Origin: Ruminococcus sp.
Lineage (GTDB): Bacteria > Bacillota > Clostridia > Oscillospirales > Ruminococcaceae
Direction: 5' to 3'
Assembly: GCA_015066705.1 (NCBI GenBank)
Contig: SVNV01000007.1
Coordinates: 7,573 to 71,572 of the forward strand
DNA: 64,000 bases
This document shows positions 1 to 64,000 of this stretch, piece by piece. The notes beneath the pieces were generated by a model. That model ran no database searches. It saw only the letters and a program-made list of their open reading frames with translations, and was not told the origin of the DNA. The position numbers and the translations under genes were made by a program. The number at the start of each line of letters is the position of its first letter. Positions within the stretch are counted from its first letter, which is position 1.

Positions 1-821
1 TTGATATGGCAATCCTTTCATATCTTATCTATCACGGAATAAAACTTATAAGAGAAACAAGAGCAACTCAGCTTATCAAGGGTATTGTAATTATCTGTGT
101 TGCTTATATGCTTTCAAGCTTCTTTGATTTAAAGGTAATTACATTCCTTCTGAAAAACGTTTTCCAGTGGGGAATTATTGCTATTATCATTCTTTTCCAG
201 CCTGAGCTGAGACGAATTCTCGATAAGATGGGAAGAACAAAGGTAGCTGACTTTACCTCGATTTTCAATAGTAACGATAATGACGATATGGAGCTTGACT
301 GGAATAACGCTGTTCAGATTATAGTTGATGCAGTCGGAGAGCTTTCAGCAAGCGGAACAGGTGCTCTTATTGTTTGTGAAAGACAGACAAGACTTGGCGA
401 ACAGATTGATACAGGAACAATTCTTAACTGTACACCAAGCGTTGAGGTTATCGGAAATATCTTTTTCCCAAATACACCGCTTCACGACGGCGCAGTTATT
501 ATAAGAGACGGTAAAATTCTTGCGGCGGGTTGCTTTTTGCCAAAGCCACAGAAGGAAGAGCTTATCAATAAACAGCTCGGCTCACGACATAGAGCTGCTA
601 TCGGAATGAGTGAAAACTCTGATGCAATCGTGGTTGTTGTTTCTGAGGAAACAGGAACGATTTCTGTTGCTGAGGACGGCGAACTCACAAGAGGCTTTAA
701 CAGAGAAAGCCTCAGACGTCTGCTTAAGCAGAGACTTATTCAGAGCGATAGTAATGCTGACGGCTCTGCAAAGAATAAATTCAAGGAAAGGATGAAACAG
801 AAGTGGAAGAAAGAAAAGTAG
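1..821 (+). CDS. cdaA: Diadenylate cyclase CdaA (c-di-AMP synthase); probably 5'-truncated by the window edge
   Basis: ORF 6..821. N-terminal TM helices are followed by DAC-domain motifs (DGAVIIRDGKI, GSRHRAAIGMSE, SEETGTIS). The frame is open to base 1, and the first TM helix seen in homologues appears to be missing. Confidence 0.9.
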   Translation, partial: DMAILSYLIYHGIKLIRETRATQLIKGIVIICVAYMLSSFFDLKVITFLLKNVFQWGIIAIIILFQPELRRILDKMGRTKVADFTSIFNSNDNDDMELDWNNAVQIIVDAVGELSASGTGALIVCERQTRLGEQIDTGTILNCTPSVEVIGNIFFPNTPLHDGAVIIRDGKILAAGCFLPKPQKEELINKQLGSRHRAAIGMSENSDAIVVVVSEETGTISVAEDGELTRGFNRESLRRLLKQRLIQSDSNADGSAKNKFKERMKQKWKKEK

Positions 822-2089
822 CAAAATCCGCTAAGAGTAAGAGTAATATGATTTTAAAAATCAATTCAGTTGTTCTTGCTGTAATTATCTGGATTATTCT
901 TTCTATAACTATGTTTCCAACTATATATACGACCGTTTATGATGTACCTGTAAAGATAGATATAAGCGGAACTTTTGCTGAAGAAAACGGACTTTCGGTA
1001 GTGAACTTCGACGAGGATACAACCGTTGATGTCAAGCTCAGCGGAATGCGTTATGAAATCGGTAACTATTCGGCTGACGACCTTGTGGCTTCCGTTGAGG
1101 TAAAGGACGTTTTCAGCGACGGAACCTATGAGCTTGCTATTTCTGTTAAGTCTGCACACGGCGACGACTTTAATATTGATAAAATAACTCCTTCAACCTG
1201 TAAGGTTAAGTTTGACTATAATAAATCGAGGGAATTTCCTCTTGAGGTTGAGTATACGGGAATAAGTGCTGACGAGGGTTATGTGTTAAAGACACCTGTC
1301 TGCGAGCCTGAAACTATTGTGATTACAGGCTCAGAAAATAAGATTTCCAGAATTGACAGAGCCGTTGTTAAAGTTAACGACACAAAGCAGAAGATTAAGG
1401 ATAGCTTCTCAACCGATGAAACAGAATTGGTTCTTTATACAAGCGAGGGCGATGTTATTGACCCTAAGGACCTTGAATTTTCTTCTGAAAACTTTAAGGT
1501 TACATTCCCTGTTTATATGTCAAAGACAGTTCCGTTCAGCATAAATGTAAAACAGCAGGGAAGTAAGTTTGATATATCAAAGCTGAAATTTGAGTTTAGT
1601 CCGGAAACGGTTACAATTCAGTCATCAAAGGATATTTCACAGGTTGATAAGATTGAAGTGGGTACAGTTAACCTCAATGATATTTCACTTGATTCTCAGT
1701 TTGAATATGATGTTCTTCTTGAAAATGATATGATAAATGCCAGCGGAATAGATAAAGTTTCTGTAAAGCTTGACAGTACAGGACTTTCAAGTAAGAAGTT
1801 TATTATTGACGCATCAAATATCAGAATACTTAATAAGCCTGCATATAAAACTGTAACAATCAATACCGAGAGAATAACTGATGTTACTATGATTGGACCT
1901 CGTGATGTTATTTCCAAGCTGACAAACAGCGATATTGTGGCTGAATATAGCTTCTCGTCACAAAGTATCGACAACGGAAATGTTGAGGTGCAGGTAAATA
2001 TTTACGCTAAGGGAAAAGATAATGTGTGGTATTCAGGTGGCGTGAAGTATATCATTTTTAATATCTCAGATGCTGAAATGATACTTTAA
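803..2089 (+). CDS. cdaR: CdaA regulatory protein CdaR (YbbR-domain protein)
   Basis: ORF overlaps the cdaA stop. It has an N-terminal membrane anchor followed by repeated beta-rich YbbR-like modules, and sits in the conserved position directly after cdaA. Confidence 0.8.
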   Translation: MEERKVAKSAKSKSNMILKINSVVLAVIIWIILSITMFPTIYTTVYDVPVKIDISGTFAEENGLSVVNFDEDTTVDVKLSGMRYEIGNYSADDLVASVEVKDVFSDGTYELAISVKSAHGDDFNIDKITPSTCKVKFDYNKSREFPLEVEYTGISADEGYVLKTPVCEPETIVITGSENKISRIDRAVVKVNDTKQKIKDSFSTDETELVLYTSEGDVIDPKDLEFSSENFKVTFPVYMSKTVPFSINVKQQGSKFDISKLKFEFSPETVTIQSSKDISQVDKIEVGTVNLNDISLDSQFEYDVLLENDMINASGIDKVSVKLDSTGLSSKKFIIDASNIRILNKPAYKTVTINTERITDVTMIGPRDVISKLTNSDIVAEYSFSSQSIDNGNVEVQVNIYAKGKDNVWYSGGVKYIIFNISDAEMIL

Positions 2090-2103
2090 AATATAATGAA
2101 TTT

Positions 2104-2138
2104 CTGCTCTCCGTTTGCTTTCGGAGGGCAGTTTTTTA
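2104..2138 (+). terminator. Rho-independent terminator after cdaR
   Basis: Hairpin ctgctctccg/cggagggcag followed by a TTTTTT run. Confidence 0.8.
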
Positions 2139-2153
2139 AGAGAGGAGAAAACT

Positions 2154-3737
2154 ATGCCTGTATTGATTGGCGAGATAAAGGCACACTTGAAGGCTGACAG
2201 AGAATCGGTACTCAGGCTTGCTCTTAAGCGTGTTCCTTTGCCCAAAGACGAAATTAAAAGATGTGAAATATATAAAACCTCTCTTGATGCAAGAAAAAGA
2301 GATAATATCCATTTTGTCCATACTGTTTATGTTGAGCTTTATGATGCTCAGACGGAAATGAACCTCTGTGAAAAGTATTCATCACTTAAATATGTTGAAA
2401 ATCAGACACTTGAGCCTCAATTCGGTAATGTGAAGCCTGACGGTAGAATTGTAGTTACAGGCTTTGGTCCTGCGGGAATGTTCTGCGGACTTGTGCTTGC
2501 GGAATACGGATATAAACCTGTTATTCTTGAAAGAGGCGACTGCGTCGAAAAACGAACAGAAAAGGTAAACTCTTTCTGGAATGGAGATGAACTGGATGAG
2601 GAGACTAATGTTCAGTTTGGCGAAGGTGGAGCAGGTACATTTTCAGACGGGAAGCTGACTACACGAATTAAAGACCCCCTTTGTAGATATGTTCTGGAAA
2701 AATTCTGCGAATTCGGTGCCCCGGAGGAAATCCTCTTTAAAGCTAAGCCACACGTCGGTACCGATAAGCTCCGCGAGGTTGTTAAAAATATCCGTGAGAG
2801 AATAATTTCTCTGGGTGGAGAAATCAGATTTCTGACACGCCTTGATGACCTGAAAATTACCGACGGACGTGTAAGGACAGTTGTTGCAAATAATATCGAA
2901 ATCAAGACCTCTGCCGTAGTTCTTGCAGTGGGACATTCAGCAAGAGATACCTTTGAAATGCTTGAAAATAAAGGCGTTTTTATGGAGCCAAAGCCATTTT
3001 CTGTTGGAATGAGAATTGAGCATAAGCAGAGAGATGTTGACTTTTCCCTTTATGGAAATCATATGGATAATCCATACCTGCCAAAGGGCGAATATCAGCT
3101 TTCGTACCGAGATAAAAAGGGAAGAGCCTGCTATACATTCTGTATGTGCCCGGGTGGATATGTTGTTTCTTCGTCAAGCGAAAAGGGCGGAATTGTCACA
3201 AACGGAATGAGTGAGTTTGCAAGAGACGGCGAAAACGCAAATTCTGCTGTGGTGGTTTCGGTGTCACCTGAGGATTTTGGAAAAAATCCTCTTGATGGAG
3301 TAACTTTTGCAAGAAAAATTGAGCAGAATGCTTTTCTCAAAACAAATTCCTATACTTCTCCTGCAATTAAAGTGGGCGACTTTCTTGGAGAGGTAAGTAG
3401 CAGGTTTTCTGTAAAGCCTACCTGCTCACGAGGAGTTTCTTACTGCGGAATTGACGGGGTTTTTCCTGAGTTTGTAACAGATATGATGAAAACAGGTCTC
3501 AGGAATTTCGGTAATAAAATGGCTTGCTTCAAGGATAAGGGTGCTGTGCTTACCGCCCCTGAAACAAGAACATCAAGCCCTGTTAAAATCACACGAAACG
3601 AAAAGGGTGCTTCGCTGTCTGTTGAAAACCTCTATCCTTGCGGTGAGGGTGCAGGCTATGCGGGAGGTATTATGTCCTCCGCAGTTGACGGAATCAAAAC
3701 CGCACTTCATATTATGGAAATGTATTCAAACCAATAA
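2154..3737 (+). CDS. FAD-dependent oxidoreductase (COG2509-like uncharacterised FAD-dependent dehydrogenase)
   Basis: ORF 2115..3737. The ATG at 2154 is preferred because a GAGGAG RBS lies at 2141-2146. Dinucleotide-binding motif VVTGFGPAGMFCG; C-terminal GEGAGYAGGI motif typical of this family. Confidence 0.75.
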   Translation: MPVLIGEIKAHLKADRESVLRLALKRVPLPKDEIKRCEIYKTSLDARKRDNIHFVHTVYVELYDAQTEMNLCEKYSSLKYVENQTLEPQFGNVKPDGRIVVTGFGPAGMFCGLVLAEYGYKPVILERGDCVEKRTEKVNSFWNGDELDEETNVQFGEGGAGTFSDGKLTTRIKDPLCRYVLEKFCEFGAPEEILFKAKPHVGTDKLREVVKNIRERIISLGGEIRFLTRLDDLKITDGRVRTVVANNIEIKTSAVVLAVGHSARDTFEMLENKGVFMEPKPFSVGMRIEHKQRDVDFSLYGNHMDNPYLPKGEYQLSYRDKKGRACYTFCMCPGGYVVSSSSEKGGIVTNGMSEFARDGENANSAVVVSVSPEDFGKNPLDGVTFARKIEQNAFLKTNSYTSPAIKVGDFLGEVSSRFSVKPTCSRGVSYCGIDGVFPEFVTDMMKTGLRNFGNKMACFKDKGAVLTAPETRTSSPVKITRNEKGASLSVENLYPCGEGAGYAGGIMSSAVDGIKTALHIMEMYSNQ

Positions 3738-3742
3738 AATTA

Positions 3743-3779
3743 CCGACACTCAACGCTGGGTGTCGGTTTTCTTTTTTTC
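3743..3779 (+). terminator. Rho-independent terminator after the FAD-dependent oxidoreductase gene
   Basis: Stem ccgacac/gtgtcgg followed by TTTTCTTTTTTT. Confidence 0.8.
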
Positions 3780-3786
3780 TCTGAAA

Positions 3787-4105
3787 TTATTCAGCCTTTT
3801 TTCTTCCTTAACAGCATCCTTATTAGGAATGATTGTGCTGTTATAAAGAATATCCCCCCACGCCGTCAGAGGTAGAATACTAATAGTAGACTTGTTCAGC
3901 TTTTTATCTTTCTTAACAACGTTCTCTATAGGAAAGATTGTGCTGTTATAAAGAATATCCCCCCACGCCGTCAGAGGTAGAATACTAATAAAGTAGACTT
4001 GTTCAGCTTTTTATCTTTCTTATCAACGTTCTCTATAGGAATGATTGTGCTGTTATAAAGAATATCCCCCCACGCCGACAGGCGTGGAGGGATAAGAAAT
4101 AATAC
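3787..4105 (-). repeat. Three degenerate tandem copies (about 99, 107 and 113 bp) of the mscL 3' coding end plus terminator region
   Basis: Copies at about 3787-3885, 3886-3992 and 3993-4105 each contain ttcagcY-ttt..cttaac..attgtgctg..aagaatatccccccacgccg, which matches the true mscL end at 4106-4160. Minus-strand translations LYNSTIIPNKDAVKEEKRLNN, LYNSTIFPIENVVKKDKKLN and LYNSTIIPIENVDKKDKKLN resemble the real tail KSSTIVPNEEVKEEEKAE. Confidence 0.85.
4064..4091 (-). terminator. mscL terminator hairpin (intact only in the repeat copy next to the gene)
   Basis: ccccccacgcc-gaca-ggcgtggaggg hairpin 15 nt downstream of the mscL stop. The distal copies read cacgccgtcagaggtag and have lost the second arm. 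Confidence 0.65.
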
Positions 4106-4555
4106 TTATTCAGCCTTTTCTTCTTCCTTAACTTCTTCGTTAGGAACGATTGTGCTGCTCTTGAGCAAATCTCTGATTTCTGTGAGGAGAACTACGTCAG
4201 CAGCAGGTGCTGGAGGTGGCGCAGCCTTTTTCTTGTGAAGTGAGTTGATAAACTTAATAAGAAGGAATACACAGAAAGCAGTAAGTAAGAATGTGATTAC
4301 AGCCTGAATGAATGAACCGAAGAGAAGTTCAGGCTTGTTTCCCCAAGGAATTGTAACTGAAAGCTTCTTAAAGTCAACGCCTGCAAGGAGCATTCCGATA
4401 AGAGGCATAAGAATATCGTTTACAAGTGAGTTAACGATAGCTGTAAAAGCACCGCCGATGATAACGCCGACTGCCATGTCAATTACGTTGCCTCTTGAAA
4501 TAAACTTTTTGAATTCTGCGAAAAATCCTGTTGATTTGTCTTTGATTTTAGCCAT
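4106..4555 (-). CDS. mscL: Large-conductance mechanosensitive channel MscL
   Basis: 149-aa ORF with the hallmark FKKFISRGNVIDMAVGVIIGGAFTAIVNSLVNDILMPLIG, a second TM helix and a charged C-terminal tail. Confidence 0.95.
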   Translation of the reverse strand: MAKIKDKSTGFFAEFKKFISRGNVIDMAVGVIIGGAFTAIVNSLVNDILMPLIGMLLAGVDFKKLSVTIPWGNKPELLFGSFIQAVITFLLTAFCVFLLIKFINSLHKKKAAPPPAPAADVVLLTEIRDLLKSSTIVPNEEVKEEEKAE

Positions 4556-4622
4556 TTTTATAACGTCCTTTCAAAAATAAATTACAATAAATAAATCGGT
4601 ATTTTGAGGGAAAATTCAACAC

Positions 4623-5438
4623 TTATCCGAATATTTCCTTAGCTGCTTCGTCAAGTGCGTTGCCGTTGTAAAGTTCAATAGCACCATTGTCAACCTGCTT
4701 TGCAACAACAGGGTCGATAGGGAGCTTAGCAAGGATTTTAAGCCCGTGCTCTGCGGCGATTTCGTCAATGTGGCTTTCACCGTAAAGCTTGATTTCCTCA
4801 TCACAGCAAGGGCACTTTACATAGCTCATATTCTCAACGATACCGAGAATTTTAACGTTCATCATTTCTGCCATTTTAACAGCCTTGTTAACAATCATAG
4901 AAACAAGGTCCTGAGGTGAAGTAACAACAATAATTCCGTCAAGTGGAATTGACTGGAAAACTGTAAGAGGTACGTCGCCTGTTCCTGGAGGCATATCAAC
5001 AAACATATAATCAACGTCATTCCAGATAACGTCCTGCCAGAACTGCTTTACAACGCCGGCGATAACAGGGCCTCTCCATACAACCGGCTGGTTTTCATCT
5101 TCAAGAAGAAGATTCACCGACATAACTTCAATTCCTGTGTTTGTCTTTACAGGGAGAATTCCTTCTTCGATAGCGTCAGCTTTTTGGGTAAGTCCAAAAG
5201 CCTTAGGAATTGAAGGCCCTGTAATATCAGCGTCAAGAATAGCTGTTCTGAAGCCATTTCTCTGTGAATAAACAGCCATAAGTGAAGTGACAAGTGATTT
5301 TCCTACGCCACCCTTACCACTTACAACACCGATAACCTTTTTGATTTTGCTCATGCTGTGTGGTTCTTCGATGAGACTTTCTTTTCTTGAACTGCAGTCA
5401 GCCTTACAAGTACTGCAATTATGTGTGCATTCGCTCAT
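4623..5438 (-). CDS. Mrp/NBP35-family ATPase (Fe-S cluster carrier, ApbC-like)
   Basis: Deviant Walker A motif SGKGGVGKS and a ParA/MinD-like fold signature. Cys-rich N-terminus (CTHNCSTCKADC) and a CPCC motif. Confidence 0.85.
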   Translation of the reverse strand: MSECTHNCSTCKADCSSRKESLIEEPHSMSKIKKVIGVVSGKGGVGKSLVTSLMAVYSQRNGFRTAILDADITGPSIPKAFGLTQKADAIEEGILPVKTNTGIEVMSVNLLLEDENQPVVWRGPVIAGVVKQFWQDVIWNDVDYMFVDMPPGTGDVPLTVFQSIPLDGIIVVTSPQDLVSMIVNKAVKMAEMMNVKILGIVENMSYVKCPCCDEEIKLYGESHIDEIAAEHGLKILAKLPIDPVVAKQVDNGAIELYNGNALDEAAKEIFG

Positions 5439-5510
5439 AGTAACAAATCCTTTCGTTTATCCATAAAAATCAGACAGCTTTTAGACTGCCTGATTTAATA
5501 TTTATTAAGT

Positions 5511-6593
5511 TTATTCAGCCTTAACCTTTCCTGCTGAGATGTCAACAGTAACTATGTATCCTTCGCAGTTGTTTCCGCTGATTGTGTAGTGATATTCGCT
5601 TCCGTCTGCGTAAATCGGAATCTGTACGTTTGTGGTATCCTTGCTCTTGTCAGCAGGATAATAGTAAATTGCATATCTGTCGCCTGTACCTTCAGCGTTA
5701 ACATAAAGCGGAGTGTCAAGTGAATACTGAGCGATTGAAAGCATGTATTCTTCAAGACAGAGCTTACTGTTGTAGATAAGCTCAGCATGCGGAACACCAA
5801 CGTATCTGAAATGCCAGGTTTCCCCATCGATTCCTGTGATAGTAGCCTTGTCAGGGTCGTATCTCAGAATGAAACCGTACTTTGCACAGTTTTCAAGAAT
5901 CCACTTGTACTCTCCATCGCCTGAGAAGAAAGGGAAACCGTCCTTGGCAAGCTGGAAGTCAACAGCATATCCGCTGTGGTGTTCGCTGTGTCCCGGTTTT
6001 TCAACAAGAGTTGAATAAGCAAGTCCTGTTTTTTCAAGGTCCTTTTCGTAAAGTTCTTTCTGGTATTCTTCGGTTCTGTGACCGCTTACCAGCATAACGT
6101 CCTTGATTCCTTTTGCCTTGTAGAAATCGGCGAGCATAGCGTTTAAGTTTTCAAGAACAATCTTTTTGGCAGTAACTGAATCATCCTTTATTGGCATAAC
6201 AACTACATTGTTTTCGTTCTTTCTGTAATCAAAGCTTGAAACAAGGTCCTGTGGCTCGTCACCCTTGTATGCGTAATCACCGTTTATAAGGATAAGGTCG
6301 CCGTTGTGAAGGGCGGTTGTGTTATCAACATTAACATATTTGTAATCATTGTAAAGCTTTTCTGCGCTGGGCTGAATACTAGGTGTGTTATTGTTGTTTT
6401 GTGTATCAGACGGCTTCTTGTTGTCGGTTTGACTGCTTGGATTTTTTTCCTTTGGATTATCCTTTTTCTTGTCGTCATTTTTTGAGCAACCCTGACAAAT
6501 CAGCACTATAATAAGAATCATTGCACCAAGTGCAACAGCGATATTTTTATATTTAAGTCGTCTCCACAAAGGCTTTTTTGCCATTTTTCTCAC
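5511..6593 (-). CDS. VanY-type D-alanyl-D-alanine carboxypeptidase (peptidase M15B), membrane anchored
   Basis: N-terminal TM/signal anchor. Motifs SGHRTEEYQ, HSEHHSGYAVD and WHFRYVG are characteristic of the VanY/M15B Zn site. Confidence 0.8.
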   Translation of the reverse strand: MRKMAKKPLWRRLKYKNIAVALGAMILIIVLICQGCSKNDDKKKDNPKEKNPSSQTDNKKPSDTQNNNNTPSIQPSAEKLYNDYKYVNVDNTTALHNGDLILINGDYAYKGDEPQDLVSSFDYRKNENNVVVMPIKDDSVTAKKIVLENLNAMLADFYKAKGIKDVMLVSGHRTEEYQKELYEKDLEKTGLAYSTLVEKPGHSEHHSGYAVDFQLAKDGFPFFSGDGEYKWILENCAKYGFILRYDPDKATITGIDGETWHFRYVGVPHAELIYNSKLCLEEYMLSIAQYSLDTPLYVNAEGTGDRYAIYYYPADKSKDTTNVQIPIYADGSEYHYTISGNNCEGYIVTVDISAGKVKAE

Positions 6594-6762
6594 TGTCCTC
6601 TCTGTAAATTACCTGTTCTGTACATTATTCACTGTGTTTTCCACAGCAGATTTTCACATAGTAATTATACCACATCGCCACGCACATTTAAAGGGGATTT
6701 TCAAAGTTAACATTTAATTTACAAATTTCGACAAAAAGAGCGCCGATTTCTCAGCGCCTTGA

Positions 6763-7878
6763 TTACTTTTTGAAAGAGAATAAACCTTTTAATTTGTTCA
6801 TCGTTCTCTTGAAGTTTATAATCGGCTTTGTGAATAGTCTTAATATCAGACAAAACGGATACAAAACCGGAATCTTCTTTATAATCGGATAAGAAAAAGC
6901 AAGCGTCCTGTAGCTTGGGAAAAGCTTTGTAAGCAGGTATTTTGCTTTTCCTTTTTCTCTGATTTCGTTGTGTGTACTTGACTTAACTGTGCCAAAAGCT
7001 CCGCCCTTGTAGACGTATTCAGCCATTTCATCAAAGCTGTTATCCCATTCCTTGTCGCCAAACCACATCTGAGAAAGCAAAAGAATATCAAAGCAAAGCT
7101 TTTTGTACTGATTGTCCTTGAGAATATTACCGATTTTATCCAAATCAATTTTTTCATTGTGGTTTTTGTAGTAAAGCCAGATGTCCATAAAAGCTCTCAG
7201 ACCCACACCACCGTTTATGTAGTGCTTTGCAGCGTGTGTAAGAAGATGCAAAAAGAAGTATGTGCTGTCAAGCTCACATCTGAAGCCCTCTGTCTGCTTT
7301 GAAAAATCAAACGGGTTTTTAAGGTACTTTGCAAAATGCTTTCCGCCAAAAGTGTAATCCGAAAATAAAAATCTGTGTATTTCTACATTCATAATAGGCT
7401 TTTTGGTGTACTCATCGTGGTTTCCGGCATCAAAATGCTCGGCCTCGTAGCCATTCTGAATCATCAAGTCCCTGAGCTTGTGGTGACTGTTTTCTTCGGT
7501 GATGACGTCGATGTCGCACATGTAACGCATATCAGGAGAAGGGTAGAGCTTTTTCAGAATAATTCCCTTGAGAGGAATGTATTTGATTTTGTTTGAATTG
7601 AAGGTTTGCTCTAAAACACCGTATTCGTGAAACTGCTGTAAATCTCTTGCAATAGCCTTGTCACGGTCCTGACGCCAGATTTTCAGAATGTTATCTGACG
7701 GCTTGCTTCCAAGCTGTTCAATTCCGTAAAAAACCATTCCCGAAACGTGATGGAATTTCGATTTTTTGTATATCCCCTCAAAGGTCAGCCCCTCGGGTAA
7801 TTCCTCGGGCTTTTCACCTCTGAGCACCCTTTTCAGAAGGGAAGTTATATATTGGAATTCCGATAAATTGACATTCAT
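6763..7878 (-). CDS. Nucleotidyltransferase-family protein (NTP_transf_5 type, as found in RRE/kinase-associated peptide clusters)
   Basis: 371-aa ORF. Pol-beta-like motif IPLKGIILKKLYPSPDMRYMCDIDVI, then EIHRFLF and GGVGLRAFMDIW. Last gene of the pqqD-peptidase operon. Confidence 0.7.
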   Translation of the reverse strand: MNVNLSEFQYITSLLKRVLRGEKPEELPEGLTFEGIYKKSKFHHVSGMVFYGIEQLGSKPSDNILKIWRQDRDKAIARDLQQFHEYGVLEQTFNSNKIKYIPLKGIILKKLYPSPDMRYMCDIDVITEENSHHKLRDLMIQNGYEAEHFDAGNHDEYTKKPIMNVEIHRFLFSDYTFGGKHFAKYLKNPFDFSKQTEGFRCELDSTYFFLHLLTHAAKHYINGGVGLRAFMDIWLYYKNHNEKIDLDKIGNILKDNQYKKLCFDILLLSQMWFGDKEWDNSFDEMAEYVYKGGAFGTVKSSTHNEIREKGKAKYLLTKLFPSYRTLAFSYPIIKKIPVLYPFCLILRLFTKPIINFKRTMNKLKGLFSFKK

Positions 7879-7896
7879 AAAATGCTGTACTCCCGG

Positions 7897-8343
7897 TTAT
7901 TTTTTTAATATTCTTCTCAGCTTGAAAAATACTTTTCTGATGAAAAAGGATTTCCAAAAAAGCAAATAAATTCTGTAACCGAAATTTTTCCCGGAAATCT
8001 CCTTGTCGCCTCTGAAAACTCTTTCCACAACGCCGATAATCTGTTCAGACCTGATACCTTCCTCAAGCATAACCTGATTGTCACCGCAAAGGGTGTATAA
8101 GTCACCTTTTACCTTTACAATCCTGTGTAAAACATAATGCCCGTCATCTCTAAGATAAAAAACAATGTCGTTTTTCTTCAAATCTTTTGCAGGCTTGACA
8201 AGTCCGACCGAATCCTTACCCTCTCTCAATAGTGGAAGCATACTTGTTCCTCTCGGATAAAGCCTGAATTCTCCGCCATTTTCAAGAACAAACCTTATGG
8301 TTTCGTCGTATTCGCTGAGCTTGAATCTTTCTTTTTCAGGCAA
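7897..8343 (-). CDS. S24/S26-family Ser/Lys peptidase (signal-peptidase-I/LexA-like) with C-terminal hydrophobic tail
   Basis: GTSMLPLL (catalytic Ser box) and VLHRIVKVKGD (Lys box, like the SPase I KR..G.PGD motif). TTG start; its first codons overlap the PqqD stop (TTGCCTGA). Confidence 0.7.
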   Translation of the reverse strand: MPEKERFKLSEYDETIRFVLENGGEFRLYPRGTSMLPLLREGKDSVGLVKPAKDLKKNDIVFYLRDDGHYVLHRIVKVKGDLYTLCGDNQVMLEEGIRSEQIIGVVERVFRGDKEISGKNFGYRIYLLFWKSFFIRKVFFKLRRILKK

Positions 8344-8599
8344 GTAAATCTGCCCCTTTCAGCTTGTCAATAAATTCCAGAACGTCAGCTTTTGCAGTAG
8401 CCTCGTCAACATCATAGGTTCCGGATAATTTTGTAGCAAGCTCATCAGCTTCAGCACCTTCGCTTAAAGCCTCCCACAGGAATTTTCCTACAGAATTAAG
8501 TCTGATAATTCCGTTGAAATCACGGCTAGCGCTTCCAACCGCAACAACGATTGTCTGCTCGCCGACCTGTCTGAGCATAAAGCCTTCTTTAATTTTCAT
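8336..8599 (-). CDS. PqqD-family protein (RiPP recognition element / peptide chaperone)
   Basis: ORF 8336..8626. The ATG at 8599 is preferred because an AAGGTG RBS lies 7 nt upstream. About 87 aa, with the typical pattern MLRQVGEQTIVV...LNSVGKFLWEAL.....ELATKL...YDVD...A..DVLEFIDKL (winged-helix PqqD/RRE layout). Confidence 0.8.
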   Translation of the reverse strand: MKIKEGFMLRQVGEQTIVVAVGSASRDFNGIIRLNSVGKFLWEALSEGAEADELATKLSGTYDVDEATAKADVLEFIDKLKGADLLA

Positions 8600-8635
8600 A
8601 AAACCACACCTTTCGCAATAAATCAACTATATAAC

Positions 8636-8664
8636 ATTATAAAACTTTATTAAGCAAATGTCAA
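8636..8664 (-). promoter_or_regulatory. Consensus sigma-A promoter for the pqqD-peptidase-nucleotidyltransferase operon
   Basis: The minus strand reads TTGACA-17 nt-TATAAT (-35 at 8659-8664, -10 at 8636-8641). Confidence 0.7.
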
Positions 8665-8729
8665 CTAGCGGAGTTTACAAAAAATTTACAATTATAGTTT
8701 GAAATGATGAATATTTTTGGTAAAAATAG

Positions 8730-8758
8730 TTGACATTCTGTCGTAATTGTTGTATAAT
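8730..8758 (+). promoter_or_regulatory. Consensus sigma-A promoter for the secreted-protein/precursor array
   Basis: TTGACA (8730-8735), 17 nt, TATAAT (8753-8758); 35 nt upstream of the RBS of ORF 8794. Confidence 0.7.
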
Positions 8759-8793
8759 CATAGTGTAAATTTATATTTTAGGAGGATAATAAA

Positions 8794-9813
8794 ATGAAAC
8801 TCAAGAAGATTCTTTCTTCAGTTGTTGCACTCGCAATGGCTGTAACAACACTCACAGCATTTACAACTTCAGCAAATGCTAAGACAACATCAGCTAATAT
8901 TTTAGATGAAGCATTCACAATTGCAAGCTGGGATGTACCAGTGGTAGTTGCAAAGGCTGACATCACAGCAGAAGACATTGCTACTACAGGTGCTGACGCT
9001 GTAATCATCGCAGGCGATAAGGTTACAGGCGATTATTATGAATTTATGGTTCAGGCTAATGGTGTTCGTCTTTATCAGGAAAAGATTAACGGACCTTTTG
9101 AAGTAGAAGTTCCACTTTTTGGTAACTATGACCTTGAATTCACAGGTAACGCTGTAGAAATCACTTCAATCAAGTTTGTTGATTCAGATGCTAACGTATC
9201 ATTGACACGTGGTTCACAGGAAGCTGTAATCAGTGCTCCTGGTGCAAACGATACTGTACTTGCTACAGGTGTTGACCTCGGTTGGAGCGGTGCAGAAGGT
9301 ATTACTGTTTCAGGCACTCAGCTTTCAGGTTTGAGATTTGACGGTACAGAATCATTTGTATTCACATCAACAGGTACTGGTAACATTCAGATTCAGGATG
9401 GTAACTGGTCAGGCGTAATTATTGATGGCGGTATTTGGACAGCAGGTGACAAGCTTATTATTCCGATCACACAAACATATGTAGATGGTATTAATGCAAT
9501 CGGTACAGCTCCTGGCGTTGAGCTCCAGATTGTTGACTACGGTACAAAGGCTATCAGATACATCCTTAAGGTTGCTGAAGATGATGTAGATGAAATCGAA
9601 TCAGTATCACTTAAGTTCAGAAACGATTTTGATTATTCTGAAGCATTTGAAACATCAAAGTGCTACAGATCAATTAAGGCTAATGGACAGACAATTTCTG
9701 AAGATGGTTATGTATTTATCACATTTGTAGTAAATAATGTTCCTGGTAACTTCTCATTTGACGAAGCTATCTTCTCATTTGATGGTGAAAGAGCAGCAAC
9801 ACTTGTTGGTTAA
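8794..9813 (+). CDS. Secreted protein of unknown function (Sec signal peptide)
   Basis: Strong AGGAGG RBS. Signal peptide MKLKKILSSVVALAMAVTTLTAFTTSANA|K. Beta-rich, Gly/Thr/Val-rich mature part with no recognisable catalytic motif. Codon choice resembles the highly expressed tuf/fusA genes. Confidence 0.75.
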   Translation: MKLKKILSSVVALAMAVTTLTAFTTSANAKTTSANILDEAFTIASWDVPVVVAKADITAEDIATTGADAVIIAGDKVTGDYYEFMVQANGVRLYQEKINGPFEVEVPLFGNYDLEFTGNAVEITSIKFVDSDANVSLTRGSQEAVISAPGANDTVLATGVDLGWSGAEGITVSGTQLSGLRFDGTESFVFTSTGTGNIQIQDGNWSGVIIDGGIWTAGDKLIIPITQTYVDGINAIGTAPGVELQIVDYGTKAIRYILKVAEDDVDEIESVSLKFRNDFDYSEAFETSKCYRSIKANGQTISEDGYVFITFVVNNVPGNFSFDEAIFSFDGERAATLVG

Positions 9814-9862
9814 TGCGAAGTAAAATAAACATTTAATTTATTATGTAAAGGAGATTTTTATT

Positions 9863-9991
9863 ATGAAGTTTGAATACATCAAGCCAGAACTCGAAATCGA
9901 GTTGTTCGAAGTTGAAGACGTTATTACTCTTTCAATCGTAAACGATGACGAAGAACAGATTCTTTTCGGAGATATCACTTGGGAAAACTAA
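9863..9991 (+). CDS. Unannotated small ORF A1 (42 aa), candidate RiPP precursor with lasso-like leader
   Basis: AAAGGAG RBS 8 nt upstream. Sequence MKFEYIKPELEIELFEVEDVITLSIVNDDEEQILFGDITWEN. The first 24 codons are paralogous to ORF A2, with 9 synonymous and 5 conservative differences. A hairpin terminator follows. Confidence 0.65.
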   Translation: MKFEYIKPELEIELFEVEDVITLSIVNDDEEQILFGDITWEN

Positions 9992-10002
9992 ATAAATGAA
10001 TC

Positions 10003-10032
10003 AAAGGCAGGCATTTTGCCTGCCTTTAATTT
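10003..10032 (+). terminator. Hairpin terminator/attenuator directly after small ORF A1
   Basis: ggcaggc-atttt-gcctgcc followed by TTTAATTT. The next gene starts 18 nt later, so the terminator is probably leaky. Confidence 0.65.
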
Positions 10033-10049
10033 ATAATAAGGTATAGTAA

Positions 10050-10502
10050 ATGAAAAAAGTAATTTGTTTTACACTCATTCTAAGCGTTTGTATGAGTGTT
10101 ATGTGTGGGTGCGATACTTCTAAAGATGAATATAAAAGTATCACCTCAAAAACCACTACAACAGTAAACAGTAGCTCAACGGATATAAATAACGAGCCTA
10201 TTGCTACTACAACTGCAAGTGTAGAAAATTCAGTAAATACATCATCAACATTGACAACAACTGTTAAAACGGAAGCTACGATAGATGATGTTATTACTAC
10301 AACTACAGCTAAAAAGATAGAGAATAAGAATACTACCACAACGACTACTAAATTGACAACCACAAATAAGCCTACAACAACTACCAAAACTACCACTTCG
10401 ACAATTACTACTACTAAAAAACAGGATAGTGGATTGGTTATTGAAGATGAAGAGGATGAAAAAGATGTTGTAATTGATTTTGGTTCAATTATCTGGAAAT
10501 AA
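10050..10502 (+). CDS. Thr-rich lipoprotein L1 (unknown function)
   Basis: Lipobox-like signal peptide (LILSVCMSVMCGC). Long T/N/K low-complexity region. C-terminal acidic motif TTTKKQDSGLVIEDEEDEKDVVIDFGSIIWK shared with L2. Confidence 0.75.
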   Translation: MKKVICFTLILSVCMSVMCGCDTSKDEYKSITSKTTTTVNSSSTDINNEPIATTTASVENSVNTSSTLTTTVKTEATIDDVITTTTAKKIENKNTTTTTTKLTTTNKPTTTTKTTTSTITTTKKQDSGLVIEDEEDEKDVVIDFGSIIWK

Positions 10503-10558
10503 TTTGTTGTGTGACACTGTTTTATATTAAAGAAAAACAACAGACGGAGGTAATCATT

Positions 10559-10696
10559 ATGAAGCTTGAATATTTTAAACCTGAGCTTGAAATCGACGTT
10601 TTTGAAATAGAAGACGTGATTACTCTCAGCAATGGCGATGCTTATGATGATGGTGATTTAAACGATAATAATAATTACGAAAATATTTTTGGTTAA
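10559..10696 (+). CDS. Unannotated small ORF A2 (45 aa), paralogue of A1, candidate RiPP precursor
   Basis: GGAGG RBS 8 nt upstream of the ATG at 10559 (internal Met of track ORF 10511..10696). Sequence MKLEYFKPELEIDVFEIEDVITLSNGDAYDDGDLNDNNNYENIFG. A hairpin terminator follows. Confidence 0.65.
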   Translation: MKLEYFKPELEIDVFEIEDVITLSNGDAYDDGDLNDNNNYENIFG

Positions 10697-10713
10697 CACA
10701 AATTTATATATTC

Positions 10714-10740
10714 AGGGCAGGTTTTTACCTGCCTTTTTTG
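10714..10740 (+). terminator. Rho-independent terminator after small ORF A2
   Basis: ggcaggt-tttt-acctgcc followed by TTTTTT. The stem sequence is related to the terminator after A1. Confidence 0.75.
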
Positions 10741-10769
10741 TTGACATAAATTGATAATAATGATATAAT
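10741..10769 (+). promoter_or_regulatory. Consensus sigma-A promoter for the L2-kinase operon
   Basis: TTGACA (10741-10746), 17 nt, TGaTATAAT (extended -10; hexamer 10764-10769). Confidence 0.7.
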
Positions 10770-10798
10770 TTAAATAACATAAATAAGGAGAGTTATAA

Positions 10799-11311
10799 AT
10801 GAAAAAAATACTTATGATTTTGTGCGTTGCTGCTATGTTTTGTATGACAGCTTGCGAAGGCGAAAAGCATACTAAGATTACATCAAAGTCAACAACTCCT
10901 GCTGAAACTACCACTAAAAAACAGGGCGGACTTGTAATTGAAGATGAATATAACGCTGACGAAGATGATGAAAATGCTATTGATTTCAATGATATTTTTA
11001 AAGATGTAAGTTATACCGATACTCCTGCAGCTACACAGCCTGTTGTCACAACAAAACCTGATGCTGACGAAAGCGATAAGCCGGATTCATCCAAAACTAC
11101 AACAACTGTAAAAAAAGATGATAAGGTAACTACAACAACTTCAAAAAAGGAAACAAATAAAACCACGACTACTACCACAAAACCATCAACAATCACCACA
11201 ACAACTACAAAGAAGCCGGTTGAATCCACAAATACAGGAAGCGGCCTTGACGTTGAAGATACAGCGCCGAACGACAACCTTGATTGGGGCCCGCTTGTTC
11301 CGATAAACTGA
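10799..11311 (+). CDS. Thr-rich lipoprotein L2 (paralogue of L1)
   Basis: Lipobox (AAMFCMTAC). The motif TTTKKQGGLVIEDEYNADEDDENAIDFNDIFK sits near the N-terminus, followed by a long T/K/P-rich region. The stop is 1 nt before the kinase ATG. Confidence 0.75.
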   Translation: MKKILMILCVAAMFCMTACEGEKHTKITSKSTTPAETTTKKQGGLVIEDEYNADEDDENAIDFNDIFKDVSYTDTPAATQPVVTTKPDADESDKPDSSKTTTTVKKDDKVTTTTSKKETNKTTTTTTKPSTITTTTTKKPVESTNTGSGLDVEDTAPNDNLDWGPLVPIN

Positions 11312-11312
11312 T

Positions 11313-12017
11313 ATGATTAGAAAATACAAAATTTGCGACTTGATAGTTGAATGTGATTTCCGCTTTGAAACTATGCTTTCACGAAGCGAGAAATTTGCAT
11401 TTGATACCGAAAAAGAGGCTGATATTACTATCGGCTATGATAAAAAACACCACGAATTTCTTTTGAAAAACGCAGAAAATTTCACAGAAAAGGATTGCGA
11501 AGTAATGTCAACGGGGAAGAAGTTTTATAATGAACTTCTGAACTTTGACGGCTTTATGCTTCATTCTTCGGCAGTTATGGTTGACGGAAAGGTTTTTCTT
11601 TTTTCTGCACCAAGCGGAACGGGGAAGTCTACCCATACAAGACAATGGCGTAAGCTTTTCGGCGAAAGAGCAGTAATCATTAACGATGATAAACCTGCAA
11701 TAAGAATTGTTGACGGTAAAATCTATGCCTATGGAACCCCTTGGAGCGGAAGCTCTGAGCTCAATAGTACCGATTTCGGAATTCTTCAGGGGATATGTGT
11801 TCTTTCCCGTAGTGAGGAAAATTATATCCGACCTCTAGACCAGAGTAAAGCGATTTTCTCCGTTTTAAATCAGACTATAAGACCTGCCGACGAAAAGAAG
11901 ATGGATAAACTTCTTGCAGTGCTTGATAAGGTAGTAAGCGGAGTGAAAATCTGGCAGATGGGCTGTAATATTTCCACTGACGCAGCACAACTTGCATATG
12001 ACGCTATGAGTAAATAA
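11313..12017 (+). CDS. HPr-kinase-like P-loop kinase (lasso-peptide kinase-like)
   Basis: LHSSAVMVDGKVFLFSAPSGTGKSTHTRQW...AVIINDD matches the HprK C-terminal domain layout (H-G/S..V...G..vL..G.SG.GKS...DD). Translationally coupled to L2. Confidence 0.75.
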   Translation: MIRKYKICDLIVECDFRFETMLSRSEKFAFDTEKEADITIGYDKKHHEFLLKNAENFTEKDCEVMSTGKKFYNELLNFDGFMLHSSAVMVDGKVFLFSAPSGTGKSTHTRQWRKLFGERAVIINDDKPAIRIVDGKIYAYGTPWSGSSELNSTDFGILQGICVLSRSEENYIRPLDQSKAIFSVLNQTIRPADEKKMDKLLAVLDKVVSGVKIWQMGCNISTDAAQLAYDAMSK

Positions 12018-12034
12018 AAAAAAGTACCTAACAT

Positions 12035-12339
12035 TAAGGCGGATAGTTATATAGAAGTATATTATATGAATTTATCGGGGCGAAACCTTTCTGAAGAAAG
12101 GTTGTCCCCCGAACCCCCTTCCAAAGACTTTAATATTAAAATAACTATCCCCCGCTGTGCGGGGGATAGTTATTTTAAATACTGAAGTTTTAGGAAAGGA
12201 GTTTGAGGATGACTCCCCACAAGGTGGGGAGATGTCTGCGTAGCAGACAGAGGGGACAGGCGACCGTTGGGAGAACCCTTTTTCAAAAGGGTTTTCCTCA
12301 ATAAGTCCGTATAATACTTCTTTATGACCACTCACCTTA
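12035..12339 (-). mobile_element. MITE-like structured repeat, copy 1 (305 bp including flanking TA), inserted in the loop of a bidirectional terminator
   Basis: About 95% identical over shared parts to the reverse complement of 48468-48710. Imperfect 24-30 bp terminal inverted repeats (AGGTGAGTGGTCATAAAGAAGTAT / AGGCGGATAGTTATATAGAAGTAT). TA on both sides. Flanks aaagtacctaaca / tgttaggtacttt are perfect complements, i.e. a split terminator stem. Confidence 0.7.
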
Positions 12340-12357
12340 TGTTAGGTACTTTTTTGT

Positions 12358-13989
12358 TTAGTTGAAGCTTCTTACCCACGTCACAAGCGAGCCATGATGT
12401 GTGTTATCGTGAACGTCCTTAGCCATTCTGTCGGTGACCGGACCGTTTTTACGCATCTTCTCGATAATGCAAAGCTGTAATTCCTCGACAGTCATTTCTT
12501 CGTATGACTTGTTCTTTGGAATTTCTACAACCTTTTCAACCTTTTCTTCAACCTTGATTTCAGGCTTTTCTTCTGCCTTAATCTCTGCCATTTCCACGAC
12601 TTTGACCTTTTCAGGCTGTTGAACTTCAAGCTCTACCGGCTCATAAACCTTTCCGCTTGCTGTCGGAATCCATATTTCGCCTGAGTTACCCTTGACAGTC
12701 AAGGAAATTCTTCCTTCGATTGCTGAAAGCTTTTCACCTGAAAGTGCACCTGTATATTCACCACAGCCTGCCGGAAGATTTATAGTAACATCATTGTTAT
12801 CGTTGTTTACAACCACAATAACGTCATCTCTCGAAAAAGCGTACTGCTTGTTTGTGAGTAAAAGCTCCTTGTAGTTTCCGTATGAAAGTGCCATTGTTCC
12901 CTGACGAATTTTTCCTAAGGCTGAAATAAGCTTGACAAATTGATTGTTTTTCGCTTCTGAAATAAACTTTTCTATGTCAATTTCAGGTCTTAATGAGTCG
13001 TCAGAGCCTTTCATTTTAGCTCCCTCAATTCCGAATTCAGAGCCGTAATATACTGACGGCACACCTGGAAGGGTATATAAAAGAATGTGTACAGGTATAA
13101 AATGCTGTTTGTTTGTGAGCTTAGTGTAAATTCTTTCTACATCGTGATTGTCAACGAAATTGTAGAGCTTCAATCCTTCAGGTCTGTTTCCGCCCATTTC
13201 GTAAAGACGCTTTACTGTGTGGGCAATTTCAAAATAGTTGTGGTCGTTGTGACCTGAATATAAAGCCTTGTGAAGGTGATAATTTGTAACCGAATGTAGT
13301 GTTCCTTCGTTTACCCAGCGATTGTAATCCCCGTGAATAACCTCTCCCATAAGCCAGAAATCAGGCTTAACTTCATTTGCAACCCTGCGTAGAGCCTGCA
13401 TATATGAAAAATCAAGAACATCAGCAGCATCAAGTCTTATTCCGTCAATGTCAAATTCACTGACCCAGAAGCGTATAACATCACAGATGTAATCTATAAC
13501 AGCAGGATTGTGCTGATTGAGTTTAGCGAGAAGATTGTACCCGCCCCAGTTATCGTAAGAAAAACCGTCATTGTATTCGTTGTTTCCGCAGAAATTAACG
13601 TTGCAATACCAGTCTTTGAAGTGTGAAGTCTCACGCTTTTCTCTGATGTCCTTAAAAGCAAAGAAATTTCTGCCAGTGTGATTAAAAACACCATCAAAAA
13701 TAACCTTGATACCTTGCTTGTGACATTCAGCTACAAAATCCGTAAGGTCCTTGTTTGTACCGAGTCTGCTGTCAAGCTTTTTGTAATCGGTAGTTTCATA
13801 ACCGTGACCTTCAGATTCAAAAAGGGGACCTATATATAAAGCATTAAAGCCGGATTCCTTTATGTGTGAAATCCAGGGAATTAGTTTAGTAATCCTTGAA
13901 ACAGGCTCAGAATAGCTGTTTTGCTTAGGCGCACCAACCATTCCCAAGGGATAAATGTGATAAAAAACTGCCTCGTCAAACCAGGCCAT
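12358..13989 (-). CDS. GH13 alpha-amylase-family glycoside hydrolase (intracellular; neopullulanase/oligo-glucosidase-like) with a charged C-terminal extension
   Basis: Track ORF 12358..14166. The ATG at 13989 is preferred (GGAGGT RBS; N-terminus MAWFDEAVFYHIYPLG). GH13 regions DGVFNHTG, DGIRLDAAD, MGEVIHGD and FVDNHD. Confidence 0.85.
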   Translation of the reverse strand: MAWFDEAVFYHIYPLGMVGAPKQNSYSEPVSRITKLIPWISHIKESGFNALYIGPLFESEGHGYETTDYKKLDSRLGTNKDLTDFVAECHKQGIKVIFDGVFNHTGRNFFAFKDIREKRETSHFKDWYCNVNFCGNNEYNDGFSYDNWGGYNLLAKLNQHNPAVIDYICDVIRFWVSEFDIDGIRLDAADVLDFSYMQALRRVANEVKPDFWLMGEVIHGDYNRWVNEGTLHSVTNYHLHKALYSGHNDHNYFEIAHTVKRLYEMGGNRPEGLKLYNFVDNHDVERIYTKLTNKQHFIPVHILLYTLPGVPSVYYGSEFGIEGAKMKGSDDSLRPEIDIEKFISEAKNNQFVKLISALGKIRQGTMALSYGNYKELLLTNKQYAFSRDDVIVVVNNDNNDVTINLPAGCGEYTGALSGEKLSAIEGRISLTVKGNSGEIWIPTASGKVYEPVELEVQQPEKVKVVEMAEIKAEEKPEIKVEEKVEKVVEIPKNKSYEEMTVEELQLCIIEKMRKNGPVTDRMAKDVHDNTHHGSLVTWVRSFN

Positions 13990-14113
13990 AGCAGTACCTC
14001 CGAAATATGCGATTTGTGTTATTACACAATAAAATAATACCATAAATCCGTAAAAAAAGCAATAAAAAAATAAAAGCGTTGCTTCCAATTTCAGGAAACA
14101 ACGCTTGATATTT

Positions 14114-14707
14114 TTATTCGTAAAGCTTGAGAATGTTTTCCCATTCCTTGAGTGCGATAATTGCAATATCAGGGTCGTACATTGTACCGATGTTGTTGTG
14201 AATTTCCATTCTTACAACTTCAAGAGGCATAGCACTTCTGTATGCTCTTTCAGAAGACATAGCGTCAATAGAATCACATACTGCTATAATTCTTGCTCCG
14301 AGAGGAATATCTTCGCCCTTTAAACCTGAAGGATAGCCTTCGCCGTCGTATCTTTCGTGGTGGTGAAGAACAAGATTTGCAATATCAGTGAGCTTGTCGC
14401 TCTTTGAGAGAATATCAGCACCAATCTTTGGGTGTTTCTTGACAAGGTCCCACTCGTAGCTGTTAAGACAACCGTTTTTAAGAAGAATTGTGTCAGGAAC
14501 GCCGATTTTACCGATATCGTGAACGTGCCCTGCAATGTGAATTATATTAGTTTCTTCTTCTGACAAACCAAGGCTCTGGCATAAAAGCAAAGCCATATCG
14601 CCTACACGCAAAGAATGTTCGCCTGTATAAGGGTCTCTTACGTCAACGGCAGTAGTAATACATTCAATTAAATCATGATATTCAAAGTTTTCGTGTGGAC
14701 ATCCCAT
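14114..14707 (-). CDS. HD-GYP domain protein (putative c-di-GMP phosphodiesterase)
   Basis: Motifs HSLRV, HDIGK and HHHERYDGEGYP. Confidence 0.85.
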   Translation of the reverse strand: MGCPHENFEYHDLIECITTAVDVRDPYTGEHSLRVGDMALLLCQSLGLSEEETNIIHIAGHVHDIGKIGVPDTILLKNGCLNSYEWDLVKKHPKIGADILSKSDKLTDIANLVLHHHERYDGEGYPSGLKGEDIPLGARIIAVCDSIDAMSSERAYRSAMPLEVVRMEIHNNIGTMYDPDIAIIALKEWENILKLYE

Positions 14708-14884
14708 ATTTATCCCTCCATAGAATATACTTTTTTATTATAATAGCACATATAACAAAATTTTTCAACACTTTTTTCGATTTTTTCTCAATATTTAACC
14801 AGAGACAAAAACTTATACAATATTTGTTAATATATTAACGCGTTAAGAAACTCCCTCAATTCATTAGAAAAGAGGGAGCGGTTG

Positions 14885-15091
14885 TTATTCCTCGTTGAAA
14901 ATAAACAGTTCTTCAACAGTGGTATCAAAAACCTTTGCAATATCCATAGCAAGCTTGAGGGAAGGGTTGTACTGACCTTTTTCAAGACGAATAATAGTTT
15001 CACGTCTTACTCCTACCATATCGGCAAGGTCACCCTGTTTCATATCAAATTTTGCTCTGTATTCTTTAATTTTAGTAATGAATTCAGGCAT
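14885..15091 (-). CDS. XRE-family helix-turn-helix transcriptional regulator
   Basis: 68 aa. The Cro/CI HTH region ([38 protein letters not shown]) is followed by a short acidic C-terminal tail; last gene of a three-gene operon. Confidence 0.85.
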
Positions 15092-15555
15092 TATTCTTCC
15101 TCCGTATTATCTGTATGGCTTTCGTAGTGTAGGGCGATTCCATTATAAACGGCATAGAGCATATATATTAATGCACCGATAAAACCCTGATGAATTGGTA
15201 TCGTTATTTTATCAGTGATTCCTGTCAATATAGATGCGAAGATGAAAATTATAAAACCGGTAAAGAATAAAAACCACAGAAATGAAGAATTTGTCTTTGC
15301 AACATTTTCTTTATATAGTTCATCTTCCTTATCACGCATACCAGAGGCTATCATGTATATTTCCAAAGTAACAAAAACTGATACAAAGAGAAAACCATAT
15401 ACTATAATATTTGTAAAAAGATTGTTGTTATCGTTCATAATGATAAGGTCGATTATTCCCCATACTGCCCAAATAATACAACTTACTATGCTGTAAACGA
15501 TACTAATTTTATAGTATTGTCTGTACGAAAGTATTTTATCTTTTAGATTTAACAT
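15091..15555 (-). CDS. Small integral membrane protein (4 predicted TM), unknown function
   Basis: Hydrophobic ORF whose start and stop abut the neighbouring genes (ATG/TAA overlaps). This is the typical partner arrangement of small XRE regulators in Firmicutes. Confidence 0.6.
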
Positions 15556-16220
15556 TATTCTTCCTCACATTCCTTAACTTTACGTTTTTTAGTCTTTGGT
15601 TTTTCGGCAATTTCCTCGTTTGCATCAACGATTTTTTCTGCTTTTTCATCAGAAACCGTTTCCTGTTTGTTGTTCATTTCCTGCTGTAGTTCGAGCTTGA
15701 TTTGTTCTTTAAGTTCGGCCTTGATTATTTCAATATCAATTTTTACATCATTGTTTTCAGAATCTGTATTTTCGTCATCTGCTTCTTCGATTTCTTCTTC
15801 ATAATCCGAAACTTCTTCGTCTTCTGATTTAAGAGTTGGAATAATATCAAGACAAAGGAAAATAATGCTTCTTACGCCTATGCTTCCTAAAAGAATATAG
15901 TAAAACAAATTAATAGCAACCTGACTTACATCAATAAGCCGATCAAGATTTTCTACAATAACAGCAGATACAAACAATGCACCAAGCATAATAAAAAATG
16001 TAAATTCTGTTGCTTTTTGAAGATTTAGGTTAGTGAGCTCGTCTTTTTCCTCATATGTACCTACAAGAGTTCCTATCACAAAGGCAAAGCCTGCATACAT
16101 AAGGATTTTCCATATCCCCTCAAGTGAAAAGGATTGAGCAATAATAATGCATATAACAGCAGCGATTGCAATGTAATGCTTGTTGCGGTAGCTTACAGTA
16201 TTATTTTTATTCTTGTTCAT
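15555..16220 (-). CDS. Membrane protein with acidic/Lys-rich C-terminal tail, unknown function
   Basis: Four hydrophobic segments followed by a highly charged tail (EDEEVSDYEEEIEEADDEN...KKRKVKECEEE). First gene of the operon. Confidence 0.6.
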   Translation of the reverse strand: MNKNKNNTVSYRNKHYIAIAAVICIIIAQSFSLEGIWKILMYAGFAFVIGTLVGTYEEKDELTNLNLQKATEFTFFIMLGALFVSAVIVENLDRLIDVSQVAINLFYYILLGSIGVRSIIFLCLDIIPTLKSEDEEVSDYEEEIEEADDENTDSENNDVKIDIEIIKAELKEQIKLELQQEMNNKQETVSDEKAEKIVDANEEIAEKPKTKKRKVKECEEE

Positions 16221-16299
16221 AGTTATTCCTCCTGAAATGTGATTTATTTGTAACTCTATGTTATAAATATATCACTTTGTTTTTGCTTTGTCAATATTT

Positions 16300-16322
16300 A
16301 AAGTGACAAATTTATCACTTTT
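16300..16322. promoter_or_regulatory. Palindromic operator candidate upstream of the membrane-protein/XRE operon
   Basis: AAGTGAcAAATTTaTCACTT inverted repeat, plus a third TCACTTT half-site at 16272-16278, in the promoter region of the operon. Confidence 0.35.
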
Positions 16323-16363
16323 GTTGAATCTACACAAAGCTTCATTTCTGATATGTATAAATC

Positions 16364-16404
16364 GCACAAAAAGTTCCCCCTGACCTTAAAAAGTCAAGGG
16401 GAAC
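16364..16404 (-). terminator. Rho-independent terminator after the rubredoxin gene
   Basis: gttccccctgac/gtcaaggggaac hairpin. The minus strand continues with TTTTTGTG. Confidence 0.75.
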
Positions 16405-16421
16405 AGTGGTTTGAAATTTAA

Positions 16422-16580
16422 TTATTCTTCGCTGAAGCTGTCTTTTCCAACGCCGCAAAGTGGGCATACAAAGTCGTCGGGAAGGTCCGCAAACTTTGTG
16501 CCTGCCTCAATTCCAAGCTCTTCGTCGCCAACTTCTTCATCATAAATCCAACCGCATACGTCGCATACATATCTTGCCAT
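16422..16580 (-). CDS. Rubredoxin (52 aa; below the ORF-track length cutoff)
   Basis: Translation [52 protein letters not shown] has two CxxCG knuckles. A GGAGGA RBS lies upstream. Confidence 0.9.
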
Positions 16581-16607
16581 AATAAATCCTCCTGAAAATT
16601 TATAAAA

Positions 16608-18398
16608 TTATTTTATTTCCTCAAAATCACTTGCACCGTGCTTGCAGAGTGGACAGATAAAGTCATCCGGAAGCACATCGCCCTCGTAAATGTATCCGCA
16701 GATTGTGCAGACATAGCCTTTTTTGCCTTCTGTTTTTGGTTTTGGCTTGACATTGTTGAGATAATAGGTGTAAGTCATTGTTTCGCTGTTTGTAATTACT
16801 CTTGCTTCAGTAACCTCACAGATAAACATTCCGTGAGTGTCAAGGTCAACATACTGCACAACCTTTAAGCTCATAAACGAGTTAATGTGCTTTGGCAGAA
16901 AAACAAGTCCGTTGTCGCTTCTCAAAGGCTCACAGCCCTCAAACTTGTCCACGTTTCTTCCGCTCTGAAAACCAAACTTTTCAAAAACAGAAAAAGGTGC
17001 GTCAACAGAAAGACAGTTGATATTCATTTTTCCTGTCTGCCTGATAACGTGGTGTGAATAGTTGTCCTTGTTTATTGTAACAGCAATCCTGTTAGGTGTG
17101 TTTGTAACCTGTGTAACAGTGTTCACAATAAGACCGTTGTCCTTTTTGCCGTCATTTGAAGTAACAACGTAAAGTCCGTAACCGATGTTGAAAAGTGCGG
17201 TAAGGTCATTCTTGTCAGCGGTAGAATCCTGCATAGCAAGGTATTCCTGACAAAGCTCATCAGAAAGTGCCTTTAACTGTGACGAGCTTTCTTCGTTGAG
17301 TGCAGAAAGGATTTTAACAGTGTTTTCTGAAAATTTCAGGTTCTTACAGCCTGAAAGCATTTCTTTCATAATCTTTGCTGCAAGAGGTGACCAGCTTCCG
17401 TTTTCAATAAAGGCAACCGTTCTGTTCTGGAAATTTCTCTCTGTGAGATGATTGATGAATTCTCTCATAAAGGGGAAGATTTCAGCGTTATAGGTTGTGG
17501 TAGCAAGCACTATCTTTGAGTATCTGAATGCCTTTGAAACAGCCTCGGAAATATCGCTTCTTGCAAGGTCAATAATCTCAACCTTAGGACAGCCCTTTGA
17601 TTTCAGCATATCCCTGAGTTGAATAACCGCCTTTTTAGTGTTTCCGTAAACAGAGGTGTAAGCGATTACGATTCCTTCTGTTTCAGGCTGATAGCTTGAC
17701 CACGTGTTGTAAAGGTCAAAGTAATGGTTTAAGTTTTCATTTAATACAGGCCCGTGAAGAGGGCAGATAATTTCAATGTCATATGCGGAAGTCTTTTTCA
17801 ATAAAGCCTGTACCTGTGTACCGTATTTGCCGACAATTCCGATGTAATAACGTCTTGCTTCGTCGTCCCATAGCTCAGAAATGTCGTTAGCTCCGAATCT
17901 CCCGAATCCGTCAGCAGAAAACAGAACCTTGTCAACATCATCGTATGCAACTACTACCTCAGGCCAGTGTACCATAGGTGCAGTAACAAATGTAAGAGTG
18001 TGTTTTCCTAAAGAAAGAGTGTCATTTTCAGCTATGACAATCTGCTTTTCTGAAAAGTTATCATTAAAGAAATTCTTCATCATTAAAAAAGCCTTCTGCG
18101 ATGAAACAATCTTTGCTTCAGGATAGCTCTTTGTGAAATTCACAATGTTAGCTGAATGGTCAGGCTCCATGTGGAGAACAACAAGATAGTCAGGCTTTCT
18201 GCCGTTGAGGGCAGTCTGAATGTTGTCAAGCCATTGATGAGTAAACTTTGCATCAACAGTGTCCAAAACAGCAATCTTTTCGTCAATAATTGCGTAAGAG
18301 TTGTAACTCATACCATTCGGCACAACATACTGTCCTTCAAACAGGTCAATTTCATGGTCGTTTACACCCAGATACTTAATGTCATTTGTAATTGTCAT
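16608..18398 (-). CDS. Multidomain flavodiiron protein (metallo-beta-lactamase + flavodoxin + flavin-reductase-like + C-terminal rubredoxin domain)
   Basis: Diiron motif HMEPDHS, a flavodoxin-like middle region, a flavin-reductase-like segment, and a C-terminal YVCTICGYIY...FICPLCKHG. Confidence 0.8.
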   Translation of the reverse strand: MTITNDIKYLGVNDHEIDLFEGQYVVPNGMSYNSYAIIDEKIAVLDTVDAKFTHQWLDNIQTALNGRKPDYLVVLHMEPDHSANIVNFTKSYPEAKIVSSQKAFLMMKNFFNDNFSEKQIVIAENDTLSLGKHTLTFVTAPMVHWPEVVVAYDDVDKVLFSADGFGRFGANDISELWDDEARRYYIGIVGKYGTQVQALLKKTSAYDIEIICPLHGPVLNENLNHYFDLYNTWSSYQPETEGIVIAYTSVYGNTKKAVIQLRDMLKSKGCPKVEIIDLARSDISEAVSKAFRYSKIVLATTTYNAEIFPFMREFINHLTERNFQNRTVAFIENGSWSPLAAKIMKEMLSGCKNLKFSENTVKILSALNEESSSQLKALSDELCQEYLAMQDSTADKNDLTALFNIGYGLYVVTSNDGKKDNGLIVNTVTQVTNTPNRIAVTINKDNYSHHVIRQTGKMNINCLSVDAPFSVFEKFGFQSGRNVDKFEGCEPLRSDNGLVFLPKHINSFMSLKVVQYVDLDTHGMFICEVTEARVITNSETMTYTYYLNNVKPKPKTEGKKGYVCTICGYIYEGDVLPDDFICPLCKHGASDFEEIK

Positions 18399-18690
18399 AG
18401 CTATTCCTCCTTAATCTTAAAATGTATACCTATTAAGTGTATTATAGAATATATAAATTAGTTTGTCAATAGTTTTTTGTCAATATGATTAAATATTTTT
18501 ATGAGAGATGATATATTATTATAGGAATGAACATAGATTTTTAAACAGAAATGTGGTAAAATAATGTTGTGAAAAAAAGTGTAACGAGTTATTGCAGGTA
18601 TCCTTATGGAATCTGACGTCGTATAAAAGCACTTTATTCACATTGTATTGTATCCCGTAAATCGGGAATAATAACAAGGAGGAATTTAAT

Positions 18691-19278
18691 ATGACAAAAA
18701 ACAGTAAACTCAAAACAAAGGATTTAGCTCTTCTTGCAATCCTGACAGCACTTGTTGCAATGCTTTCCTATTTTGGTGGCTTTATCAAGATAGGCGGACT
18801 TGCTTCCGTTTCGTTGACACTCATTCCGGTAGTTCTTGGCTCAGCGATTCTCGGGCCTGTTGCAGGCGCGTTTCTCGGTGGTGTATCGGGCGTGGTTTTC
18901 TTTATGACACCTGATTCGGCTTTCTGGATGGGACTCAGTGCTGCGGGAACAATCATTACAGTAATGATAAAGGGAATTATGGCGGGCTTTCTTGCCGGCT
19001 GTACCTATAAGCTTCTTGAAAAGTTCAACCGTTATGTTGCGGTTATCGTCAGCGCAATAGTTTGCCCTGTTGTAAATACAGGATTATTCCTTGTTGGCTG
19101 TCTTGTGTTCTTTATGGATACAGTAAATGCGGGTGCCGTGGCAGAAGGTATGTCAGCAGGCGGATATCTTATCGTTTTCTTTGTGGGACTTAATTTTGTA
19201 TTTGAGCTTATTGCAAATATCGTTATCAGTCCTGCTTTATACAGAGTATTAAAAATCGTTTCACCTGACCAGAAGTAA
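18691..19278 (+). CDS. ECF-transporter S component (possibly pantothenate-specific, given coaX downstream)
   Basis: 195 aa with 5-6 TM. The N-terminal KDLALLAILTAL pattern is typical of ECF S units. Operonic with coaX. Confidence 0.6.
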   Translation: MTKNSKLKTKDLALLAILTALVAMLSYFGGFIKIGGLASVSLTLIPVVLGSAILGPVAGAFLGGVSGVVFFMTPDSAFWMGLSAAGTIITVMIKGIMAGFLAGCTYKLLEKFNRYVAVIVSAIVCPVVNTGLFLVGCLVFFMDTVNAGAVAEGMSAGGYLIVFFVGLNFVFELIANIVISPALYRVLKIVSPDQK

Positions 19279-19290
19279 GGAGAATTTATT

Positions 19291-20055
19291 ATGGTACTTG
19301 CAGTTGATATCGGAAATACAAATATAGTTCTTGGTGGCTTTGAAGGAGATAAAATCCTTTTCAGAGAAAGAGTTTCTACAAATACATCATCTACTGACCT
19401 TGAATATGCAACAGCTTTTAAAATGGCACTTAATGTTCACGATTATAATTCTTCAATGCTCGATGGTGCAATTATTTCGTCGGTTGTTCCGTCGGTAACA
19501 AATACCGTTAAGCGTGCAATCGAAAAGTATGCAGGCGTCAATGTTATGGTTGTAGGGCCTGGAATCAAAACAGGACTTTCTATACTAATTGATAACCCTG
19601 CACAGCTTGGAAGCGACCTTGCAGTTGATGCAGTAGCAGGTATCAACGAATATCCTGTTCCTCAGATTATTATTGATATGGGAACAGCAACAACACTTTC
19701 TGTAATTGATAAGAATAAGAATTATCTTGGCGGAACCATTATGACAGGAATGGGAGTTTCAACCGAGGCACTTACTGCAAGAACCTCACAGCTTCCTAAA
19801 ATCGCCTTTGAAGTTCCTAAAAAGGTTATCGGAACAAATACAATCGACTGTATGAAAAGCGGTATAATGTATTCAAATGCTTGTGCAATCGACGGACTTG
19901 TTGAAAGAATCGAAGAAGAGCTGGGAGAAAAGTGTACAGTTATTGCAACAGGCGGACTTGCAGGAGTTGTGACATCACTTTGTAAAAAGAAGATTATTCT
20001 TGACGACGACCTTCTTCTCAAAGGACTTATGATAATTTATAATAAGAATGTTTAA
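19291..20055 (+). CDS. coaX: Type III pantothenate kinase
   Basis: AVDIGNTN phosphate-1 motif, IIIDMGTATT, and ATGGLA near the C-terminus. Confidence 0.9.
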   Translation: MVLAVDIGNTNIVLGGFEGDKILFRERVSTNTSSTDLEYATAFKMALNVHDYNSSMLDGAIISSVVPSVTNTVKRAIEKYAGVNVMVVGPGIKTGLSILIDNPAQLGSDLAVDAVAGINEYPVPQIIIDMGTATTLSVIDKNKNYLGGTIMTGMGVSTEALTARTSQLPKIAFEVPKKVIGTNTIDCMKSGIMYSNACAIDGLVERIEEELGEKCTVIATGGLAGVVTSLCKKKIILDDDLLLKGLMIIYNKNV

Positions 20056-20107
20056 TGTATAATCTCACTCTTTTATCAGATAATAGTTTAAAACTATCTG
20101 AGAAAGG

Positions 20108-21157
20108 GTGATTTTTTTGTCCGAAAAAATGGCGAGAGCCTGCTTTAAGCTTACAACACCGCCGTCCATTACGGCGTTTTCGGCAGTTGGAGGTAAAAAG
20201 GAAAATGAAGGGCCTCTCGGAAACTGCTTTGATAAAATAAACGACGACCCATATTTTTCTACTGAAACCTATGAACAGGGAGAAAGCCAGCTCCAGAAAC
20301 AGGCTGTGCGATTTGCTCTTGAAAAGGGAAGCCTTAAAGAGAAGGATATTGACTTTATTTTTGGTGGCGACCTCCTTAACCAGTGTGTGGGAACAACCTT
20401 CGGAATTATGAATTATAATATTCCTTTTCTTGGAATTTATGGAGCTTGTTCGACTATGTCAGAAGGACTTCTCCTGGCTTCACTCTGTATTGATAATAAA
20501 ATCGGAAAACGTGTCGTAGCTGTAACTTCTTCTCATTACTGTACAGCAGAAAGACAGTATAGAATGCCTATTGATTACGGCGGACAACGCCCTCCTACTG
20601 CACAGTGGACAGCAACAGCCGCCGGCGCACTTGTTGTGGAAAATTCTGATAACCCGCCTTTTGTACGTGGTGTATGTGTGGGAAAAATCGTTGATATGAA
20701 TGTCACCGACGCAAATAATATGGGTGCTGCTATGGCACCTGCCGCCGCTGATACCGTAAAACGCTTTCTGGAGGCTTTTTCTATGAAGCCTGAGGATTTT
20801 GATTATATCGTTACAGGAGATTTGGGCAAAATCGGAAGCACGCTTTTCTGTGACCTCCTTGAAAAAGATAATATCAATGTCCGTGAAAACCATACCGACT
20901 GTGGGCTTATGCTGTATAATTTCTCTGATACTGACGTAAATTCCGGTGCGAGCGGTTGTGGCTGTGCGGCAAGTGTGCTTTGTGGATATTTCCTTCCTGA
21001 ATTACAAAGGGGCAAAATCAAAAATATCCTTTTCTGTGCAACAGGTGCACTTCTTTCTACAACCGTTAACCAGCAGGGTGAGCCAATTCCGTCGATTTGC
21101 CACGCTGTATGGATTTCAAGCGAAAAGAATAACCTTGATTTCAAATTTTCTAAGTGA
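20108..21157 (+). CDS. spoVAD: Stage V sporulation protein AD
   Basis: Thiolase/KAS-III-like fold signature (GACSTMSEGL, SSHYCTAERQYR), as in SpoVAD. The start is uncertain: GTG 20108 or ATG 20129. Confidence 0.85.
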   Translation: MIFLSEKMARACFKLTTPPSITAFSAVGGKKENEGPLGNCFDKINDDPYFSTETYEQGESQLQKQAVRFALEKGSLKEKDIDFIFGGDLLNQCVGTTFGIMNYNIPFLGIYGACSTMSEGLLLASLCIDNKIGKRVVAVTSSHYCTAERQYRMPIDYGGQRPPTAQWTATAAGALVVENSDNPPFVRGVCVGKIVDMNVTDANNMGAAMAPAAADTVKRFLEAFSMKPEDFDYIVTGDLGKIGSTLFCDLLEKDNINVRENHTDCGLMLYNFSDTDVNSGASGCGCAASVLCGYFLPELQRGKIKNILFCATGALLSTTVNQQGEPIPSICHAVWISSEKNNLDFKFSK

Positions 21158-21165
21158 GGTAGAGT

Positions 21166-21519
21166 ATGAATTATTTGTGGGCATTTGTAATCGGTGGTTT
21201 GTTTTGTGTAGTGGGACAGCTTCTTATAGACTATACCAAGCTTACCCCGGCAAGAATTTTAACGGCGTATGTTGTGGCAGGCGTAATCCTCGGTGCGTTT
21301 GGAGTATATAAACCTCTTACCAAATTCGGAGGAGCAGGTGCAACTGTGCCTCTTACAGGCTTTGGATACCTTCTTTATGACGGCGTGAAAAACGCAGTAG
21401 ACGATAAAGGCTTTGTGGGGATTTTCACGGGCGGAATTTCTTCTGCAGCAGGTGGAATAACCGCTGCACTTGTCTTTGGGTTTCTTGCTGCCTGTGTCTT
21501 TAAAAGTAAACAAAACTGA
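21166..21519 (+). CDS. spoVAEB: Stage V sporulation protein AE (SpoVAEB/SpoVAC family)
   Basis: 117-aa membrane protein MNYLWAFVIGGLFCVVGQLLID...LTGFG, located immediately after spoVAD. Confidence 0.85.
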   Translation: MNYLWAFVIGGLFCVVGQLLIDYTKLTPARILTAYVVAGVILGAFGVYKPLTKFGGAGATVPLTGFGYLLYDGVKNAVDDKGFVGIFTGGISSAAGGITAALVFGFLAACVFKSKQN

Positions 21520-21571
21520 TAATTTAAGAGGGTAAATCGGATTATTTTTATAAAATTCCAGTATATTGTGA

Positions 21572-21600
21572 TTGACAGCAGGTTTTGTTTGTGATAGAAT
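21572..21600 (+). promoter_or_regulatory. Sigma-A promoter upstream of the GH-like gene
   Basis: TTGACA (21572-21577), 17 nt, TGaTAGAAT (extended -10; hexamer 21595-21600). Confidence 0.55.
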
Positions 21601-21611
21601 ATCTGTAATAT

Positions 21612-21644
21612 AACTGCTGATATTTTTGTCAGCAGTTTTGTTTT
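21612..21644 (+). terminator. Terminator-like hairpin between the promoter and the GH-like gene (leader attenuator or spoVA operon terminator)
   Basis: aactgctga-tatttttg-tcagcagtt followed by TTGTTTT. It lies only about 5-10 nt downstream of the predicted transcription start. Confidence 0.5.
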
Positions 21645-21686
21645 AAATGAAGATATGAAATATATAAACCGAAAGGAATGTTGACT

Positions 21687-23126
21687 ATGGAATTCAAAGC
21701 ATATTCAGTTCATATGGGTAAGGCAAAATGTGCTGTTGACCTTGGCGACGGCTCTGAAAGAGGCGAGTATGTAAATCAGGATTATATTCTCCATAAAATG
21801 GGAAGACCTCACAGAGGAATTTCGCTTATGTATTGCTACTATCCCCTTGATAAGGAATGGCCGGGAAGAATTTCCGAGGTTATGAAGGATTCAAATGTAA
21901 CATATCAGTGGGGCTATGCATACGACGACTATTTTACATATAAGGGCGGACTTGGCGGAACAACAGATGACGAACCTTTTACATATATGAGAGATGTACG
22001 CCGTCACGGACAGGACGTAATCCTTACACTTACCTGTGACCCTAATGTTTCTGATGAACATCTTATTGCTATCGCAAAGGACCTCAGACCTTTCGGTAGA
22101 ATTATGCTTAGAATCAACCACGAAGCAACAGGAACATGGTTTTCATTCAATAAGAGAGCAACCTATCAGGAAGTAGCTGATTTTTATTGCAGATTCCATA
22201 GAATAATCAAGGAATACGCACCTAACGTAACTACAATTCTCTGTATCGGCGGTATCGAAGACCCGAACGCAACAGAAATTGTTATGGAAAAGGAATTTTC
22301 TCAGGCTGTCAAGGAAACAGATATCTGGTCTGTTGATAAGTATATGGCACTTCACTGGGGCTGGCCTTTTGACGTTGCACTTAAAACAAGCGAAAGAAAG
22401 ACTTATTACAGAAGAACCTTTGAAGAAATCTATGACCTTACAAAGAAGTCATATAAGCGTTTTCTTGAAATCAACGGCGGTGTAGCAAAGCCAATGGTAA
22501 TGAGTGAATTCAACGCTGACGGCGATGTAACAGGACCTTACGACCAGTGCGAAATGGTTAAGGGCTTCTGTGATATGTTAAAGGCTGACCCTGAACACTG
22601 GTTTGACGCATTCACTTTCTATCAGTTCCGTGACAGAGGTAGACTGGGACTTGAAATTGAAGACCCAAACTACGCTGACTGTGGTGTTGAACAGCCTGTT
22701 ATGAAAACCTATAAGGAAATTATCCACGATGATTTCTTCAAGCCTGAAATGACAAAGGGCGAGGAAGTTTCTTTTCCTGTGACTCTCAGATGGGGTGGCT
22801 CGGAAGATGCAGAGGGAATTGAAATCCCACTTCACTTTGAAAAAAATCCTCACTTCTGCGAGGTTACTTTTGACGATGATTCAAATGTTATGATGGAAAT
22901 CAACGGAAAGTGGTTCTATAAGTCACCAAAGGCAAAAACAATAGACCTTATGAGCGCTTTCTATGAAAAACCACTTGACGGCGAGACAGACCTTACACTT
23001 CGTCTTTTTGCTCCACCGGCAAGCGGAGAAAATGATATTTCAACAGAGGACGGACTCTATAACTGCTACCAGACAATCGAAAAACTGCCTGATATCAGAA
23101 TTGAGTTTGAGCCTGTAATGGACTGA
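21687..23126 (+). CDS. Putative clan GH-A (TIM-barrel) glycoside hydrolase, cytoplasmic; beta-mannanase-like by context
   Basis: Track ORF 21678..23126; the ATG at 21687 has better RBS spacing. RINHEATGTW (acid/base NE-type motif) and VMSEFNADGD (candidate nucleophile). No signal peptide. manA lies downstream. Confidence 0.45.
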   Translation: MEFKAYSVHMGKAKCAVDLGDGSERGEYVNQDYILHKMGRPHRGISLMYCYYPLDKEWPGRISEVMKDSNVTYQWGYAYDDYFTYKGGLGGTTDDEPFTYMRDVRRHGQDVILTLTCDPNVSDEHLIAIAKDLRPFGRIMLRINHEATGTWFSFNKRATYQEVADFYCRFHRIIKEYAPNVTTILCIGGIEDPNATEIVMEKEFSQAVKETDIWSVDKYMALHWGWPFDVALKTSERKTYYRRTFEEIYDLTKKSYKRFLEINGGVAKPMVMSEFNADGDVTGPYDQCEMVKGFCDMLKADPEHWFDAFTFYQFRDRGRLGLEIEDPNYADCGVEQPVMKTYKEIIHDDFFKPEMTKGEEVSFPVTLRWGGSEDAEGIEIPLHFEKNPHFCEVTFDDDSNVMMEINGKWFYKSPKAKTIDLMSAFYEKPLDGETDLTLRLFAPPASGENDISTEDGLYNCYQTIEKLPDIRIEFEPVMD

Positions 23127-23134
23127 AAATATAT

Positions 23135-23170
23135 AGCTCTTTGCTTTAAAAAGCAAGGAGCTTTTTTCTT
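23135..23170 (+). terminator. Rho-independent terminator
   Basis: agctctttgctt-taaa-aagcaaggagct followed by TTTTTT. Confidence 0.85.
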
Positions 23171-23273
23171 TGTAAAAAGGTCTGAAAAAGACTGGTTTTT
23201 CGTTGACTTTGATGAGGGAATGTGGTATAATTTATTATGTATGAGTATATCTGCTTGTTGAGGAGTATCTAAG

Positions 23274-24227
23274 ATGGCTTTATTTAAACTTTCTCCGGCT
23301 TTTAAAGACTATATCTGGGGCGGAACCAAGCTTAAAAGTGTATATAAAAAGGAATGTGATTTTGAAAAAATCGCAGAAAGCTGGGAGCTTTCCTGTCATA
23401 AGGACGGAGAGAGCGTTGTTGCTGACAGCGACGATAAGGGGCTTACTCTCAGACAGTATGTAGAAAAATACGGTAAGAAAGTTCTTGGAACAAATTGTGA
23501 GAGATTTGATGATTTTCCTATACTTATAAAGCTTATCGACGCAAAGGACAACCTTTCAGTACAGGTTCACCCTGATAATGAGTATGCGCTGAGAGTTGAG
23601 GGCGGATACGGAAAGACAGAAATGTGGTATATTGTCGACTGCGACGAGGGGGCTACTCTTCTTTATGGCTTTGATAAGGAAATTTCAAAGGAAGAATTTG
23701 AAAAGAGAATTGCTGATAATACTCTTCTTGAAGTGACAAAGGCTGTGCCTGTGAAAAAAGGCGATGTTTTCTTTATTGAGGCGGGAACTCTCCATGCTAT
23801 CGGAAAGGGTATTCTAATAGCAGAAATTCAGCAGAATTCCAATACGACTTATCGTATTTATGACTACGGGCGAGTAGGTAACGACGGAAAACCCAGAGAG
23901 CTTCATACTGAAAAAGCTTTGGAGGTCACAAGCTTAAGACCTGCAACAGTTTATGCTGAAACTGACGTTGAAGTTTTTGAGGGCTACACTAAAAAACTCC
24001 TTTCTTCCTGTGAATATTTCACTTCATATGTTGTTGAAACTAAAGATAAAGCTTCCTTTGAAACTGACGGGAAGTCATTTCATAGCCTGCTTGTTTTAGA
24101 GGGCGAGGGTGAAATTCAAAGCGGGAATATAGTTAAGTTCAAAAAGGGAGACAGTGTATTTGTGACGGCTGATAACGGTAAGTATACCGTGAACGGTAAA
24201 TGCAGGTTTATACGTACAACGGTGTAA
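23274..24227 (+). CDS. manA: Mannose-6-phosphate isomerase, class I
   Basis: Motifs YIWGG, SWELSCH, LSVQVHPD and EAGTLHAI (cupin metal site). Confidence 0.9.
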   Translation: MALFKLSPAFKDYIWGGTKLKSVYKKECDFEKIAESWELSCHKDGESVVADSDDKGLTLRQYVEKYGKKVLGTNCERFDDFPILIKLIDAKDNLSVQVHPDNEYALRVEGGYGKTEMWYIVDCDEGATLLYGFDKEISKEEFEKRIADNTLLEVTKAVPVKKGDVFFIEAGTLHAIGKGILIAEIQQNSNTTYRIYDYGRVGNDGKPRELHTEKALEVTSLRPATVYAETDVEVFEGYTKKLLSSCEYFTSYVVETKDKASFETDGKSFHSLLVLEGEGEIQSGNIVKFKKGDSVFVTADNGKYTVNGKCRFIRTTV

Positions 24228-24252
24228 AAATCAAAAGAACAGGAAAATAAAT

Positions 24253-25089
24253 ATGATAGATAGTATTTTATCTGTGTATTATAATGATAAGGTCACTCAG
24301 CAAATCTATCGGGCACAGTCTGAGCATAGATTAAAGCTTATCGACTTCTGGGGAATTAAAGAAGGCGACAGAGTGCTTGAGATTGGCTGCGGACAGGGCG
24401 ATACTACGGTGGCGCTTGCTGCTGCGGTGGGTGAAAAGGGCTTTGTTCACGGACTTGATGTTGCTGATGAAAACTACGGAATGCCTGAAACTATCGGTAA
24501 GGCAAGAAAAAGAATTTTAAATTCTCAGCTCGGAAACCGTATCAGAATGACCTTTGACTGTAATATAATCAATGACGATATAGTTTTTGAAGATGACGAA
24601 TTTGATGTTGCTGTGCTTTCTCATTGTCTTTGGTATTTCCCTGATTATGAGGTGCTTGAAAAAATCCTCAGAAAGGTTAAAAAATATGCAAAACGAGTTT
24701 GTATTGCCGAGTGGAATCCTCTTATTACCAATACAAATCAGCTTTACCACCTTCATGCGGCACAGATTCAGTCAATTTGTGAAAGCTTTTACGAAAACAG
24801 CGATTCAAATATCCTGACGATGTTTTATCCCAATGATATAAAAACTGCAGTTGTTAGTGCCGGGTATAGAATTACCGATACGGCAAGTATCTATTCAGAA
24901 GACGTTTATGATGCAAAGTGGGAAGTGGATATGACACTGACGGCATACAGGAGAAAAATTTCTCAGAGTGAAAATATGCCCGACAGATTAAAAGAACTTC
25001 TTCTTTCACAGATTCAGGTGCTGAGAGAAGCTAAGGAAATAAGACCTATGGCATCTTACGTAATTAACGCCGCACGTTGCGACGAATAA
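24253..25089 (+). CDS. Class I SAM-dependent methyltransferase
   Basis: Motif I VLEIGCGQGDTT and an acidic loop GLDVAD. Confidence 0.75.
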   Translation: MIDSILSVYYNDKVTQQIYRAQSEHRLKLIDFWGIKEGDRVLEIGCGQGDTTVALAAAVGEKGFVHGLDVADENYGMPETIGKARKRILNSQLGNRIRMTFDCNIINDDIVFEDDEFDVAVLSHCLWYFPDYEVLEKILRKVKKYAKRVCIAEWNPLITNTNQLYHLHAAQIQSICESFYENSDSNILTMFYPNDIKTAVVSAGYRITDTASIYSEDVYDAKWEVDMTLTAYRRKISQSENMPDRLKELLLSQIQVLREAKEIRPMASYVINAARCDE

Positions 25090-25124
25090 TAATATGATAA
25101 AATAATTTTTAAGGAGAATAAGTT

Positions 25125-26087
25125 ATGAAGTATTACATTGGTATCGACCTTGGAGGAACAAATATCAAGGCTGGTGTTGTTAATGAAAATTATGAGATTG
25201 TTGCTACCTCAAAGGTAAAGACAAATCTTCCAAGACCAGCACAGGAAATCTGTGATGATATGGCTGACTGTGCACTTGAAGCAGTTAAAAAAGCAGGTAT
25301 TTCACTTGATGACGTTGTAAGCGTTGGTGTTGGTACACCTGGTATCGCTAACAGCTCAAATGGCGTTGTTGAATATTCAAATAACCTTGGCTTTGTGAAT
25401 GTTCCTATGGCTGAAATGATTAAGGCTAAGATAAATAAGCCTGTTTACGTTGAAAACGATGCAAATGCTGCAGCTTACGGTGAATTTGTAGCAGGTGCTG
25501 CAAAGGGCGCTAACCACGCAGTTTGTATCACACTTGGCACAGGCGTAGGCGGAGGAATTATCATCGACGGAAAGATTTTTGCAGGCTTTAACTACGCAGG
25601 TGCTGAAATCGGACATACAGTTATCGAGGTTGACGGACCTCAGTGTACTTGCGGAAGAAAGGGCTGTTTTGAAGTTTTCTCATCTGCAACAGGCCTTATC
25701 AGAATGACTAAGGAAGCTATGGAAGAAAATAAAGATTCACTTATGTGGTATATGAAAAAGGACGACGGCGAAAGAGTTACAGGACGTCTTGCATTCAACG
25801 CTATGAGAGCAGGGGATAAGACTGCTAAGGAGGTTGTTGATAAGTATATCAAGTACCTCGCAGCAGGTATTACAAATACAATCAATACATTCCAGCCTGA
25901 TATCCTTTGTGTTGGCGGAGGCGTATGTAACGAAGGTGACCCACTTCTCGTTCCACTTAAAGCACTTGTTGCTAAGGAAGTTTATACAAGAAATTCAGAA
26001 AAGAATACTCAGATTGTTATCGCAAGCCTTGGAAATGATGCAGGTATTATCGGTGCCGCATTCCTGGGACTTGCTAAGCAGAACTAA
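25125..26087 (+). CDS. glk: ROK-family glucokinase
   Basis: DLGGTNIKAG, ENDANAAAYGE, and the Zn motif CTCGRKGCFE. Confidence 0.85.
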   Translation: MKYYIGIDLGGTNIKAGVVNENYEIVATSKVKTNLPRPAQEICDDMADCALEAVKKAGISLDDVVSVGVGTPGIANSSNGVVEYSNNLGFVNVPMAEMIKAKINKPVYVENDANAAAYGEFVAGAAKGANHAVCITLGTGVGGGIIIDGKIFAGFNYAGAEIGHTVIEVDGPQCTCGRKGCFEVFSSATGLIRMTKEAMEENKDSLMWYMKKDDGERVTGRLAFNAMRAGDKTAKEVVDKYIKYLAAGITNTINTFQPDILCVGGGVCNEGDPLLVPLKALVAKEVYTRNSEKNTQIVIASLGNDAGIIGAAFLGLAKQN

Positions 26088-26109
26088 TTTTAAAAAGAAG
26101 GTTTTATAA

Positions 26110-27774
26110 ATGGGCTGTAATTATTTTTGTGACGGAGTAGATAAGGCTCCACAGAGGTCACTTTTCAATGCACTGGGATTTACAAATGAGGATATGAAAA
26201 AACCACTTGTTGGTATCGTTTCTTCATATAACGAAATCGTTCCGGGGCATATGAATATAGATAAAATCGTTGACGCAGTAAAGCTTGGCGTTGCGGCGGC
26301 AGGCGGTACACCTGTTGTATTTCCTGCAATAGCTGTTTGTGACGGTATTGCTATGGGACACGTTGGAATGAAGTATTCACTTGTCACCCGTGACCTTATC
26401 GCTGACTCAACTGAATGTATGGCGCTTGCACATCACTTTGATGCACTTGTTATGGTGCCAAACTGTGATAAGAATGTTCCTGGGCTTCTTATGGCTGCTG
26501 CAAGAGTAAACGTTCCGACAATTTTTGTGTCGGGAGGACCAATGCTTGCAGGCCACGTCAAGGGAAAGAAAACTTCACTTTCTTCAATGTTTGAAGCAGT
26601 TGGCAGCTATGATGCGGGCATTATGTCAATGGACGACGTGTGCGAATACGAAAATAAGGCGTGCCCTACCTGTGGAAGCTGTTCGGGAATGTATACAGCT
26701 AACTCAATGAACTGCCTCACAGAAGTTCTTGGTATGGGACTGAGAGGAAACGGTACAATTCCTGCTGTTTATTCTGACAGAATCAAGCTTGCCAAAATGG
26801 CAGGTATGCAGGTAATGGAGCTTTATAGAAAAAATATCAGACCTCTTGATATTATGACAGATAAGGCATTCATTAACGCAATTACTGCTGATATGGCACT
26901 TGGCTGTTCAACAAACTCAATGCTCCACCTTCCTGCTATTGCACACGAATGTGGCGTTGAACTTGACCTTGACTTTGTAAATGAGATTTCAAAGAGAACT
27001 CCAAACCTTTGTCACCTTGCTCCTGCAGGTAATACATATATGGAAGACCTCAATGAGGCAGGTGGCGTATATGCTGTTTTAAATGAGCTTTCAAAGAAGG
27101 ACCTTTTAAACCTTGACTGTATGACCTGTACAGGTAAAACTGTCGGGGGAAACATCAAGGACTGTGAAAACAGAAACCCGGAAATTATAAGACCAATTAC
27201 AAACCCATATTCTGAAACTGGTGGAATTGCAGTTCTGAGAGGTAACCTTGCACCTGATACCTGCGTTGTAAAGCGTTCAGCTGTTTGTGATGAAATGCTT
27301 GTGCATCAAGGCCCTGCAAGAGTATTCGACTGCGAGGAAGATGCTATTGATGCTATCCGTGGTGGAAAAATCGTTGCTGGCGACGTTGTTGTTATCAGAT
27401 ACGAAGGCCCCAAGGGTGGCCCTGGTATGAGAGAAATGCTCAACCCTACATCTGCTATTGCAGGTATGGGACTTGGTTCAACCGTTGCACTTATTACTGA
27501 CGGACGTTTCAGTGGTGCTTCAAGAGGGGCATCTATCGGTCACGTTTCACCTGAGGCTGCTGTTGGCGGACCTATCGCACTTGTTGAAGAAGGGGATAAT
27601 ATCAAGATTGATATTCCTTCAAATACAATTACACTTGATGTTTCTGATGAAGAACTTGCAAGGAGAAAATCAGAGTGGAAACCAAGAGAGCCAAAGGTTA
27701 AAACCGGCTATCTTGCAAGATATGCGTCACTTGTTACATCTGCAAATAAGGGTGCGATTTTAGAGCATAAATAG
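26110..27774 (+). CDS. ilvD: Dihydroxy-acid dehydratase
   Basis: [33 protein letters not shown] and TDGRFSG motifs. Confidence 0.95.
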
Positions 27775-27784
27775 GAGAAAAAGT

Positions 27785-29053
27785 ATGTTGCTTTTAAAAA
27801 ATATCAGAGCTGTTGACAGCTCAATCAAACTTGATAAAATCACTGACATTCTTATTGACGACGGAAAAATTTTAAAGGTTTGTGAAAATATAACCGATAA
27901 AGCTGACAGAATTATCGACGGAATGGGAAAGCTTGTTGTTTTTCCCGGACTTGTTGATATGCACGTTCACCTCCGTGACCCTGGATTTACCCATAAAGAG
28001 GACGTAATCACTGGAACAAATTCAGCTAAAGCAGGTGGTTTTACTGCTGTTGCCTGTATGCCGAATACCAAGCCTGCAATAGATAATGCTGATACAGTTA
28101 AGTATATTCTCGATAAAGCTAAAGATACAGGCGTTAAGGTTTATCCTGTTGGCTGTATTACAAAGGGAATGAGTGGTGGCGAGCTTTGCGATTACGACGA
28201 GCTTAAAAATGCTGGCGTTATTGCAATTTCCGACGACGGAAGACCTGTTGAAAATGCAGAGCTTATGCGTCAGGCACTTGAACTTTCAAATACAAACGGA
28301 CTTTGCGTGATTTCACACTGTGAGGATTTGAATATCATTAACGGTGGTATTATGAATAAGGGCGAAATCAGTGAAAAGCTTGGCGTTAAGGGAATGGACA
28401 GAGCCAGCGAGGACTATATTACAGCAAGAGAAATTGCACTTGCTATGTCCTGCGATGCACATATCCATATAGCTCACGTTTCCACAGAAGGCTCTGTGAA
28501 TATCATAAGAGCTGCTAAAAAGGACGGAGTTAAGGTTACTTGTGAAACCTGCCCTCACTACTTCACCTACACTGATAAAAAGCTTCTTTCACAGGACGCT
28601 GATTATAGAATGAACCCACCTCTGAGAACAGAAAAGGATAGAATTGCTATTGAAAAGGCTGTTCTTGACGGAACAATCGACTGTATTGTTACCGATCACG
28701 CACCTCACGCTAAGGAGGAAAAGGCTGACTTCTTGAAGGCACCTAACGGCGTTGTGGGACTTGAGACCTCACTTGCTGTTACTCTTACACAGCTTTATCA
28801 TACAGGTAAATGTGACCTTATGAAAATCTGTGAAATTATGAGTGAAAACCCACGAAAAGTGCTTGGTGTAGAGGCTGTTTCAATCAGGGTAGGCTCAGAT
28901 GCTGACCTTACAATTTTTGATACTGATATTGAATGGGAGGTTGTTCCGGAGGAACTTCATTCCAAGTCAAAAAATACAGTTTTCAAAGGTGAAAAGCTGA
29001 AAGGAAAAACAGTTTTCACAATTTCAGACGGCGAAATCGTGTTTAAACTTTAA
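27785..29053 (+). CDS. pyrC: Dihydroorotase
   Basis: DMHVHLRDPG, HIAHVS and TDHAPH motifs. Confidence 0.9.
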   Translation: MLLLKNIRAVDSSIKLDKITDILIDDGKILKVCENITDKADRIIDGMGKLVVFPGLVDMHVHLRDPGFTHKEDVITGTNSAKAGGFTAVACMPNTKPAIDNADTVKYILDKAKDTGVKVYPVGCITKGMSGGELCDYDELKNAGVIAISDDGRPVENAELMRQALELSNTNGLCVISHCEDLNIINGGIMNKGEISEKLGVKGMDRASEDYITAREIALAMSCDAHIHIAHVSTEGSVNIIRAAKKDGVKVTCETCPHYFTYTDKKLLSQDADYRMNPPLRTEKDRIAIEKAVLDGTIDCIVTDHAPHAKEEKADFLKAPNGVVGLETSLAVTLTQLYHTGKCDLMKICEIMSENPRKVLGVEAVSIRVGSDADLTIFDTDIEWEVVPEELHSKSKNTVFKGEKLKGKTVFTISDGEIVFKL

Positions 29054-29085
29054 TTATCGTAAATTATTTTTAAGGAGTGTTATAT

Positions 29086-30018
29086 ATGTCATTTGACAGA
29101 CTTATCGAAAAAATCGTAAAAACCCAGAACCCAACCGTTGTAGGTCTTGACCCTAAGCTTGACTATGTTCCTGAATTTATCAAGGAAAAGAAGTTTGAAA
29201 AGTACGGTAAGACTCTTGAAGGTGCTGCTAAGGCAATCCTTACCTTCAATAAGAAGATTATCGATGAAATTTACGACATCGTTCCTGCAATCAAGCCACA
29301 GGCTGCTTACTATGAAATGTACGGCTGGCAGGGTGTAAAGACTCTTTATAAGACAATCGAATACGCACAGTCAAAGGGTATGTATGTTATCACAGACGGT
29401 AAGAGAAACGATATCGGTGCTACTATGGAAGCATACGCTACTGCTCACCTCGGTGTAACTGATGTTGACGGTGAAATGATTTCAGCTTTTGGTGCTGATG
29501 CACTTACAGTAAACGGATACCTCGGTACAGATGGTATTTCACCACTTCTTGAACAGTGCAGAAATAACGATAAGGGAATTTTCGTGCTTGTTAAGACTTC
29601 AAATAAGTCAAGTGGCGAGCTTCAGGATAAGTATATCGGAATCAAGACAGTTTATAATGTAATGGGCGATATGTGTGAAAGCTGGGGCGCTGAGGCTATG
29701 GGTAAGTACGGCTATTCATCTGTTGGTGCGGTAGTTGGTGCTACATATCCGGAACAGCTTGCTGAAATGAGAAAGGCACTCCCACATACATTCTTCCTCG
29801 TACCTGGCTATGGTGCACAGGGCGGTGGCGCTGAAGGCGTAGCTAAGGGTTTTGACGCAAACGGTCTTGGCGCAATCGTAAACTCATCAAGAGCAGTAAT
29901 GTGTGCATATAAGAAGGAAGGCTGTGACGAACAGGATTTCGCAAAGGCTGCAAGAAGAGAAGTTATCAGAATGAAGGAAGATATTATTTCATACCTTCCA
30001 AAAATTGCACTTGAATAA
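29086..30018 (+). CDS. pyrF: Orotidine 5'-phosphate decarboxylase (long, type 2)
   Basis: Track ORF 29077..30018; the ATG at 29086 has an AAGGAG RBS. Motifs VGLDP, DGKRNDIG and VPGYGAQGG. Confidence 0.9.
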   Translation: MSFDRLIEKIVKTQNPTVVGLDPKLDYVPEFIKEKKFEKYGKTLEGAAKAILTFNKKIIDEIYDIVPAIKPQAAYYEMYGWQGVKTLYKTIEYAQSKGMYVITDGKRNDIGATMEAYATAHLGVTDVDGEMISAFGADALTVNGYLGTDGISPLLEQCRNNDKGIFVLVKTSNKSSGELQDKYIGIKTVYNVMGDMCESWGAEAMGKYGYSSVGAVVGATYPEQLAEMRKALPHTFFLVPGYGAQGGGAEGVAKGFDANGLGAIVNSSRAVMCAYKKEGCDEQDFAKAARREVIRMKEDIISYLPKIALE

Positions 30019-30036
30019 TTTAAGGGGAATTACATT

Positions 30037-30807
30037 ATGAAATACACTCAGGGAAGATATGTGATTGTTGATAAAAAGGCAATCGCAAAGGGCGTTTTTG
30101 ATTTTACAATCAGCTGTAAGGAAGTGGCAGATGTTGCTGAGTGTGGACAGTTTGTTCACATTGCAGCAGATGGATTTTCTTTAAGACGTCCTATTTCAAT
30201 TTGTGATATTGATAAGGAAAAAGGCACTTTGAGAATTGTTTTTGAAGTGAGAGGAAAGGGTACTGAAAAGATTTCCGAGCTTAATAAGGGCGACCTTATT
30301 GATATGATTGCTCCTCTCGGCAAGGGCTTTAAGGTGCTTGAAAAGGGCAAAAAGGCTATATGTATCGGTGGTGGTATCGGTACACCTCCTATGCTTGCTA
30401 TCGCTAAGGAATATGGCGAAAATGCAACAGTAATTTCAGGCTTTAGAAACTCTGCTATCGCAATTCTGCAGGACGACTTCAAGGCACAGGGAAATAACAC
30501 AATTCTCTGTACTGACGACGGCTCAGCAGGTAAAAAGGGCTTTGTAACAGACGCTCTGAAGGAATGCCTTTTGAATGAAAAGCCTGACATTATCTATGCT
30601 TGTGGCCCTAATGTGATGCTTAAGGCTGTTGCTGAAATCGCAAGAGATAACGGCGTTTACTGTCAGGTTTCACTTGAAGAAAGAATGGGCTGTGGCGTGG
30701 GTGCTTGCCTTGTTTGTGCTTGTAAAACAGTAAAGGACGGGGAAGAATATTTTGCTCACGTTTGTAAGGACGGCCCTGTATTTTCTGCTGAGGAGGTAAT
30801 TTTCTGA
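30037..30807 (+). CDS. pyrK: Dihydroorotate dehydrogenase electron-transfer subunit
   Basis: FAD/NAD-binding ferredoxin-reductase fold (RRPISI, GGGIG) and a C-terminal 2Fe-2S motif CGVGACLVCAC. Confidence 0.9.
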   Translation: MKYTQGRYVIVDKKAIAKGVFDFTISCKEVADVAECGQFVHIAADGFSLRRPISICDIDKEKGTLRIVFEVRGKGTEKISELNKGDLIDMIAPLGKGFKVLEKGKKAICIGGGIGTPPMLAIAKEYGENATVISGFRNSAIAILQDDFKAQGNNTILCTDDGSAGKKGFVTDALKECLLNEKPDIIYACGPNVMLKAVAEIARDNGVYCQVSLEERMGCGVGACLVCACKTVKDGEEYFAHVCKDGPVFSAEEVIF

Positions 30808-31718
30808 TGGCTGATTTGAGAATAAATTTTGCAGGCGTTGATTTTAAAAACCCTGTTATCCCTGCAAGTGGTGCTTTTGGCTATGGCAGAGAATACGAAG
30901 AACTTTATCCACTTTCAAAGCTTGGTGGTATTTCTGTTAAGGGAACTACATTAAAGCCAAGAAACGGTAATCCTGCACCAAGAATTGCTGAAACTCCTGC
31001 CGGAATGCTTAATTCAGTAGGACTTCAGAATGGTGGCGTTGAAAAGTTTATCGAATATGAACTTCCACACCTTAAAAAGCAGGATATCGTGGTTGTCGCT
31101 AATATTGCAGGCGCTACAATGGAAGAGTGTAAGGAACTTGCAGCTATCGTTGACAAGTCCGACGCTGATATGATTGAACTTAATATTTCCTGCCCTAACG
31201 TAAAGCAGGGCGGTGCGGCATTCGGTACAAGCTGTGACATGGCAGCAGGTATTACAAAGGCTGTAAGAAGTGCTACAACAAAGCCACTTATGGTTAAGCT
31301 TTCACCAAACGTAACAAGTATTACTGATATCGCTAAGGCTGTTGAGGCTGAAGGCGCTGACGCAGTTTCGCTTATAAACACACTTCTCGGAATGAGAATT
31401 GACATCAAAACCCGTAGACCAATTCTTAAGAATAATGTAGGCGGACTTTCTGGTCCTGCTGTTTTCCCGGTTGCTGTAAGAATGGTATGGCAGGTTGCAA
31501 ACGCTGTTAAAATTCCTGTTTGCGGAATGGGTGGTATCGCTACTGCTGAGGACGCAATCGAAATGATGATGGCAGGGGCACAGACAATCCAGCTTGGCGC
31601 TGCTATCTTCAAAAATCCATTTGCACCAATAGAAATCATTGACGGAATGAATAAGTGGTGCGACGAAAACGGCGTTAAATCACTTTCTGAAATTATCGGC
31701 ACAGTAAAGCCTTGGTAA
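30807..31718 (+). CDS. pyrD: Dihydroorotate dehydrogenase 1B catalytic subunit
   Basis: NISCPNV, GGLSGPA and GMGGI motifs. Start overlaps the pyrK stop. Confidence 0.92.
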   Translation: MADLRINFAGVDFKNPVIPASGAFGYGREYEELYPLSKLGGISVKGTTLKPRNGNPAPRIAETPAGMLNSVGLQNGGVEKFIEYELPHLKKQDIVVVANIAGATMEECKELAAIVDKSDADMIELNISCPNVKQGGAAFGTSCDMAAGITKAVRSATTKPLMVKLSPNVTSITDIAKAVEAEGADAVSLINTLLGMRIDIKTRRPILKNNVGGLSGPAVFPVAVRMVWQVANAVKIPVCGMGGIATAEDAIEMMMAGAQTIQLGAAIFKNPFAPIEIIDGMNKWCDENGVKSLSEIIGTVKPW

Positions 31719-31728
31719 GGAGAAATTT

Positions 31729-32163
31729 ATGAAAATAATGGCAGTTGACCTGGGTGACGCAAGAACAGGACTTGCTGTGTGCGACAGAACAGAATTTTTG
31801 GCTTCGCCAATCGGTACGGTTGAGGAGAGAAGGTTTGATGTTCTTGTCCAGAAGGTTGCTTATATGGCAAAACAGTATGAGGTTGAGGAAATCGTTGTGG
31901 GACTTCCGCTTAATATGAACGGTTCAAAGGGCCCCAGAGCAGAAAAGGCTGAGCTTTTTGCAAACGCACTTAATGAGGCTACTGAAATTACTGTTAATAT
32001 GTGGGACGAGCGTTCGACCACCGTTCAGGCACATAACTATCTGAATGTTACAAATACAAGAGGTAAAAAGCGTAAGGAAATAGTTGATACAGTTTCTGCA
32101 ACAATAATTTTGGAGGCTTATCTTGATTTCAGAAGAAAACGTAAGGAAAAAGAACAAGCGTAA
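31729..32163 (+). CDS. ruvX: Holliday-junction resolvase-like nuclease RuvX (YqgF)
   Basis: MKIMAVDLGDARTGLAV..., ERSTT, and AAIILE-like ATIILEAYL. Confidence 0.9.
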   Translation: MKIMAVDLGDARTGLAVCDRTEFLASPIGTVEERRFDVLVQKVAYMAKQYEVEEIVVGLPLNMNGSKGPRAEKAELFANALNEATEITVNMWDERSTTVQAHNYLNVTNTRGKKRKEIVDTVSATIILEAYLDFRRKRKEKEQA

Positions 32164-32992
32164 AATAATACTTTTAATTGCTTTAATTGTATTTGCTTTG
32201 TTTAATGCAATCGAGCTTATCCGTTCAAATACATATATTCAGGTGGAAGAGTTTACTTATAAAAGCGAACTTGTTCCTGAGGAATTTGACGGCTGTAAAA
32301 TCGTGCATATTTCCGATTTTCATAATCAGGGCAAAAACTATACCGACCGTCTTGTAAAAAAGACTAAAGAACAAACCCCCGACTATATTTTTATAACAGG
32401 GGATATATGCGACTCTATGAGAACTGATATTGATGATGCGATTTATTTTATCGAAAAAATATCAGCTGTCGCACCCTGCTATCTTATATGGGGAAATCAC
32501 GATTATAATGTTACAGATGATGAACGTCAGCAAATGTGGGACTGCGCTGAAAAAAACGGAGCAACCGTGCTTGAAAGTGACTATACCACCATCGAAAAAA
32601 ATGGTGAAAGCGTGTTTATTGTAGGTACTTCAAGCCATATGAATAGTGAGTTTACAGTTAATATGCTTGAAAATTTTCCACAAAAACAAGGGCTTACACT
32701 CTGGCTTCACCATTATCCTGAGGATTTTTCTGATATTTTGGAAACCTCACAGGGGCATAACAACAAAGCTGACCTTGTTTTTTCGGGCCACGCACACGGT
32801 GGACTTGTGGGACTTCCGTTTAATAATGGTTTTTTCTCACCTGGTCAGGGGATTTTACCTGAGTATACATCTGGTGACTATTATGAAAATGAAAGTATGA
32901 TGCTTGTAAGCCGTGGTGTGGGAAACAGTAGCTATACAAAGCGGTTTTTAAATCCTTTTCAACTTGTTGTCTGCACTCTTGAAAAAGAATAA
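32123..32992 (+). CDS. Membrane-anchored metallophosphoesterase
   Basis: ISDFHN, GDICD, GNHD and SGHAHGG motifs. N-terminal TM helix. TTG start overlaps the ruvX end. Confidence 0.75.
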   Translation: MISEENVRKKNKRKIILLIALIVFALFNAIELIRSNTYIQVEEFTYKSELVPEEFDGCKIVHISDFHNQGKNYTDRLVKKTKEQTPDYIFITGDICDSMRTDIDDAIYFIEKISAVAPCYLIWGNHDYNVTDDERQQMWDCAEKNGATVLESDYTTIEKNGESVFIVGTSSHMNSEFTVNMLENFPQKQGLTLWLHHYPEDFSDILETSQGHNNKADLVFSGHAHGGLVGLPFNNGFFSPGQGILPEYTSGDYYENESMMLVSRGVGNSSYTKRFLNPFQLVVCTLEKE

Positions 32993-33016
32993 ACCTATCC
33001 CTGAGGATTTTATCCA

Positions 33017-33382
33017 TCAGGGATTTTTGTTTTTCTTGAAAAAAGTTATAATGCCAACAGCAATTATGAAAACCCCGAAAGCAGTTTTTAACATATCAGC
33101 GTTGATTTTAGTTGCAATAAAAGAAAAAATGCTGACAGCAATCCCACCTGTAATAAGAGGTAATAGCACGAATTTCCATTTGATTAGCTTCCTTTTTGAA
33201 TGTAAAATCACAGAAAAAATTCCGATTGGAATGAAAAATAGTAAATTTATTCCTTGAGAGCTGAGCTGGTCAAGCCCATTTATCGCAGAAAGATAAAGTA
33301 TCAAAACCATACCACCGCCAAGACCCATTGATGCCATAATTCCAGATAAAAATGAAACAATTCCGATAATAATTAAATCCAT
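33017..33382 (-). CDS. TauE/SafE (TSUP) family half-size membrane protein, second half
   Basis: 120 aa, 4 TM, Gly-rich helices (GLGGGMV). Overlaps the upstream half-gene by 10 nt. Confidence 0.65.
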   Translation of the reverse strand: MDLIIIGIVSFLSGIMASMGLGGGMVLILYLSAINGLDQLSSQGINLLFFIPIGIFSVILHSKRKLIKWKFVLLPLITGGIAVSIFSFIATKINADMLKTAFGVFIIAVGIITFFKKNKNP

Positions 33383-33735
33383 ATCAGCCTTACTCCTGCA
33401 ATAACCATAACTACCGCAAAAACTTTTTTCAGTAATTTACCTGAAATTCTACTGAGTAGCTTTGCTCCCACAACAGCACCTATAATTCCAAGCGGAAGGT
33501 ATTTTAATGCCTCTGAAATGTCAAGACTTCCGCCACTTAAGTAAAAGAAACTGCTTATAATTGAGAGAGGAAGCGTTATGGCAATGGAAGTTGAATGGGC
33601 ATTCTGAGGCTCTAAGCCTGCACTTTCCAATAAAGGTACAGCGAGAATACCGCCTCCTGAGCCGAAAAATCCTGTCAAAGAGCCTATAATAATTCCGCAT
33701 ATAAGTAGCTTTAATTTGCTGAATTTCTTTTTCAT
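33373..33735 (-). CDS. TauE/SafE (TSUP) family half-size membrane protein, first half
   Basis: 120 aa, 4 TM, GFFGSGGGILAVPLL motif. Confidence 0.65.
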   Translation of the reverse strand: MKKKFSKLKLLICGIIIGSLTGFFGSGGGILAVPLLESAGLEPQNAHSTSIAITLPLSIISSFFYLSGGSLDISEALKYLPLGIIGAVVGAKLLSRISGKLLKKVFAVVMVIAGVRLIWI

Positions 33736-33825
33736 AAAAACCGCCTTTTTTAAGTATTGTTCTCAAAAAAGACAGAAATATTAAAGCACCGCAGTATTTA
33801 AACCACGGTGCTTTTTTTTGAGGAA

Positions 33826-35823
33826 TTATGCTGCGAGATTGATTTCCTTGATAGTTTCACCTGAATTGATGTCTACCATTGTGAGTAAATAATCCGAAAA
33901 AATATAAACTGTGTCGTTTACATAAAGTGCTCGCCCTGCTTCGCTGCTTATCTCTATCTCAGATAAAACTTCAAAGCCATCATCTGTGTACTTGTAAATA
34001 GCGTATCTGTAATCTTCGCCATTCTTATATTCATTTCCGTTTTCGTCTACATCAATAAACCAGTCGTGACAAGCGACGTAAGGGAAACCGATAATATTCT
34101 TTTCTCCGTTTATCAGGAGATATTTGTGATTACCGCAGGCAATAGAATCAATGAAGTAGTAATATTCGTCCTCACTTATTACCACCTTTGCAATTTCACT
34201 TTGCTCACCCTTTTCGTTTTCTTCAAACATTGAAAGCTTGAGACCTGTTGTCCAGCCTGTGTTTTCATCTGCTTCATTACCGAATCCTAAAAGGAGATTA
34301 TCTCGGAATCTTCTTAAATGAGTTGAAAAACCGCTGATTTTAAGCTTATCTAAAATTACAGGATTTTCAGGGTCAGAAAGGTCTACTGTGTAAAGCGGGT
34401 CTGTCTGTCTGAAGGTAACGATGTAAGCGATGTTTCCTTCAAATTTTACAGATTTTATCTGTTCGTTTTCGCCCATACCGCCAAGTGTTGAAAGGTGCTT
34501 CATATCCTTGTCAAAAATATAAAGAGCATTGTCGCTGTCTCTGTTGGTTGCTATTCTGAAATATCCGTTAAACTCGTCGCCTGAGAACTGGTCTTTTACA
34601 AAGCCTTCAACAACTGTTCTGCCGGTGAGAGTAATGTTTTCCTTTATAGAAAATTTCGTGATATAACAGTGTCTTGAGTATCGCAGGATACCTGTTTTGT
34701 TTTCGTCACGTTTAGAAAAGTTTGACATAAGATAGATGTTGTCGTGATTGCAGTAAACCTCAGGTGAATTTGTAAATACCGTCTGAACGTCGGAGTTTTT
34801 AATATTATTTATATCAAGCTGAGAAATAACCGCATATCCCGAAAAATCAGAAGCGTCGTTTATAACAATGTTTTCAGGAGAAACAAGTTCCTTCTTGTAG
34901 TCGATAGCGTAAGTCGGAATGTAGGTTTCGGGCTCGTCTATATCACAATGAGTGAACTGGTACATTGACTTGTAAGAAATAATATAAAGCTTGTTGTTAA
35001 TCATACGGCTTGTAATGTAAGCGCCGTCCTGAGTAAAGAAGTTTTCTTTATTAAGCTCACCCTTGTCATTTATTTGATAAATTTCTGCAGAGCATATATT
35101 GTTGTTATCTTTTTTATCGGAATACATATATACCAACTTGTTCTCAACTAAAAACATCTCGGAAACCATATATTCACTTGTGTTTATAACCTGAGTTTTG
35201 CTTAATATGTCGCCTTTAAGATTTATAACGTAGATACAGTCACCGCTGAGATAATAGATGAATTTTCCGTCGGTCTTAATAACGTCAGCTTCAGCAACGC
35301 CCTCAACCTGCTGATAGGTTTCAGAAAATTCGTCTCTGTTTGCGTCATTATCACCATTAGGTGAAGTAGAGGGTGCTTCTTGTATACTCTCGTTGTGTAC
35401 CGGCGGGGTACTCAAATCTGCTTCTTCATCATCAAAATCCACACCTGACTGATAAAGGTAAAGATATTCTCTGTCGTTTATCTTGCTCAGAATGTTATAT
35501 ATTTCCTTGTAGGAAAGGGTATTTTTGTTGCTTTGAAGATTTACTACACCGTTAACACTTGGATTGTTTTCCATTTCGCTGACGAAGTTGTTTTCCGGCT
35601 TCTTGTTATTTTCACCGCTGTCGGTAATGCCGTTGTTTGTATTTGCAGAAATACCGATAATAATTGCAAAACAAGCAGCAAGTGATGTTATGCCTGAAAT
35701 AAGTCTGATTTTCTTTCTCTTTTTAGAAGCTTTGTTTTCGTTAATAAGCTTCACCATATTTTCTGGTGAGATTTTATCCGGAACAGTATATTTATCTTCC
35801 ATTTTCTTTTTGAAATCGCTCAT
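33826..35823 (-). CDS. Membrane-anchored protein with C-terminal beta-propeller domain (COG4880-like); probable anti-sigma partner of the upstream ECF sigma
   Basis: Short cytoplasmic N-terminus and a single TM. The extracytoplasmic part has the family signature AYIVTFRQTDPLYTVDLSDPENPVILDKLKISGFSTHL. Begins 16 nt after the sigma gene. Confidence 0.7.
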   Translation of the reverse strand: MSDFKKKMEDKYTVPDKISPENMVKLINENKASKKRKKIRLISGITSLAACFAIIIGISANTNNGITDSGENNKKPENNFVSEMENNPSVNGVVNLQSNKNTLSYKEIYNILSKINDREYLYLYQSGVDFDDEEADLSTPPVHNESIQEAPSTSPNGDNDANRDEFSETYQQVEGVAEADVIKTDGKFIYYLSGDCIYVINLKGDILSKTQVINTSEYMVSEMFLVENKLVYMYSDKKDNNNICSAEIYQINDKGELNKENFFTQDGAYITSRMINNKLYIISYKSMYQFTHCDIDEPETYIPTYAIDYKKELVSPENIVINDASDFSGYAVISQLDINNIKNSDVQTVFTNSPEVYCNHDNIYLMSNFSKRDENKTGILRYSRHCYITKFSIKENITLTGRTVVEGFVKDQFSGDEFNGYFRIATNRDSDNALYIFDKDMKHLSTLGGMGENEQIKSVKFEGNIAYIVTFRQTDPLYTVDLSDPENPVILDKLKISGFSTHLRRFRDNLLLGFGNEADENTGWTTGLKLSMFEENEKGEQSEIAKVVISEDEYYYFIDSIACGNHKYLLINGEKNIIGFPYVACHDWFIDVDENGNEYKNGEDYRYAIYKYTDDGFEVLSEIEISSEAGRALYVNDTVYIFSDYLLTMVDINSGETIKEINLAA

Positions 35824-35838
35824 AAAATCAATCCTTTC

Positions 35839-36360
35839 TTAAACCGTTTTGTCGCTGTAAAGAATTCTTAGTTTGTTTTTTGCACGCAAAAGATGACTTC
35901 TTACGGTGCTGGGGTTAGTGTTTGTCATTTTTGAAATTTCTTCAGATGTAAAACCGCAGACATAACATAAGCTGAACATCTGACGTTCTTTTTCCGAAAG
36001 GGTATCAAGTATTTCGTCGGATTCGATTTTAGTGATGTCAGGAAGCTCACCGTTTTTGTCGATTTCTCCTGAAACATCATCAATACTTTCTGTCTGCTTT
36101 TGATATTCAGAGTATTTTTTGGTTATTTTTCGTGTGAGAATAGTAAAAAGCCAGCTTTTGAAAAGGTCTTCATTTTTCAGCTTTTTGATTGATGCAAAAG
36201 CGTCCAGTACTGCTTCGCTTACAGCATCGCATGCGTCGTCTTCACTTCTCAGCCTTGAGAGCGCGTAGTAATACATTTCTTTGTAATAAAGAGAATATAG
36301 CTTGCCGAATGCCTCCGACGAGCCTTTTCTTGCTTCAAAAATCAGATTTTTAATGTCCAT
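35839..36360 (-). CDS. ECF-type RNA polymerase sigma-70 factor
   Basis: Region 2 (YYYALSRLRSEDDACDAVSEAVLDAF) and region 4 HTH (GFTSEEISKMTNTNPSTVRSHLLRAKNKL). Confidence 0.85.
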   Translation of the reverse strand: MDIKNLIFEARKGSSEAFGKLYSLYYKEMYYYALSRLRSEDDACDAVSEAVLDAFASIKKLKNEDLFKSWLFTILTRKITKKYSEYQKQTESIDDVSGEIDKNGELPDITKIESDEILDTLSEKERQMFSLCYVCGFTSEEISKMTNTNPSTVRSHLLRAKNKLRILYSDKTV

Positions 36361-36567
36361 TCCTCACATCACCGCCTTAAAAATACCCTTTTCATATACT
36401 AAGTGCAAAAAAACCTGCGTATTGTTGCAACTTATTTTTCTTTTTTATCATAATAGCATACTTTTTGAATTTATTCAAAGGTTTTTATATAAAAAAGCAC
36501 TATTGAAATTATTCTTTATATGTGTTATAATTTTTGAGTGTAAAATATTGGCGAAAGGAGTGCCTTC

Positions 36568-38601
36568 GTGTTTTTTTGTAATTTCAAAAAAGTAACGCTT
36601 TTAATGCTGACAGCAGTGTGCTTTGTGTTTGCATGTAGCTGTGAGAAGAAAAGCGTTGAAATTATCAAGTCAAATAAAATTGAAGCCTGTCAGGATACCG
36701 AAGGCGCAAACTTCGTATCACTTGAGTGGAAACCTGTCAAGGACGCTGAAAACTATAAGATTTATGTTTTTGATGAATCAACAAGCAAGTATGAATTCTA
36801 TAAGGAAACCTCTGCCTGCTATGCAGCAGTAGGTGAGCTTTCACCTTCAACAAAATATAAGGTGAAGATTGAGGCTGACGGTAAAAATAAATCCCAGTGT
36901 GTAATAAATGTTGCTACTCAGCCTGATTCTGTGAATACTCCTGAGGTTTTGCAGAGAGGTGTAAATTCGGTAATTCTCCAATGGAATAGTGTAGATGATG
37001 TAGACGGCTATGACATTTTTGTTTATGATGATAAAAAAATGGACTATGTATATCTTGCTTCTACTAATGCGAATGTAGCCGAGGTTTTCGGACTTTCATC
37101 GGCAAAGCTTCATAAGATAGCTGTCTGTCCGTATATTCTTTCAGGGGAATATAAAGCGAGAGGCGACCTTTCATCAGTTGAAGCCTATACAGACTGTGCT
37201 TCACCGACTGATGTGAGCGTTTCTGACAGAACAAGCGAAAGCTATACAATCAAATGGAGCGAAAGCGAAAAGGCAGACGGATATGATGTTTGCGTTTATG
37301 ACCCTGAAACCAAAAGTTATTATGAGTATAAAAATAACCTGACAGAAACTCAGTTTTCTGTGTCAGGACTTAAAAACGGCGATGTTAGAAAATATATGAT
37401 TACACCGTATATGATAATAGGCGGTGAAAAATATAAAAGCTCAGACAGTGCATATGTAAATGCGGCTACACTACTTAAGGCAGTAAAGGTTACATCACAA
37501 GGATTTATAAACGGCTTGAGTGTAAAATGGACAATAAATAAGTATGCCGACGGCTATAATGTTTATTATTCAGATGCAAAAGACGGCGATTATACCTTTG
37601 TAGCCAAGGTTGATAAGACTAAAACCACATATAATATTTCGGGACTTACAAAAGAAGGAAAGTATTTTGTAAAGGTTGTACCTTTCAAAGTCAGCAGTAA
37701 TGTTACCTTTGAGGGCGAAGTGGCAATTTCCTCGGGATATGCTTATAGAAACGACCATAATGAAATTCTTTCTTCCTACAAACAGAGCTCGTCAATTACA
37801 GTGACTAATTCTGATTTTGTTGTGTCAGAAAGCAGAAAAAATCAGATTATGAACCTTATAAATAACTATAAGAGCACAAATAAGAGCTCCTTTGTAATTA
37901 TGGATATACGTTCAGGTGCGATGATTTCTTATAACGCTGACTGGTATGTACCTACTGCAAGTACAGTAAAAGCACCATATATCTGCTATGTCCTTACCGA
38001 AGAAATTGATAAGGGTAATGCTTCTATGGACGATATTCTTGTTTATAAAGAAGAATTCTACGACGCAGACGGAAGCGGAGATATACGTTTCCACGAATTC
38101 GGAAGTAAGTATACCGTTAAGGAAGTTATCGAATATATTCTATATTACAGCGACAACGTCGGATACAGAATGCTTCAGGACCATTTTGGCGTAGAAAACT
38201 ATAATAAGTGGCTTAAATCTCTTGGCTGTAAAACCTTTGTAAACGGAACTTCTACCAAGTGGGGATTTGTTTCAGCAAGAGATTCTGCAAAAATCTGGAC
38301 AGAAATTTACAGATATATGTATACAGGAAAATACGGCGATTTCTTTAAAAAGGAACTGCTTACAACAGGGTATTCACCTATAAGAAAGAATCTTGGACAC
38401 CTTTACGACGTAGCAAATAAATTCGGTGGTGCAACTGTCGGCTGGCACGACACCGGTATCGTATTCAAGGGTGACAATCCATATATTCTTATTCTTCTGA
38501 CAGACGATAGCTTTGAACACGCTGACTATAATTTCCAGAACGGAATGATAAAACAGCTCAATGCACTTCACGATGAGCTTGTAGAATTCAATAATAAATA
38601 A
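36568..38601 (+). CDS. Lipoprotein/secreted protein with FN3-like repeats and a C-terminal class-A beta-lactamase-like serine hydrolase domain
   Basis: Signal peptide with Cys (FACSC). About 4 repeats of an approximately 90-aa W-x-V-x-A-DGY module. C-terminal ASTVKAP (SxxK), YSDN (SDN) and KFGG (KTG-like) motifs. Confidence 0.7.
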   Translation: MFFCNFKKVTLLMLTAVCFVFACSCEKKSVEIIKSNKIEACQDTEGANFVSLEWKPVKDAENYKIYVFDESTSKYEFYKETSACYAAVGELSPSTKYKVKIEADGKNKSQCVINVATQPDSVNTPEVLQRGVNSVILQWNSVDDVDGYDIFVYDDKKMDYVYLASTNANVAEVFGLSSAKLHKIAVCPYILSGEYKARGDLSSVEAYTDCASPTDVSVSDRTSESYTIKWSESEKADGYDVCVYDPETKSYYEYKNNLTETQFSVSGLKNGDVRKYMITPYMIIGGEKYKSSDSAYVNAATLLKAVKVTSQGFINGLSVKWTINKYADGYNVYYSDAKDGDYTFVAKVDKTKTTYNISGLTKEGKYFVKVVPFKVSSNVTFEGEVAISSGYAYRNDHNEILSSYKQSSSITVTNSDFVVSESRKNQIMNLINNYKSTNKSSFVIMDIRSGAMISYNADWYVPTASTVKAPYICYVLTEEIDKGNASMDDILVYKEEFYDADGSGDIRFHEFGSKYTVKEVIEYILYYSDNVGYRMLQDHFGVENYNKWLKSLGCKTFVNGTSTKWGFVSARDSAKIWTEIYRYMYTGKYGDFFKKELLTTGYSPIRKNLGHLYDVANKFGGATVGWHDTGIVFKGDNPYILILLTDDSFEHADYNFQNGMIKQLNALHDELVEFNNK

Positions 38602-38603
38602 TA

Positions 38604-38640
38604 AAAAACTCCTTAATCAGACCGATTAAGGAGTTTGGTT
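38604..38640. terminator. Bidirectional terminator between convergent genes
   Basis: aaactccttaatc-agacc-gattaaggagttt with an A-run on the 5' side and a T-run on the 3' side. Confidence 0.8.
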
Positions 38641-38644
38641 TTTA

Positions 38645-39937
38645 TTAAATAAACTTATCAAGATAGTACTTGATGAAGTCGCTTATGTCTTCCTTGAAAA
38701 CATATCCTAAGGTAATACAGGTAACCATAAATATAATAAATAATGTAAGCTTGATAAGGAACATATTCTTGTTCTGTGCTTTTTTGCGTTCAACATCTTT
38801 AGTATATTCGACGCCGCCTGCACCTGAGAAGGTGTCACGCATCTGTGCGATTCCCTTTGAGGAATAGTTAATTCTCGGATTGAGCATATCAGATATGTCA
38901 ATGTTGGTATTACCATTCTGACCTATGTATGTTTCATAAGGTGAGGCAAGCTTTGATTCGTCGTAAACTCTTTTGTTTACAGATGACATTGTAAGCTCAA
39001 CGTCTTCATCTTTTCCAAGATTACCGCTTCCGAATACCTTTGTTGTGTCAACAGACTTGATTTCCTGATTTCTTGCTCTGTTAGTTTTAATCATCTGATT
39101 GAGAGCATCGGTGTAGATGTTAGTTTCTTCATCAATACCTTCCAGCAGGTCAACAGTGTCTTCTTCATCTGTATCCCGTTTAGCCAATTCACTTTCAACC
39201 AAGCCTGAAACTGAAGCCTCAGGCATAGCAGGAGTTTTCTTACCAATCTTCTTTACAGCCTTTTCAGAAGACTCAACCTGGGACATAAATGCAGAAAAAT
39301 CACCGTCAAAAAGTGCGTTTGAAAGAATTTCAGAAGCTGTCATACAATCAAGTGAACCTCTTACAAGCTCCTTGAGCGGAAGCAGAATTACTTCGCAGAA
39401 GGTGTTATAAAAGCCCTTGATGCTGTCAATGTCGTTTTTGTAAACTTCCTTAGGGAATCTGTGGTCAAACTTTTCTTCCCAGTCCTCAGGGTTGGCACAG
39501 ATAAGCATATCAATATGCTTTGAAATTTTAAACCAGAGATTCTTGTAGTAAATGTTAGGGTCGTTTGTAATGAGCCACATATAACAGCTTAAAAACTTGT
39601 CGTAGCTGTCAATGTTTGAAATCTGAATTGAGATGTCAGCCTGTGAAAGATTAACTGCATAAAGGCTTTCGGAAAAAGCAAAGCAACGGTAAATGTCACC
39701 TGAAAGCTTTGTGTAAGCACTTGCCAGAGAGTCAGCATTTCTCTGGAATGGTGGAAGAGAAGGAAAGTCAAATGGTGACTTGTATGTAGCGATAGTTTCA
39801 TTTTCACACATAGCAATGAGAGTGCCGTAAATCTCATCAATCTTTTCCTGGGACGCGTCAACAGGTATACCTATAATTCTGTAAGGGTTGTATACAAATA
39901 GCTCCATTACGGTAACGCCGAGTTTTTCATTAGCCAA
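38645..39937 (-). CDS. Hypothetical tail-anchored membrane protein with degenerate J-domain-like N-terminus
   Basis: 430-aa ORF. N-terminal NPYRIIGIPVDASQEKIDEIY resembles the start of a J domain, but no HPD tripeptide follows. Single C-terminal TM (LIKLTLFIIFMVTCITLGYVF). Confidence 0.5.
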   Translation of the reverse strand: MANEKLGVTVMELFVYNPYRIIGIPVDASQEKIDEIYGTLIAMCENETIATYKSPFDFPSLPPFQRNADSLASAYTKLSGDIYRCFAFSESLYAVNLSQADISIQISNIDSYDKFLSCYMWLITNDPNIYYKNLWFKISKHIDMLICANPEDWEEKFDHRFPKEVYKNDIDSIKGFYNTFCEVILLPLKELVRGSLDCMTASEILSNALFDGDFSAFMSQVESSEKAVKKIGKKTPAMPEASVSGLVESELAKRDTDEEDTVDLLEGIDEETNIYTDALNQMIKTNRARNQEIKSVDTTKVFGSGNLGKDEDVELTMSSVNKRVYDESKLASPYETYIGQNGNTNIDISDMLNPRINYSSKGIAQMRDTFSGAGGVEYTKDVERKKAQNKNMFLIKLTLFIIFMVTCITLGYVFKEDISDFIKYYLDKFI

Positions 39938-40187
39938 AAAATCATCTCCCTATGAAATTTATATTTGTGAAAGCATACAACTTCCTATATTACATAAATT
40001 ATATCTAAAATTTCAACCAAATTTATCAATAAAAAAAGTCTTAAATATAACAAATCTATTAACAATACTACGGATTTAATGAAAATTCATAAATAATATT
40101 AAAAATTACGATTTAGAAATTGCTTTTTTGGAAAATGTATGCTATACTTAATAAAAGTTTTTGTTTTGTATGTCAGGAGGGTTAAGT

Positions 40188-40880
40188 ATGGCGTTGTTTC
40201 AGAAGGATAAAAAAACAAATGTTTCTAACTTGAGTAAAGAACAGATGGACGATATTTTTAATAAGCCTATTGTTAAAAAGAAAGCCGATGATTCTGAATT
40301 GGAAGCCTCTGATAATACAAAAGGTCCGAGGGGGATAAATCCCAGGACTCTTGAAAAGAGTATGGAAAAGCTTGGTGACGTTATCAAGGAACGTGAACAG
40401 CGTCCACCACTTAAGGATTCTATTGATGGCATTTCTGAAAATAATATGACCAGGGCTGAGATTGAGTTTGAGAATACTGTTGTTCAGATTAAAGAAAAAC
40501 AGAGCAAAATCAGTTACGGCAAAATACAGGAAGCAAGCGTTGATAATATCGACGAAAAGGTAACAGAACTTAATGAAAAGTATGATTACCTTGTACATAA
40601 AAAAGAAAAGGTTGATTATGGGTTTAATACTATAACCAATGAAGAATTCGATTCTGTTGTTTCAAATTACGATATTGAAAAGGCTTCTAAGAAAAGACCG
40701 GTTGTTTCTGAAATTCCTGAGCTGACCGAAGAACAGAAGGCTAAGATTCAGGAATTCTTTGAAAAGAATGTCAGAGCAAAGCCTATGGATTTTGTAAATT
40801 CAATTCCTGAGCTTGAAAAACGTGATTTGGAAAGAATCAAAAAATATCTTGAAGAGTTAAACGCAACGGTAAGTGTTTAA
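40188..40880 (+). CDS. Hypothetical charged (Lys/Glu-rich) protein
   Basis: Track ORF 40161..40880; the ATG at 40188 has an AGGAGG RBS 7 nt upstream. No recognisable domain. Confidence 0.55.
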   Translation: MALFQKDKKTNVSNLSKEQMDDIFNKPIVKKKADDSELEASDNTKGPRGINPRTLEKSMEKLGDVIKEREQRPPLKDSIDGISENNMTRAEIEFENTVVQIKEKQSKISYGKIQEASVDNIDEKVTELNEKYDYLVHKKEKVDYGFNTITNEEFDSVVSNYDIEKASKKRPVVSEIPELTEEQKAKIQEFFEKNVRAKPMDFVNSIPELEKRDLERIKKYLEELNATVSV

Positions 40881-40918
40881 TAGATATAAATTATAAACAT
40901 AAGAAAGGGAGAAATTAA

Positions 40919-41440
40919 ATGAACATCAGCATTGATAACCCAATTATTGCATTTTCGCAGAAGGGAAAGCCTTTTCAGTATGACAGGCTTTTTCTTAAGA
41001 CACTCGTGACTTATATTGAGGAATATAAGAATGTTCCTTACGAAAGACTTACTGATAAGGATAAGAGTATTTCACTTGCAAGAATCATTAAAAAGATGGA
41101 GTGTAACGGAGTTCCGCTGAGAGAATTCTTTGCTAAAGAATTTGAAAAATGGGATACTCTTGAAAATGCAGAAAAAATCAATAAGGTTGTTGACGTTATT
41201 TCCAGGGATATGTTCTGTTGCTTTGACAGAAACCTTGATATGGGCGACGACTTTAAGCGAGTTGACAGAATCTATTGCGTAAATAATGACGGCGAACGTG
41301 ACTATATTATGTATTCTGAAAAGGATAAAAAGACTCTTTTCGGAAAAACAAAGCAGAAGTCAGTGCTTCACGATTATTACGCTGACCTTCTTGACAGATG
41401 CGAAAAGGGACTGCTTCCTAAATCATCACAGGAAATTTAA
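40919..41440 (+). CDS. Hypothetical protein
   Basis: 173-aa ORF with a GGGAGA RBS. No recognisable motif. Confidence 0.55.
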   Translation: MNISIDNPIIAFSQKGKPFQYDRLFLKTLVTYIEEYKNVPYERLTDKDKSISLARIIKKMECNGVPLREFFAKEFEKWDTLENAEKINKVVDVISRDMFCCFDRNLDMGDDFKRVDRIYCVNNDGERDYIMYSEKDKKTLFGKTKQKSVLHDYYADLLDRCEKGLLPKSSQEI

Positions 41441-41457
41441 TTTAAGGAGTTTGAAAT

Positions 41458-41928
41458 ATGATAGTTATTGAAATGGAAAACGGTAAAAAGATTAAGCTTG
41501 AGCTTTATCCTGATGCCGCACCAATCACAGTAAAGAACTTTGAAAAGCTTGTTTCTGAAAAGTTTTATGACGGACTTATCTTCCATAGAGTTATCAAGGG
41601 CTTTATGATTCAGGGCGGTGACCCTGAAGGTACAGGTATGGGTGGCGCTAAGGAAAAGATTAAGGGCGAATTTGCTATAAACGGCGTCAATAACCCGATT
41701 AAGCATACAAGAGGCGTTATTTCAATGGCTCGCTCACAGATGCCAAACTCAGCAAGCAGCCAGTTCTTTATTATGCATAAGGACGCTCCTCACCTCGACG
41801 GACAGTATGCGGCTTTTGGTAAGGTTGTTGAGGGAATTGAGGTCGTTGACGAAATTGCAGGCGTAAAAACCGACTGGAGCGACAGACCTCTCGAAGAACA
41901 GAAAATCAAAACAATTACTATTGAATAA
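41458..41928 (+). CDS. ppiB: Cyclophilin-type peptidyl-prolyl cis-trans isomerase
   Basis: FHRVIKGFMIQGGDP, SMAR and SQFFI motifs. Confidence 0.9.
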   Translation: MIVIEMENGKKIKLELYPDAAPITVKNFEKLVSEKFYDGLIFHRVIKGFMIQGGDPEGTGMGGAKEKIKGEFAINGVNNPIKHTRGVISMARSQMPNSASSQFFIMHKDAPHLDGQYAAFGKVVEGIEVVDEIAGVKTDWSDRPLEEQKIKTITIE

Positions 41929-42047
41929 ATACCCCGAAACCTCTGCGAAATGCAGGGGTTTTGACGTTTTATAGGGCTTTTGTGTAAAATGTGTAATAAA
42001 TAATCGCTAAAAAGCGTAATTTTGGCGATTATTAAGGAAAAAATCTA

Positions 42048-42076
42048 TTGACTTTTAATTTGTAATTTAGTATAAT
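42048..42076 (+). promoter_or_regulatory. str operon promoter
   Basis: TTGACT (42048-42053), 17 nt, TATAAT (42071-42076). Confidence 0.65.
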
Positions 42077-42133
42077 AATTGAGTATGCTGACTAAGTATG
42101 TCATCATAAATTTTAAAGGAAAGGAGATTGATT

Positions 42134-42559
42134 ATGCCAACCTTTAACCAGTTAGTAAGAAAGGGTAGAGATGTACTCGAAGTTAAGTCAACAGCACCAG
42201 CTCTTCAGAAGGGTTATAACTCAAAGAAGAAGGTAGCAATTAACCAGAGCAGTCCTCAGAAGAGAGGCGTTTGTACAGCAGTAAGAACTGCAACACCAAA
42301 GAAGCCTAACTCAGCTATGAGAAAGATTGCCAGAGTAAGACTTACAAACGGTCATGAGGTAACAGCTTATATCCCGGGTATCGGACATAACCTTCAGGAA
42401 CACTCTGTAGTTCTTATCAGAGGCGGAAGAGTTAAGGACCTCCCTGGTGTACGTTACCACATCATCAGAGGTACTCTTGATGCACAGGGCGTTGCAAAAA
42501 GAATGCAGTCACGTTCAAAGTATGGTGCAAAGAGACCAAAGGCAGGAGCTGCTAAGTAA
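42134..42559 (+). CDS. rpsL: 30S ribosomal protein S12
   Basis: [12 protein letters not shown]...PKKPNSA.RK.ARVRL signature. GGAGA RBS. Confidence 0.97.
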
Positions 42560-42718
42560 TTAAAAGACAGCTCGAAAAATTTTATAGAACTCAACTACCA
42601 CAGTTAAGTGGAGATTATATAGATTTATGTATCTCTCCATTGGACTGACGGGGCTAAGGGACAACCCCTTAGAGCGAGTACCTATGAATTCATTTATATT
42701 GTGAAGGAGGGAATTATA

Positions 42719-43189
42719 GTGCCAAGAAGAGGTAAAATTGCAAAGAGAGACGTTTTGCAGGACCCAATCTACAACTCAAAGCTCGTTACTCGTCTTATCA
42801 ACAACATCATGCTCGATGGTAAGAAGGGTGTAGCTCAGAAGATTGTATACGGTGCATTCGAAATTGTTGAAGAAAAGACCGGTAAGCCAGCACTTGAAGC
42901 ATTCGAAGAAGCTATGGAAAACATTATGCCACAGCTCGAAGTTAAGGCTCGTCGTGTAGGTGGTGCAACATACCAGGTACCGATGGAGGTTAGACCGGAA
43001 AGACGTCAGACACTCGGTCTCAGATGGATTACAAAGTATTCAAGAGAACGTAACGAAGAAACAATGAAGGAAAGACTTGCAGCAGAAATCATGGACGCTC
43101 TCAACGGCGTAGGTGGTTCATGCAAGAAGCGTGACGATACTCACAAGATGGCAGAAGCTAATAAGGCTTTCGCACATTTCAGATGGTAA
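42719..43189 (+). CDS. rpsG: 30S ribosomal protein S7
   Basis: GTG start at 42719, 8 nt after an AAGGAGG RBS, giving [28 protein letters not shown]. The track ORF starts further upstream at 42701. Confidence 0.95.
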
Positions 43190-43210
43190 TAGTATAAATA
43201 GGAGGAAAAT

Positions 43211-45295
43211 ATGGCAAGAGATTGTTCATTGCAGGATACCAGAAATATTGGTATCATGGCTCATATTGACGCTGGTAAGACAACGACAACAGAGCGTATC
43301 CTTTTTTATACCGGTGTAAACCACAAAATGGGAGAAACTCACGACGGCGGTGCTACTATGGACTGGATGGCACAGGAGCAGGAAAGAGGTATTACAATTA
43401 CTTCTGCTGCAACTACTGCTTATTGGAAGGGCCATAGACTTAACATCATTGACACACCTGGACACGTAGACTTTACAGTAGAAGTAGAACGTTCACTCAG
43501 AGTTCTCGACGGTTCTGTAACAGTTCTTTGTGCAAAGGGCGGCGTTGAGCCACAGACAGAAACAGTTTGGAGACAGGCTGATAACTACAAGGTTCCTCGT
43601 ATGGTATACGTTAATAAGATGGATATCATGGGTGCGGACTTCTTCAGAGTTCTCGAAATGCTCCATTCAAGACTTAAGACAAATGCTGTTCCAATTCAGC
43701 TCCCAATCGGTGCTGAGGACACATTCAAGGGAATTATCGACCTTCTCGAAATGAAGGCATATGTTTATTACGATGACCTTGGAAAAGACATCAGAGTTGA
43801 AGACATTCCTGAAGACATGATGGAACTCGCTGAACAGTACAGAGGCGAACTCCTCGAACATGTTGCTGAACAGGACGAAGAGCTCATGATGAAGTATCTC
43901 GACGGAGAAGAACTTACAATCGAAGAAATGAAGGCTTGTATCAGAAAGAGCACTATTGAAAATACAATGGTTCCTGTATGCTGCGGTACTTCATATAAGA
44001 ATAAGGGCGTTCAGAAGCTTCTCGACGCTATCATCGATTATATGCCTGCTCCAACAGATATCGAAGATATCAAGGGTATTAACCCTGATACAGATGAAGA
44101 ATGTACAAGACCATCTTCAGATGAAGAACCATTCTCAGCACTTGCATTTAAGATTGCAACTGACCCATTCGTAGGAAAGCTCTGCTACTTCAGAGTTTAC
44201 TCAGGTGTGCTTCAGGCTGGTTCAAATGTATATAACGCAACAAAGGGTAAGTCTGAAAGAATCGGTAGAATCCTTCAGATGCACTCAAACCATAGAAAGG
44301 ATATCGAAATTATCTACGCAGGTGACATCGGTGCTGCTGTTGGTCTTAAGAATACAACAACAGGTGATACACTCTGTGATGAAAAGTATCCTGTTATCCT
44401 TGAATCTATGGAATTCCCTGAGCCTGTTATCCAGCTCGCTATCGAGCCAAAGACAAAGGCAGGTCAGGAAAAGATGGGTATTGCACTTTCAAAGCTTGCA
44501 GAAGAAGACCCAACATTCAAGACATATACTGACGAAGAAACAGGCCAGACAATTATTGCTGGTATGGGTGAGCTTCACCTCGAAATCATCGTAGACAGAC
44601 TTCTCCGTGAATTCAAGGTTGAAGCAAACGTAGGTGCTCCTCAGGTTTCATATAAGGAAGCTATTAAGGGCAACGCTGACGTTGACCATAAGTACGCAAG
44701 ACAGTCAGGTGGTAAGGGTCAGTACGGTCACGTTAAGATTCGTGTTACACCTAATGAATCAGGTAAGGGCTATGAATTCAAGAACTCAGTTGTCGGCGGT
44801 GCTATTCCTAAGGAATACATTCCAGCAGTTGATAAGGGTATTCAGGGCGCTATGAAGTCAGGTATTCTCGCAGGCTACGAAGTAGTAGACGTATGCGTTG
44901 AACTCTATGATGGTTCATACCACGAAGTTGACTCTTCAGAAATGGCATTCCAGATTGCTGGTTCTATGGCATTCAAGGAAGCTATGAGAAGAGCAGACCC
45001 AGTTCTTATGGAACCAATTATGAAGGTTTCTGTTATCGTTCCTGATGACTATACAGGTACAGTAATCGGCGACCTCAGCTCAAGACGTGGACAGATTCAG
45101 GGACAGGAAACAAGAACAGGTGCTGTTCAGGTTGACGCTCTCGTTCCACTTTCAGAAATGTTCGGTTACTCAAACGACCTCCGTTCAAATACACAGGGTA
45201 GAGGTCAGTATTCTATGGAACCACATAGCTATACAGAAGTTCCTAAGAACATCGCTGAAAAGATTATGACTGCAAGAAACAAGAATAACGACTAA
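43211..45295 (+). CDS. fusA: Elongation factor G
   Basis: [28 protein letters not shown] and NKMD motifs. Confidence 0.97.
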
Positions 45296-45331
45296 TTTTT
45301 GTAAATTGCAAGAATTTTCTTTAAAAAGCTA

Positions 45332-45360
45332 TTGCAATATCAAATATAATTTGGTATAAT
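45332..45360 (+). promoter_or_regulatory. Internal promoter for tuf
   Basis: TTGCAA (45332-45337), 17 nt, TGgTATAAT (hexamer 45355-45360). Confidence 0.6.
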
Positions 45361-45409
45361 TGAAATGTAATTTTTATATTATAATAAGATTTTAAGGAGG
45401 AATATTCCC

Positions 45410-46609
45410 ATGGCAAAGGCAAAATTTGAAAGAACCAAGCCACACGTTAACATTGGTACAATCGGACACGTAGACCACGGTAAGACAACTCTTACTGCTG
45501 CTATCACAAAGACACTCGCTATGCAGGGTCTTGCAGAAAAGAAGGACTACGCTAACATCGACTCTGCTCCAGAAGAGAGAGAAAGAGGTATTACAATCAA
45601 CACAGCTCACGTTGAGTATGAGACAGTAAACCGTCACTATGCTCACGTTGACTGCCCAGGACACGCTGACTACGTTAAGAACATGATTACAGGTGCTGCT
45701 CAGATGGACGGAGCTATCCTCGTATGTGCTGCTTCAGATGGTCCTATGGCTCAGACAAGAGAACACCTTCTCCTTGCTAGACAGGTAGGCGTTCCAGCTA
45801 TCGTTGTATTCATGAACAAGGCTGACCAGGTTGACGACGAAGAACTTCTCGAACTCGTTGAAATGGACATCAGAGAACTCCTCGACAAGTATGAATTCCC
45901 TGGCGATGATACACCAATCATCAAGGGTTCAGCTCTCGCTGCTATCGAAGCAGGCGACGACCTCTCAGACCCAGCTTACGCTCCAATCCTTGAACTCATG
46001 GAAGCAGTAGACAGCTTTATTCCAACACCTGAAAGAAAGGCTGACCTCCCATTCCTTATGCCAGTTGAAGACGTATTCACAATCACAGGTCGTGGTACAG
46101 TAGCAACAGGTAGAGTAGAAAGAGGACAGCTCAAGCTCAACGATGAAGTTGAAATCATCGGTCTTACAGAAGAAAGAGCTAAGACAGTAGTTACAGGTAT
46201 CGAAATGTTCAGAAAGCTCCTCGATTACGCAGAAGCTGGTGACAACATCGGTGCTCTCCTCAGAGGTGTTCAGAGAAGTGATATCGAAAGAGGTCAGGTT
46301 CTCTGTAAGCCAGGCTCAATCAACCCACACACAAAGTTCTCAGGACAGGTTTACGTTCTTAAGAAGGAAGAAGGCGGACGTCATACTCCATTCTTTAACA
46401 ACTACAGACCACAGTTCTACTTCAGAACAACTGACGTAACTGGTGTTATCACACTTCCTGCTGATAAGGAAATGTGTATGCCTGGTGATAACGTTGCTAT
46501 CGACGTTGAACTCATCACACCTATCGCTATCGAAGAAGGTCTCCGTTTTGCTATCCGTGAAGGTGGTAGAACAGTTGGTTCAGGCGTTGTAACAGGCGTT
46601 AACGCTTAA
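45410..46609 (+). CDS. tuf: Elongation factor Tu
   Basis: [23 protein letters not shown] and NKAD motifs. Confidence 0.98.
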
Positions 46610-46632
46610 TTTATAAGCTACCAAGTAAATTT

Positions 46633-46662
46633 AAAGCCCTGCAGTTTCTGCAGGGCTTTTTT
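46633..46662 (+). terminator. Rho-independent terminator after tuf
   Basis: aaagccctgcag-tttc-ctgcagggcttt followed by TTT. Confidence 0.9.
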
Positions 46663-46748
46663 GCGTTCATAGATTGTTAATGCTAACTTTTGAGAATGTA
46701 AAAAAAATAGATCGCCTGTTATGATAAAATTAACATAGATGCGAGGAG

Positions 46749-47984
46749 GTGAGGATTTTGAGTATTAAAACTGATGAGGAAATCATTCTTGATGAGGAAC
46801 TTACCCTTGAAGATGAGGAAATGAACGATGAGAGTATTCCGGATTATATTCTGGATATTGCAAAATCCTCGTCCTATCAGAATCAGACTGTTGAATATTA
46901 TAAGGATTATAGCGACTGGCGTCTTAAAAAGAATAATAAATATGCCTATACTTATGTAAAGGACGTAAGAGAAAAAACCTATGTAGATGGTAAGGGATTT
47001 GTTTCTGACGGACCTGACAAGGCGGAAAAAATCGCACTTTCAAATTGCTTTAAGCTTGTTTCCTGTTTGCTTATTATTCCTCAGATTTTCACATTTTTAG
47101 AAGATTATATCATAAGTAAAGCTCTGGGCTATGATTTTAAAAATCTCTATTATGTCGGTAGTACATCTTATATAATCAATTATAGCTTTTCATCTGTTGC
47201 TTTGTCCTGTATTATGCATATCATTAAGATGGTTGTGCCGATTGTTCTTTTCTTTGTGATAACTAAAATTCCTAAATCTGTTGTATTGCCTAAGGCTAAA
47301 ACCAGCGACTACGAGCTTTCGATTTCCGCTATTGCCTTTATTCTTATGGGAACTATTATCGGAAAAAGCATTAATCTTCTCCTAGGACAAGCATTCTCTT
47401 TTGTCGGAATAGGCGTTACTGATTTTGTACTTGTTGATTTTTCAGATGTAAAGTCTGTTTTGGTGTATGCTTTTTGCGAGTATATTATAATGTCTATACT
47501 TGTTGAAGTGCTTTTCAGAGGAATTATACTTCAGCTTTTCAGACAGTTTGGAGATATGTTTGCACTTCTTGTTTCCTGTATAACAAATGTGCTTTTCTTT
47601 AATGATGTTACTTTGATTGGTTATCTGACCCTCACAACTGTAATTATCGGTCTTTTTACACTCAGAAGTGGCTCTATTTATACAGCTATTGCGATGAGAA
47701 TTTCTGCAAGACTTGTTGTAATGGTTATATCAATTTGCAGATTTTATATTGGTGAAGATATTGCTCTATGGGTTGAAATTATTGTTTCGATAGTAATTAT
47801 TTCCTTTGCACTTGTAGTTTATAGCCGTATGATTAGCAAAAAACTCTGCGATTTTAATGTTACAGATTCCTATACTCACCTTTCTACAAAGACTAAATTC
47901 GTTGTTATGTTTTCTACAACAACAGTTATAGTGTGGCTTGTTCTGACACTTGTGCTTATGATTTTCAGTGTGAGGTTTGTATAA
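46749..47984 (+). CDS. CPBP-family intramembrane glutamic endopeptidase-like membrane protein
   Basis: Acidic N-terminal region followed by multiple TM helices. VEVLFRGIILQ resembles the CPBP EExxxR motif. The start is uncertain: GTG 46749 or TTG 46758. Confidence 0.6.
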   Translation: MRILSIKTDEEIILDEELTLEDEEMNDESIPDYILDIAKSSSYQNQTVEYYKDYSDWRLKKNNKYAYTYVKDVREKTYVDGKGFVSDGPDKAEKIALSNCFKLVSCLLIIPQIFTFLEDYIISKALGYDFKNLYYVGSTSYIINYSFSSVALSCIMHIIKMVVPIVLFFVITKIPKSVVLPKAKTSDYELSISAIAFILMGTIIGKSINLLLGQAFSFVGIGVTDFVLVDFSDVKSVLVYAFCEYIIMSILVEVLFRGIILQLFRQFGDMFALLVSCITNVLFFNDVTLIGYLTLTTVIIGLFTLRSGSIYTAIAMRISARLVVMVISICRFYIGEDIALWVEIIVSIVIISFALVVYSRMISKKLCDFNVTDSYTHLSTKTKFVVMFSTTTVIVWLVLTLVLMIFSVRFV

Positions 47985-48455
47985 ATGAATGAGTATATGA
48001 AATATGCACTTTCACTTGCTGAAAAAGCCGCAGAAATCGGAGAAGTACCTGTGGGTGCTGTCGTTGTGAAACGCTCAACAGGTGAAATTGTTGGGGAAGG
48101 CTATAATAAACGTGAAACCGAAAAATCCCCGCTTGCCCACGCTGAGATTGAAGCTATCTATAATGCTTCTCAGAAACTTGGTGGATGGCGTCTTGTGGAC
48201 TGCGACTTGTATGTTACTCTTGAACCTTGCCCGATGTGTAGTGGCGCAATTATAAATTCAAGGGTTGAAAGAGTTTTCTTCGGAGCTTATGATAAAAAAT
48301 CAGGTGCGTGTGGCTCCGTTACAAACCTGTTTGAACTTCCTTTCAATCATTTTCCTGAAATTACCGGGGGAGTAATGGAAGAGGAATGTAGTGGAATTCT
48401 GTCAGAGTTTTTCAAAAAACTCCGTGAAAATCCAAAGAAAAAATGTAATAAATAA
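47985..48455 (+). CDS. tadA: tRNA adenosine(34) deaminase
   Basis: HAEIEAI and PCPMCSGA zinc-binding motifs. Confidence 0.92.
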   Translation: MNEYMKYALSLAEKAAEIGEVPVGAVVVKRSTGEIVGEGYNKRETEKSPLAHAEIEAIYNASQKLGGWRLVDCDLYVTLEPCPMCSGAIINSRVERVFFGAYDKKSGACGSVTNLFELPFNHFPEITGGVMEEECSGILSEFFKKLRENPKKKCNK

Positions 48456-48467
48456 ATCCCTTTTCAT

Positions 48468-48710
48468 TAAGGTGAGTGGGCATAAAGAAGTATTATACGG
48501 ACTTATTGAGGAAAACCCTTTTGAAAAAGGGTTATTCCTCAAACTCCTTTCCTAAAACTTCAGTATTTAAAATAACTATCCCCCGCACAGCGAGGGATAG
48601 TTATTTTAATATTAAAGTCTTTGGAAGGGGGTTCGGGGGACAACCTTTCTTCAGAAAGGTTTCGCCCCGATAAATTCATATAATATACTTCTATATAACT
48701 ACCTACCTTA
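48468..48710 (+). mobile_element. MITE-like structured repeat, copy 2 (243 bp including flanking TA), inserted in the loop of the tadA terminator
   Basis: Reverse-complement match to 12035-12339, minus a 64-nt internal module. The flanks aaatcccttttca / tcggaaagggatt form a split hairpin followed by TTTTTT. Same AGGTGAGTGG... / ...CCTACCT ends with TA on both sides. Confidence 0.7.
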
Positions 48711-48765
48711 TCGGAAAGGGATTAAATTTTTTACGTTTTCTTATTGATAAAATTTGCAAAACCTC

Positions 48766-48794
48766 TTGAAATTCAAAGGGGATTGTGGTATAAT
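48766..48794 (+). promoter_or_regulatory. Promoter of the SRP RNA gene
   Basis: TTGAAA (48766-48771), 17 nt, TGgTATAAT (hexamer 48789-48794). Confidence 0.65.
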
Positions 48795-48800
48795 TATATA

Positions 48801-48966
48801 GTGGCTTGTGCCGGATAGGATTTTAATGTCAATCCGAGATATAGGTGTGCGGGTCCTGTGCAATGAAACGCTGTGAACCATGTCAGGCGGGGAACCGAGC
48901 AGCATTAAGCAGTTTGTTTTGTGTGACGCAGTTTCGCCTGCATACCTGTATGTCGGATTGAATTTT
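48801..48966 (+). ncRNA. ffs: Signal recognition particle RNA (4.5S/scRNA); boundaries approximate
   Basis: gggtcctgtgcaatg...tgaaccatgtcaggcggggaaccgagcagcattaag closely matches the domain IV region remembered from Bacillus subtilis scRNA (GGGTCCTGCGCAATG...TGAACCATGTCAGGTCCGGAAGGAAGCAGCATTAAG). A long closing helix (tccgagatataggtgtgcg / cgcctgcatacctgtatgtcgga) is followed by a T-run. The gene occupies the canonical position upstream of dnaX-ybaB-recR. Confidence 0.88.
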
Positions 48967-48982
48967 TTAAGGAGGTAATTTT

Positions 48983-50593
48983 ATGTATCAGGCTTTGTAT
49001 CGTAAGTGGCGACCTATGACCTTTGACGATGTTGTGGGACAGCCTCATATTACCTCTACACTTAAAAATCAGATTAAGAATAATAAGGTTGCACACGCTT
49101 ATCTCTTTACTGGTTCAAGAGGAACAGGTAAGACAACCTGTGCAAGAATTTTTGCAAAGACAATAAACTGCCTTAACCCTAAGGACGGCTCACCTTGTCT
49201 TGAGTGTGAAATCTGTAAGGCTGCCGATAAAGGCGTTCTTAACGATATTATTGAAATTGACGCTGCTTCAAATACAGGCGTTGACGATATCAGAGAAATC
49301 CGTGATTCTGCAGCATTTCTTCCTGAAATCTGTAAGTATAAGGTTTATATCATTGACGAAGTTCATATGATTACCCCTAACGCTTTTAACGCTTTTCTTA
49401 AGATTCTTGAAGAACCACCTGCACACGTTAAATTTATTTTTGCAACAACTGAGGACCATAAGGTGCTCCCGACAATTACATCACGTTGTCAGGGCTTTAA
49501 GTTCAATAGAATCCAGACCAACGATATCGTAAAAAGACTTGAATATATCGCTTCTCAGGAGAATATCAGACTTGATTCCAATGCTGCTGCACTTGTGGCT
49601 AAGCTGTCTGACGGCGGAATGAGAGATGCACTTTCGCTTCTCGACCAGTGTGCCGCATTTTCAGGGGATATTGATGTTGAAACTGTTTCTGCTGCTGCGG
49701 GAATTGCAAACAGAGATTACCTTTTTGAGCTTCTGGAATGTGTCAGGGATAATAACCCGACGGAAGCTATTACTATTGTTGATAAGCTTTATGAAATGTC
49801 AAAGGATATGCAACAGCTTTGTGTGGAGCTTCTGACACTTATAAGAGATATGATGCTTGTAAAGGCTGTGACCGGTAAGGACGAGCTTCTTTCCTGCCTG
49901 CCTGATGAAGCTTCAAGACTGAGAGAAATTTCCGATAAGATGGATTTGGGAACTATTCTTTCAAAGCTTGATATCATTAAGGAATGTAACGAAAGACTTC
50001 CGAGAGCTAATTCAAAACGTGTTGAAATCGAAATGTGTATCGTTAAGCTTTGTAGCGATATCAGTAGATTTTCTGCACCATCAAAATCGGCTTCTGTTGA
50101 TAATGAAACGGTAAAACGTCTTGAAAACCGTATCTATAGGCTTGAAGAAATGCTCGCTAACGGCGTTTCTGTAAAGACAAAAGCTACTGTCGATGAACCT
50201 CTTGTTCCAAACCAGCAGGCACCTGTTGCGGAGCCGGTTGTGGATACTTCAAAAATTAAACAGGAACAGCTTCAACCGGTTACCGATTGGAGCGAAATTG
50301 TGGATAGAGTAATGGCTTCAAACCCTCAGGTGGGAGGATTTCTTGCAAAATCCACAGCATTCGAGTATGAGAATGTGTTCTTTATTATCGTTGATAATGA
50401 CTTTTTCCTGAAACTCTTCAAGGAGTCTGATTCGGCAAGAATTATTCAGGAGGAGCTTAAGAATTATAACGGAAAGACTTACGCTATCAGAGTTAAATCT
50501 GCTAAGAATGTGTCACCTGAGGATAGTGAAAATCCTATAAATAAGCTGATGCAGAGAGCAAAAGATGCTGATATCGTGGTTGATATACATTAA
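48983..50593 (+). CDS. dnaX: DNA polymerase III subunits gamma/tau
   Basis: Motifs YRKWRP, GSRGTGKTTCARIFAK, DEVHM and SRCQ. Confidence 0.95.
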   Translation: MYQALYRKWRPMTFDDVVGQPHITSTLKNQIKNNKVAHAYLFTGSRGTGKTTCARIFAKTINCLNPKDGSPCLECEICKAADKGVLNDIIEIDAASNTGVDDIREIRDSAAFLPEICKYKVYIIDEVHMITPNAFNAFLKILEEPPAHVKFIFATTEDHKVLPTITSRCQGFKFNRIQTNDIVKRLEYIASQENIRLDSNAAALVAKLSDGGMRDALSLLDQCAAFSGDIDVETVSAAAGIANRDYLFELLECVRDNNPTEAITIVDKLYEMSKDMQQLCVELLTLIRDMMLVKAVTGKDELLSCLPDEASRLREISDKMDLGTILSKLDIIKECNERLPRANSKRVEIEMCIVKLCSDISRFSAPSKSASVDNETVKRLENRIYRLEEMLANGVSVKTKATVDEPLVPNQQAPVAEPVVDTSKIKQEQLQPVTDWSEIVDRVMASNPQVGGFLAKSTAFEYENVFFIIVDNDFFLKLFKESDSARIIQEELKNYNGKTYAIRVKSAKNVSPEDSENPINKLMQRAKDADIVVDIH

Positions 50594-50620
50594 GGAAATT
50601 AAATTTAAGGAGATTTTATT

Positions 50621-50968
50621 ATGAAAGCAAGATTACCGGCAGGTATGGGAAAAGGCCCATCAAACATGAATCAGATGATTAAGCAGGCACAGAAGATGCA
50701 GGAGGATATCGCTGCTGTTCAGTCTGACCTCGAACAGAGAGAATTTACTGCTTCTGTTGGTGGAGGAGCTGTTGAAATTACAATCAACGGAAAGAGAAAC
50801 GTTCTTGACCTTAAAATCAAGCCTGAGGTTGTTGACCCGGAGGATGTTGAAATGCTTCAGGACCTCATTATGAGCGCATTCAATGAAGCTGTTAAGAACC
50901 TTGACGAAACAAGCGAAGCTGAAATGTCAAAGGTTACAGGTGGGGTTTCATTCCCCGGACTTTTCTAA
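50621..50968 (+). CDS. ybaB: Nucleoid-associated protein YbaB/EbfC
   Basis: About 115 aa. NMNQMIKQAQKMQEDI... and GGGAVEITING signature, located between dnaX and recR. Confidence 0.9.
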   Translation: MKARLPAGMGKGPSNMNQMIKQAQKMQEDIAAVQSDLEQREFTASVGGGAVEITINGKRNVLDLKIKPEVVDPEDVEMLQDLIMSAFNEAVKNLDETSEAEMSKVTGGVSFPGLF

Positions 50969-50971
50969 GCT

Positions 50972-51574
50972 ATGGCTGAGTCAAATGCATTGCCACTTGT
51001 GGAGCTTGCGGAGCATTTTGCCAAGCTTCCGGGAATTGGTATGAAGACAGCACAGCGACTTGCATATTTTGTAATGTCAATGACAGAAGCTGACGCAAAG
51101 GCTTTTGCTGAGGCGATTGTCAAAGCACATACAACTGTGCATTGCTGTAAAATATGTCAGAACCTTACAGATAAAGAGCTTTGTCCTATCTGCAATGACG
51201 ATAGACGTGATAGCGAAACTATCTGTGTTGTTGAAAATCCAAAAGATGTTTCTGCCTTTGAAAGAACAAGAGAGTATAAGGGCGTTTATCACGTTCTTCA
51301 CGGACTTATTTCGCCTATTGATAATGTTACTCCCGATAAGCTTCGTATCAAGGAGCTTCTGCAGAGGGTGAATAATTCAGAAGTCAAGGAAGTTATTATG
51401 GCAACCAACCCGACAGTAGAAGGGGAGGCTACCGCAATGTATATTTCCAAGCTTTTGAAGCCTCTTGGAATAAAGGTTACAAGACTTGCCTTTGGTCTGC
51501 CAATCGGTGGAATTTTAGAATATGCCGACGAGGTTACACTCTTTAAGGCACTTGAAAACCGTAACGAAATATAA
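50972..51574 (+). CDS. recR: Recombination protein RecR
   Basis: HhH region (LPGIGMKTAQRLA), C4 zinc finger (CCKICQNLTDKELCPIC) and Toprim region (ICVVE...ATNPTVEGEATA). Confidence 0.95.
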   Translation: MAESNALPLVELAEHFAKLPGIGMKTAQRLAYFVMSMTEADAKAFAEAIVKAHTTVHCCKICQNLTDKELCPICNDDRRDSETICVVENPKDVSAFERTREYKGVYHVLHGLISPIDNVTPDKLRIKELLQRVNNSEVKEVIMATNPTVEGEATAMYISKLLKPLGIKVTRLAFGLPIGGILEYADEVTLFKALENRNEI

Positions 51575-51575
51575 T

Positions 51576-51611
51576 AAAAAAGACTATCCTTTTCGGGGTA
51601 GTCTTTTTTTT
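51576..51611 (+). terminator. Rho-independent terminator after recR
   Basis: agactatcc-ttttcg-gggtagtct hairpin followed by TTTTTTT. Confidence 0.85.
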
Positions 51612-51642
51612 ACAAACAAAAAGCACGACATAAGTCGTGCTT
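51612..51642 (-). terminator. Rho-independent terminator after the SPFH gene
   Basis: aagcacgac-ataa-gtcgtgctt. The minus strand continues TTTTGTTTG. Confidence 0.8.
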
Positions 51643-51658
51643 TGATTGTGAATTTAAA

Positions 51659-52624
51659 TTACTTAGTTTCCTCTGTGAGTGTCTTAAGGCTTGTAGCAAG
51701 TCCTGCAAGTCCCTGAATTTCACTTGGAATGATAATCTTTGTAGCCTTACCGTCAGCAGCAGCCTGGAATGCTTCAAGACTCTTGAGCGCAATAACGTTC
51801 TGGTTTGGATTAGCTTCGTTGAGCTTTACGATGCTGTCAGCAAGTGCAGTCTGAACAAGTGTGATAGCTTCAGATTCACCCTTAGCCTCACGGATTTTCT
51901 GTTCTCTGACAGCGTCAGCTCTGAGAATCATAGCTTCACGTTCAGCTTCAGCACGGAGAATTTCTGCAGCCTTGTCAGCTTCAGCCTTGAGGATTTTAGA
52001 TTCCTTTTCACCTTCAGCAACAAGAACCTGTGACTTCTTTTCAGCTTCAGCCTGAATAACCTTTTCTCTTCTTTCACGGTCAGCCTTCATCTGCTTTTCC
52101 ATAGAATCCTGAATTTCACGTGGTGGAATGATGTTTTTGAGCTCTACTCTCTGAACCTTGATTCCCCAACGGTCAGTTGCTTCGTCAAGAATAGCAGTAA
52201 TCTTTGTGTTAATGAAATCTCTTGAAGTAAGTGTTGCTTCAAGCTCGAGGTCACCAATGATGTTACGGAGTGTTGTAGCTGTAAGGTTTTCAATAGCTGA
52301 AAGCGGTCTTTCAACACCGTATGCAAACTGCTTAGCGTCAGTAATCTGGAAGAATACTACAGTGTCAATCTGCATTGTAACGTTGTCCTTTGTGATAACC
52401 GGCTGTGGCTTGAAGTCAACAACCTGTTCCTTGATTGAAACCTTCTTTGCAATAGAGTCAATGAAAGGCATCTTGAAGTGAAGACCTGTGCCCCATGCAG
52501 CGTTGAATGCACCAAGACGTTCAACAACGTAAACGTAAGCCTGTGGTACTACCTTGATACAGCTGATGATAACGATAATAAGAAAAATCAATATACCAAT
52601 AACAACATATCCTACTGGTCCCAT
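51659..52624 (-). CDS. SPFH/band-7 (stomatin-like) membrane protein
   Basis: N-terminal TM, an SPFH core (VERLGAF...TKDNV...RVELKNI) and an Ala/Glu-rich coiled-coil tail. Confidence 0.88.
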   Translation of the reverse strand: MGPVGYVVIGILIFLIIVIISCIKVVPQAYVYVVERLGAFNAAWGTGLHFKMPFIDSIAKKVSIKEQVVDFKPQPVITKDNVTMQIDTVVFFQITDAKQFAYGVERPLSAIENLTATTLRNIIGDLELEATLTSRDFINTKITAILDEATDRWGIKVQRVELKNIIPPREIQDSMEKQMKADRERREKVIQAEAEKKSQVLVAEGEKESKILKAEADKAAEILRAEAEREAMILRADAVREQKIREAKGESEAITLVQTALADSIVKLNEANPNQNVIALKSLEAFQAAADGKATKIIIPSEIQGLAGLATSLKTLTEETK

Positions 52625-52688
52625 AATTTATTTACCTCCAAAAAATGATAGTTTTATTATAAGCTTATTTTAAAGCTTGTAACCGTTT

Positions 52689-53120
52689 TTAGTCCTTGTC
52701 GTTGTCAACTATGAGCTTAGCTCCGTCAATTTCCTTTACGATAACAATAGTTCCCTCAGGAATTATTTCATCGTCAACAGTTCTTGCAGCCCAGAATACA
52801 CCATTAAGGTTAACTCTGCCTTTTCCTGCCTTGTTGTTGATTTCTTCAGTAACAGTTGCAGTTTTTCCGATGTCCAGCTCTGAATTGGTTGGCTTTACTT
52901 CCTTGAGAAGCTTCTTTACAATCGGTCTTGTAGCAATAATAAGTATTGTAGAAGCTACAATAAATACTAAAAGCTGTGACCATAAAGGAAGGTCAAAAAT
53001 GCTCATAAACATAGCACCCAGTGAACCCACTGCAAGCCAGATTGAGACAAGGTCAAAGGTTGAAATCTCAACGATTACAAACACTACAAAAAATACAGCC
53101 CACATAATAGATAAAAACAT
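52689..53120 (-). CDS. NfeD-family membrane protein
   Basis: Three TM helices followed by a C-terminal OB-fold-like segment (GKGRVNLNGVFWAAR...G..V.V.EIDG..L.V). Located upstream of the SPFH gene, the classic NfeD-SPFH pairing. Confidence 0.85.
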   Translation of the reverse strand: MFLSIMWAVFFVVFVIVEISTFDLVSIWLAVGSLGAMFMSIFDLPLWSQLLVFIVASTILIIATRPIVKKLLKEVKPTNSELDIGKTATVTEEINNKAGKGRVNLNGVFWAARTVDDEIIPEGTIVIVKEIDGAKLIVDNDKD

Positions 53121-53545
53121 TATATGTATCTCCTTTCAGAAATATATTAGGTTAAAAGCTGTCCGGTACCGAACTTGTTTTTTCCCTGTGATATTATATT
53201 ATCACAGTTTTTTAAAAATTTCAACACCGAAATTTACTAAATTAGCTTCAAAAAACACCAAATTCGACTGATTTTTTAGTTTTTAACCCCCGATTTAACC
53301 AAATCACCCCCAATCGGGCTCTGTTGAGCTCAATTAAATAAACTGACAGCTTCAAAATACTCTGTTTTTCTCTCGAATACTCTCAAATCCTCGTTTTGTG
53401 AATATAATATTAATTAAATTACGGTGTTTTTACCTTAATCATAAAGCTTATGAATACTTGAAATTCAATGGGAAATATGTTATAATAATTATGTATTTAT
53501 ATTTTTGCTTAAAATAAAGTGATATACTATAAAAAGGATTTTTTT

Positions 53546-55570
53546 ATGAGACGCTGGATAATAAATAAGCCTGATGAAAAGGCAGTTATGAATATTGTAA
53601 ATAATACCGACCTTTCTATGCTTTGTGCTGAAATTATGTCCTCACGTGGGGTTAATGATATTGAGACCCTTGGGGAGTTTTTTAATGGCGGTGAGCTTTC
53701 TGACCCTTTTGAAATAAAGGATATGGATAAGGCAGTTAAAGCTATAAATAAGGCTATTGAAAGCTTTGAGCTTATATGTGTTTATGGTGACTATGACTGC
53801 GACGGTGTAACTTCTACTGTTGTTTTGTATAACTACCTTGAATCAATGGGTGCGAACGTAATGTACTATATTCCTGAGCGTGATGATGGCTATGGACTTA
53901 ATAGAGAAGCTGTTAAAATGCTTTCAGAGCAGGGCGTTTCTCTCATTGTAACTGTTGATAACGGCGTTTCTGCAATAGACGAAGCAGAGTATATCTATGA
54001 GCTGGGAATGAAGCTTGTTGTTACCGACCACCACCAGCCGCCTGCAACCCTTCCAAGGGCTGAGGCAGTTGTTGACCCCCATAGAATTGACTGCCCGTCG
54101 CAGTTTAAGAATCTTGCCGGAGTCGGCGTTGCACTTAAGCTTTGTGCCGCTCTTGACGACGGAAACTATGATATGGTGCTTGAACAGTATGCCGACCTTG
54201 TTGCTATCGGAACGGTTGCGGATATTGTAAAATTGGACGGTGAAAACCGTATAATTGTTTCAGCAGGCCTTGAACTTATCAGGAACAGCGAAAATACAGG
54301 ACTTAACTATATCCTCGATAAATGCGGAATTTCAAGAGATAGCATAAACTCTACTTCGATAGCTTTTGGAATCGCACCACGTATTAACGCAGCAGGACGC
54401 TTTGGCTCGCCTATCTGTGCTGTAAAGGCACTTCTTGAGGAGGGTGAGGATAGCGAGGTGCAGGTTGAAAGAATGTTTGAGCTGAATAATCAGCGTAAGG
54501 AAACAGAAAATCAGATTCTTGAAAGTATCATCGCATATATAAATGAAAATCCTCAGGAGCTTAACCAGAGAGTGCTTGTCATTTGTGGAAAAGGCTGGCA
54601 TCACGGCGTTGTTGGTATAGTTTCTGCAAGACTTGTGGAGCTTTTCGGAAAGCCAAACGTTATTCTTTCAGTTGATGAAAAAGGCGAGGTGAGAGGCTCA
54701 GCAAGAAGTATTCCGGGATTTCATATACATAAATGCTTCACTTACTGTGAGGACCTTCTTATTAAATATGGTGGCCACGAGTGTGCAGGTGGACTTTCAC
54801 TTGAAGAAAAGAATATCCCTGAATTTTGTAGACGTGTCCAGCAGTATGCGGCAATGAATAATCCGTCAATGCCGCCACTTTCCATTAGTGCTGATAAGGT
54901 GCTGAGGGGCAGGGATATGAATGTGAGAGCTATCGAGTCCCTTGACCTGCTTGAACCATTCGGTGAGGGAAATCCACGCCCTGTCTTTGCAATTTTAGGA
55001 GCAAGACTTTCAAAGATTATGCCTCTTTCAAAGGGTAAACATTCAAGACTTGAGCTTGAATATGACGGAGTCAGGTTTTCTGCACTTCTTTTCGGTACAT
55101 CACCTGAAGACGTAATGGTAAGAACAGGTGAAAACTGTGATATGCTTGTTACAGCTGAAATAAATAATTATAATAATCAGAAAACTGTTTCTGTTAAGAT
55201 TGTTGATTACAGACTTTCAGGAACAAAACAAGAACCTTATTTTGCTGCAAAGAATTGCTATGAAAGCTTTATGCTGGGCGAAAAAATTCCTGACAGTTTT
55301 GTTAGTAAAATAGTGCCTTCAAGAGAAGAACTTGTTTCACTCTATAAAATTCTTTCCCGGTATGTAAACACCACCTACGATAATCTTTTTATGCGTGTCG
55401 GAAATACTATGAATTACTGTAAGATGCGACTTTGTATTGATATATTTGATGAAATAGGACTTGTTTTGAATAATCCTGTTTCAAAGACCGTGTCTGTTGA
55501 AAAGGTAACGGAAAGAAAGGATATTAATGATTCTGAGCTTTTTATAAGACTTCAGAATATGCAGAAATAA
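53546..55570 (+). CDS. recJ: Single-stranded-DNA-specific exonuclease RecJ
   Basis: Track ORF 53519..55570; the ATG at 53546 is preferred. DHH motifs (YGDYDCDGVTS, VTDHHQP) and DHHA1 motif (GGHECAGG). Confidence 0.92.
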   Translation: MRRWIINKPDEKAVMNIVNNTDLSMLCAEIMSSRGVNDIETLGEFFNGGELSDPFEIKDMDKAVKAINKAIESFELICVYGDYDCDGVTSTVVLYNYLESMGANVMYYIPERDDGYGLNREAVKMLSEQGVSLIVTVDNGVSAIDEAEYIYELGMKLVVTDHHQPPATLPRAEAVVDPHRIDCPSQFKNLAGVGVALKLCAALDDGNYDMVLEQYADLVAIGTVADIVKLDGENRIIVSAGLELIRNSENTGLNYILDKCGISRDSINSTSIAFGIAPRINAAGRFGSPICAVKALLEEGEDSEVQVERMFELNNQRKETENQILESIIAYINENPQELNQRVLVICGKGWHHGVVGIVSARLVELFGKPNVILSVDEKGEVRGSARSIPGFHIHKCFTYCEDLLIKYGGHECAGGLSLEEKNIPEFCRRVQQYAAMNNPSMPPLSISADKVLRGRDMNVRAIESLDLLEPFGEGNPRPVFAILGARLSKIMPLSKGKHSRLELEYDGVRFSALLFGTSPEDVMVRTGENCDMLVTAEINNYNNQKTVSVKIVDYRLSGTKQEPYFAAKNCYESFMLGEKIPDSFVSKIVPSREELVSLYKILSRYVNTTYDNLFMRVGNTMNYCKMRLCIDIFDEIGLVLNNPVSKTVSVEKVTERKDINDSELFIRLQNMQK

Positions 55571-55586
55571 TAAAGGAGCAAGCGTT

Positions 55587-57770
55587 ATGAATAATAACAA
55601 TACCGTCTATACTATTGACGCTCTTATTCAGAAGATAATTGATAGCGAAAAACAGTATGACCTCAGTAAAATCGTGCTTGCCTACGAAAAGGCTGAAAAA
55701 TGTCATCACGACCAGAAGAGAGAATCAGGTGAGCCGTATATTTCTCACCCTGTTTCTGTTGCGTTCATTCTTCTTGAACTTGGAATGGATACAGATGCTC
55801 TCTGTGCGGCACTACTCCACGACGTAGTAGAGGATACTGAATGTACAATTTCTGAAATCACTAAAGAATTCGGAAATGACGTTGCTATGCTGGTAAACGG
55901 TGTTACAAAGCTTAAAAATATCCCTACTGTTTCAAAGGAAGAACAGAAGGCGGAGAATATAAGAAAAATTATTCTCGCTATGGCAGAGGATATAAGAGTT
56001 ATTATTATCAAGCTTTGCGACAGACTTCATAATATGCGTACAATAGGCTTTTGTAGTGATGCTAAAAAGCGTAATGTTTCTCTTGAAACTATGAATATCT
56101 ATGCTCCTATTGCCCATAGACTTGGAATCAGCTCAATTAAAGAAGAGCTTGAAGACCTTTCATTCAAAAACCTTGACCCTTATGCTTATGATGAAATCGA
56201 ACAGCAGATGAATATGCGTAAGGATGCAAGAGAAAAGTTTGTAGAAAGTATTAAGAAAAAAATACGTTTAAGACTTTCTGAGGACTTTGAAACCCTTCCG
56301 CTGGTTGAAGGACGAGTAAAGAGTACCTACGGAATTTATAAAAAGGTTTATTGCGACGGTAAGGAAATTGACCAGATATATGATAGATATGCAGTAAGAG
56401 TAATCGTTAATACTGTTACCGAATGCTATAATGTTCTTGGAATTATCCACGATATGTTCAGACCTATTCCGAATAGATTCAAGGACTATATTTCTACCCC
56501 TAAGGCAAATATGTATCAGTCGCTTCATACTACCGTTATCGGTAGAGAGGGACTTCCTTTTGAGGTGCAAATCAGAACATGGGAAATGCACCAGACCGCT
56601 GAATACGGTATCGCTGCCCACTGGAAGTATAAAGAAGGTATCAAAGGCAGAGATAAGGAAGATAACAGACTTGCGTGGATTAGACATATTATTGAAGCCC
56701 AGCTTGAATCTGACGACGCTGAGGAAATTGTAAGAACAATCAAGAGCGACCTTGCACCGGAAGATGTATTTGCATTTACACCAAAGGGCGATATGATTAC
56801 TCTTCCTGTGGGTTCAACTGTTATCGACTTTGCATACGCAATCCATACTCAGGTAGGGCATAAAATGTGCGGTGCTAAGGTCGATAAAAAGATGGTTTCT
56901 TATGACTATCAGATTAAAACAGGCGAAATTATCGAAATCCTTACAACCTCTGTTGCGGGTCACGGACCAAGCCGTTCTTGGCTTAATATCTGTAAAACAA
57001 GTGAAGCTAAATCTAAAATCCGTTCATGGTTCAAAAAAGAAAGACGTGAAGAAAATATCTTTGAGGGTAAAAACGAGCTTGAAAGAGAGTTCCGTAGAAA
57101 CCTTATCAGAGTGCCGGAAGAGGACCTTGAAAAATTCCTTGCGACCGATATGCGTAGACATAACTGCGATACCATTGATGACTTTTTTGCAGCTATCGGC
57201 TACGGTGGTATTGCACTTTCAAAAATTCTTCCAAGACTTAAAGATGAGTATACAAAGAAGTATATCAAGGATAAACAGGATAGCCAGCATACTGTAAAGC
57301 AGGTTAAAACCGAGTCGGGCGTTATCGTTGACGATGTAGGAAACTGTGCTGTTAAATTCTCACAGTGCTGTAATCCGCTTCCGGGTGATGATATTATCGG
57401 ATTTATTACCAGAGGACACGGTGTTTCAATTCATAAAACCGACTGCCCGAACTACCTTAATTCTTCAAGAAACCCTGATGACGCTGCAAGATGGATAGGC
57501 GTTCACTGGGCAGAAGAAATAAAGACAAACTACTTCAAGGTTACGGTTGATATTGTTGCACATAACAGAATCGGGCTTCTTGCGGATATTTCTACAACCC
57601 TCGCAGAAATCCGTATTCCGACAAATGAAATGTCATTCCGTGAACTTAAAAACGGTAATGCAAATGTTATGCTTACTATAAGTATAGCAGGCGTTGACCA
57701 ACTCAATGGCGTTATGAACCGCCTTAAAAAGATAAATTCGGTTATTTCAGTTGACCGAACAGGTAAGTAA
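55587..57770 (+). CDS. relA: Bifunctional (p)ppGpp synthetase/hydrolase (RelA/SpoT homologue)
   Basis: HD hydrolase motif (HDVVEDT), synthetase motifs (RVKSTYGIYKK, YQSLHT), and TGS and C-terminal ACT regions. Confidence 0.95.
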   Translation: MNNNNTVYTIDALIQKIIDSEKQYDLSKIVLAYEKAEKCHHDQKRESGEPYISHPVSVAFILLELGMDTDALCAALLHDVVEDTECTISEITKEFGNDVAMLVNGVTKLKNIPTVSKEEQKAENIRKIILAMAEDIRVIIIKLCDRLHNMRTIGFCSDAKKRNVSLETMNIYAPIAHRLGISSIKEELEDLSFKNLDPYAYDEIEQQMNMRKDAREKFVESIKKKIRLRLSEDFETLPLVEGRVKSTYGIYKKVYCDGKEIDQIYDRYAVRVIVNTVTECYNVLGIIHDMFRPIPNRFKDYISTPKANMYQSLHTTVIGREGLPFEVQIRTWEMHQTAEYGIAAHWKYKEGIKGRDKEDNRLAWIRHIIEAQLESDDAEEIVRTIKSDLAPEDVFAFTPKGDMITLPVGSTVIDFAYAIHTQVGHKMCGAKVDKKMVSYDYQIKTGEIIEILTTSVAGHGPSRSWLNICKTSEAKSKIRSWFKKERREENIFEGKNELEREFRRNLIRVPEEDLEKFLATDMRRHNCDTIDDFFAAIGYGGIALSKILPRLKDEYTKKYIKDKQDSQHTVKQVKTESGVIVDDVGNCAVKFSQCCNPLPGDDIIGFITRGHGVSIHKTDCPNYLNSSRNPDDAARWIGVHWAEEIKTNYFKVTVDIVAHNRIGLLADISTTLAEIRIPTNEMSFRELKNGNANVMLTISIAGVDQLNGVMNRLKKINSVISVDRTGK

Positions 57771-58402
57771 TGGAGATTGGTATGAAAGTTATTCCTATCG
57801 GACCTATAAGCGCTTTTGGAACAAAATGCTACCTTGTCATAAACGAAAAGAATAACGCGGTGCTTGTTGATGCACCTGATGAGGCAGAATATATTTTGAA
57901 TATTGCAAGGAAAAATAATTGTACTATCAAAAAAATTCTGCTGACTCACGGCCATTGTGACCATATTGGCGCAGCAGCACAGCTTCAGCGAATGACAGAC
58001 TGCGAGATTTATATTCACGAAAATGACGCTAAGAAGCTTTCAGATTCTATGGGTAATCTCTCTGCATTTTTCGGACTTATGACAGTGGAGAGAGTGTCTG
58101 ACTTTAAAACTGTAAAAGACGGAGATAAGATTATACTTGACGAGCTTGAGTTTGAGGTTATCCATACTCCGGGGCATACCTCGGGTAGCGTTTGTTATAC
58201 TGTAGAAGATACTATGTTTTCAGGGGATACGCTGTTTAATCTGTCAATAGGTAGAACAGATATGCCTGACGGCAGTATGTCAACCCTTTCCCAATCGCTG
58301 AAAAAACTGCGTGAAATAAATAAGAATTATATCGTCTATCCGGGTCATATGGATAAGACAACTCTCGATTTTGAAAGGGAAAATAACCCTTATCTCTATT
58401 AG
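57770..58402 (+). CDS. MBL-fold metallo-hydrolase (glyoxalase II-like)
   Basis: THGHCDHIG motif, plus HTPGHT and DTLF. An alternative start is ATG 57782. Confidence 0.85.
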   Translation: MEIGMKVIPIGPISAFGTKCYLVINEKNNAVLVDAPDEAEYILNIARKNNCTIKKILLTHGHCDHIGAAAQLQRMTDCEIYIHENDAKKLSDSMGNLSAFFGLMTVERVSDFKTVKDGDKIILDELEFEVIHTPGHTSGSVCYTVEDTMFSGDTLFNLSIGRTDMPDGSMSTLSQSLKKLREINKNYIVYPGHMDKTTLDFERENNPYLY

Positions 58403-58417
58403 AAACGGTGTTTTGTA

Positions 58418-59896
58418 ATGACTTTGATTTTTAACGGACAAGATTTCAAGTATGAAATAGAATCAGTAGTAAAGCTGTTTTTGCCTGTTGTGCATTTTGA
58501 TTTTCTGTATGAAAATTCTGCTGATAGTGTTATTGGTGATTATTGCCTCTGTGAAAGAGAAATTTCTGATAATACCGCTAAGCTTCATTCTGAATGTAGA
58601 CTTAACGGCGAAACAGCAAGCTTTTATAATGAAATTTCTGTTGATACTTTGAATTTTGACGGCGAGTGTGAAATTTCACTTTGCTCAATGCTCTTCAAGT
58701 GCCTTGAAAAGCTGACGGGTAAAAAAGTCGGCTGGGGAACACTTACAGGAGTACGTCCTGTGAAACGTGTAAATAAAATGATTTCTCAGGGTATGACTAA
58801 AAACCAAATCAAAGACGAGCTTAAAAACCGCTTTCTGCTTTCCGATGAGAAGTGTGAAATCGCATATAAAACTGCAAAAACCCAGCAGAATATCGTAAAT
58901 AGAATTGATGATAAGGCATTTGCACTTTATGTTTCAATTCCTTTTTGTCCATCAAGATGTTCGTATTGTTCTTTTGTTTCGCAGGAAGTAGAAAAATCTC
59001 TTGACCTTATACCAAAGTATGTTTATTGCCTTTGCCGTGAAATCGAAAAAACAGGCGAAATTGCCACTTCTCTCGGACTTAAACTGCAGTCTGTGTATTT
59101 CGGTGGCGGAACTCCTACCTCGCTTGAAGCTCCATATTTAAAGACTATTATGGAAGCAGTAAAGAATTCCTTTGATATGTCAGGCGTGCTCGAATATACA
59201 GTTGAGGCAGGCCGTGCTGATACAATTACAGAGGACAAGCTTCTCACAATTAAGGAAATGGGTGCTGACAGAGTTTCAATTAACCCACAGACGCTTAATA
59301 ACGACGTTTTAAAAGAAATCGGCAGAAAGCACACTGTTGAGGACTTTTTTGATAAGTATAACCTTGCAAGAAAAATCGGATTTAAAACTATAAATACCGA
59401 CCTTATAGCAGGACTTCCTACCGATACGACAGATAGCTTTAAAAATACAATAGACGGGATAGTTTCACTAAGCCCTGAAAATGTAACGGTGCATACGCTT
59501 TCTGTTAAGAGGACTTCAAATATAAACGTAAACGGTGAATATCAGGTGCTTGATAACCCTGCCTGCGAAATGGTAGACTACGCTACAAAAATACTTTCTG
59601 AAAGTGGTTATAATCCATATTATCTTTATAAGCAGAAGAATATGCTTGATAATCTTGAAAATATCGGCTGGTCCATACCAGGGCACGAAAGCCTGTATAA
59701 TGTTTATATTATGGAGGAAATCCAGACGATTTTAGCTGTGGGGGCAGGGGCTTCAACAAAGCTTGTTGATAATAAAAATTCACGCCTTGAAAGAATTTTT
59801 AATTATAAGCTCCCACTTGAATATATCAAGAATTTTGACTTGATGCTCGAAAAGAAAGACGATATAGAAAGGTTTTATAATTTTGAAAAAGAATGA
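58418..59896 (+). CDS. HemN/HemZ-like oxygen-independent coproporphyrinogen-III-oxidase-family radical SAM protein
   Basis: Radical SAM cluster motif CPSRCSYCSF, GGGTP, and an N-terminal extension typical of HemZ-like proteins. Confidence 0.8.
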   Translation: MTLIFNGQDFKYEIESVVKLFLPVVHFDFLYENSADSVIGDYCLCEREISDNTAKLHSECRLNGETASFYNEISVDTLNFDGECEISLCSMLFKCLEKLTGKKVGWGTLTGVRPVKRVNKMISQGMTKNQIKDELKNRFLLSDEKCEIAYKTAKTQQNIVNRIDDKAFALYVSIPFCPSRCSYCSFVSQEVEKSLDLIPKYVYCLCREIEKTGEIATSLGLKLQSVYFGGGTPTSLEAPYLKTIMEAVKNSFDMSGVLEYTVEAGRADTITEDKLLTIKEMGADRVSINPQTLNNDVLKEIGRKHTVEDFFDKYNLARKIGFKTINTDLIAGLPTDTTDSFKNTIDGIVSLSPENVTVHTLSVKRTSNINVNGEYQVLDNPACEMVDYATKILSESGYNPYYLYKQKNMLDNLENIGWSIPGHESLYNVYIMEEIQTILAVGAGASTKLVDNKNSRLERIFNYKLPLEYIKNFDLMLEKKDDIERFYNFEKE

Positions 59897-61226
59897 AATC
59901 TGTGAAATTACCATAACAGGCGTTACCAATGAGGGTAACGGTGTCGGCAGATATGAGAATATGGCTGTGTTTGTACCCTTTACTGCTGTTGGTGATATTA
60001 TTGAATGTAAAATAGTTAAGGTTAAAAAAAGCTATGCCTATGGTATTGTAAATAAGATACTTAAACCGTCAGATAAACGCTGTGAAAGTAATTGCGACGT
60101 GTTTAAGAAATGCGGTGGCTGTGCTTTCTGTCACTTTGATTATGAAGAAGAATTAAGAGTGAAGCAGGATTTTGTCAAGGCTTCCTTTGAAAGAATAGGA
60201 AAGCTTCAGGTAGATTGGGAAGAAATTCTTGGTGCTGAAAAGCTGACAGGTTATAGAAATAAAGCTATGTATCCCGTGGGCACAAACGAAAAAGGCGAGC
60301 TTGTCTGTGGATTTTATTCAAGACGCTCACACAGAGTTGTGGAATACCTTGATTGTAATCTTCAGCCTGCTGTTTTCAAGAAAATACTTGAAAGAATTCT
60401 GTTCTGGTGTAATGAAAATAAAATCACAGCCTATGACGAAATCACTCGGAAAGGACTTCTCAGACATATCTACCTGAGAAAAGGAGAGTATAGCGGTGAA
60501 ATAATGGTTTGCCTCGTTGTGACAGAAACGACTTGCGATTTTTCACAGCTTGTGAAACTTCTGGCTGAGGAGTTTTCAGATGTTAAAAACGTAGTGCTTA
60601 ACCTTAATAAAGAGAATACAAATGTAATTCTCGGTAATGAATTTAAAACTATATACGGTGAGGATTTCATCACTGATAATATGTGCGGTAAGACCTTCAG
60701 GATTTCGCCACTTTCTTTCTATCAGGTAAATACAAAACAAGCAGAAAAACTCTATGAAATTGCCAAAGACTATGCCGACCTTAAGGAAGACGAAAGCCTT
60801 CTTGACCTTTATTGTGGCGTAGGTACAATCGGACTGAGCGTATGCGGTAATAATAAACTTGTGGGTGTTGAAATTATCCCTCAGGCTATTGAAAATGCAA
60901 AAACCAACGCAAAACTCAATAATAAGGAAAATGCTGAATTTATCTGTGGCGACGCAGGTGAAATTGCAGATATGCTCCTGAAAAGAGGGGAAAGCCCCGA
61001 TGTAATAATTGCTGACCCTGCGAGAAAGGGCTGCGATAATCTCAGTCTTGAAAGTATGGTCAGAATGTCGCCTGAGAGAATAGTTATGATATCCTGTAAT
61101 CACGCAACAGCAGCACGTGACTGTGCTTATCTGTGTGAAAATGGCTATAAGATAATAAAGGGAAGAGCAGTAGACCTTTTCCCGAGGACAACCCATGTTG
61201 AATGCGTGGTGCTGCTTGAAAAATAA
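59883..61226 (+). CDS. rlmD: 23S rRNA (uracil-C5)-methyltransferase, RumA/RlmD family
   Basis: N-terminal TRAM domain, Fe-S Cys cluster (CGGCAFCH), SAM motif (LDLYCGVGTIG), and DPARKG with a catalytic Cys near the C-terminus. TTG start. Confidence 0.88.
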   Translation: MKKNEICEITITGVTNEGNGVGRYENMAVFVPFTAVGDIIECKIVKVKKSYAYGIVNKILKPSDKRCESNCDVFKKCGGCAFCHFDYEEELRVKQDFVKASFERIGKLQVDWEEILGAEKLTGYRNKAMYPVGTNEKGELVCGFYSRRSHRVVEYLDCNLQPAVFKKILERILFWCNENKITAYDEITRKGLLRHIYLRKGEYSGEIMVCLVVTETTCDFSQLVKLLAEEFSDVKNVVLNLNKENTNVILGNEFKTIYGEDFITDNMCGKTFRISPLSFYQVNTKQAEKLYEIAKDYADLKEDESLLDLYCGVGTIGLSVCGNNKLVGVEIIPQAIENAKTNAKLNNKENAEFICGDAGEIADMLLKRGESPDVIIADPARKGCDNLSLESMVRMSPERIVMISCNHATAARDCAYLCENGYKIIKGRAVDLFPRTTHVECVVLLEK

Positions 61227-61242
61227 TATAAAGAGGATTTTT

Positions 61243-62457
61243 ATGATTAAAATTATTGGAATCTTTGTTTTCTGGTATCCTGCGATAATGTCGCTGGCGT
61301 GGATTGTAGGCGGAGTGATTTTTTATCTTTCAAACGAAAGAAAAAAAACTCTCCCTCTTAATGAAACACCAATGGTTTCTGTACTTGTTCCGTGCTATAA
61401 CGAGGAAAATACTATCGCTGATACCGTAGAACAGCTTTCTAAAATTGAATATCCAAGCTATGAGATAATTGTAATCAATGACGGAAGTAGTGATAATACT
61501 TCAGAAGTTGTCAAGGGCCTGCTTGAAAAGTATGATAAACTTAGATTTATCGACCTTAAGGATAATAAGGGTAAGGCAAATGCGCTTTATCTAGGTCTTA
61601 TTGCGTCCAAAGGCGAAATTCTTATGGGAGTTGACTCTGACTCATATATTATGCCTGATGCTTTGAATTATATCGTTCCTCATTTTACTAATCCTAATAA
61701 CGGCGAAAGAGTAGGCGCTGTTACCGGAAATCCAAGAGTGAGAAACCGTAGCTCATTGCTTGCAAAGCTTCAGCTCTGTGAGTATTCCACAATAATCAGC
61801 CTTATTAAACGTACCCAGAGAATATGGGGAAAGGTTATGACTGTTTCAGGCGTGTGCGTGGCATTCAGAAAAAGAGCGCTCCTCGACTGTAAACTGTGGG
61901 ACAGAGATATGATTACCGAGGATATCGGTGTTACATGGAAGCTTGAAAAGCATTTCTGGGACGTAAGATATGAACCTAAAGCTCTGTCTATGATGCTTGT
62001 TCCGGAAACTATAAAGGGGATTTATAAACAGAGAAAACGCTGGGCACAGGGCGGAATGGAGATTTTAAGACGTCATAAGGGAATCTTTACAAGCTGGAAA
62101 ACAAGACGAATGACTCCTGTTTATATGGAGCAGATTTTGTCTATTATCTGGGCAATCTGCTGGATATTTACAACGGTGTTTTCAGTATTTGATATAGTGG
62201 CTGGAAAGGGCTTTTTCTGGCAGAATTTTATGGTAAGAAATATGTTTCTCACATCAATCTGCCTTGTTCAGTTTGCTCTTGGAATGAGCCTTGACAGAAA
62301 ATATGATAAAAATCTTTTCAGAAATGTTTTTATAGTTGTTTGGTACCCGTTTTTGTACTGGCATCTTAATGCTTTTGTAACTCTTGTTTCAATTCCGTCA
62401 CTTTTCAAAAGCAGAAAGAAAACAGCTACATGGGATAGTCCTGATAGGGGGTTGTAA
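61243..62457 (+). CDS. pgaC: Poly-beta-1,6-N-acetylglucosamine synthase-like GT2 glycosyltransferase (PgaC/IcaA-like)
   Basis: Track ORF 61195..62457; the ATG at 61243 has an AAGAGGA RBS. Motifs VPCYNEE, NDGSSDNT, VDSDS and QRKRWAQG (QxxRW), with flanking TM helices. Confidence 0.85.
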   Translation: MIKIIGIFVFWYPAIMSLAWIVGGVIFYLSNERKKTLPLNETPMVSVLVPCYNEENTIADTVEQLSKIEYPSYEIIVINDGSSDNTSEVVKGLLEKYDKLRFIDLKDNKGKANALYLGLIASKGEILMGVDSDSYIMPDALNYIVPHFTNPNNGERVGAVTGNPRVRNRSSLLAKLQLCEYSTIISLIKRTQRIWGKVMTVSGVCVAFRKRALLDCKLWDRDMITEDIGVTWKLEKHFWDVRYEPKALSMMLVPETIKGIYKQRKRWAQGGMEILRRHKGIFTSWKTRRMTPVYMEQILSIIWAICWIFTTVFSVFDIVAGKGFFWQNFMVRNMFLTSICLVQFALGMSLDRKYDKNLFRNVFIVVWYPFLYWHLNAFVTLVSIPSLFKSRKKTATWDSPDRGL

Positions 62458-62458
62458 T

Positions 62459-62989
62459 ATGAACGAAAATAAAAATATGCCCCTTAATCAGAAATCTGAA
62501 TATAACTTTGAAGAACATCTTATTTACGGCAGACAAAAGAGATGGAAAAAGATTATTGAATTGCTGTTCACAGTAATAGGCTGGCTGTTTATTGTTTCTT
62601 TTGTTGCCTATTATGTGTATGGAAATATTACACTTAAGTCGGGTAAAGAGCCTTTTGAATTCCTCTTTTTCAATAAGGGAATGTTAAAGGATTTGAATAA
62701 TTATTACTTTATTGCATTTGTAGCACTTCTGATTCTTACTGTTCTTCTTATTGTATGGAAAAACTATAATTATTATCGTTTCGGAAGACTTCGCAGAAGA
62801 AAGTTCAGACCTGCAGTCAATAATGACGAGATTTGTGAAATGTTTGAGCTTGATAAGACTTTTGTTGAAAAAATGCAGAATGACCGATATGTTCTTCTTG
62901 AAAATAATATAATTCCGGAGGATATGGGTATAATTATAAGTGATAAGGATAAAGAAAAGGAAAGCAAAAAAGAAATCGTAAAGGTGTAA
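62459..62989 (+). CDS. PgaD-like small membrane partner of the PNAG synthase
   Basis: The ATG at 62459 is 1 nt after the pgaC stop. Two TM helices and VWKNYNYYRFGRLRRRK, resembling E. coli PgaD VWALYNKLRF (from memory). Confidence 0.55.
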   Translation: MNENKNMPLNQKSEYNFEEHLIYGRQKRWKKIIELLFTVIGWLFIVSFVAYYVYGNITLKSGKEPFEFLFFNKGMLKDLNNYYFIAFVALLILTVLLIVWKNYNYYRFGRLRRRKFRPAVNNDEICEMFELDKTFVEKMQNDRYVLLENNIIPEDMGIIISDKDKEKESKKEIVKV

Positions 62990-63006
62990 ATCAGGCGGAG
63001 AAATCT

Positions 63007-63258
63007 ATGAAAAATACTAATAATGTTTACATAATCAGAATAGGTGAAGATAAAGGAGAAGAAAGCCGTTATCTCTATTCAAAAAGGGTTTGTGTTCATT
63101 TTCCTGAGTATGCAACAAAGTATTCATGCTGGGAAAGTGCATATCATGGCTATATAAACAGCGATTATTTTGCTGACGGTGAAGAAGCCACTTATCTGAT
63201 ATATAATAAATCAACAGGTGAAATCACCGAGGTTAAAAAGAGAAAAATACAAGCGTAA
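63007..63258 (+). CDS. Hypothetical small protein (83 aa)
   Basis: ORF with a GGCGGAGA RBS. No recognisable motif. Confidence 0.5.
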   Translation: MKNTNNVYIIRIGEDKGEESRYLYSKRVCVHFPEYATKYSCWESAYHGYINSDYFADGEEATYLIYNKSTGEITEVKKRKIQA

Positions 63259-63271
63259 TTAAGGAGGAAAA

Positions 63272-64000
63272 ATGAACGATAAGGATTTTGAACTTGAAGA
63301 TATAATTTCTGAGGTTATGGAAAAGAAGAAAAACGGTACGCTTTCACAGCAGGATTTTGATGAAAAAACTGAGGTGATTGAAAAGCCGACCTCTGAAACA
63401 GTAGAAAAAAAGCCTGAGGTTGTAGCTCCTGTTAAAATGCCGGAAAGCAAGCCACCAAGAAACCAGACTAAAAAGAAAACCAAAAAGAAAATGAAAAAAG
63501 GCGTTAAAATTGCATTGATAGTGTTGATAGTTTTTCTGTCAATAGTTATACTTCTTTCGGGAATTTTTGTTGCAATCGTTTTTCATTATATATATAAAAT
63601 TGATATAGTTCCACCTAAGGACGACTATGAAATAGTTGACACAATTCCTCCTGATGATGACGTAACAGACGAGCCTGATTCACCGCCTGAAATTATTGAT
63701 GAGGTTGAACAGGAAATTGAAGAAAACCTGAATAATGATGATACAAAGGTTTTGGATGATAAGGACGTATATAATGTGCTTCTTATCGGTACTGATTCAA
63801 GGGACAATAAATCAAGAGGCAGAAGTGACTCAATGATTCTTATGTCTATCAATAAGAAAACAGAAGAAATTCATATGACTTCCTTTATGCGTGACTCTTA
63901 TGTTTCGATTCCGGGGAAGAATAATAACAGAATCAATGCAGCCTATGCTTACGGCGGTGCTGAACTTCTTATGGATACCATTGAACAGAATTTCAAGATT
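63272..64000 (+). CDS. LytR-CpsA-Psr (LCP) family protein, 3'-truncated by the window end (absent from the ORF track because no stop is reached)
   Basis: AAGGAGG RBS and ATG at 63272. Cytoplasmic charged N-terminus, one TM (IALIVLIVFLSIVILLSGIFVAIVF), then the LCP signature NVLLIGTDSRDNKSRGRSDSMILMSINKK...MTSFMRDSYV.IPG...RINAAYAYGG. Confidence 0.85.
   Translation, partial: MNDKDFELEDIISEVMEKKKNGTLSQQDFDEKTEVIEKPTSETVEKKPEVVAPVKMPESKPPRNQTKKKTKKKMKKGVKIALIVLIVFLSIVILLSGIFVAIVFHYIYKIDIVPPKDDYEIVDTIPPDDDVTDEPDSPPEIIDEVEQEIEENLNNDDTKVLDDKDVYNVLLIGTDSRDNKSRGRSDSMILMSINKKTEEIHMTSFMRDSYVSIPGKNNNRINAAYAYGGAELLMDTIEQNFKI

Follow-up and report, generated by a model that had tools for sequence, protein, structure and literature searches.

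Linear polyphosphorylated peptides (LPPs), defined in May 2026 and described only in Bacilli, are represented by the LppA/K/B/S/D/N pathway of Paenibacillus alginolyticus DSM5050 (Popov et al., Nat Commun 2026;17:6633, PMC13381572). The gene set includes a SpI-like peptidase (LppS), an RRE (LppB), an HprK-like kinase (LppK), an NTP-transferase (LppN) and an MsbA-like protein (LppD). Ser3 of LppA is phosphorylated one to four times, and this phosphorylation promotes cleavage; LppS cuts LppA after Thr-1 only in the presence of LppB, the RRE does not bind the leader unless the YxxP motif is intact, and no activity of LppN on the peptide could be detected (PMC13381572). LPP and lasso clusters are often found together in the same genome of Bacilli (PMC13381572). 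The paeninodin/pseudomycoidin-type lasso peptides (Zhu et al., 2016; Zyubko et al., 2019, PMC6993621) in turn have in common with the locus described here a [Y/W]xxPxL leader, a discrete B1 (PqqD) protein, an HprK-like kinase able to put several phosphates on a single Ser, and, for secondary tailoring, a nucleotidyltransferase of family PF14907.

The window, that is, the whole 64-kb stretch of Ruminococcus sp. DNA that was analysed, contains two small ORFs, A1 and A2, within the following cluster:

6763–7878, minus strand: putative NTP-transferase (LppN-like), 371 aa; PF14907 NTP_transf_5, E 5.5e-46
7897–8343, minus strand: SipW/archaeal-type S24/S26 signal-peptidase-like putative leader peptidase (LppS-like), 148 aa
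8336–8599, minus strand: discrete PqqD-type RRE (LppB-like), 87 aa, ATG at 8599; PF05402, E 7e-17
8636–8758, both strands: divergent promoter region, perfect TTGACA-17-TATAAT on the minus (8664–8636) and plus (8730–8758) strands
8794–9813, plus strand: secreted protein sec339, 339 aa, first gene of the precursor operon; signal peptide MKLKKILSSVVALAMAVTTLTAFTTSANA
9863–9991, plus strand: A1 precursor, 42 aa, MKFEYIKPELEIELFEVEDVITLSIVNDDEEQILFGDITWEN; leader approximately residues 1–22/24, RRE motif Tyr5-x-x-Pro8-x-Leu10, junction Thr22-Leu23-Ser24
10003–10027, plus strand: intrinsic terminator 3′ of A1, 11-bp stem with 6 GC pairs, then a T-rich tail
10050–10502, plus strand: Thr-rich lipoprotein 1, 150 aa; lipobox, weak matches to lipoprotein models, ends in ...GLVIEDEEDEKDVVIDFGSIIWK
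10559–10696, plus strand: A2 precursor, 45 aa, MKLEYFKPELEIDVFEIEDVITLSNGDAYDDGDLNDNNNYENIFG
10714–10735, plus strand: intrinsic terminator 3′ of A2, followed by a perfect sigma-70-type promoter at 10741–10769
10799–11311, plus strand: Thr-rich lipoprotein 2, 170 aa; internal GGLVIEDEYNADEDDENAIDFNDIF, tail ...APNDNLDWGPLVPIN
11313–12017, plus strand: predicted HprK-like/ScmC-family P-loop kinase (LppK-like), 234 aa; P-loop SAPSGTGKST

A1 and A2 have a common leader, MK-x-EY-x-KPELEI-xx-FE-x-EDVITLS, with 19 of 24 residues identical, and 9 of the 14 leader codons that differ between them are synonymous; Ser24 itself is encoded by TCA in A1 (9932–9934) and by AGC in A2 (10628–10630). The cores end in ILFGDITWEN (A1) and NNNYENIFG (A2). 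Each ORF is preceded by an RBS and has a strong intrinsic terminator behind it; A2 starts at the ATG at 10559, with a GGAGG RBS, so that the in-frame GTG at 10511 need not be invoked. Among six-frame segments of the whole window, an HMM built from the leaders of homologues retrieved both A1 and A2 with E~1e-14, while the next-best segment had E=0.6. A1 and A2 are real precursor peptides, beyond chance, which supports the original prediction that they are leader-plus-core RiPP precursors. The residues that it named are also in place: Y5/P8/L10/T22 correspond to Y-19/P-16/L-14/T-2 if the cut is after Leu23, acidic residues occur as E7/E8 in A1 and D7/D8 in A2 counting from Ser24, and the peptides end in Asn (A1) and Gly (A2). 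Pfam comparisons of A1, A2, the lipoproteins and the secreted protein returned no meaningful family, and nothing relevant was found in the literature for leader strings such as EDIITAS.

A direct search for homologues of A1 retrieved only two near-identical peptides, because the index used is word-based. Homologues were therefore gathered by locus mining anchored on the peptidase gene and by a profile search, resulting in a set of 41–42 peptides from genome loci and a selection-biased set of 141 representative peptides from a library of 1.84 billion proteins. The same leader occurs beside homologous enzymes in around 40 independent genome loci, with the family consensus YxKPE[ILM]EIxxFExED[VI]ITxS. 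Counting from Tyr, conservation in the loci set (n=42) was 40 for Pro, 41 for Phe at +10, 33 for Thr at +17 and 34 for Ser at +19, the count for Tyr not being independent here because this residue anchors the alignment; in the library set (n=141), the values were 137 for Tyr, 138 for Pro, 128 for Phe, 123 for Thr and 138 for Ser. Thr22 and Ser24 are thus each substituted in about 20% of the homologues from genome loci, and the position of Ser24 is occupied by S, A, T or G in 39 of 41. The cores, conversely, are hypervariable, short (median 19–28 aa) and acidic, with an aromatic C-terminal motif, and very few end in Ser (1/41 and 4/141), in agreement with the earlier proposal that the kinase is not aimed at a C-terminal Ser. 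The conservation of Ser24, together with its analogy to the polyphosphorylated Ser3 of LppA, is likewise consistent with its designation as a candidate modification site, and makes it the best one.

The gene for the putative leader peptidase starts with TTG and overlaps the stop codon of the RRE gene by 8 nt. The deduced product matches PF00717 (E 7e-5), TIGR02228 sigpep_I_arch (6e-6) and SipW (4e-4), is 29% identical to LppS from P. alginolyticus (E 9e-15), with S34/H73 aligned to the catalytic S29/H68, and is 42% identical to Ruminococcus SCH01704.1, from SSN cluster 9 of the LPP paper. Residues S34, H73, D88 and E94 are invariant in the family, S34/H73 in 30 homologues; Glu94 stands where LppS has D93, its third catalytic residue. 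The AF2 model (pLDDT 86) matches the folds of SpsB, LexA and SipA, and the protein contains a C-terminal amphipathic or hydrophobic helix. The S24/S26 fold, the Ser-His pair and the small or Thr residues beside the scissile bond are common to the SipW/archaeal-type signal peptidase I that processes TasA/TapA in B. subtilis; however, judging from its LPP homologue, the 148-aa peptidase would act with the RRE on a non-Sec leader and would not be a general secretion enzyme.

By sequence, the RRE is closer to the lasso RRE TbiB1 (PDB 5v1u, 1.5e-4) than to LppB (9x8z, 0.48), to which its similarity is weak, with PbaB1 (9x90) at 3.7e-3; the lasso PqqD models were matched only below threshold. Nevertheless, the residues contacting Tyr and Pro, N35, Y62, D72 and F76, are conserved in 41–42 of 42 RREs of the family and correspond to N33/Y60/D70/F74 from LppB, whereas PbaB1, of the Trp type, has Gly in place of N33 and Gln in place of D70. 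This is consistent with the earlier interpretation of Y..P.L as a motif for a PqqD-type RRE, since these are contact residues in the LppB-leader complex (PMC13381572).

As comparison of the kinase sequence to the PDB retrieved no match, we used structure prediction and Foldseek; its AF2 model (pLDDT 93.5) matches ATP-PEPCK and HprK/P (E ~1e-6). NCBIfam comparisons gave TIGR04249 ScmC as the best match (5e-6), followed by HprK_rel_A (0.01), and the precomputed family is PF27840 ScmC. Its activity is predicted from the fold and the P-loop, the members of the ScmC family being uncharacterised; it has 6,453 homologues, and literature searches on ScmC and PF14907 returned only noise. HprK-related proteins of the ScmC family are also paired with a PqqD-family peptide chaperone in the SynChlorMet (ScmC) and GeoRSP cassettes (TIGR04249, TIGR04352, TIGR04302). 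These cassettes are built around radical SAM/SPASM enzymes, unlike the cluster in the window, which contains no such enzyme.

We examined 80 related loci, and found the peptidase in 69, the kinase in 50, the NTP-transferase in 47, the RRE in at least 42 and an ABC_membrane plus ABC_tran exporter in 51. In the window, the NTP-transferase gene directly follows that of the peptidase, with no exporter gene in between, and no ABC_membrane protein, as expected for an MsbA-like exporter, was found among ORFs of at least 500 aa; the exporter is also missing from six other loci.

From these data, we consider it likely that A1 and A2 are precursors of linear, rather than lasso, RiPPs, and that the pathway producing them is an Oscillospiraceae-type version of that for LPPs. 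This is based on the gene set, with the PqqD RRE, the S24/S26 peptidase and PF14907 on one strand and the precursors and the HprK-like kinase on the other, as well as on the homology of the peptidase to LppS, the HprK/PEPCK fold of the kinase and the conserved contact residues of the RRE. In common with the LPP system, the locus has a discrete Tyr-type PqqD RRE, a SipW-type Ser/His peptidase, an HprK-like kinase and PF14907, with no cyclase; RRE contact residues and peptidase Ser/His are maintained, and in the precursors an N-terminal YxxPx[V/L] leader is followed, across a conserved Thr...Ser junction, by a core that is hypervariable. The differences are also clear. Identity is only 23–29%, and the peptidase groups with the unanalysed SSN cluster 9 of the paper, not with cluster 1. 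Compared to the LPP consensus, YxxPxVLxHQxIxFET|xxS, the first part is present as YxxPx[L/I/V], but the second half differs (..FExEDVIT-x-S), with 17 instead of 15 positions from Tyr to Thr and a TxS instead of a TxxS junction (2 versus 3 from Thr to Ser). Additionally, the cores are short, acidic and end in aromatic residues, whereas LPP cores are long, rich in Gly/Asn/Pro and basic; the window lacks the exporter, the cluster is outside capsule loci and does not adjoin lasso clusters, and it has extra conserved genes, for the secreted protein and the lipoproteins.

Judging from the consensus sites, the minus-strand promoter would drive the RRE, peptidase and NTP-transferase genes, up to a terminator-like hairpin (6758–6739), and that on the plus strand the secreted protein and A1, with its terminator, and then lipoprotein 1 and A2, with its own; the third promoter would drive lipoprotein 2 and the kinase, whose gene is followed by a terminator-like hairpin (12148–12165). 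The divergent promoters, predicted from the consensus alone, have 12/12 matches on both strands. Judging from the structure of LppB and the conserved contact residues, the RRE would take up segment Y5-x-K-P8-E-L10-E-I of the leader as an added beta-strand, with Tyr in a first pocket and hydrogen-bonded to D72, Pro at a kink held by N35, and Leu10 in a second pocket. By analogy with Ser3 of LppA, the HprK-fold kinase may phosphorylate the junction Ser24, probably several times, and the RRE would then present the junction to the SipW-type Ser/His peptidase for removal of the leader, a step for which the gene content is in place and the chemistry is presumed. Cleavage would most likely occur after Thr22, with Val/Ile at P3 and Thr at P1, as in F-E-T| of LppA, leaving a core that begins with L23-pS24; the main alternative would be a cut after Ser24, following the −3/−1 small-residue rule. 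We also considered the ‘F-x-T’ at +10 to +12, a lookalike of the F-E-T of LPPs, but a cut there is unlikely because +12 is V or I in A1 and A2 and is variable (V46/T32/I27) across the 141 homologues. The phosphate may in turn be elaborated by the PF14907 NTP-transferase, and function probably resides in the short acidic core, which carries the aromatic motif at its C-terminus. The phosphorylation, cleavage site and role of the NTP-transferase are all modelled on the Bacilli system, at the low identity mentioned above.

The original prediction was that A1 and A2 follow the rules of lasso precursors, in which case the leader would be cut after Leu23 and Ser24 cyclised to Glu or Asp 7–8 as in the paeninodin type, with the cyclase and the B2 protease encoded elsewhere in the genome. 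The shared leader motif, discrete PqqD, kinase and PF14907 are indeed found in paeninodin-type clusters, the cores of A1 and A2 would begin with Ser and have acidic residues at 7/8, and the coexistence of LPP and lasso clusters in Bacilli fits this too. However, Pfam and NCBIfam comparisons revealed no Asn-synthetase-like macrolactam cyclase among the ORFs of the cluster or those of at least 500 aa in the window, which correspond to housekeeping or other families; within 10 kb of the peptidase in the 80 related loci, the SGGxDS PP-loop proteins of at least 400 aa were only NadE (NAD synthetases). Likewise, no ORF between 4106 and 18398 matched a transglutaminase-like B2 cysteine protease, and the RRE is translationally coupled to the S24/S26 peptidase instead. 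The supposed macrolactam acceptor is not sustained either: acidic residues at core positions 7–9 occur in 23 of 41 homologues from loci, close to the 47% expected from composition, and in 98 of 141 from the library, for which 55% is expected and which is a biased set, whereas 18/41 and 43/141 have none. This near-compositional frequency of the acidic residues comes close to one of the outcomes that the original prediction had named as contradicting it. Also, the leaders of the paeninodin type contain Trp (WxxP) and the precursors end in Ser, the modified residue, while here the motif has Tyr, a terminal Ser is exceptional and the presumed target lies at the leader-core junction. The distance from Tyr to Thr, already noted as two residues longer than in lasso precursors, is 17 instead of 15 throughout the family, and this holds also in comparison with LPPs. 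As the protease is signal-peptidase-like, the requirement for Thr at −2, a rule for B2 enzymes, does not apply, and the bulky F/W/Y residues seen as plugs are better described by the conserved C-terminal aromatic motif. We therefore regard a lasso structure as very improbable.

Another explanation is that A1 and A2 are pheromone- or bacteriocin-like secreted peptides, in which the RRE and the peptidase only remove the leader and the core stays unmodified, while the kinase and the NTP-transferase act elsewhere. Their targets could be, for instance, products of neighbouring genes (the lipoproteins or the secreted protein) or else a glycan. The kinase gene appears to be transcribed together with that of a lipoprotein from its own promoter, apart from the precursors, and a lipoprotein gene directly precedes it in nine loci; LppN shows no detectable activity on the peptide, and Ser24, where small residues predominate, could be simply the P1 of a signal-peptidase-type site. 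Against this, in the only characterised relative the kinase does act on the precursor and phosphorylation favours cleavage, and kinase, RRE, peptidase and precursor co-occur in most loci; besides, a cytoplasmic kinase is unlikely to act on lipoproteins and other Sec substrates, since these cross the membrane in an unfolded state. We thus deem this option unlikely. The leaders also showed weak matches to NCBIfam models of thiazolylpeptide-type bacteriocins (E 0.01–0.06, 14–16 bits), which could indicate precursors of thiopeptides or of other heterocycle-containing bacteriocins, but these scores are far under the curated cut-offs of 25–30 bits, the cores lack Cys and contain few runs of Ser/Thr, and YcaO, dehydratase and cyclodehydratase genes are absent from the cluster. 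Gene content and sub-threshold scores effectively refute this last possibility.

If the LPP-type pathway is correct, these sequences delineate a large, unanalysed branch of it in gut and rumen Oscillospiraceae, Ruminococcus and Lachnospiraceae, comprising more than 1,000 peptidase homologues, more than 6,000 ScmC-type kinase homologues and at least 141 distinct precursor clusters. Its leader grammar is sharply conserved, yet different from that of the Bacilli LPPs and, because the spacer is two residues longer, the branch provides natural variants for the way in which an RRE sets the register of a signal-peptidase-type protease; the cores, moreover, are short enough for synthesis. Two sub-families may be distinguished in it, one with YGDLFG-type cores and a lipoprotein, the other with IDLSxxxWN-type cores and large secreted proteins. 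In genome mining, caution is advisable: a YxxPxL leader encoded beside PqqD, PF14907 and an HprK-like kinase is not in itself a sign of a lasso peptide.

The genetic context, with a secreted protein and core-mimicking lipoproteins instead of capsule loci and lasso clusters, also differs, and offers a concrete functional hypothesis. The tail of lipoprotein 1 aligns with the core of A1 (z 4.1, p ~0.002 against shuffles); the stop codon of lipoprotein 2 is 1 nt ahead of the kinase start, and lipoproteins with W-G-x-L-type tails are encoded directly upstream of the kinase in eight further loci, with a similar one near the kinase in another (L008). For 31 of the 42 homologous precursor genes, the ORF directly upstream encodes a protein of 264–1,071 aa whose signal peptide is of the same type as that of sec339. 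A three-part surface system might be proposed from this, although we consider it rather unlikely: a short, junction-phosphorylated acidic peptide, motif-tailed lipoproteins and the secreted protein would constitute a ligand/receptor or an anchoring/competition module, and the branch would be more than an extension of LPPs to further taxa. Peptide and lipoprotein tails would share the C-terminal aromatic motif [W/Y/F]-[G/D/E/N]-x-[L/I/V/M/F]; the Thr-rich lipoproteins would be tethered to the membrane, and the secreted protein is tightly linked to the precursor and apparently co-transcribed with it. The free peptide would then mimic the lipoprotein tail, or compete with it, in binding a partner at the surface, which could be the secreted protein. 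If true, this would be the first functional handle on LPP-type peptides.

As for the secreted protein itself, it had no match in Pfam or NCBIfam; by eye only, its C-terminal stretch GYVFITFVVNNVP resembles the GYFIIVKVTNVP-like stretches found near the C-termini of some of the proteins encoded upstream of other precursors.

The two short ORFs of the original prediction, the precursor genes A1 and A2, are both present exactly as described, each preceded by a ribosome-binding site and followed by a strong terminator hairpin, and a leader HMM run over the whole window detected these two alone (E about 1e-14; runner-up, 0.6). The neighbouring genes for the PqqD-type RiPP recognition element (RRE), the peptidase and the nucleotidyltransferase are on the minus strand, divergent from the precursors:

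6763-7878, minus strand, nucleotidyltransferase (PF14907, 5.5e-46)
7897-8343, minus strand, S24/S26 signal-peptidase-like protein (PF00717; TIGR02228 sigpep_I_arch, 6e-6; SipW, 4e-4)
8336-8599, minus strand, PqqD RRE (PF05402, 7e-17)
8664-8636, minus strand, promoter match, perfect TTGACA-17-TATAAT consensus
8730-8758, plus strand, promoter match, same perfect consensus
8794-9813, plus strand, secreted protein, 339 aa
9863-9991, plus strand, precursor A1, ORF, product MKFEYIKPELEIELFEVEDVITLSIVNDDEEQILFGDITWEN
10003-10027, terminator hairpin after A1
10050-10502, plus strand, first lipoprotein, Thr-rich, between A1 and A2
10559-10696, plus strand, precursor A2, ORF, product MKLEYFKPELEIDVFEIEDVITLSNGDAYDDGDLNDNNNYENIFG
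10714-10735, terminator hairpin after A2
10741-10769, plus strand, promoter match, same perfect consensus
10799-11311, plus strand, second lipoprotein, Thr-rich, after A2
11313-12017, plus strand, P-loop protein (putative kinase), 234 aa (ScmC TIGR04249, 5e-6; HprK_rel_A, 0.01; precomputed PF27840)

The peptidase start overlaps the RRE stop, and one nucleotide separates the second lipoprotein gene from the kinase gene. Housekeeping genes flank the cluster (CdaA, MscL, a Mrp/ApbC-type ATPase and VanY; an alpha-amylase, an HD protein and a flavodiiron protein). A 120-kb JGI metagenome contig contains the sequence of the window without differences, and the nearest genome relatives of the window are Oscillospiraceae MAGs from the ruminant gut. 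A1 and A2 share 19 of their first 24 residues and 53 of 72 nt of leader DNA, the codon differences being nine synonymous and five conservative non-synonymous, with Ser24 encoded by TCA in A1 and AGC in A2. Their leaders also gave weak, sub-threshold matches (E 0.01-0.06) to the thiazolylpeptide-type bacteriocin precursor models TIGR03892 and NF033400, centred on the acidic LEIxxFExED part and probably due to generic leader composition.

This cluster is most probably an Oscillospiraceae version of a pathway described only recently, that for linear polyphosphorylated peptides (LPPs), and its chemistry is predicted by analogy. LPPs were defined in Bacilli, with as core genes an archaeal/SipW-type signal-peptidase-like LppS, the discrete RRE LppB, the HprK-like kinase LppK, the uncharacterised NTP-transferase LppN, which had no activity in the heterologous host, and the MsbA-like pump LppD (Popov et al., Nat Commun 2026;17:6633; PMC13381572). 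Their precursors carry the motif YxxPxVLxHQxIxFET|xxS; RRE binding requires Tyr-16 and Pro-13, LppK was shown experimentally to put one to four phosphates on core Ser3, and LppS cuts after Thr-1 solely when LppB presents the leader, unphosphorylated precursor being cleaved poorly (PMC13381572). That analysis covered only SSN cluster 1 (Bacilli), and the main text makes no mention of Clostridia, Oscillospiraceae or lipoproteins; the entries of Supplementary Data 1 include a single peptidase from Ruminococcus, SCH01704.1 (SSN cluster 9), and, in cluster 4, RRE-linked Desulfitobacteriaceae and Anaerocolumna proteins with precursors given as 'ND' (PMC13381572).

The window carries four of the five LPP core genes plus YxxPxL precursors. 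Its peptidase is 42% identical to SCH01704.1 and 29% to LppS (E 9e-15); S34/H73 align with the catalytic S29/H68, and LppS D93 with an invariant Glu94; the AF2 model (pLDDT 86) matches SpsB, LexA, UmuD and SipA. The kinase model (pLDDT 93.5) matches HprK/P and ATP-PEPCK (E about 1e-6). The LppB residues holding Tyr and Pro (N33, Y60, D70, F74) correspond to N35, Y62, D72 and F76 and are kept in 41-42 of 42 family members, unlike in the Trp-specific paeninodin RRE PbaB1, where two of the four are Gly and Gln; by sequence, however, the window RRE is nearer the lasso RRE TbiB1 (1.5e-4) than LppB (0.48). The system further differs from LPP in its additional conserved genes (the secreted protein and lipoproteins), in not being linked to lasso or capsule loci and, in the window cluster, in the absence of an ABC exporter.

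Peptidase homologues numbered 1067 at E <=1e-3, and with the peptidase we fetched 80 related genome loci, of which 69 yielded it again, 50 had the kinase, 47 the NTP-transferase and at least 42 the RRE. An exporter of 554 aa (ABC_membrane plus ABC_tran) occurs in 51 of the 80, usually between peptidase and NTP-transferase; this MsbA-like gene is missing from the corresponding gap of the window (7878-7897) and from six loci (L007, L022, L024, L033, L035, L045). With a leader HMM, 42 different precursor genes were identified across about 40 loci (loci set), and an A1/A2 profile retrieved 141 representative peptides from a library of 1.84 billion proteins (library set).

Leader conservation, counted from Tyr as the alignment anchor (loci set; library set, which is skewed to A1/A2-like sequences)
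Tyr: 42/42; 137/141
Pro +3: 40/42; 138/141
Aliphatic +5: 40/42 (loci set)
Phe +10: 41/42; 128/141
Asp +14: 34/42; 135/141
Thr +17: 33/42; 123/141
Ser +19: 34/42; 138/141

The leader, YxKPE[ILM]EIxxFExED[VI]ITxS, keeps the Tyr/Pro/aliphatic pattern, and the RRE-type leader proposed originally holds, as does its two-residue-longer spacing: Tyr-to-Thr is 17, exceeding also the 15 of LPP, and Thr-to-Ser is two rather than three. Beyond Ser +19 the sequences are hypervariable. The cores are acidic, rich in Gly, Ser and Asn and aromatic at the C-terminus, and their length is short (median 19-28 aa), whereas LppA has a basic, Gly/Asn/Pro-rich core of 45 aa. Core length is evidently highly plastic, since in some members (L035, segment L035|-|5714; P0318, P0350, P0354) the same leader precedes a long repetitive core, such as one of 96 aa built from (NES)n repeats with FSYSNFL at its end. 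Another library match, P0248 (2202 aa), aligned to the acidic core portion of the profile in 14 repeated stretches, which probably reflects low-complexity acidic repeats rather than relatedness.

The cores had also been read as lasso peptides. Counting from Ser, as in that reading, an acidic residue occurs at core 7-9 in 23 of the 41 peptides of the loci set, where composition predicts 47%, and in 98/141 of the biased library set (55% predicted); in many members the first acidic residue comes only at positions 11-23. A C-terminal Ser is found in 1/41 and 4/141. The conserved core feature is instead an aromatic residue near the C-terminus, present in the last six positions of 34/41 (28% expected) and 107/141 (43% expected) peptides. 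There is no Asn-synthetase-like cyclase among window ORFs of at least 500 aa, all of other families, or in the 80 loci, whose sole PP-loop proteins are NAD synthetases, and no B2 protease, the transglutaminase-like lasso leader protease, among the cluster ORFs. Because of these absences and core counts close to expectation, the macrolactam, plug and 'Thr -2' assignments are unsupported, and we reject a lasso identity for the cluster.

The site of cleavage was considered by comparison with LppA. Cleavage after Thr22 is favoured, with about an even chance of being correct: it would leave Val/Ile at P3 and Thr at P1, like F-E-T| in LppA, and make the conserved Ser core position 2. Position +12, in an 'F-x-T' resembling F-E-T, is unlikely as P1 because A1 and A2 have V/I there and the library set V46/T32/I27. 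An alternative cut after Ser24 would fit the small -1/-3 rule of signal peptidases (S/A/T/G in 39/41), but the phosphoserine would then remain part of the leader, and the L23|S24 cut proposed originally, although possible, depends on a B2 rule inapplicable to this cluster. The earlier suggestion of Ser24 as modification site agrees with the retention of Ser +19, and Ser24 is the best candidate phospho-acceptor.

Just upstream of 31 of the 42 precursor genes, on the same strand and typically within about 20 nt, ends an ORF for a secreted protein of 264-1071 aa with a MKLKK(I/V)LS...AMAVTS-type signal peptide; the window 339-aa protein is a short example, and others are L038:6855-9503, L044:6662-9508 and L008:12179-14320. 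On visual inspection, a C-terminal stretch like YFxxVKVxNVP recurs in some of them. The L008 protein has a Flg_new_2/InlB B-repeat domain, and Pfam gave no match for the remainder.

In nine loci including the window, the kinase gene has a lipoprotein gene directly next to it. Besides the two in the window, Thr-rich lipoproteins, usually in this position, occur at L012:7936-8202, L013:5107-5763, L018:6187-6705, L019:970-1458, L021:6389-6946, L030:7853-8470, L037:6046-6438 and L008:11725-11940. They end in an acidic stretch and a W-G-x-L-type motif (NWGPLVPIN, in general form NWGPLVPxN; GWGALM, DWGPLM, TWEDIG, IDFGSIIWK), and resemble the precursor ends of the same loci (YGDLFG, GWGDIL, GFGEMF, YDDIF, YENIFG, FGDITWEN). 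The motif [WYF][GDEN]x[LIMFV], defined after viewing the data so that its statistics are exploratory, is within the last 12 residues of 9/9 lipoproteins and 13/41 precursors, versus 5% of other ORFs; the tail of the first window lipoprotein aligns with the A1 core (z 4.1, likewise exploratory).

Elsewhere in the window, unrelated to the precursor cluster, an ECF-type sigma factor gene (35839-36360) adjoins that of a 665-aa Beta_propel (PF09826) protein on the minus strand (span 33826-36360), and a protein with fn3 and class-A beta-lactamase-family domains is encoded at 36568-38601. No tRNA genes were found across the 64 kb, and a bacterial small SRP RNA (RF00169, 65.7 bits; 48847-48946) lies directly upstream of dnaX (48983-50593).

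Follow-up and report, generated by a model that had tools for sequence, protein, structure and literature searches.

A short structured sequence occurs twice, in opposite orientation, in the stretch of Ruminococcus sp. DNA analyzed here, and each time it separates the two arms of an intrinsic terminator. What kind of element is this, and how does it come to lie inside terminator hairpins? The stretch, referred to below as the window, spans 64 kb and corresponds to C25:7573-71572 of an assembly with 33 contigs, a length of 1.70 Mb and a completeness of 99.8%. The analysis confirmed the observation of the first-pass annotation, supported its interpretation and revealed a real MITE-like family with structure-directed targeting of terminator loops, whose link to IS630 we infer.

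Two copies in the window and their structure

Both copies were found where the first-pass annotation had placed them. Copy 1 lies at 12035-12339 on the minus strand (305 bp) and copy 2 at 48468-48710 on the plus strand (243 bp), with the two flanking TAs included in both lengths. Copy 2 was taken as the reference orientation. After one of them is reverse-complemented, the copies are ~98% identical apart from an indel block, in which an accessory two-hairpin module of 64 nt (12210-12273, minus strand, inside hairpin A of copy 1) stands in place of 2 nt. This net indel of 62 nt explains the 305 bp of copy 1. The 64-nt module was also seen in the copy at C4:56687-56750, whose centre differs, and in hairpin B, its mirror position, of the metagenome copy L140. 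This recurrence indicates that the family is a mosaic of modules. The sole ORF, at 12072..12335 of copy 1 (87 aa), is broken in the 243-bp copies since 62 nt is not a multiple of 3. The element is short (243 to 305 bp) and non-coding, as a MITE is by definition.

The flanks of both copies were read directly as site-specific inverted repeats with T-runs, in agreement with the terminator arms described in the first-pass annotation. Copy 1 lies, as had also been noted, in the gap that separates the stop codons of a convergent gene pair, 11313..12017 (plus strand) and 12358..14166 (minus strand). The left arm that it splits off, aaagtacctaaca (12021-12033), begins 4 nt after the stop of the plus-strand gene and pairs with the right arm, tgttaggtacttt (12340-12352). 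The right arm and the T-run behind it (12340-12355) end just before the stop of the minus-strand gene. When the site is rebuilt with the element removed, it folds at -18.4 kcal/mol. Copy 2 is located 13 nt past the end of the gene 47985..48455; its left arm, aaatcccttttca (48454-48466), comes directly after that gene, and its right arm, tcggaaagggatt (48711-48723), is followed by AAA and, a few bases on, by TTTTTT (48711-48732 in all). A TA abuts both ends of each copy, at 12035-36 and 12338-39 for copy 1 and at 48468-69 and 48709-10 for copy 2, which confirms the earlier reading of the ends.

The copies share one internal order of parts. Copy 2 contains, on the plus strand, a left terminal inverted repeat (TIR) region (48470-48507), hairpin A with the pyrimidine-rich spacer CTCCTTTCCTAAAACTT (48508-48560), a central hairpin of type 1 with one mismatch in this copy (48566-48609), the purine-rich spacer AAAGTCTTTGGAAGGGGG with hairpin B (48614-48668), and a right TIR region (48669-48708). 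In copy 1, where these parts lie on the minus strand and the TIRs are read as their reverse complements on the plus strand, the right-end TIR region with the TIR consensus occupies 12037-12076, sub-terminal hairpin B 12077-12110 (which belongs to the conserved core), the perfect central hairpin 12136-12179, the inner stem-loop of sub-terminal hairpin A 12274-12293, and the left-end TIR region 12300-12337. Terminal repeats of 24-30 bp had been proposed. The ends are indeed inverted repeats, with the recognizable consensus, TAAGGYRRGTRGYCAT, corrected to ~16 nt at each end; it runs on into an imperfect palindrome that spans the whole element. Compared with its own reverse complement, the element matches at 72-76% of positions and is therefore pseudo-palindromic.

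Together with its flanks, the element folds on either strand into one closed structure (-127 kcal/mol, z = -13.8), in which the terminator arms run on into a helix of both ends, followed by hairpin A, a long central hairpin and hairpin B. Conservation, expressed as the majority fraction per region across 47 copies, is unlike that of an ordinary MITE. It is highest in the core, reaching 0.95 in hairpin A and its spacer (element positions 36-95) and 0.93 in the spacer and hairpin B (positions 147-205). The inner TIR scores 0.77-0.81, the outermost 13 nt only 0.62-0.65, the centre 0.63 and the flanks about 0.5. The outer stem of hairpin A carries compensatory changes, such as GAGGGA...TCCCTC and GTGGCA...TGCCAC. 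Two conserved tracts, CUCCUUUCC and GGAAGGGGG, are mutually paired and have the look of anti-SD and SD sequences. A scan of 11800-12600 against Rfam gave generic miRNA-like hairpin matches only, all far below threshold; neither Gut-1 (RF01706) nor a ribozyme was among them, and a known RNA family, which the first-pass annotation had wanted checked, was not found at threshold.

The central hairpin has a perfect stem of 18-23 bp in nearly all copies, made from about ten unrelated sequences. Its loops are found in both orientations, as with GCACAGC and GCTGTGC. These flip/flop loops suggest that the central DNA is often in a hairpin or cruciform state, with recombination between the arms. In the host genome, the hairpin is bordered by A-runs and T-runs (in copy 1, an A-run precedes and a T-run follows) and, judged from its sequence, resembles a bidirectional terminator. 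A scan with a simple terminator consensus flagged 12148-12165, the centre of copy 1, on both strands, and the central hairpin of copy 2 on the minus strand. A clean U-tract is missing from the tail of the central hairpin in several other species. At C27:67176-67215, a type-1 central hairpin stands alone as the terminator between two convergent genes; the orthologous gap of the congener G001 holds a different terminator. In the congener G004, the same core occurs between unrelated termini, CTGCTCTGCTGTT, and around a central hairpin of much greater length.

Family size, spread and mobility

The family is not limited to the two copies of the window. A blastn search found 42 places in the 1.70-Mb genome, namely 25 full-length internal copies, 1 truncated copy, 15 fragments at contig ends and 1 match to the central hairpin only. 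The copy number is about 35-40, and the element makes up ~0.5% of the genome. The 15 fragments at contig ends indicate that this repeat breaks the assembly; the remaining contig ends, outside the element, held no insertion-sequence fragments. The copies of this genome are 98-100% identical, which argues for recent activity.

Among 30 relatives compared, carriers were confined to the same genus. G001 has at least 25 matches and G004 a diverged form, and the congeners G002, G003 and G005 gave zero matches. An exact-pattern scan with one genome per species found related copies in at least 10 other MAG species, from deer, yak-type, horse and other gut samples, labeled Ruminiclostridium sp., Oscillospiraceae or Ruminococcus sp. 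The scan of a single metagenome added 8 loci or contigs, all of them non-autonomous variants with longer central hairpins.

Next, insert-free counterparts were sought by joining both flanks of 12 occupied sites and searching the congeners with the joined sequence. Three of the 12 align across the junction without an insert in G001. At G001:C19, the sequence reads AAAATCCGAAGGTTT-TA-AAGCCTTCGGATTTTTT, with flanks 93% identical to those of the host's TA-element-TA site; G003:C20 is likewise without the insert at this site, and its hairpin sequence differs. G001:C158 reads CCCACCTTT-TA-TAAGGTGGG. The site at G001:C114 has the hairpin with a different loop that lacks TA. Two of the three are thus intact terminator hairpins with a single TA in the loop. 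Since these orthologues are intact, the hairpins pre-date the insertions, and the element is mobile. The empty sites that the first-pass annotation had asked for therefore do exist. Other sites are occupied in both the host and G001, and these insertions must be old or recurrent. The gap of copy 1 is one of them; the arms there are different in G001. The site of copy 2 is not comparable in the congeners because other genes intervene between tadA and the SRP RNA gene. A search for excision footprints (TARRG...CYYTA in terminator loops) gave a frequency not above that of a control motif.

Terminator loops as insertion sites

When 26 copies were aligned together with their flanks, the ends read TAAGG...CCTTA. 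Outside these ends, the arms differ at every site, with GGCATCAGTT and AACTGATGCC around TA..TA at one, AAAAGCACGGCT and AGCCGTGCTTTT at another, and T-runs after them. Most of the further copies are flanked in the same way as those of the window, by TA, copy-specific hairpin arms and T-runs. Each of 25 own-genome sites was rebuilt as it would be without the element (22 nt + TA + 22 nt) and compared with 3000 random TA sites. The mean folding energy was -13.0 kcal/mol for the rebuilt sites and -5.2 for the random ones, and arms of at least 8 bp are present in 18 of the 25, against 5.8% of the controls. In 51 complete copies from 11 genomes, flanks pair within a copy far better than between copies (p = 1e-10), a control that also removes any generic effect of A-runs and T-runs. 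The TA is usually preceded by T and followed by A, and many rebuilt sites are perfect palindromes through their centre.

Of 26 internal copies, 17 occupy the very TA in the loop of the strongest local hairpin, far more than would be expected from the TA content of their gaps; the joint chance is 1e-12 (the product of 1/nTA over these gaps). The terminator-loop targeting that had been suggested from two copies thus holds across the family. Convergent-gene gaps, which are 12% of gene pairs, hold 17 of the 26 copies (p = 3e-10), and these copies typically lie 15-25 nt from each stop. About 346 terminator-like hairpins in the genome are unoccupied, 116 of them with a loop TA. Roughly a quarter to a third of copies, mostly of the second subfamily, are without clear flanking arms, and a few have TCA/TGA, or no TA, at the junction.

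The junctions bear on how the TA arises. TA is its own complement, so a 2-bp duplication and insertion inside one TA give identical sequence. Two of the three insert-free sites have one TA where occupied sites show TA...TA. From their sequence, the TCA/TGA junctions would fit insertion inside one TA, or a later correction of the palindrome, better than strict TA duplication.

Orientation was also compared. Relative to gene direction it is unbiased (4 same, 3 opposite), and relative to the inferred leading strand the count is 13 against 22 (p = 0.18). At one site in G001, both flanks adjoin right-end sequence, possibly the outcome of an inversion between the arms.

Mobilizing enzyme, rival readings and known systems

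IS630/Tc1-mariner transposition characteristically leaves a TA on either side, and the first-pass annotation had derived the element from that group by TA duplication. The TA flanks stand. The origin is our inference, as PF13358 (DDE_3, IS630) gave nothing above cut-off in the 12 distinct MAGs that bear the element (13 genome handles, since G031 is G001). One weak DDE_3 match is a glycosyltransferase and was discarded as a transposase. PF01797 (Y1_Tnp) is absent from G000 (the host), G001, G004 and 6 of 9 other element-bearing genomes. PF01609 (DDE_Tnp_1), PF00665 (rve) and PF01548 (DEDD_Tnp_IS110) were all absent from the host and G001. The four-helix-bundle family PF05635 is absent from G000 and present in the element-free G002, and does not correlate with the element. 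Control genomes gave the expected scores in these transposase searches.

The window holds no transposase, as had been stated, and neither it nor the rest of the genome contains anything that explains mobility. An autonomous insertion sequence with matching TIRs, the source that the first-pass annotation had suggested looking for, was not found in the host or beside the transposase loci of other genomes. An nhmmer profile of the TIR gave no TIR pair at wide spacing in the host genome; a weak pair on C19, 1.2 kb apart, was rejected because it encloses ordinary genes. None of the transposase loci found in other genomes has element TIRs alongside. Plasmid and phage collections gave no blastn match to the element, and a 17-mer scan of IMG/VR gave chance matches only.

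We consider it probable that the element is a MITE-like non-autonomous DNA transposon, a 243-bp non-coding pseudo-palindrome that integrates at TA in the centres of palindromes. It would be moved in trans, probably by a DDE enzyme of the TA-duplicating IS630/Tc1-mariner kind that was supplied from outside the assembled genome. Integration would take place at a TA, usually T-TA-A, at the centre of a pre-existing palindrome, which in practice would mean intrinsic terminator loops, chiefly those of the bidirectional terminators between convergent genes. Because the arms differ at every site, the integrating enzyme would read DNA shape, either a two-fold symmetric, AT-centred palindrome or an extruded cruciform, and not arm sequence. 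Its candidate binding sites are the conserved sub-terminal hairpins A and B and not the variable outermost 12 nt. Two features could explain why the insertions are tolerated. The paired ends of the element would prolong the stem of the split terminator, so that arms and U-run still meet, and in the host genome the perfect central hairpin with its A/T runs may end transcripts from either side. It is plausible, as had been proposed, that this niche is selectively neutral.

Another possible explanation is a hairpin-DNA element similar to REPIN/BIME or IS200/IS605-PATE, in which a single-strand-specific enzyme (HUH/Y1 or other) binds the sub-terminal hairpins and inserts the element into an extruded terminator loop, between T and A, without duplication. 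Several findings speak for such an element: conservation of the core hairpins far exceeds that of the termini, the two halves, left and right, keep their differences from species to species, and G004 pairs the same core with different termini. The perfect central palindromes with their flip/flop loops point to hairpin or cruciform DNA states, convergent-gene gaps are favored as in REPs, and the junctions CCCCCT/CAGGGG and CCCTG/AGGGGG give a perfect TA-centred palindrome only if insertion took place inside the TA. However, the Y1 transposase is absent from the host, G001 and most element-bearing genomes, and the ends are symmetric over ~40 nt, as is usual in double-strand TIR transposons. A strong bias toward one replication strand marks IS200/IS605 elements; no such bias is seen here, and this argues against an IS200/IS605-like mechanism, although any bias might have been lost through inversion between the arms. 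We regard this explanation as unlikely. A broader reading, which we hold to be possible though doubtful, is that the family belongs to an unrecognized class of palindrome-centre-seeking elements of gut Clostridia, with hairpin-pair recognition, a target read by shape and an enzyme outside the families searched. The recognition module would then be the sub-terminal hairpin pair, with terminal repeats swapped between lineages, and the target would be the cruciform or hairpin loop of any terminator. The enzyme could be a single-copy host protein or be delivered by an unassembled element, and the variable, perfect central palindrome may be a by-product of hairpin-based replication or repair.

The remaining two readings deny either the targeting or the transposon. 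If any TA were hit and only insertions into terminator loops survived in a compact genome, no real targeting would be needed; many rebuilt gaps are indeed just 20-60 bp with 1-6 TAs, and genes are densely packed, with a crude count of 1421 in 1.7 Mb. The loop TA is, however, still used in gaps that hold 10-32 TAs (C13:23523, C15:1473, C21:84164, C22:83336, C25:56040 and C30:2986), so survival of harmless insertions alone is insufficient. Insertions between stop and stem should be at least as harmless as those that split the stem, yet they are rare, and the same pattern is found in at least 10 species with larger genomes. This makes an absence of targeting very unlikely. It is most improbable that no transposon is involved and that the sequence is a module serving the host, maintained for its function as an RNA of the 3'-UTR or terminator or as a DNA site for protein binding, which recombination would have copied from one terminator to another. 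Conservation of the core across species with compensatory changes, the pairing CUCCUUUCC and GGAAGGGGG tracts with their likeness to anti-SD and SD, and the type-1 central hairpin that serves alone as an ordinary terminator on C27 would suit such a module. The precise boundaries at TA against unrelated flanks would not, nor would the insert-free orthologous terminators, the 98-100% identity of copies within a genome, the unbiased orientation or the lack of an Rfam family match. In addition, the distribution is patchy inside one genus, where close relatives do without the element.

If integration is directed by structure, as in the preferred reading of a MITE-like transposon, it would exemplify a 'safe-harbour' strategy in which no gene is broken and the disrupted terminator is restored. 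The family also offers a natural system in which to test whether DNA shape, in the form of a cruciform or an AT-centred palindrome, can be what a transposase reads in place of sequence. Through this family, about one in ten convergent gene pairs has longer 3' UTRs, and it fragments the assemblies of uncultured ruminant-gut bacteria, with 15 contig ends of the host MAG lying inside the element. The conserved hairpin core, which has no known partner enzyme, is a defined lead to a new mobilization protein.

The closest known elements are Correia/NEMIS of Neisseria, RUP of Streptococcus pneumoniae and Nezha of cyanobacteria, TA-flanked bacterial MITEs whose movement is attributed to IS630/Tc1-mariner-type transposition. 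They are likewise small, non-coding and multi-copy, have TIRs with TA on both sides, fold into long hairpins, are intergenic and lack a transposase of their own. We know of no targeting of terminator loops by Correia, RUP or Nezha. The present element, in contrast, targets the centre of a terminator palindrome and not any TA, its sub-terminal hairpins are better conserved than its TIR tips, and its centre is a perfect hairpin of variable sequence. It also differs from IS630-type MITEs in that its 12 distinct host MAGs have no IS630-family transposase. A review of MITEs raises terminator formation merely as a possibility (PMC10969869), and a full-text literature search found no description of a MITE inserting into terminator loops. 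SPRITE of pneumococcus is a dispersed, terminator-like Firmicutes repeat that is, like the present element, strongly enriched near the 3' ends of convergent genes. However, SPRITE is a single long hairpin with a U-rich tail and is not reported to split resident terminators, whereas our element forms a three-hairpin unit inside a resident terminator's loop, with orthologous sites that lack the insert.

Group II introns of class C (IIC) use the stem-loops of intrinsic terminators as an integration landmark. These are retroelements of >600 nt with a ribozyme, and they enter downstream of the stem-loop, in a single orientation. The present element, at 243 bp and with no ribozyme match, instead lies inside the loop in both orientations. 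Class C group II introns are mentioned in a passage of PMC7923331.

Insertion into extragenic palindromes is also known from IS1397 and ISKpn1 (IS3 family) and from IS621, ISPpu9 and ISPpu10 (IS110 family), which insert into REP or palindromic units (PMC1525189, PMC12288879). Like the present element, these integrate specifically within extragenic palindromes, but they are autonomous and recognize one repeated REP sequence through a transposase or a bridge RNA. The element analyzed here is non-autonomous, and its targets are unrelated in sequence and alike in shape and in their AT-rich centre. The rve and IS110 transposases of the IS3 and IS110 types are absent from the host, and derivation from a bridge-RNA IS110 element was rejected because PF01548 is absent from G000 and G001 and the arms differ at every site. 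REPINs and BIMEs with RAYT are inverted pairs of conserved hairpin modules (PMC3116915, PMC3333891). They too are long hairpins that are extragenic, often between convergent genes, and have their enzyme outside the repeat. The present element is much larger, has TIR + TA ends and lies inside terminator loops, in a host without Y1/RAYT. An IS200/IS605-derived PATE was likewise rejected, given the symmetric TIRs at the ends, the strand count of 13 against 22 and the absence of Y1 from the host. The element is MITE-like in kind and combines structure-directed targeting of terminator loops with an unusually conserved core of sub-terminal hairpins.

Element variants in congeners

Two loci in the congener G001, L074 (contig C203) and L075 (contig C140), are orthologues of the copy at C29:51823-52062 in the Ruminococcus sp. 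genome. In G001, right-end sequence of the element adjoins both flanks of this one terminator. Therefore, either two copies lie head to head, or the population contains both orientations through inversion between the arms. A diverged form was seen in the congener G004 at L081 (contig C42) and L100 (contig C1). Its hairpin A, spacer, and hairpin B core is the same as in the element, the termini (CTGCTCTGCTGTT...) are unrelated to the element's, and the loop of its central hairpin is about 60 nt long. On G004 contig C1, two elements of this kind are adjacent.

Terminators and element-like palindromes

The copy at C17:32344-32587 in the Ruminococcus sp. genome occupies a terminator with the arms AAAAGCACGGCT and AGCCGTGCTTTT. 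About 60 bp from this terminator, an unbroken second one with almost identical arms (AAAAAGCACGGCTTGACCGTGCTTTTTT) was found at C17:32260-32340.

Tiny palindromes built solely of element-like tips were seen at two loci, L137:4740-4830 (TAAGGATAATCACCTTA) and L064:6895-7060 (TAAAGGGTGCCCCTTTA), each positioned between a full copy and a terminator arm. They may represent footprints left by excision, or derivatives that consist of the tips alone. Tip footprints were not in excess over a control motif in a genome-wide test.

The element's type-1 central hairpin also occurs alone in the Ruminococcus sp. genome, outside the window, at C27:67176-67215 (AAAATAACTATCCCCCGCxxxGCGGGGGATAGTTATTTT), where it forms the bidirectional terminator of a convergent gene pair. 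The orthologous gap in G001 holds a different terminator. This solitary hairpin may be the source that the element captured or a remnant that the element left behind.

Sequences downstream of copy 2 and within the element

Window positions 48766-48966, 3' of copy 2, contain a near-consensus promoter (TTGAAA-17-TATAAT with TG) and, after it, a sequence resembling SRP RNA that includes …CCATGTCAGGCGGGGAACCGAGCAGC…. Three ORFs come next, one large (48983..50593) and the others smaller, and gene order suggests that these are putative dnaX, ybaB, and recR. In G001 and two other congeners, G002 and G003, tadA and the SRP-RNA-like gene are 1.2-2.8 kb apart, with other genes in between.

The 64-nt module of copy 1 creates AAAGGAG, 7 nt, and an ATG opening a 31-codon ORF on the + strand (window 12209-12304; product MTPHKVGRCLRSRQRGQATVGRTLFQKGFPQ*). 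This ORF is exclusive to copy 1; the 243-bp copies lack it, and it is probably a chance product.

The element's two conserved spacers pair with each other in the predicted fold. The pyrimidine tract CTCCTTTCC (element 81-95, window 48548-48562) is similar to the 16S rRNA 3' end, and the purine tract GGAAGGGGG (element 147-165, window 48614-48632) is similar to a Shine-Dalgarno sequence.
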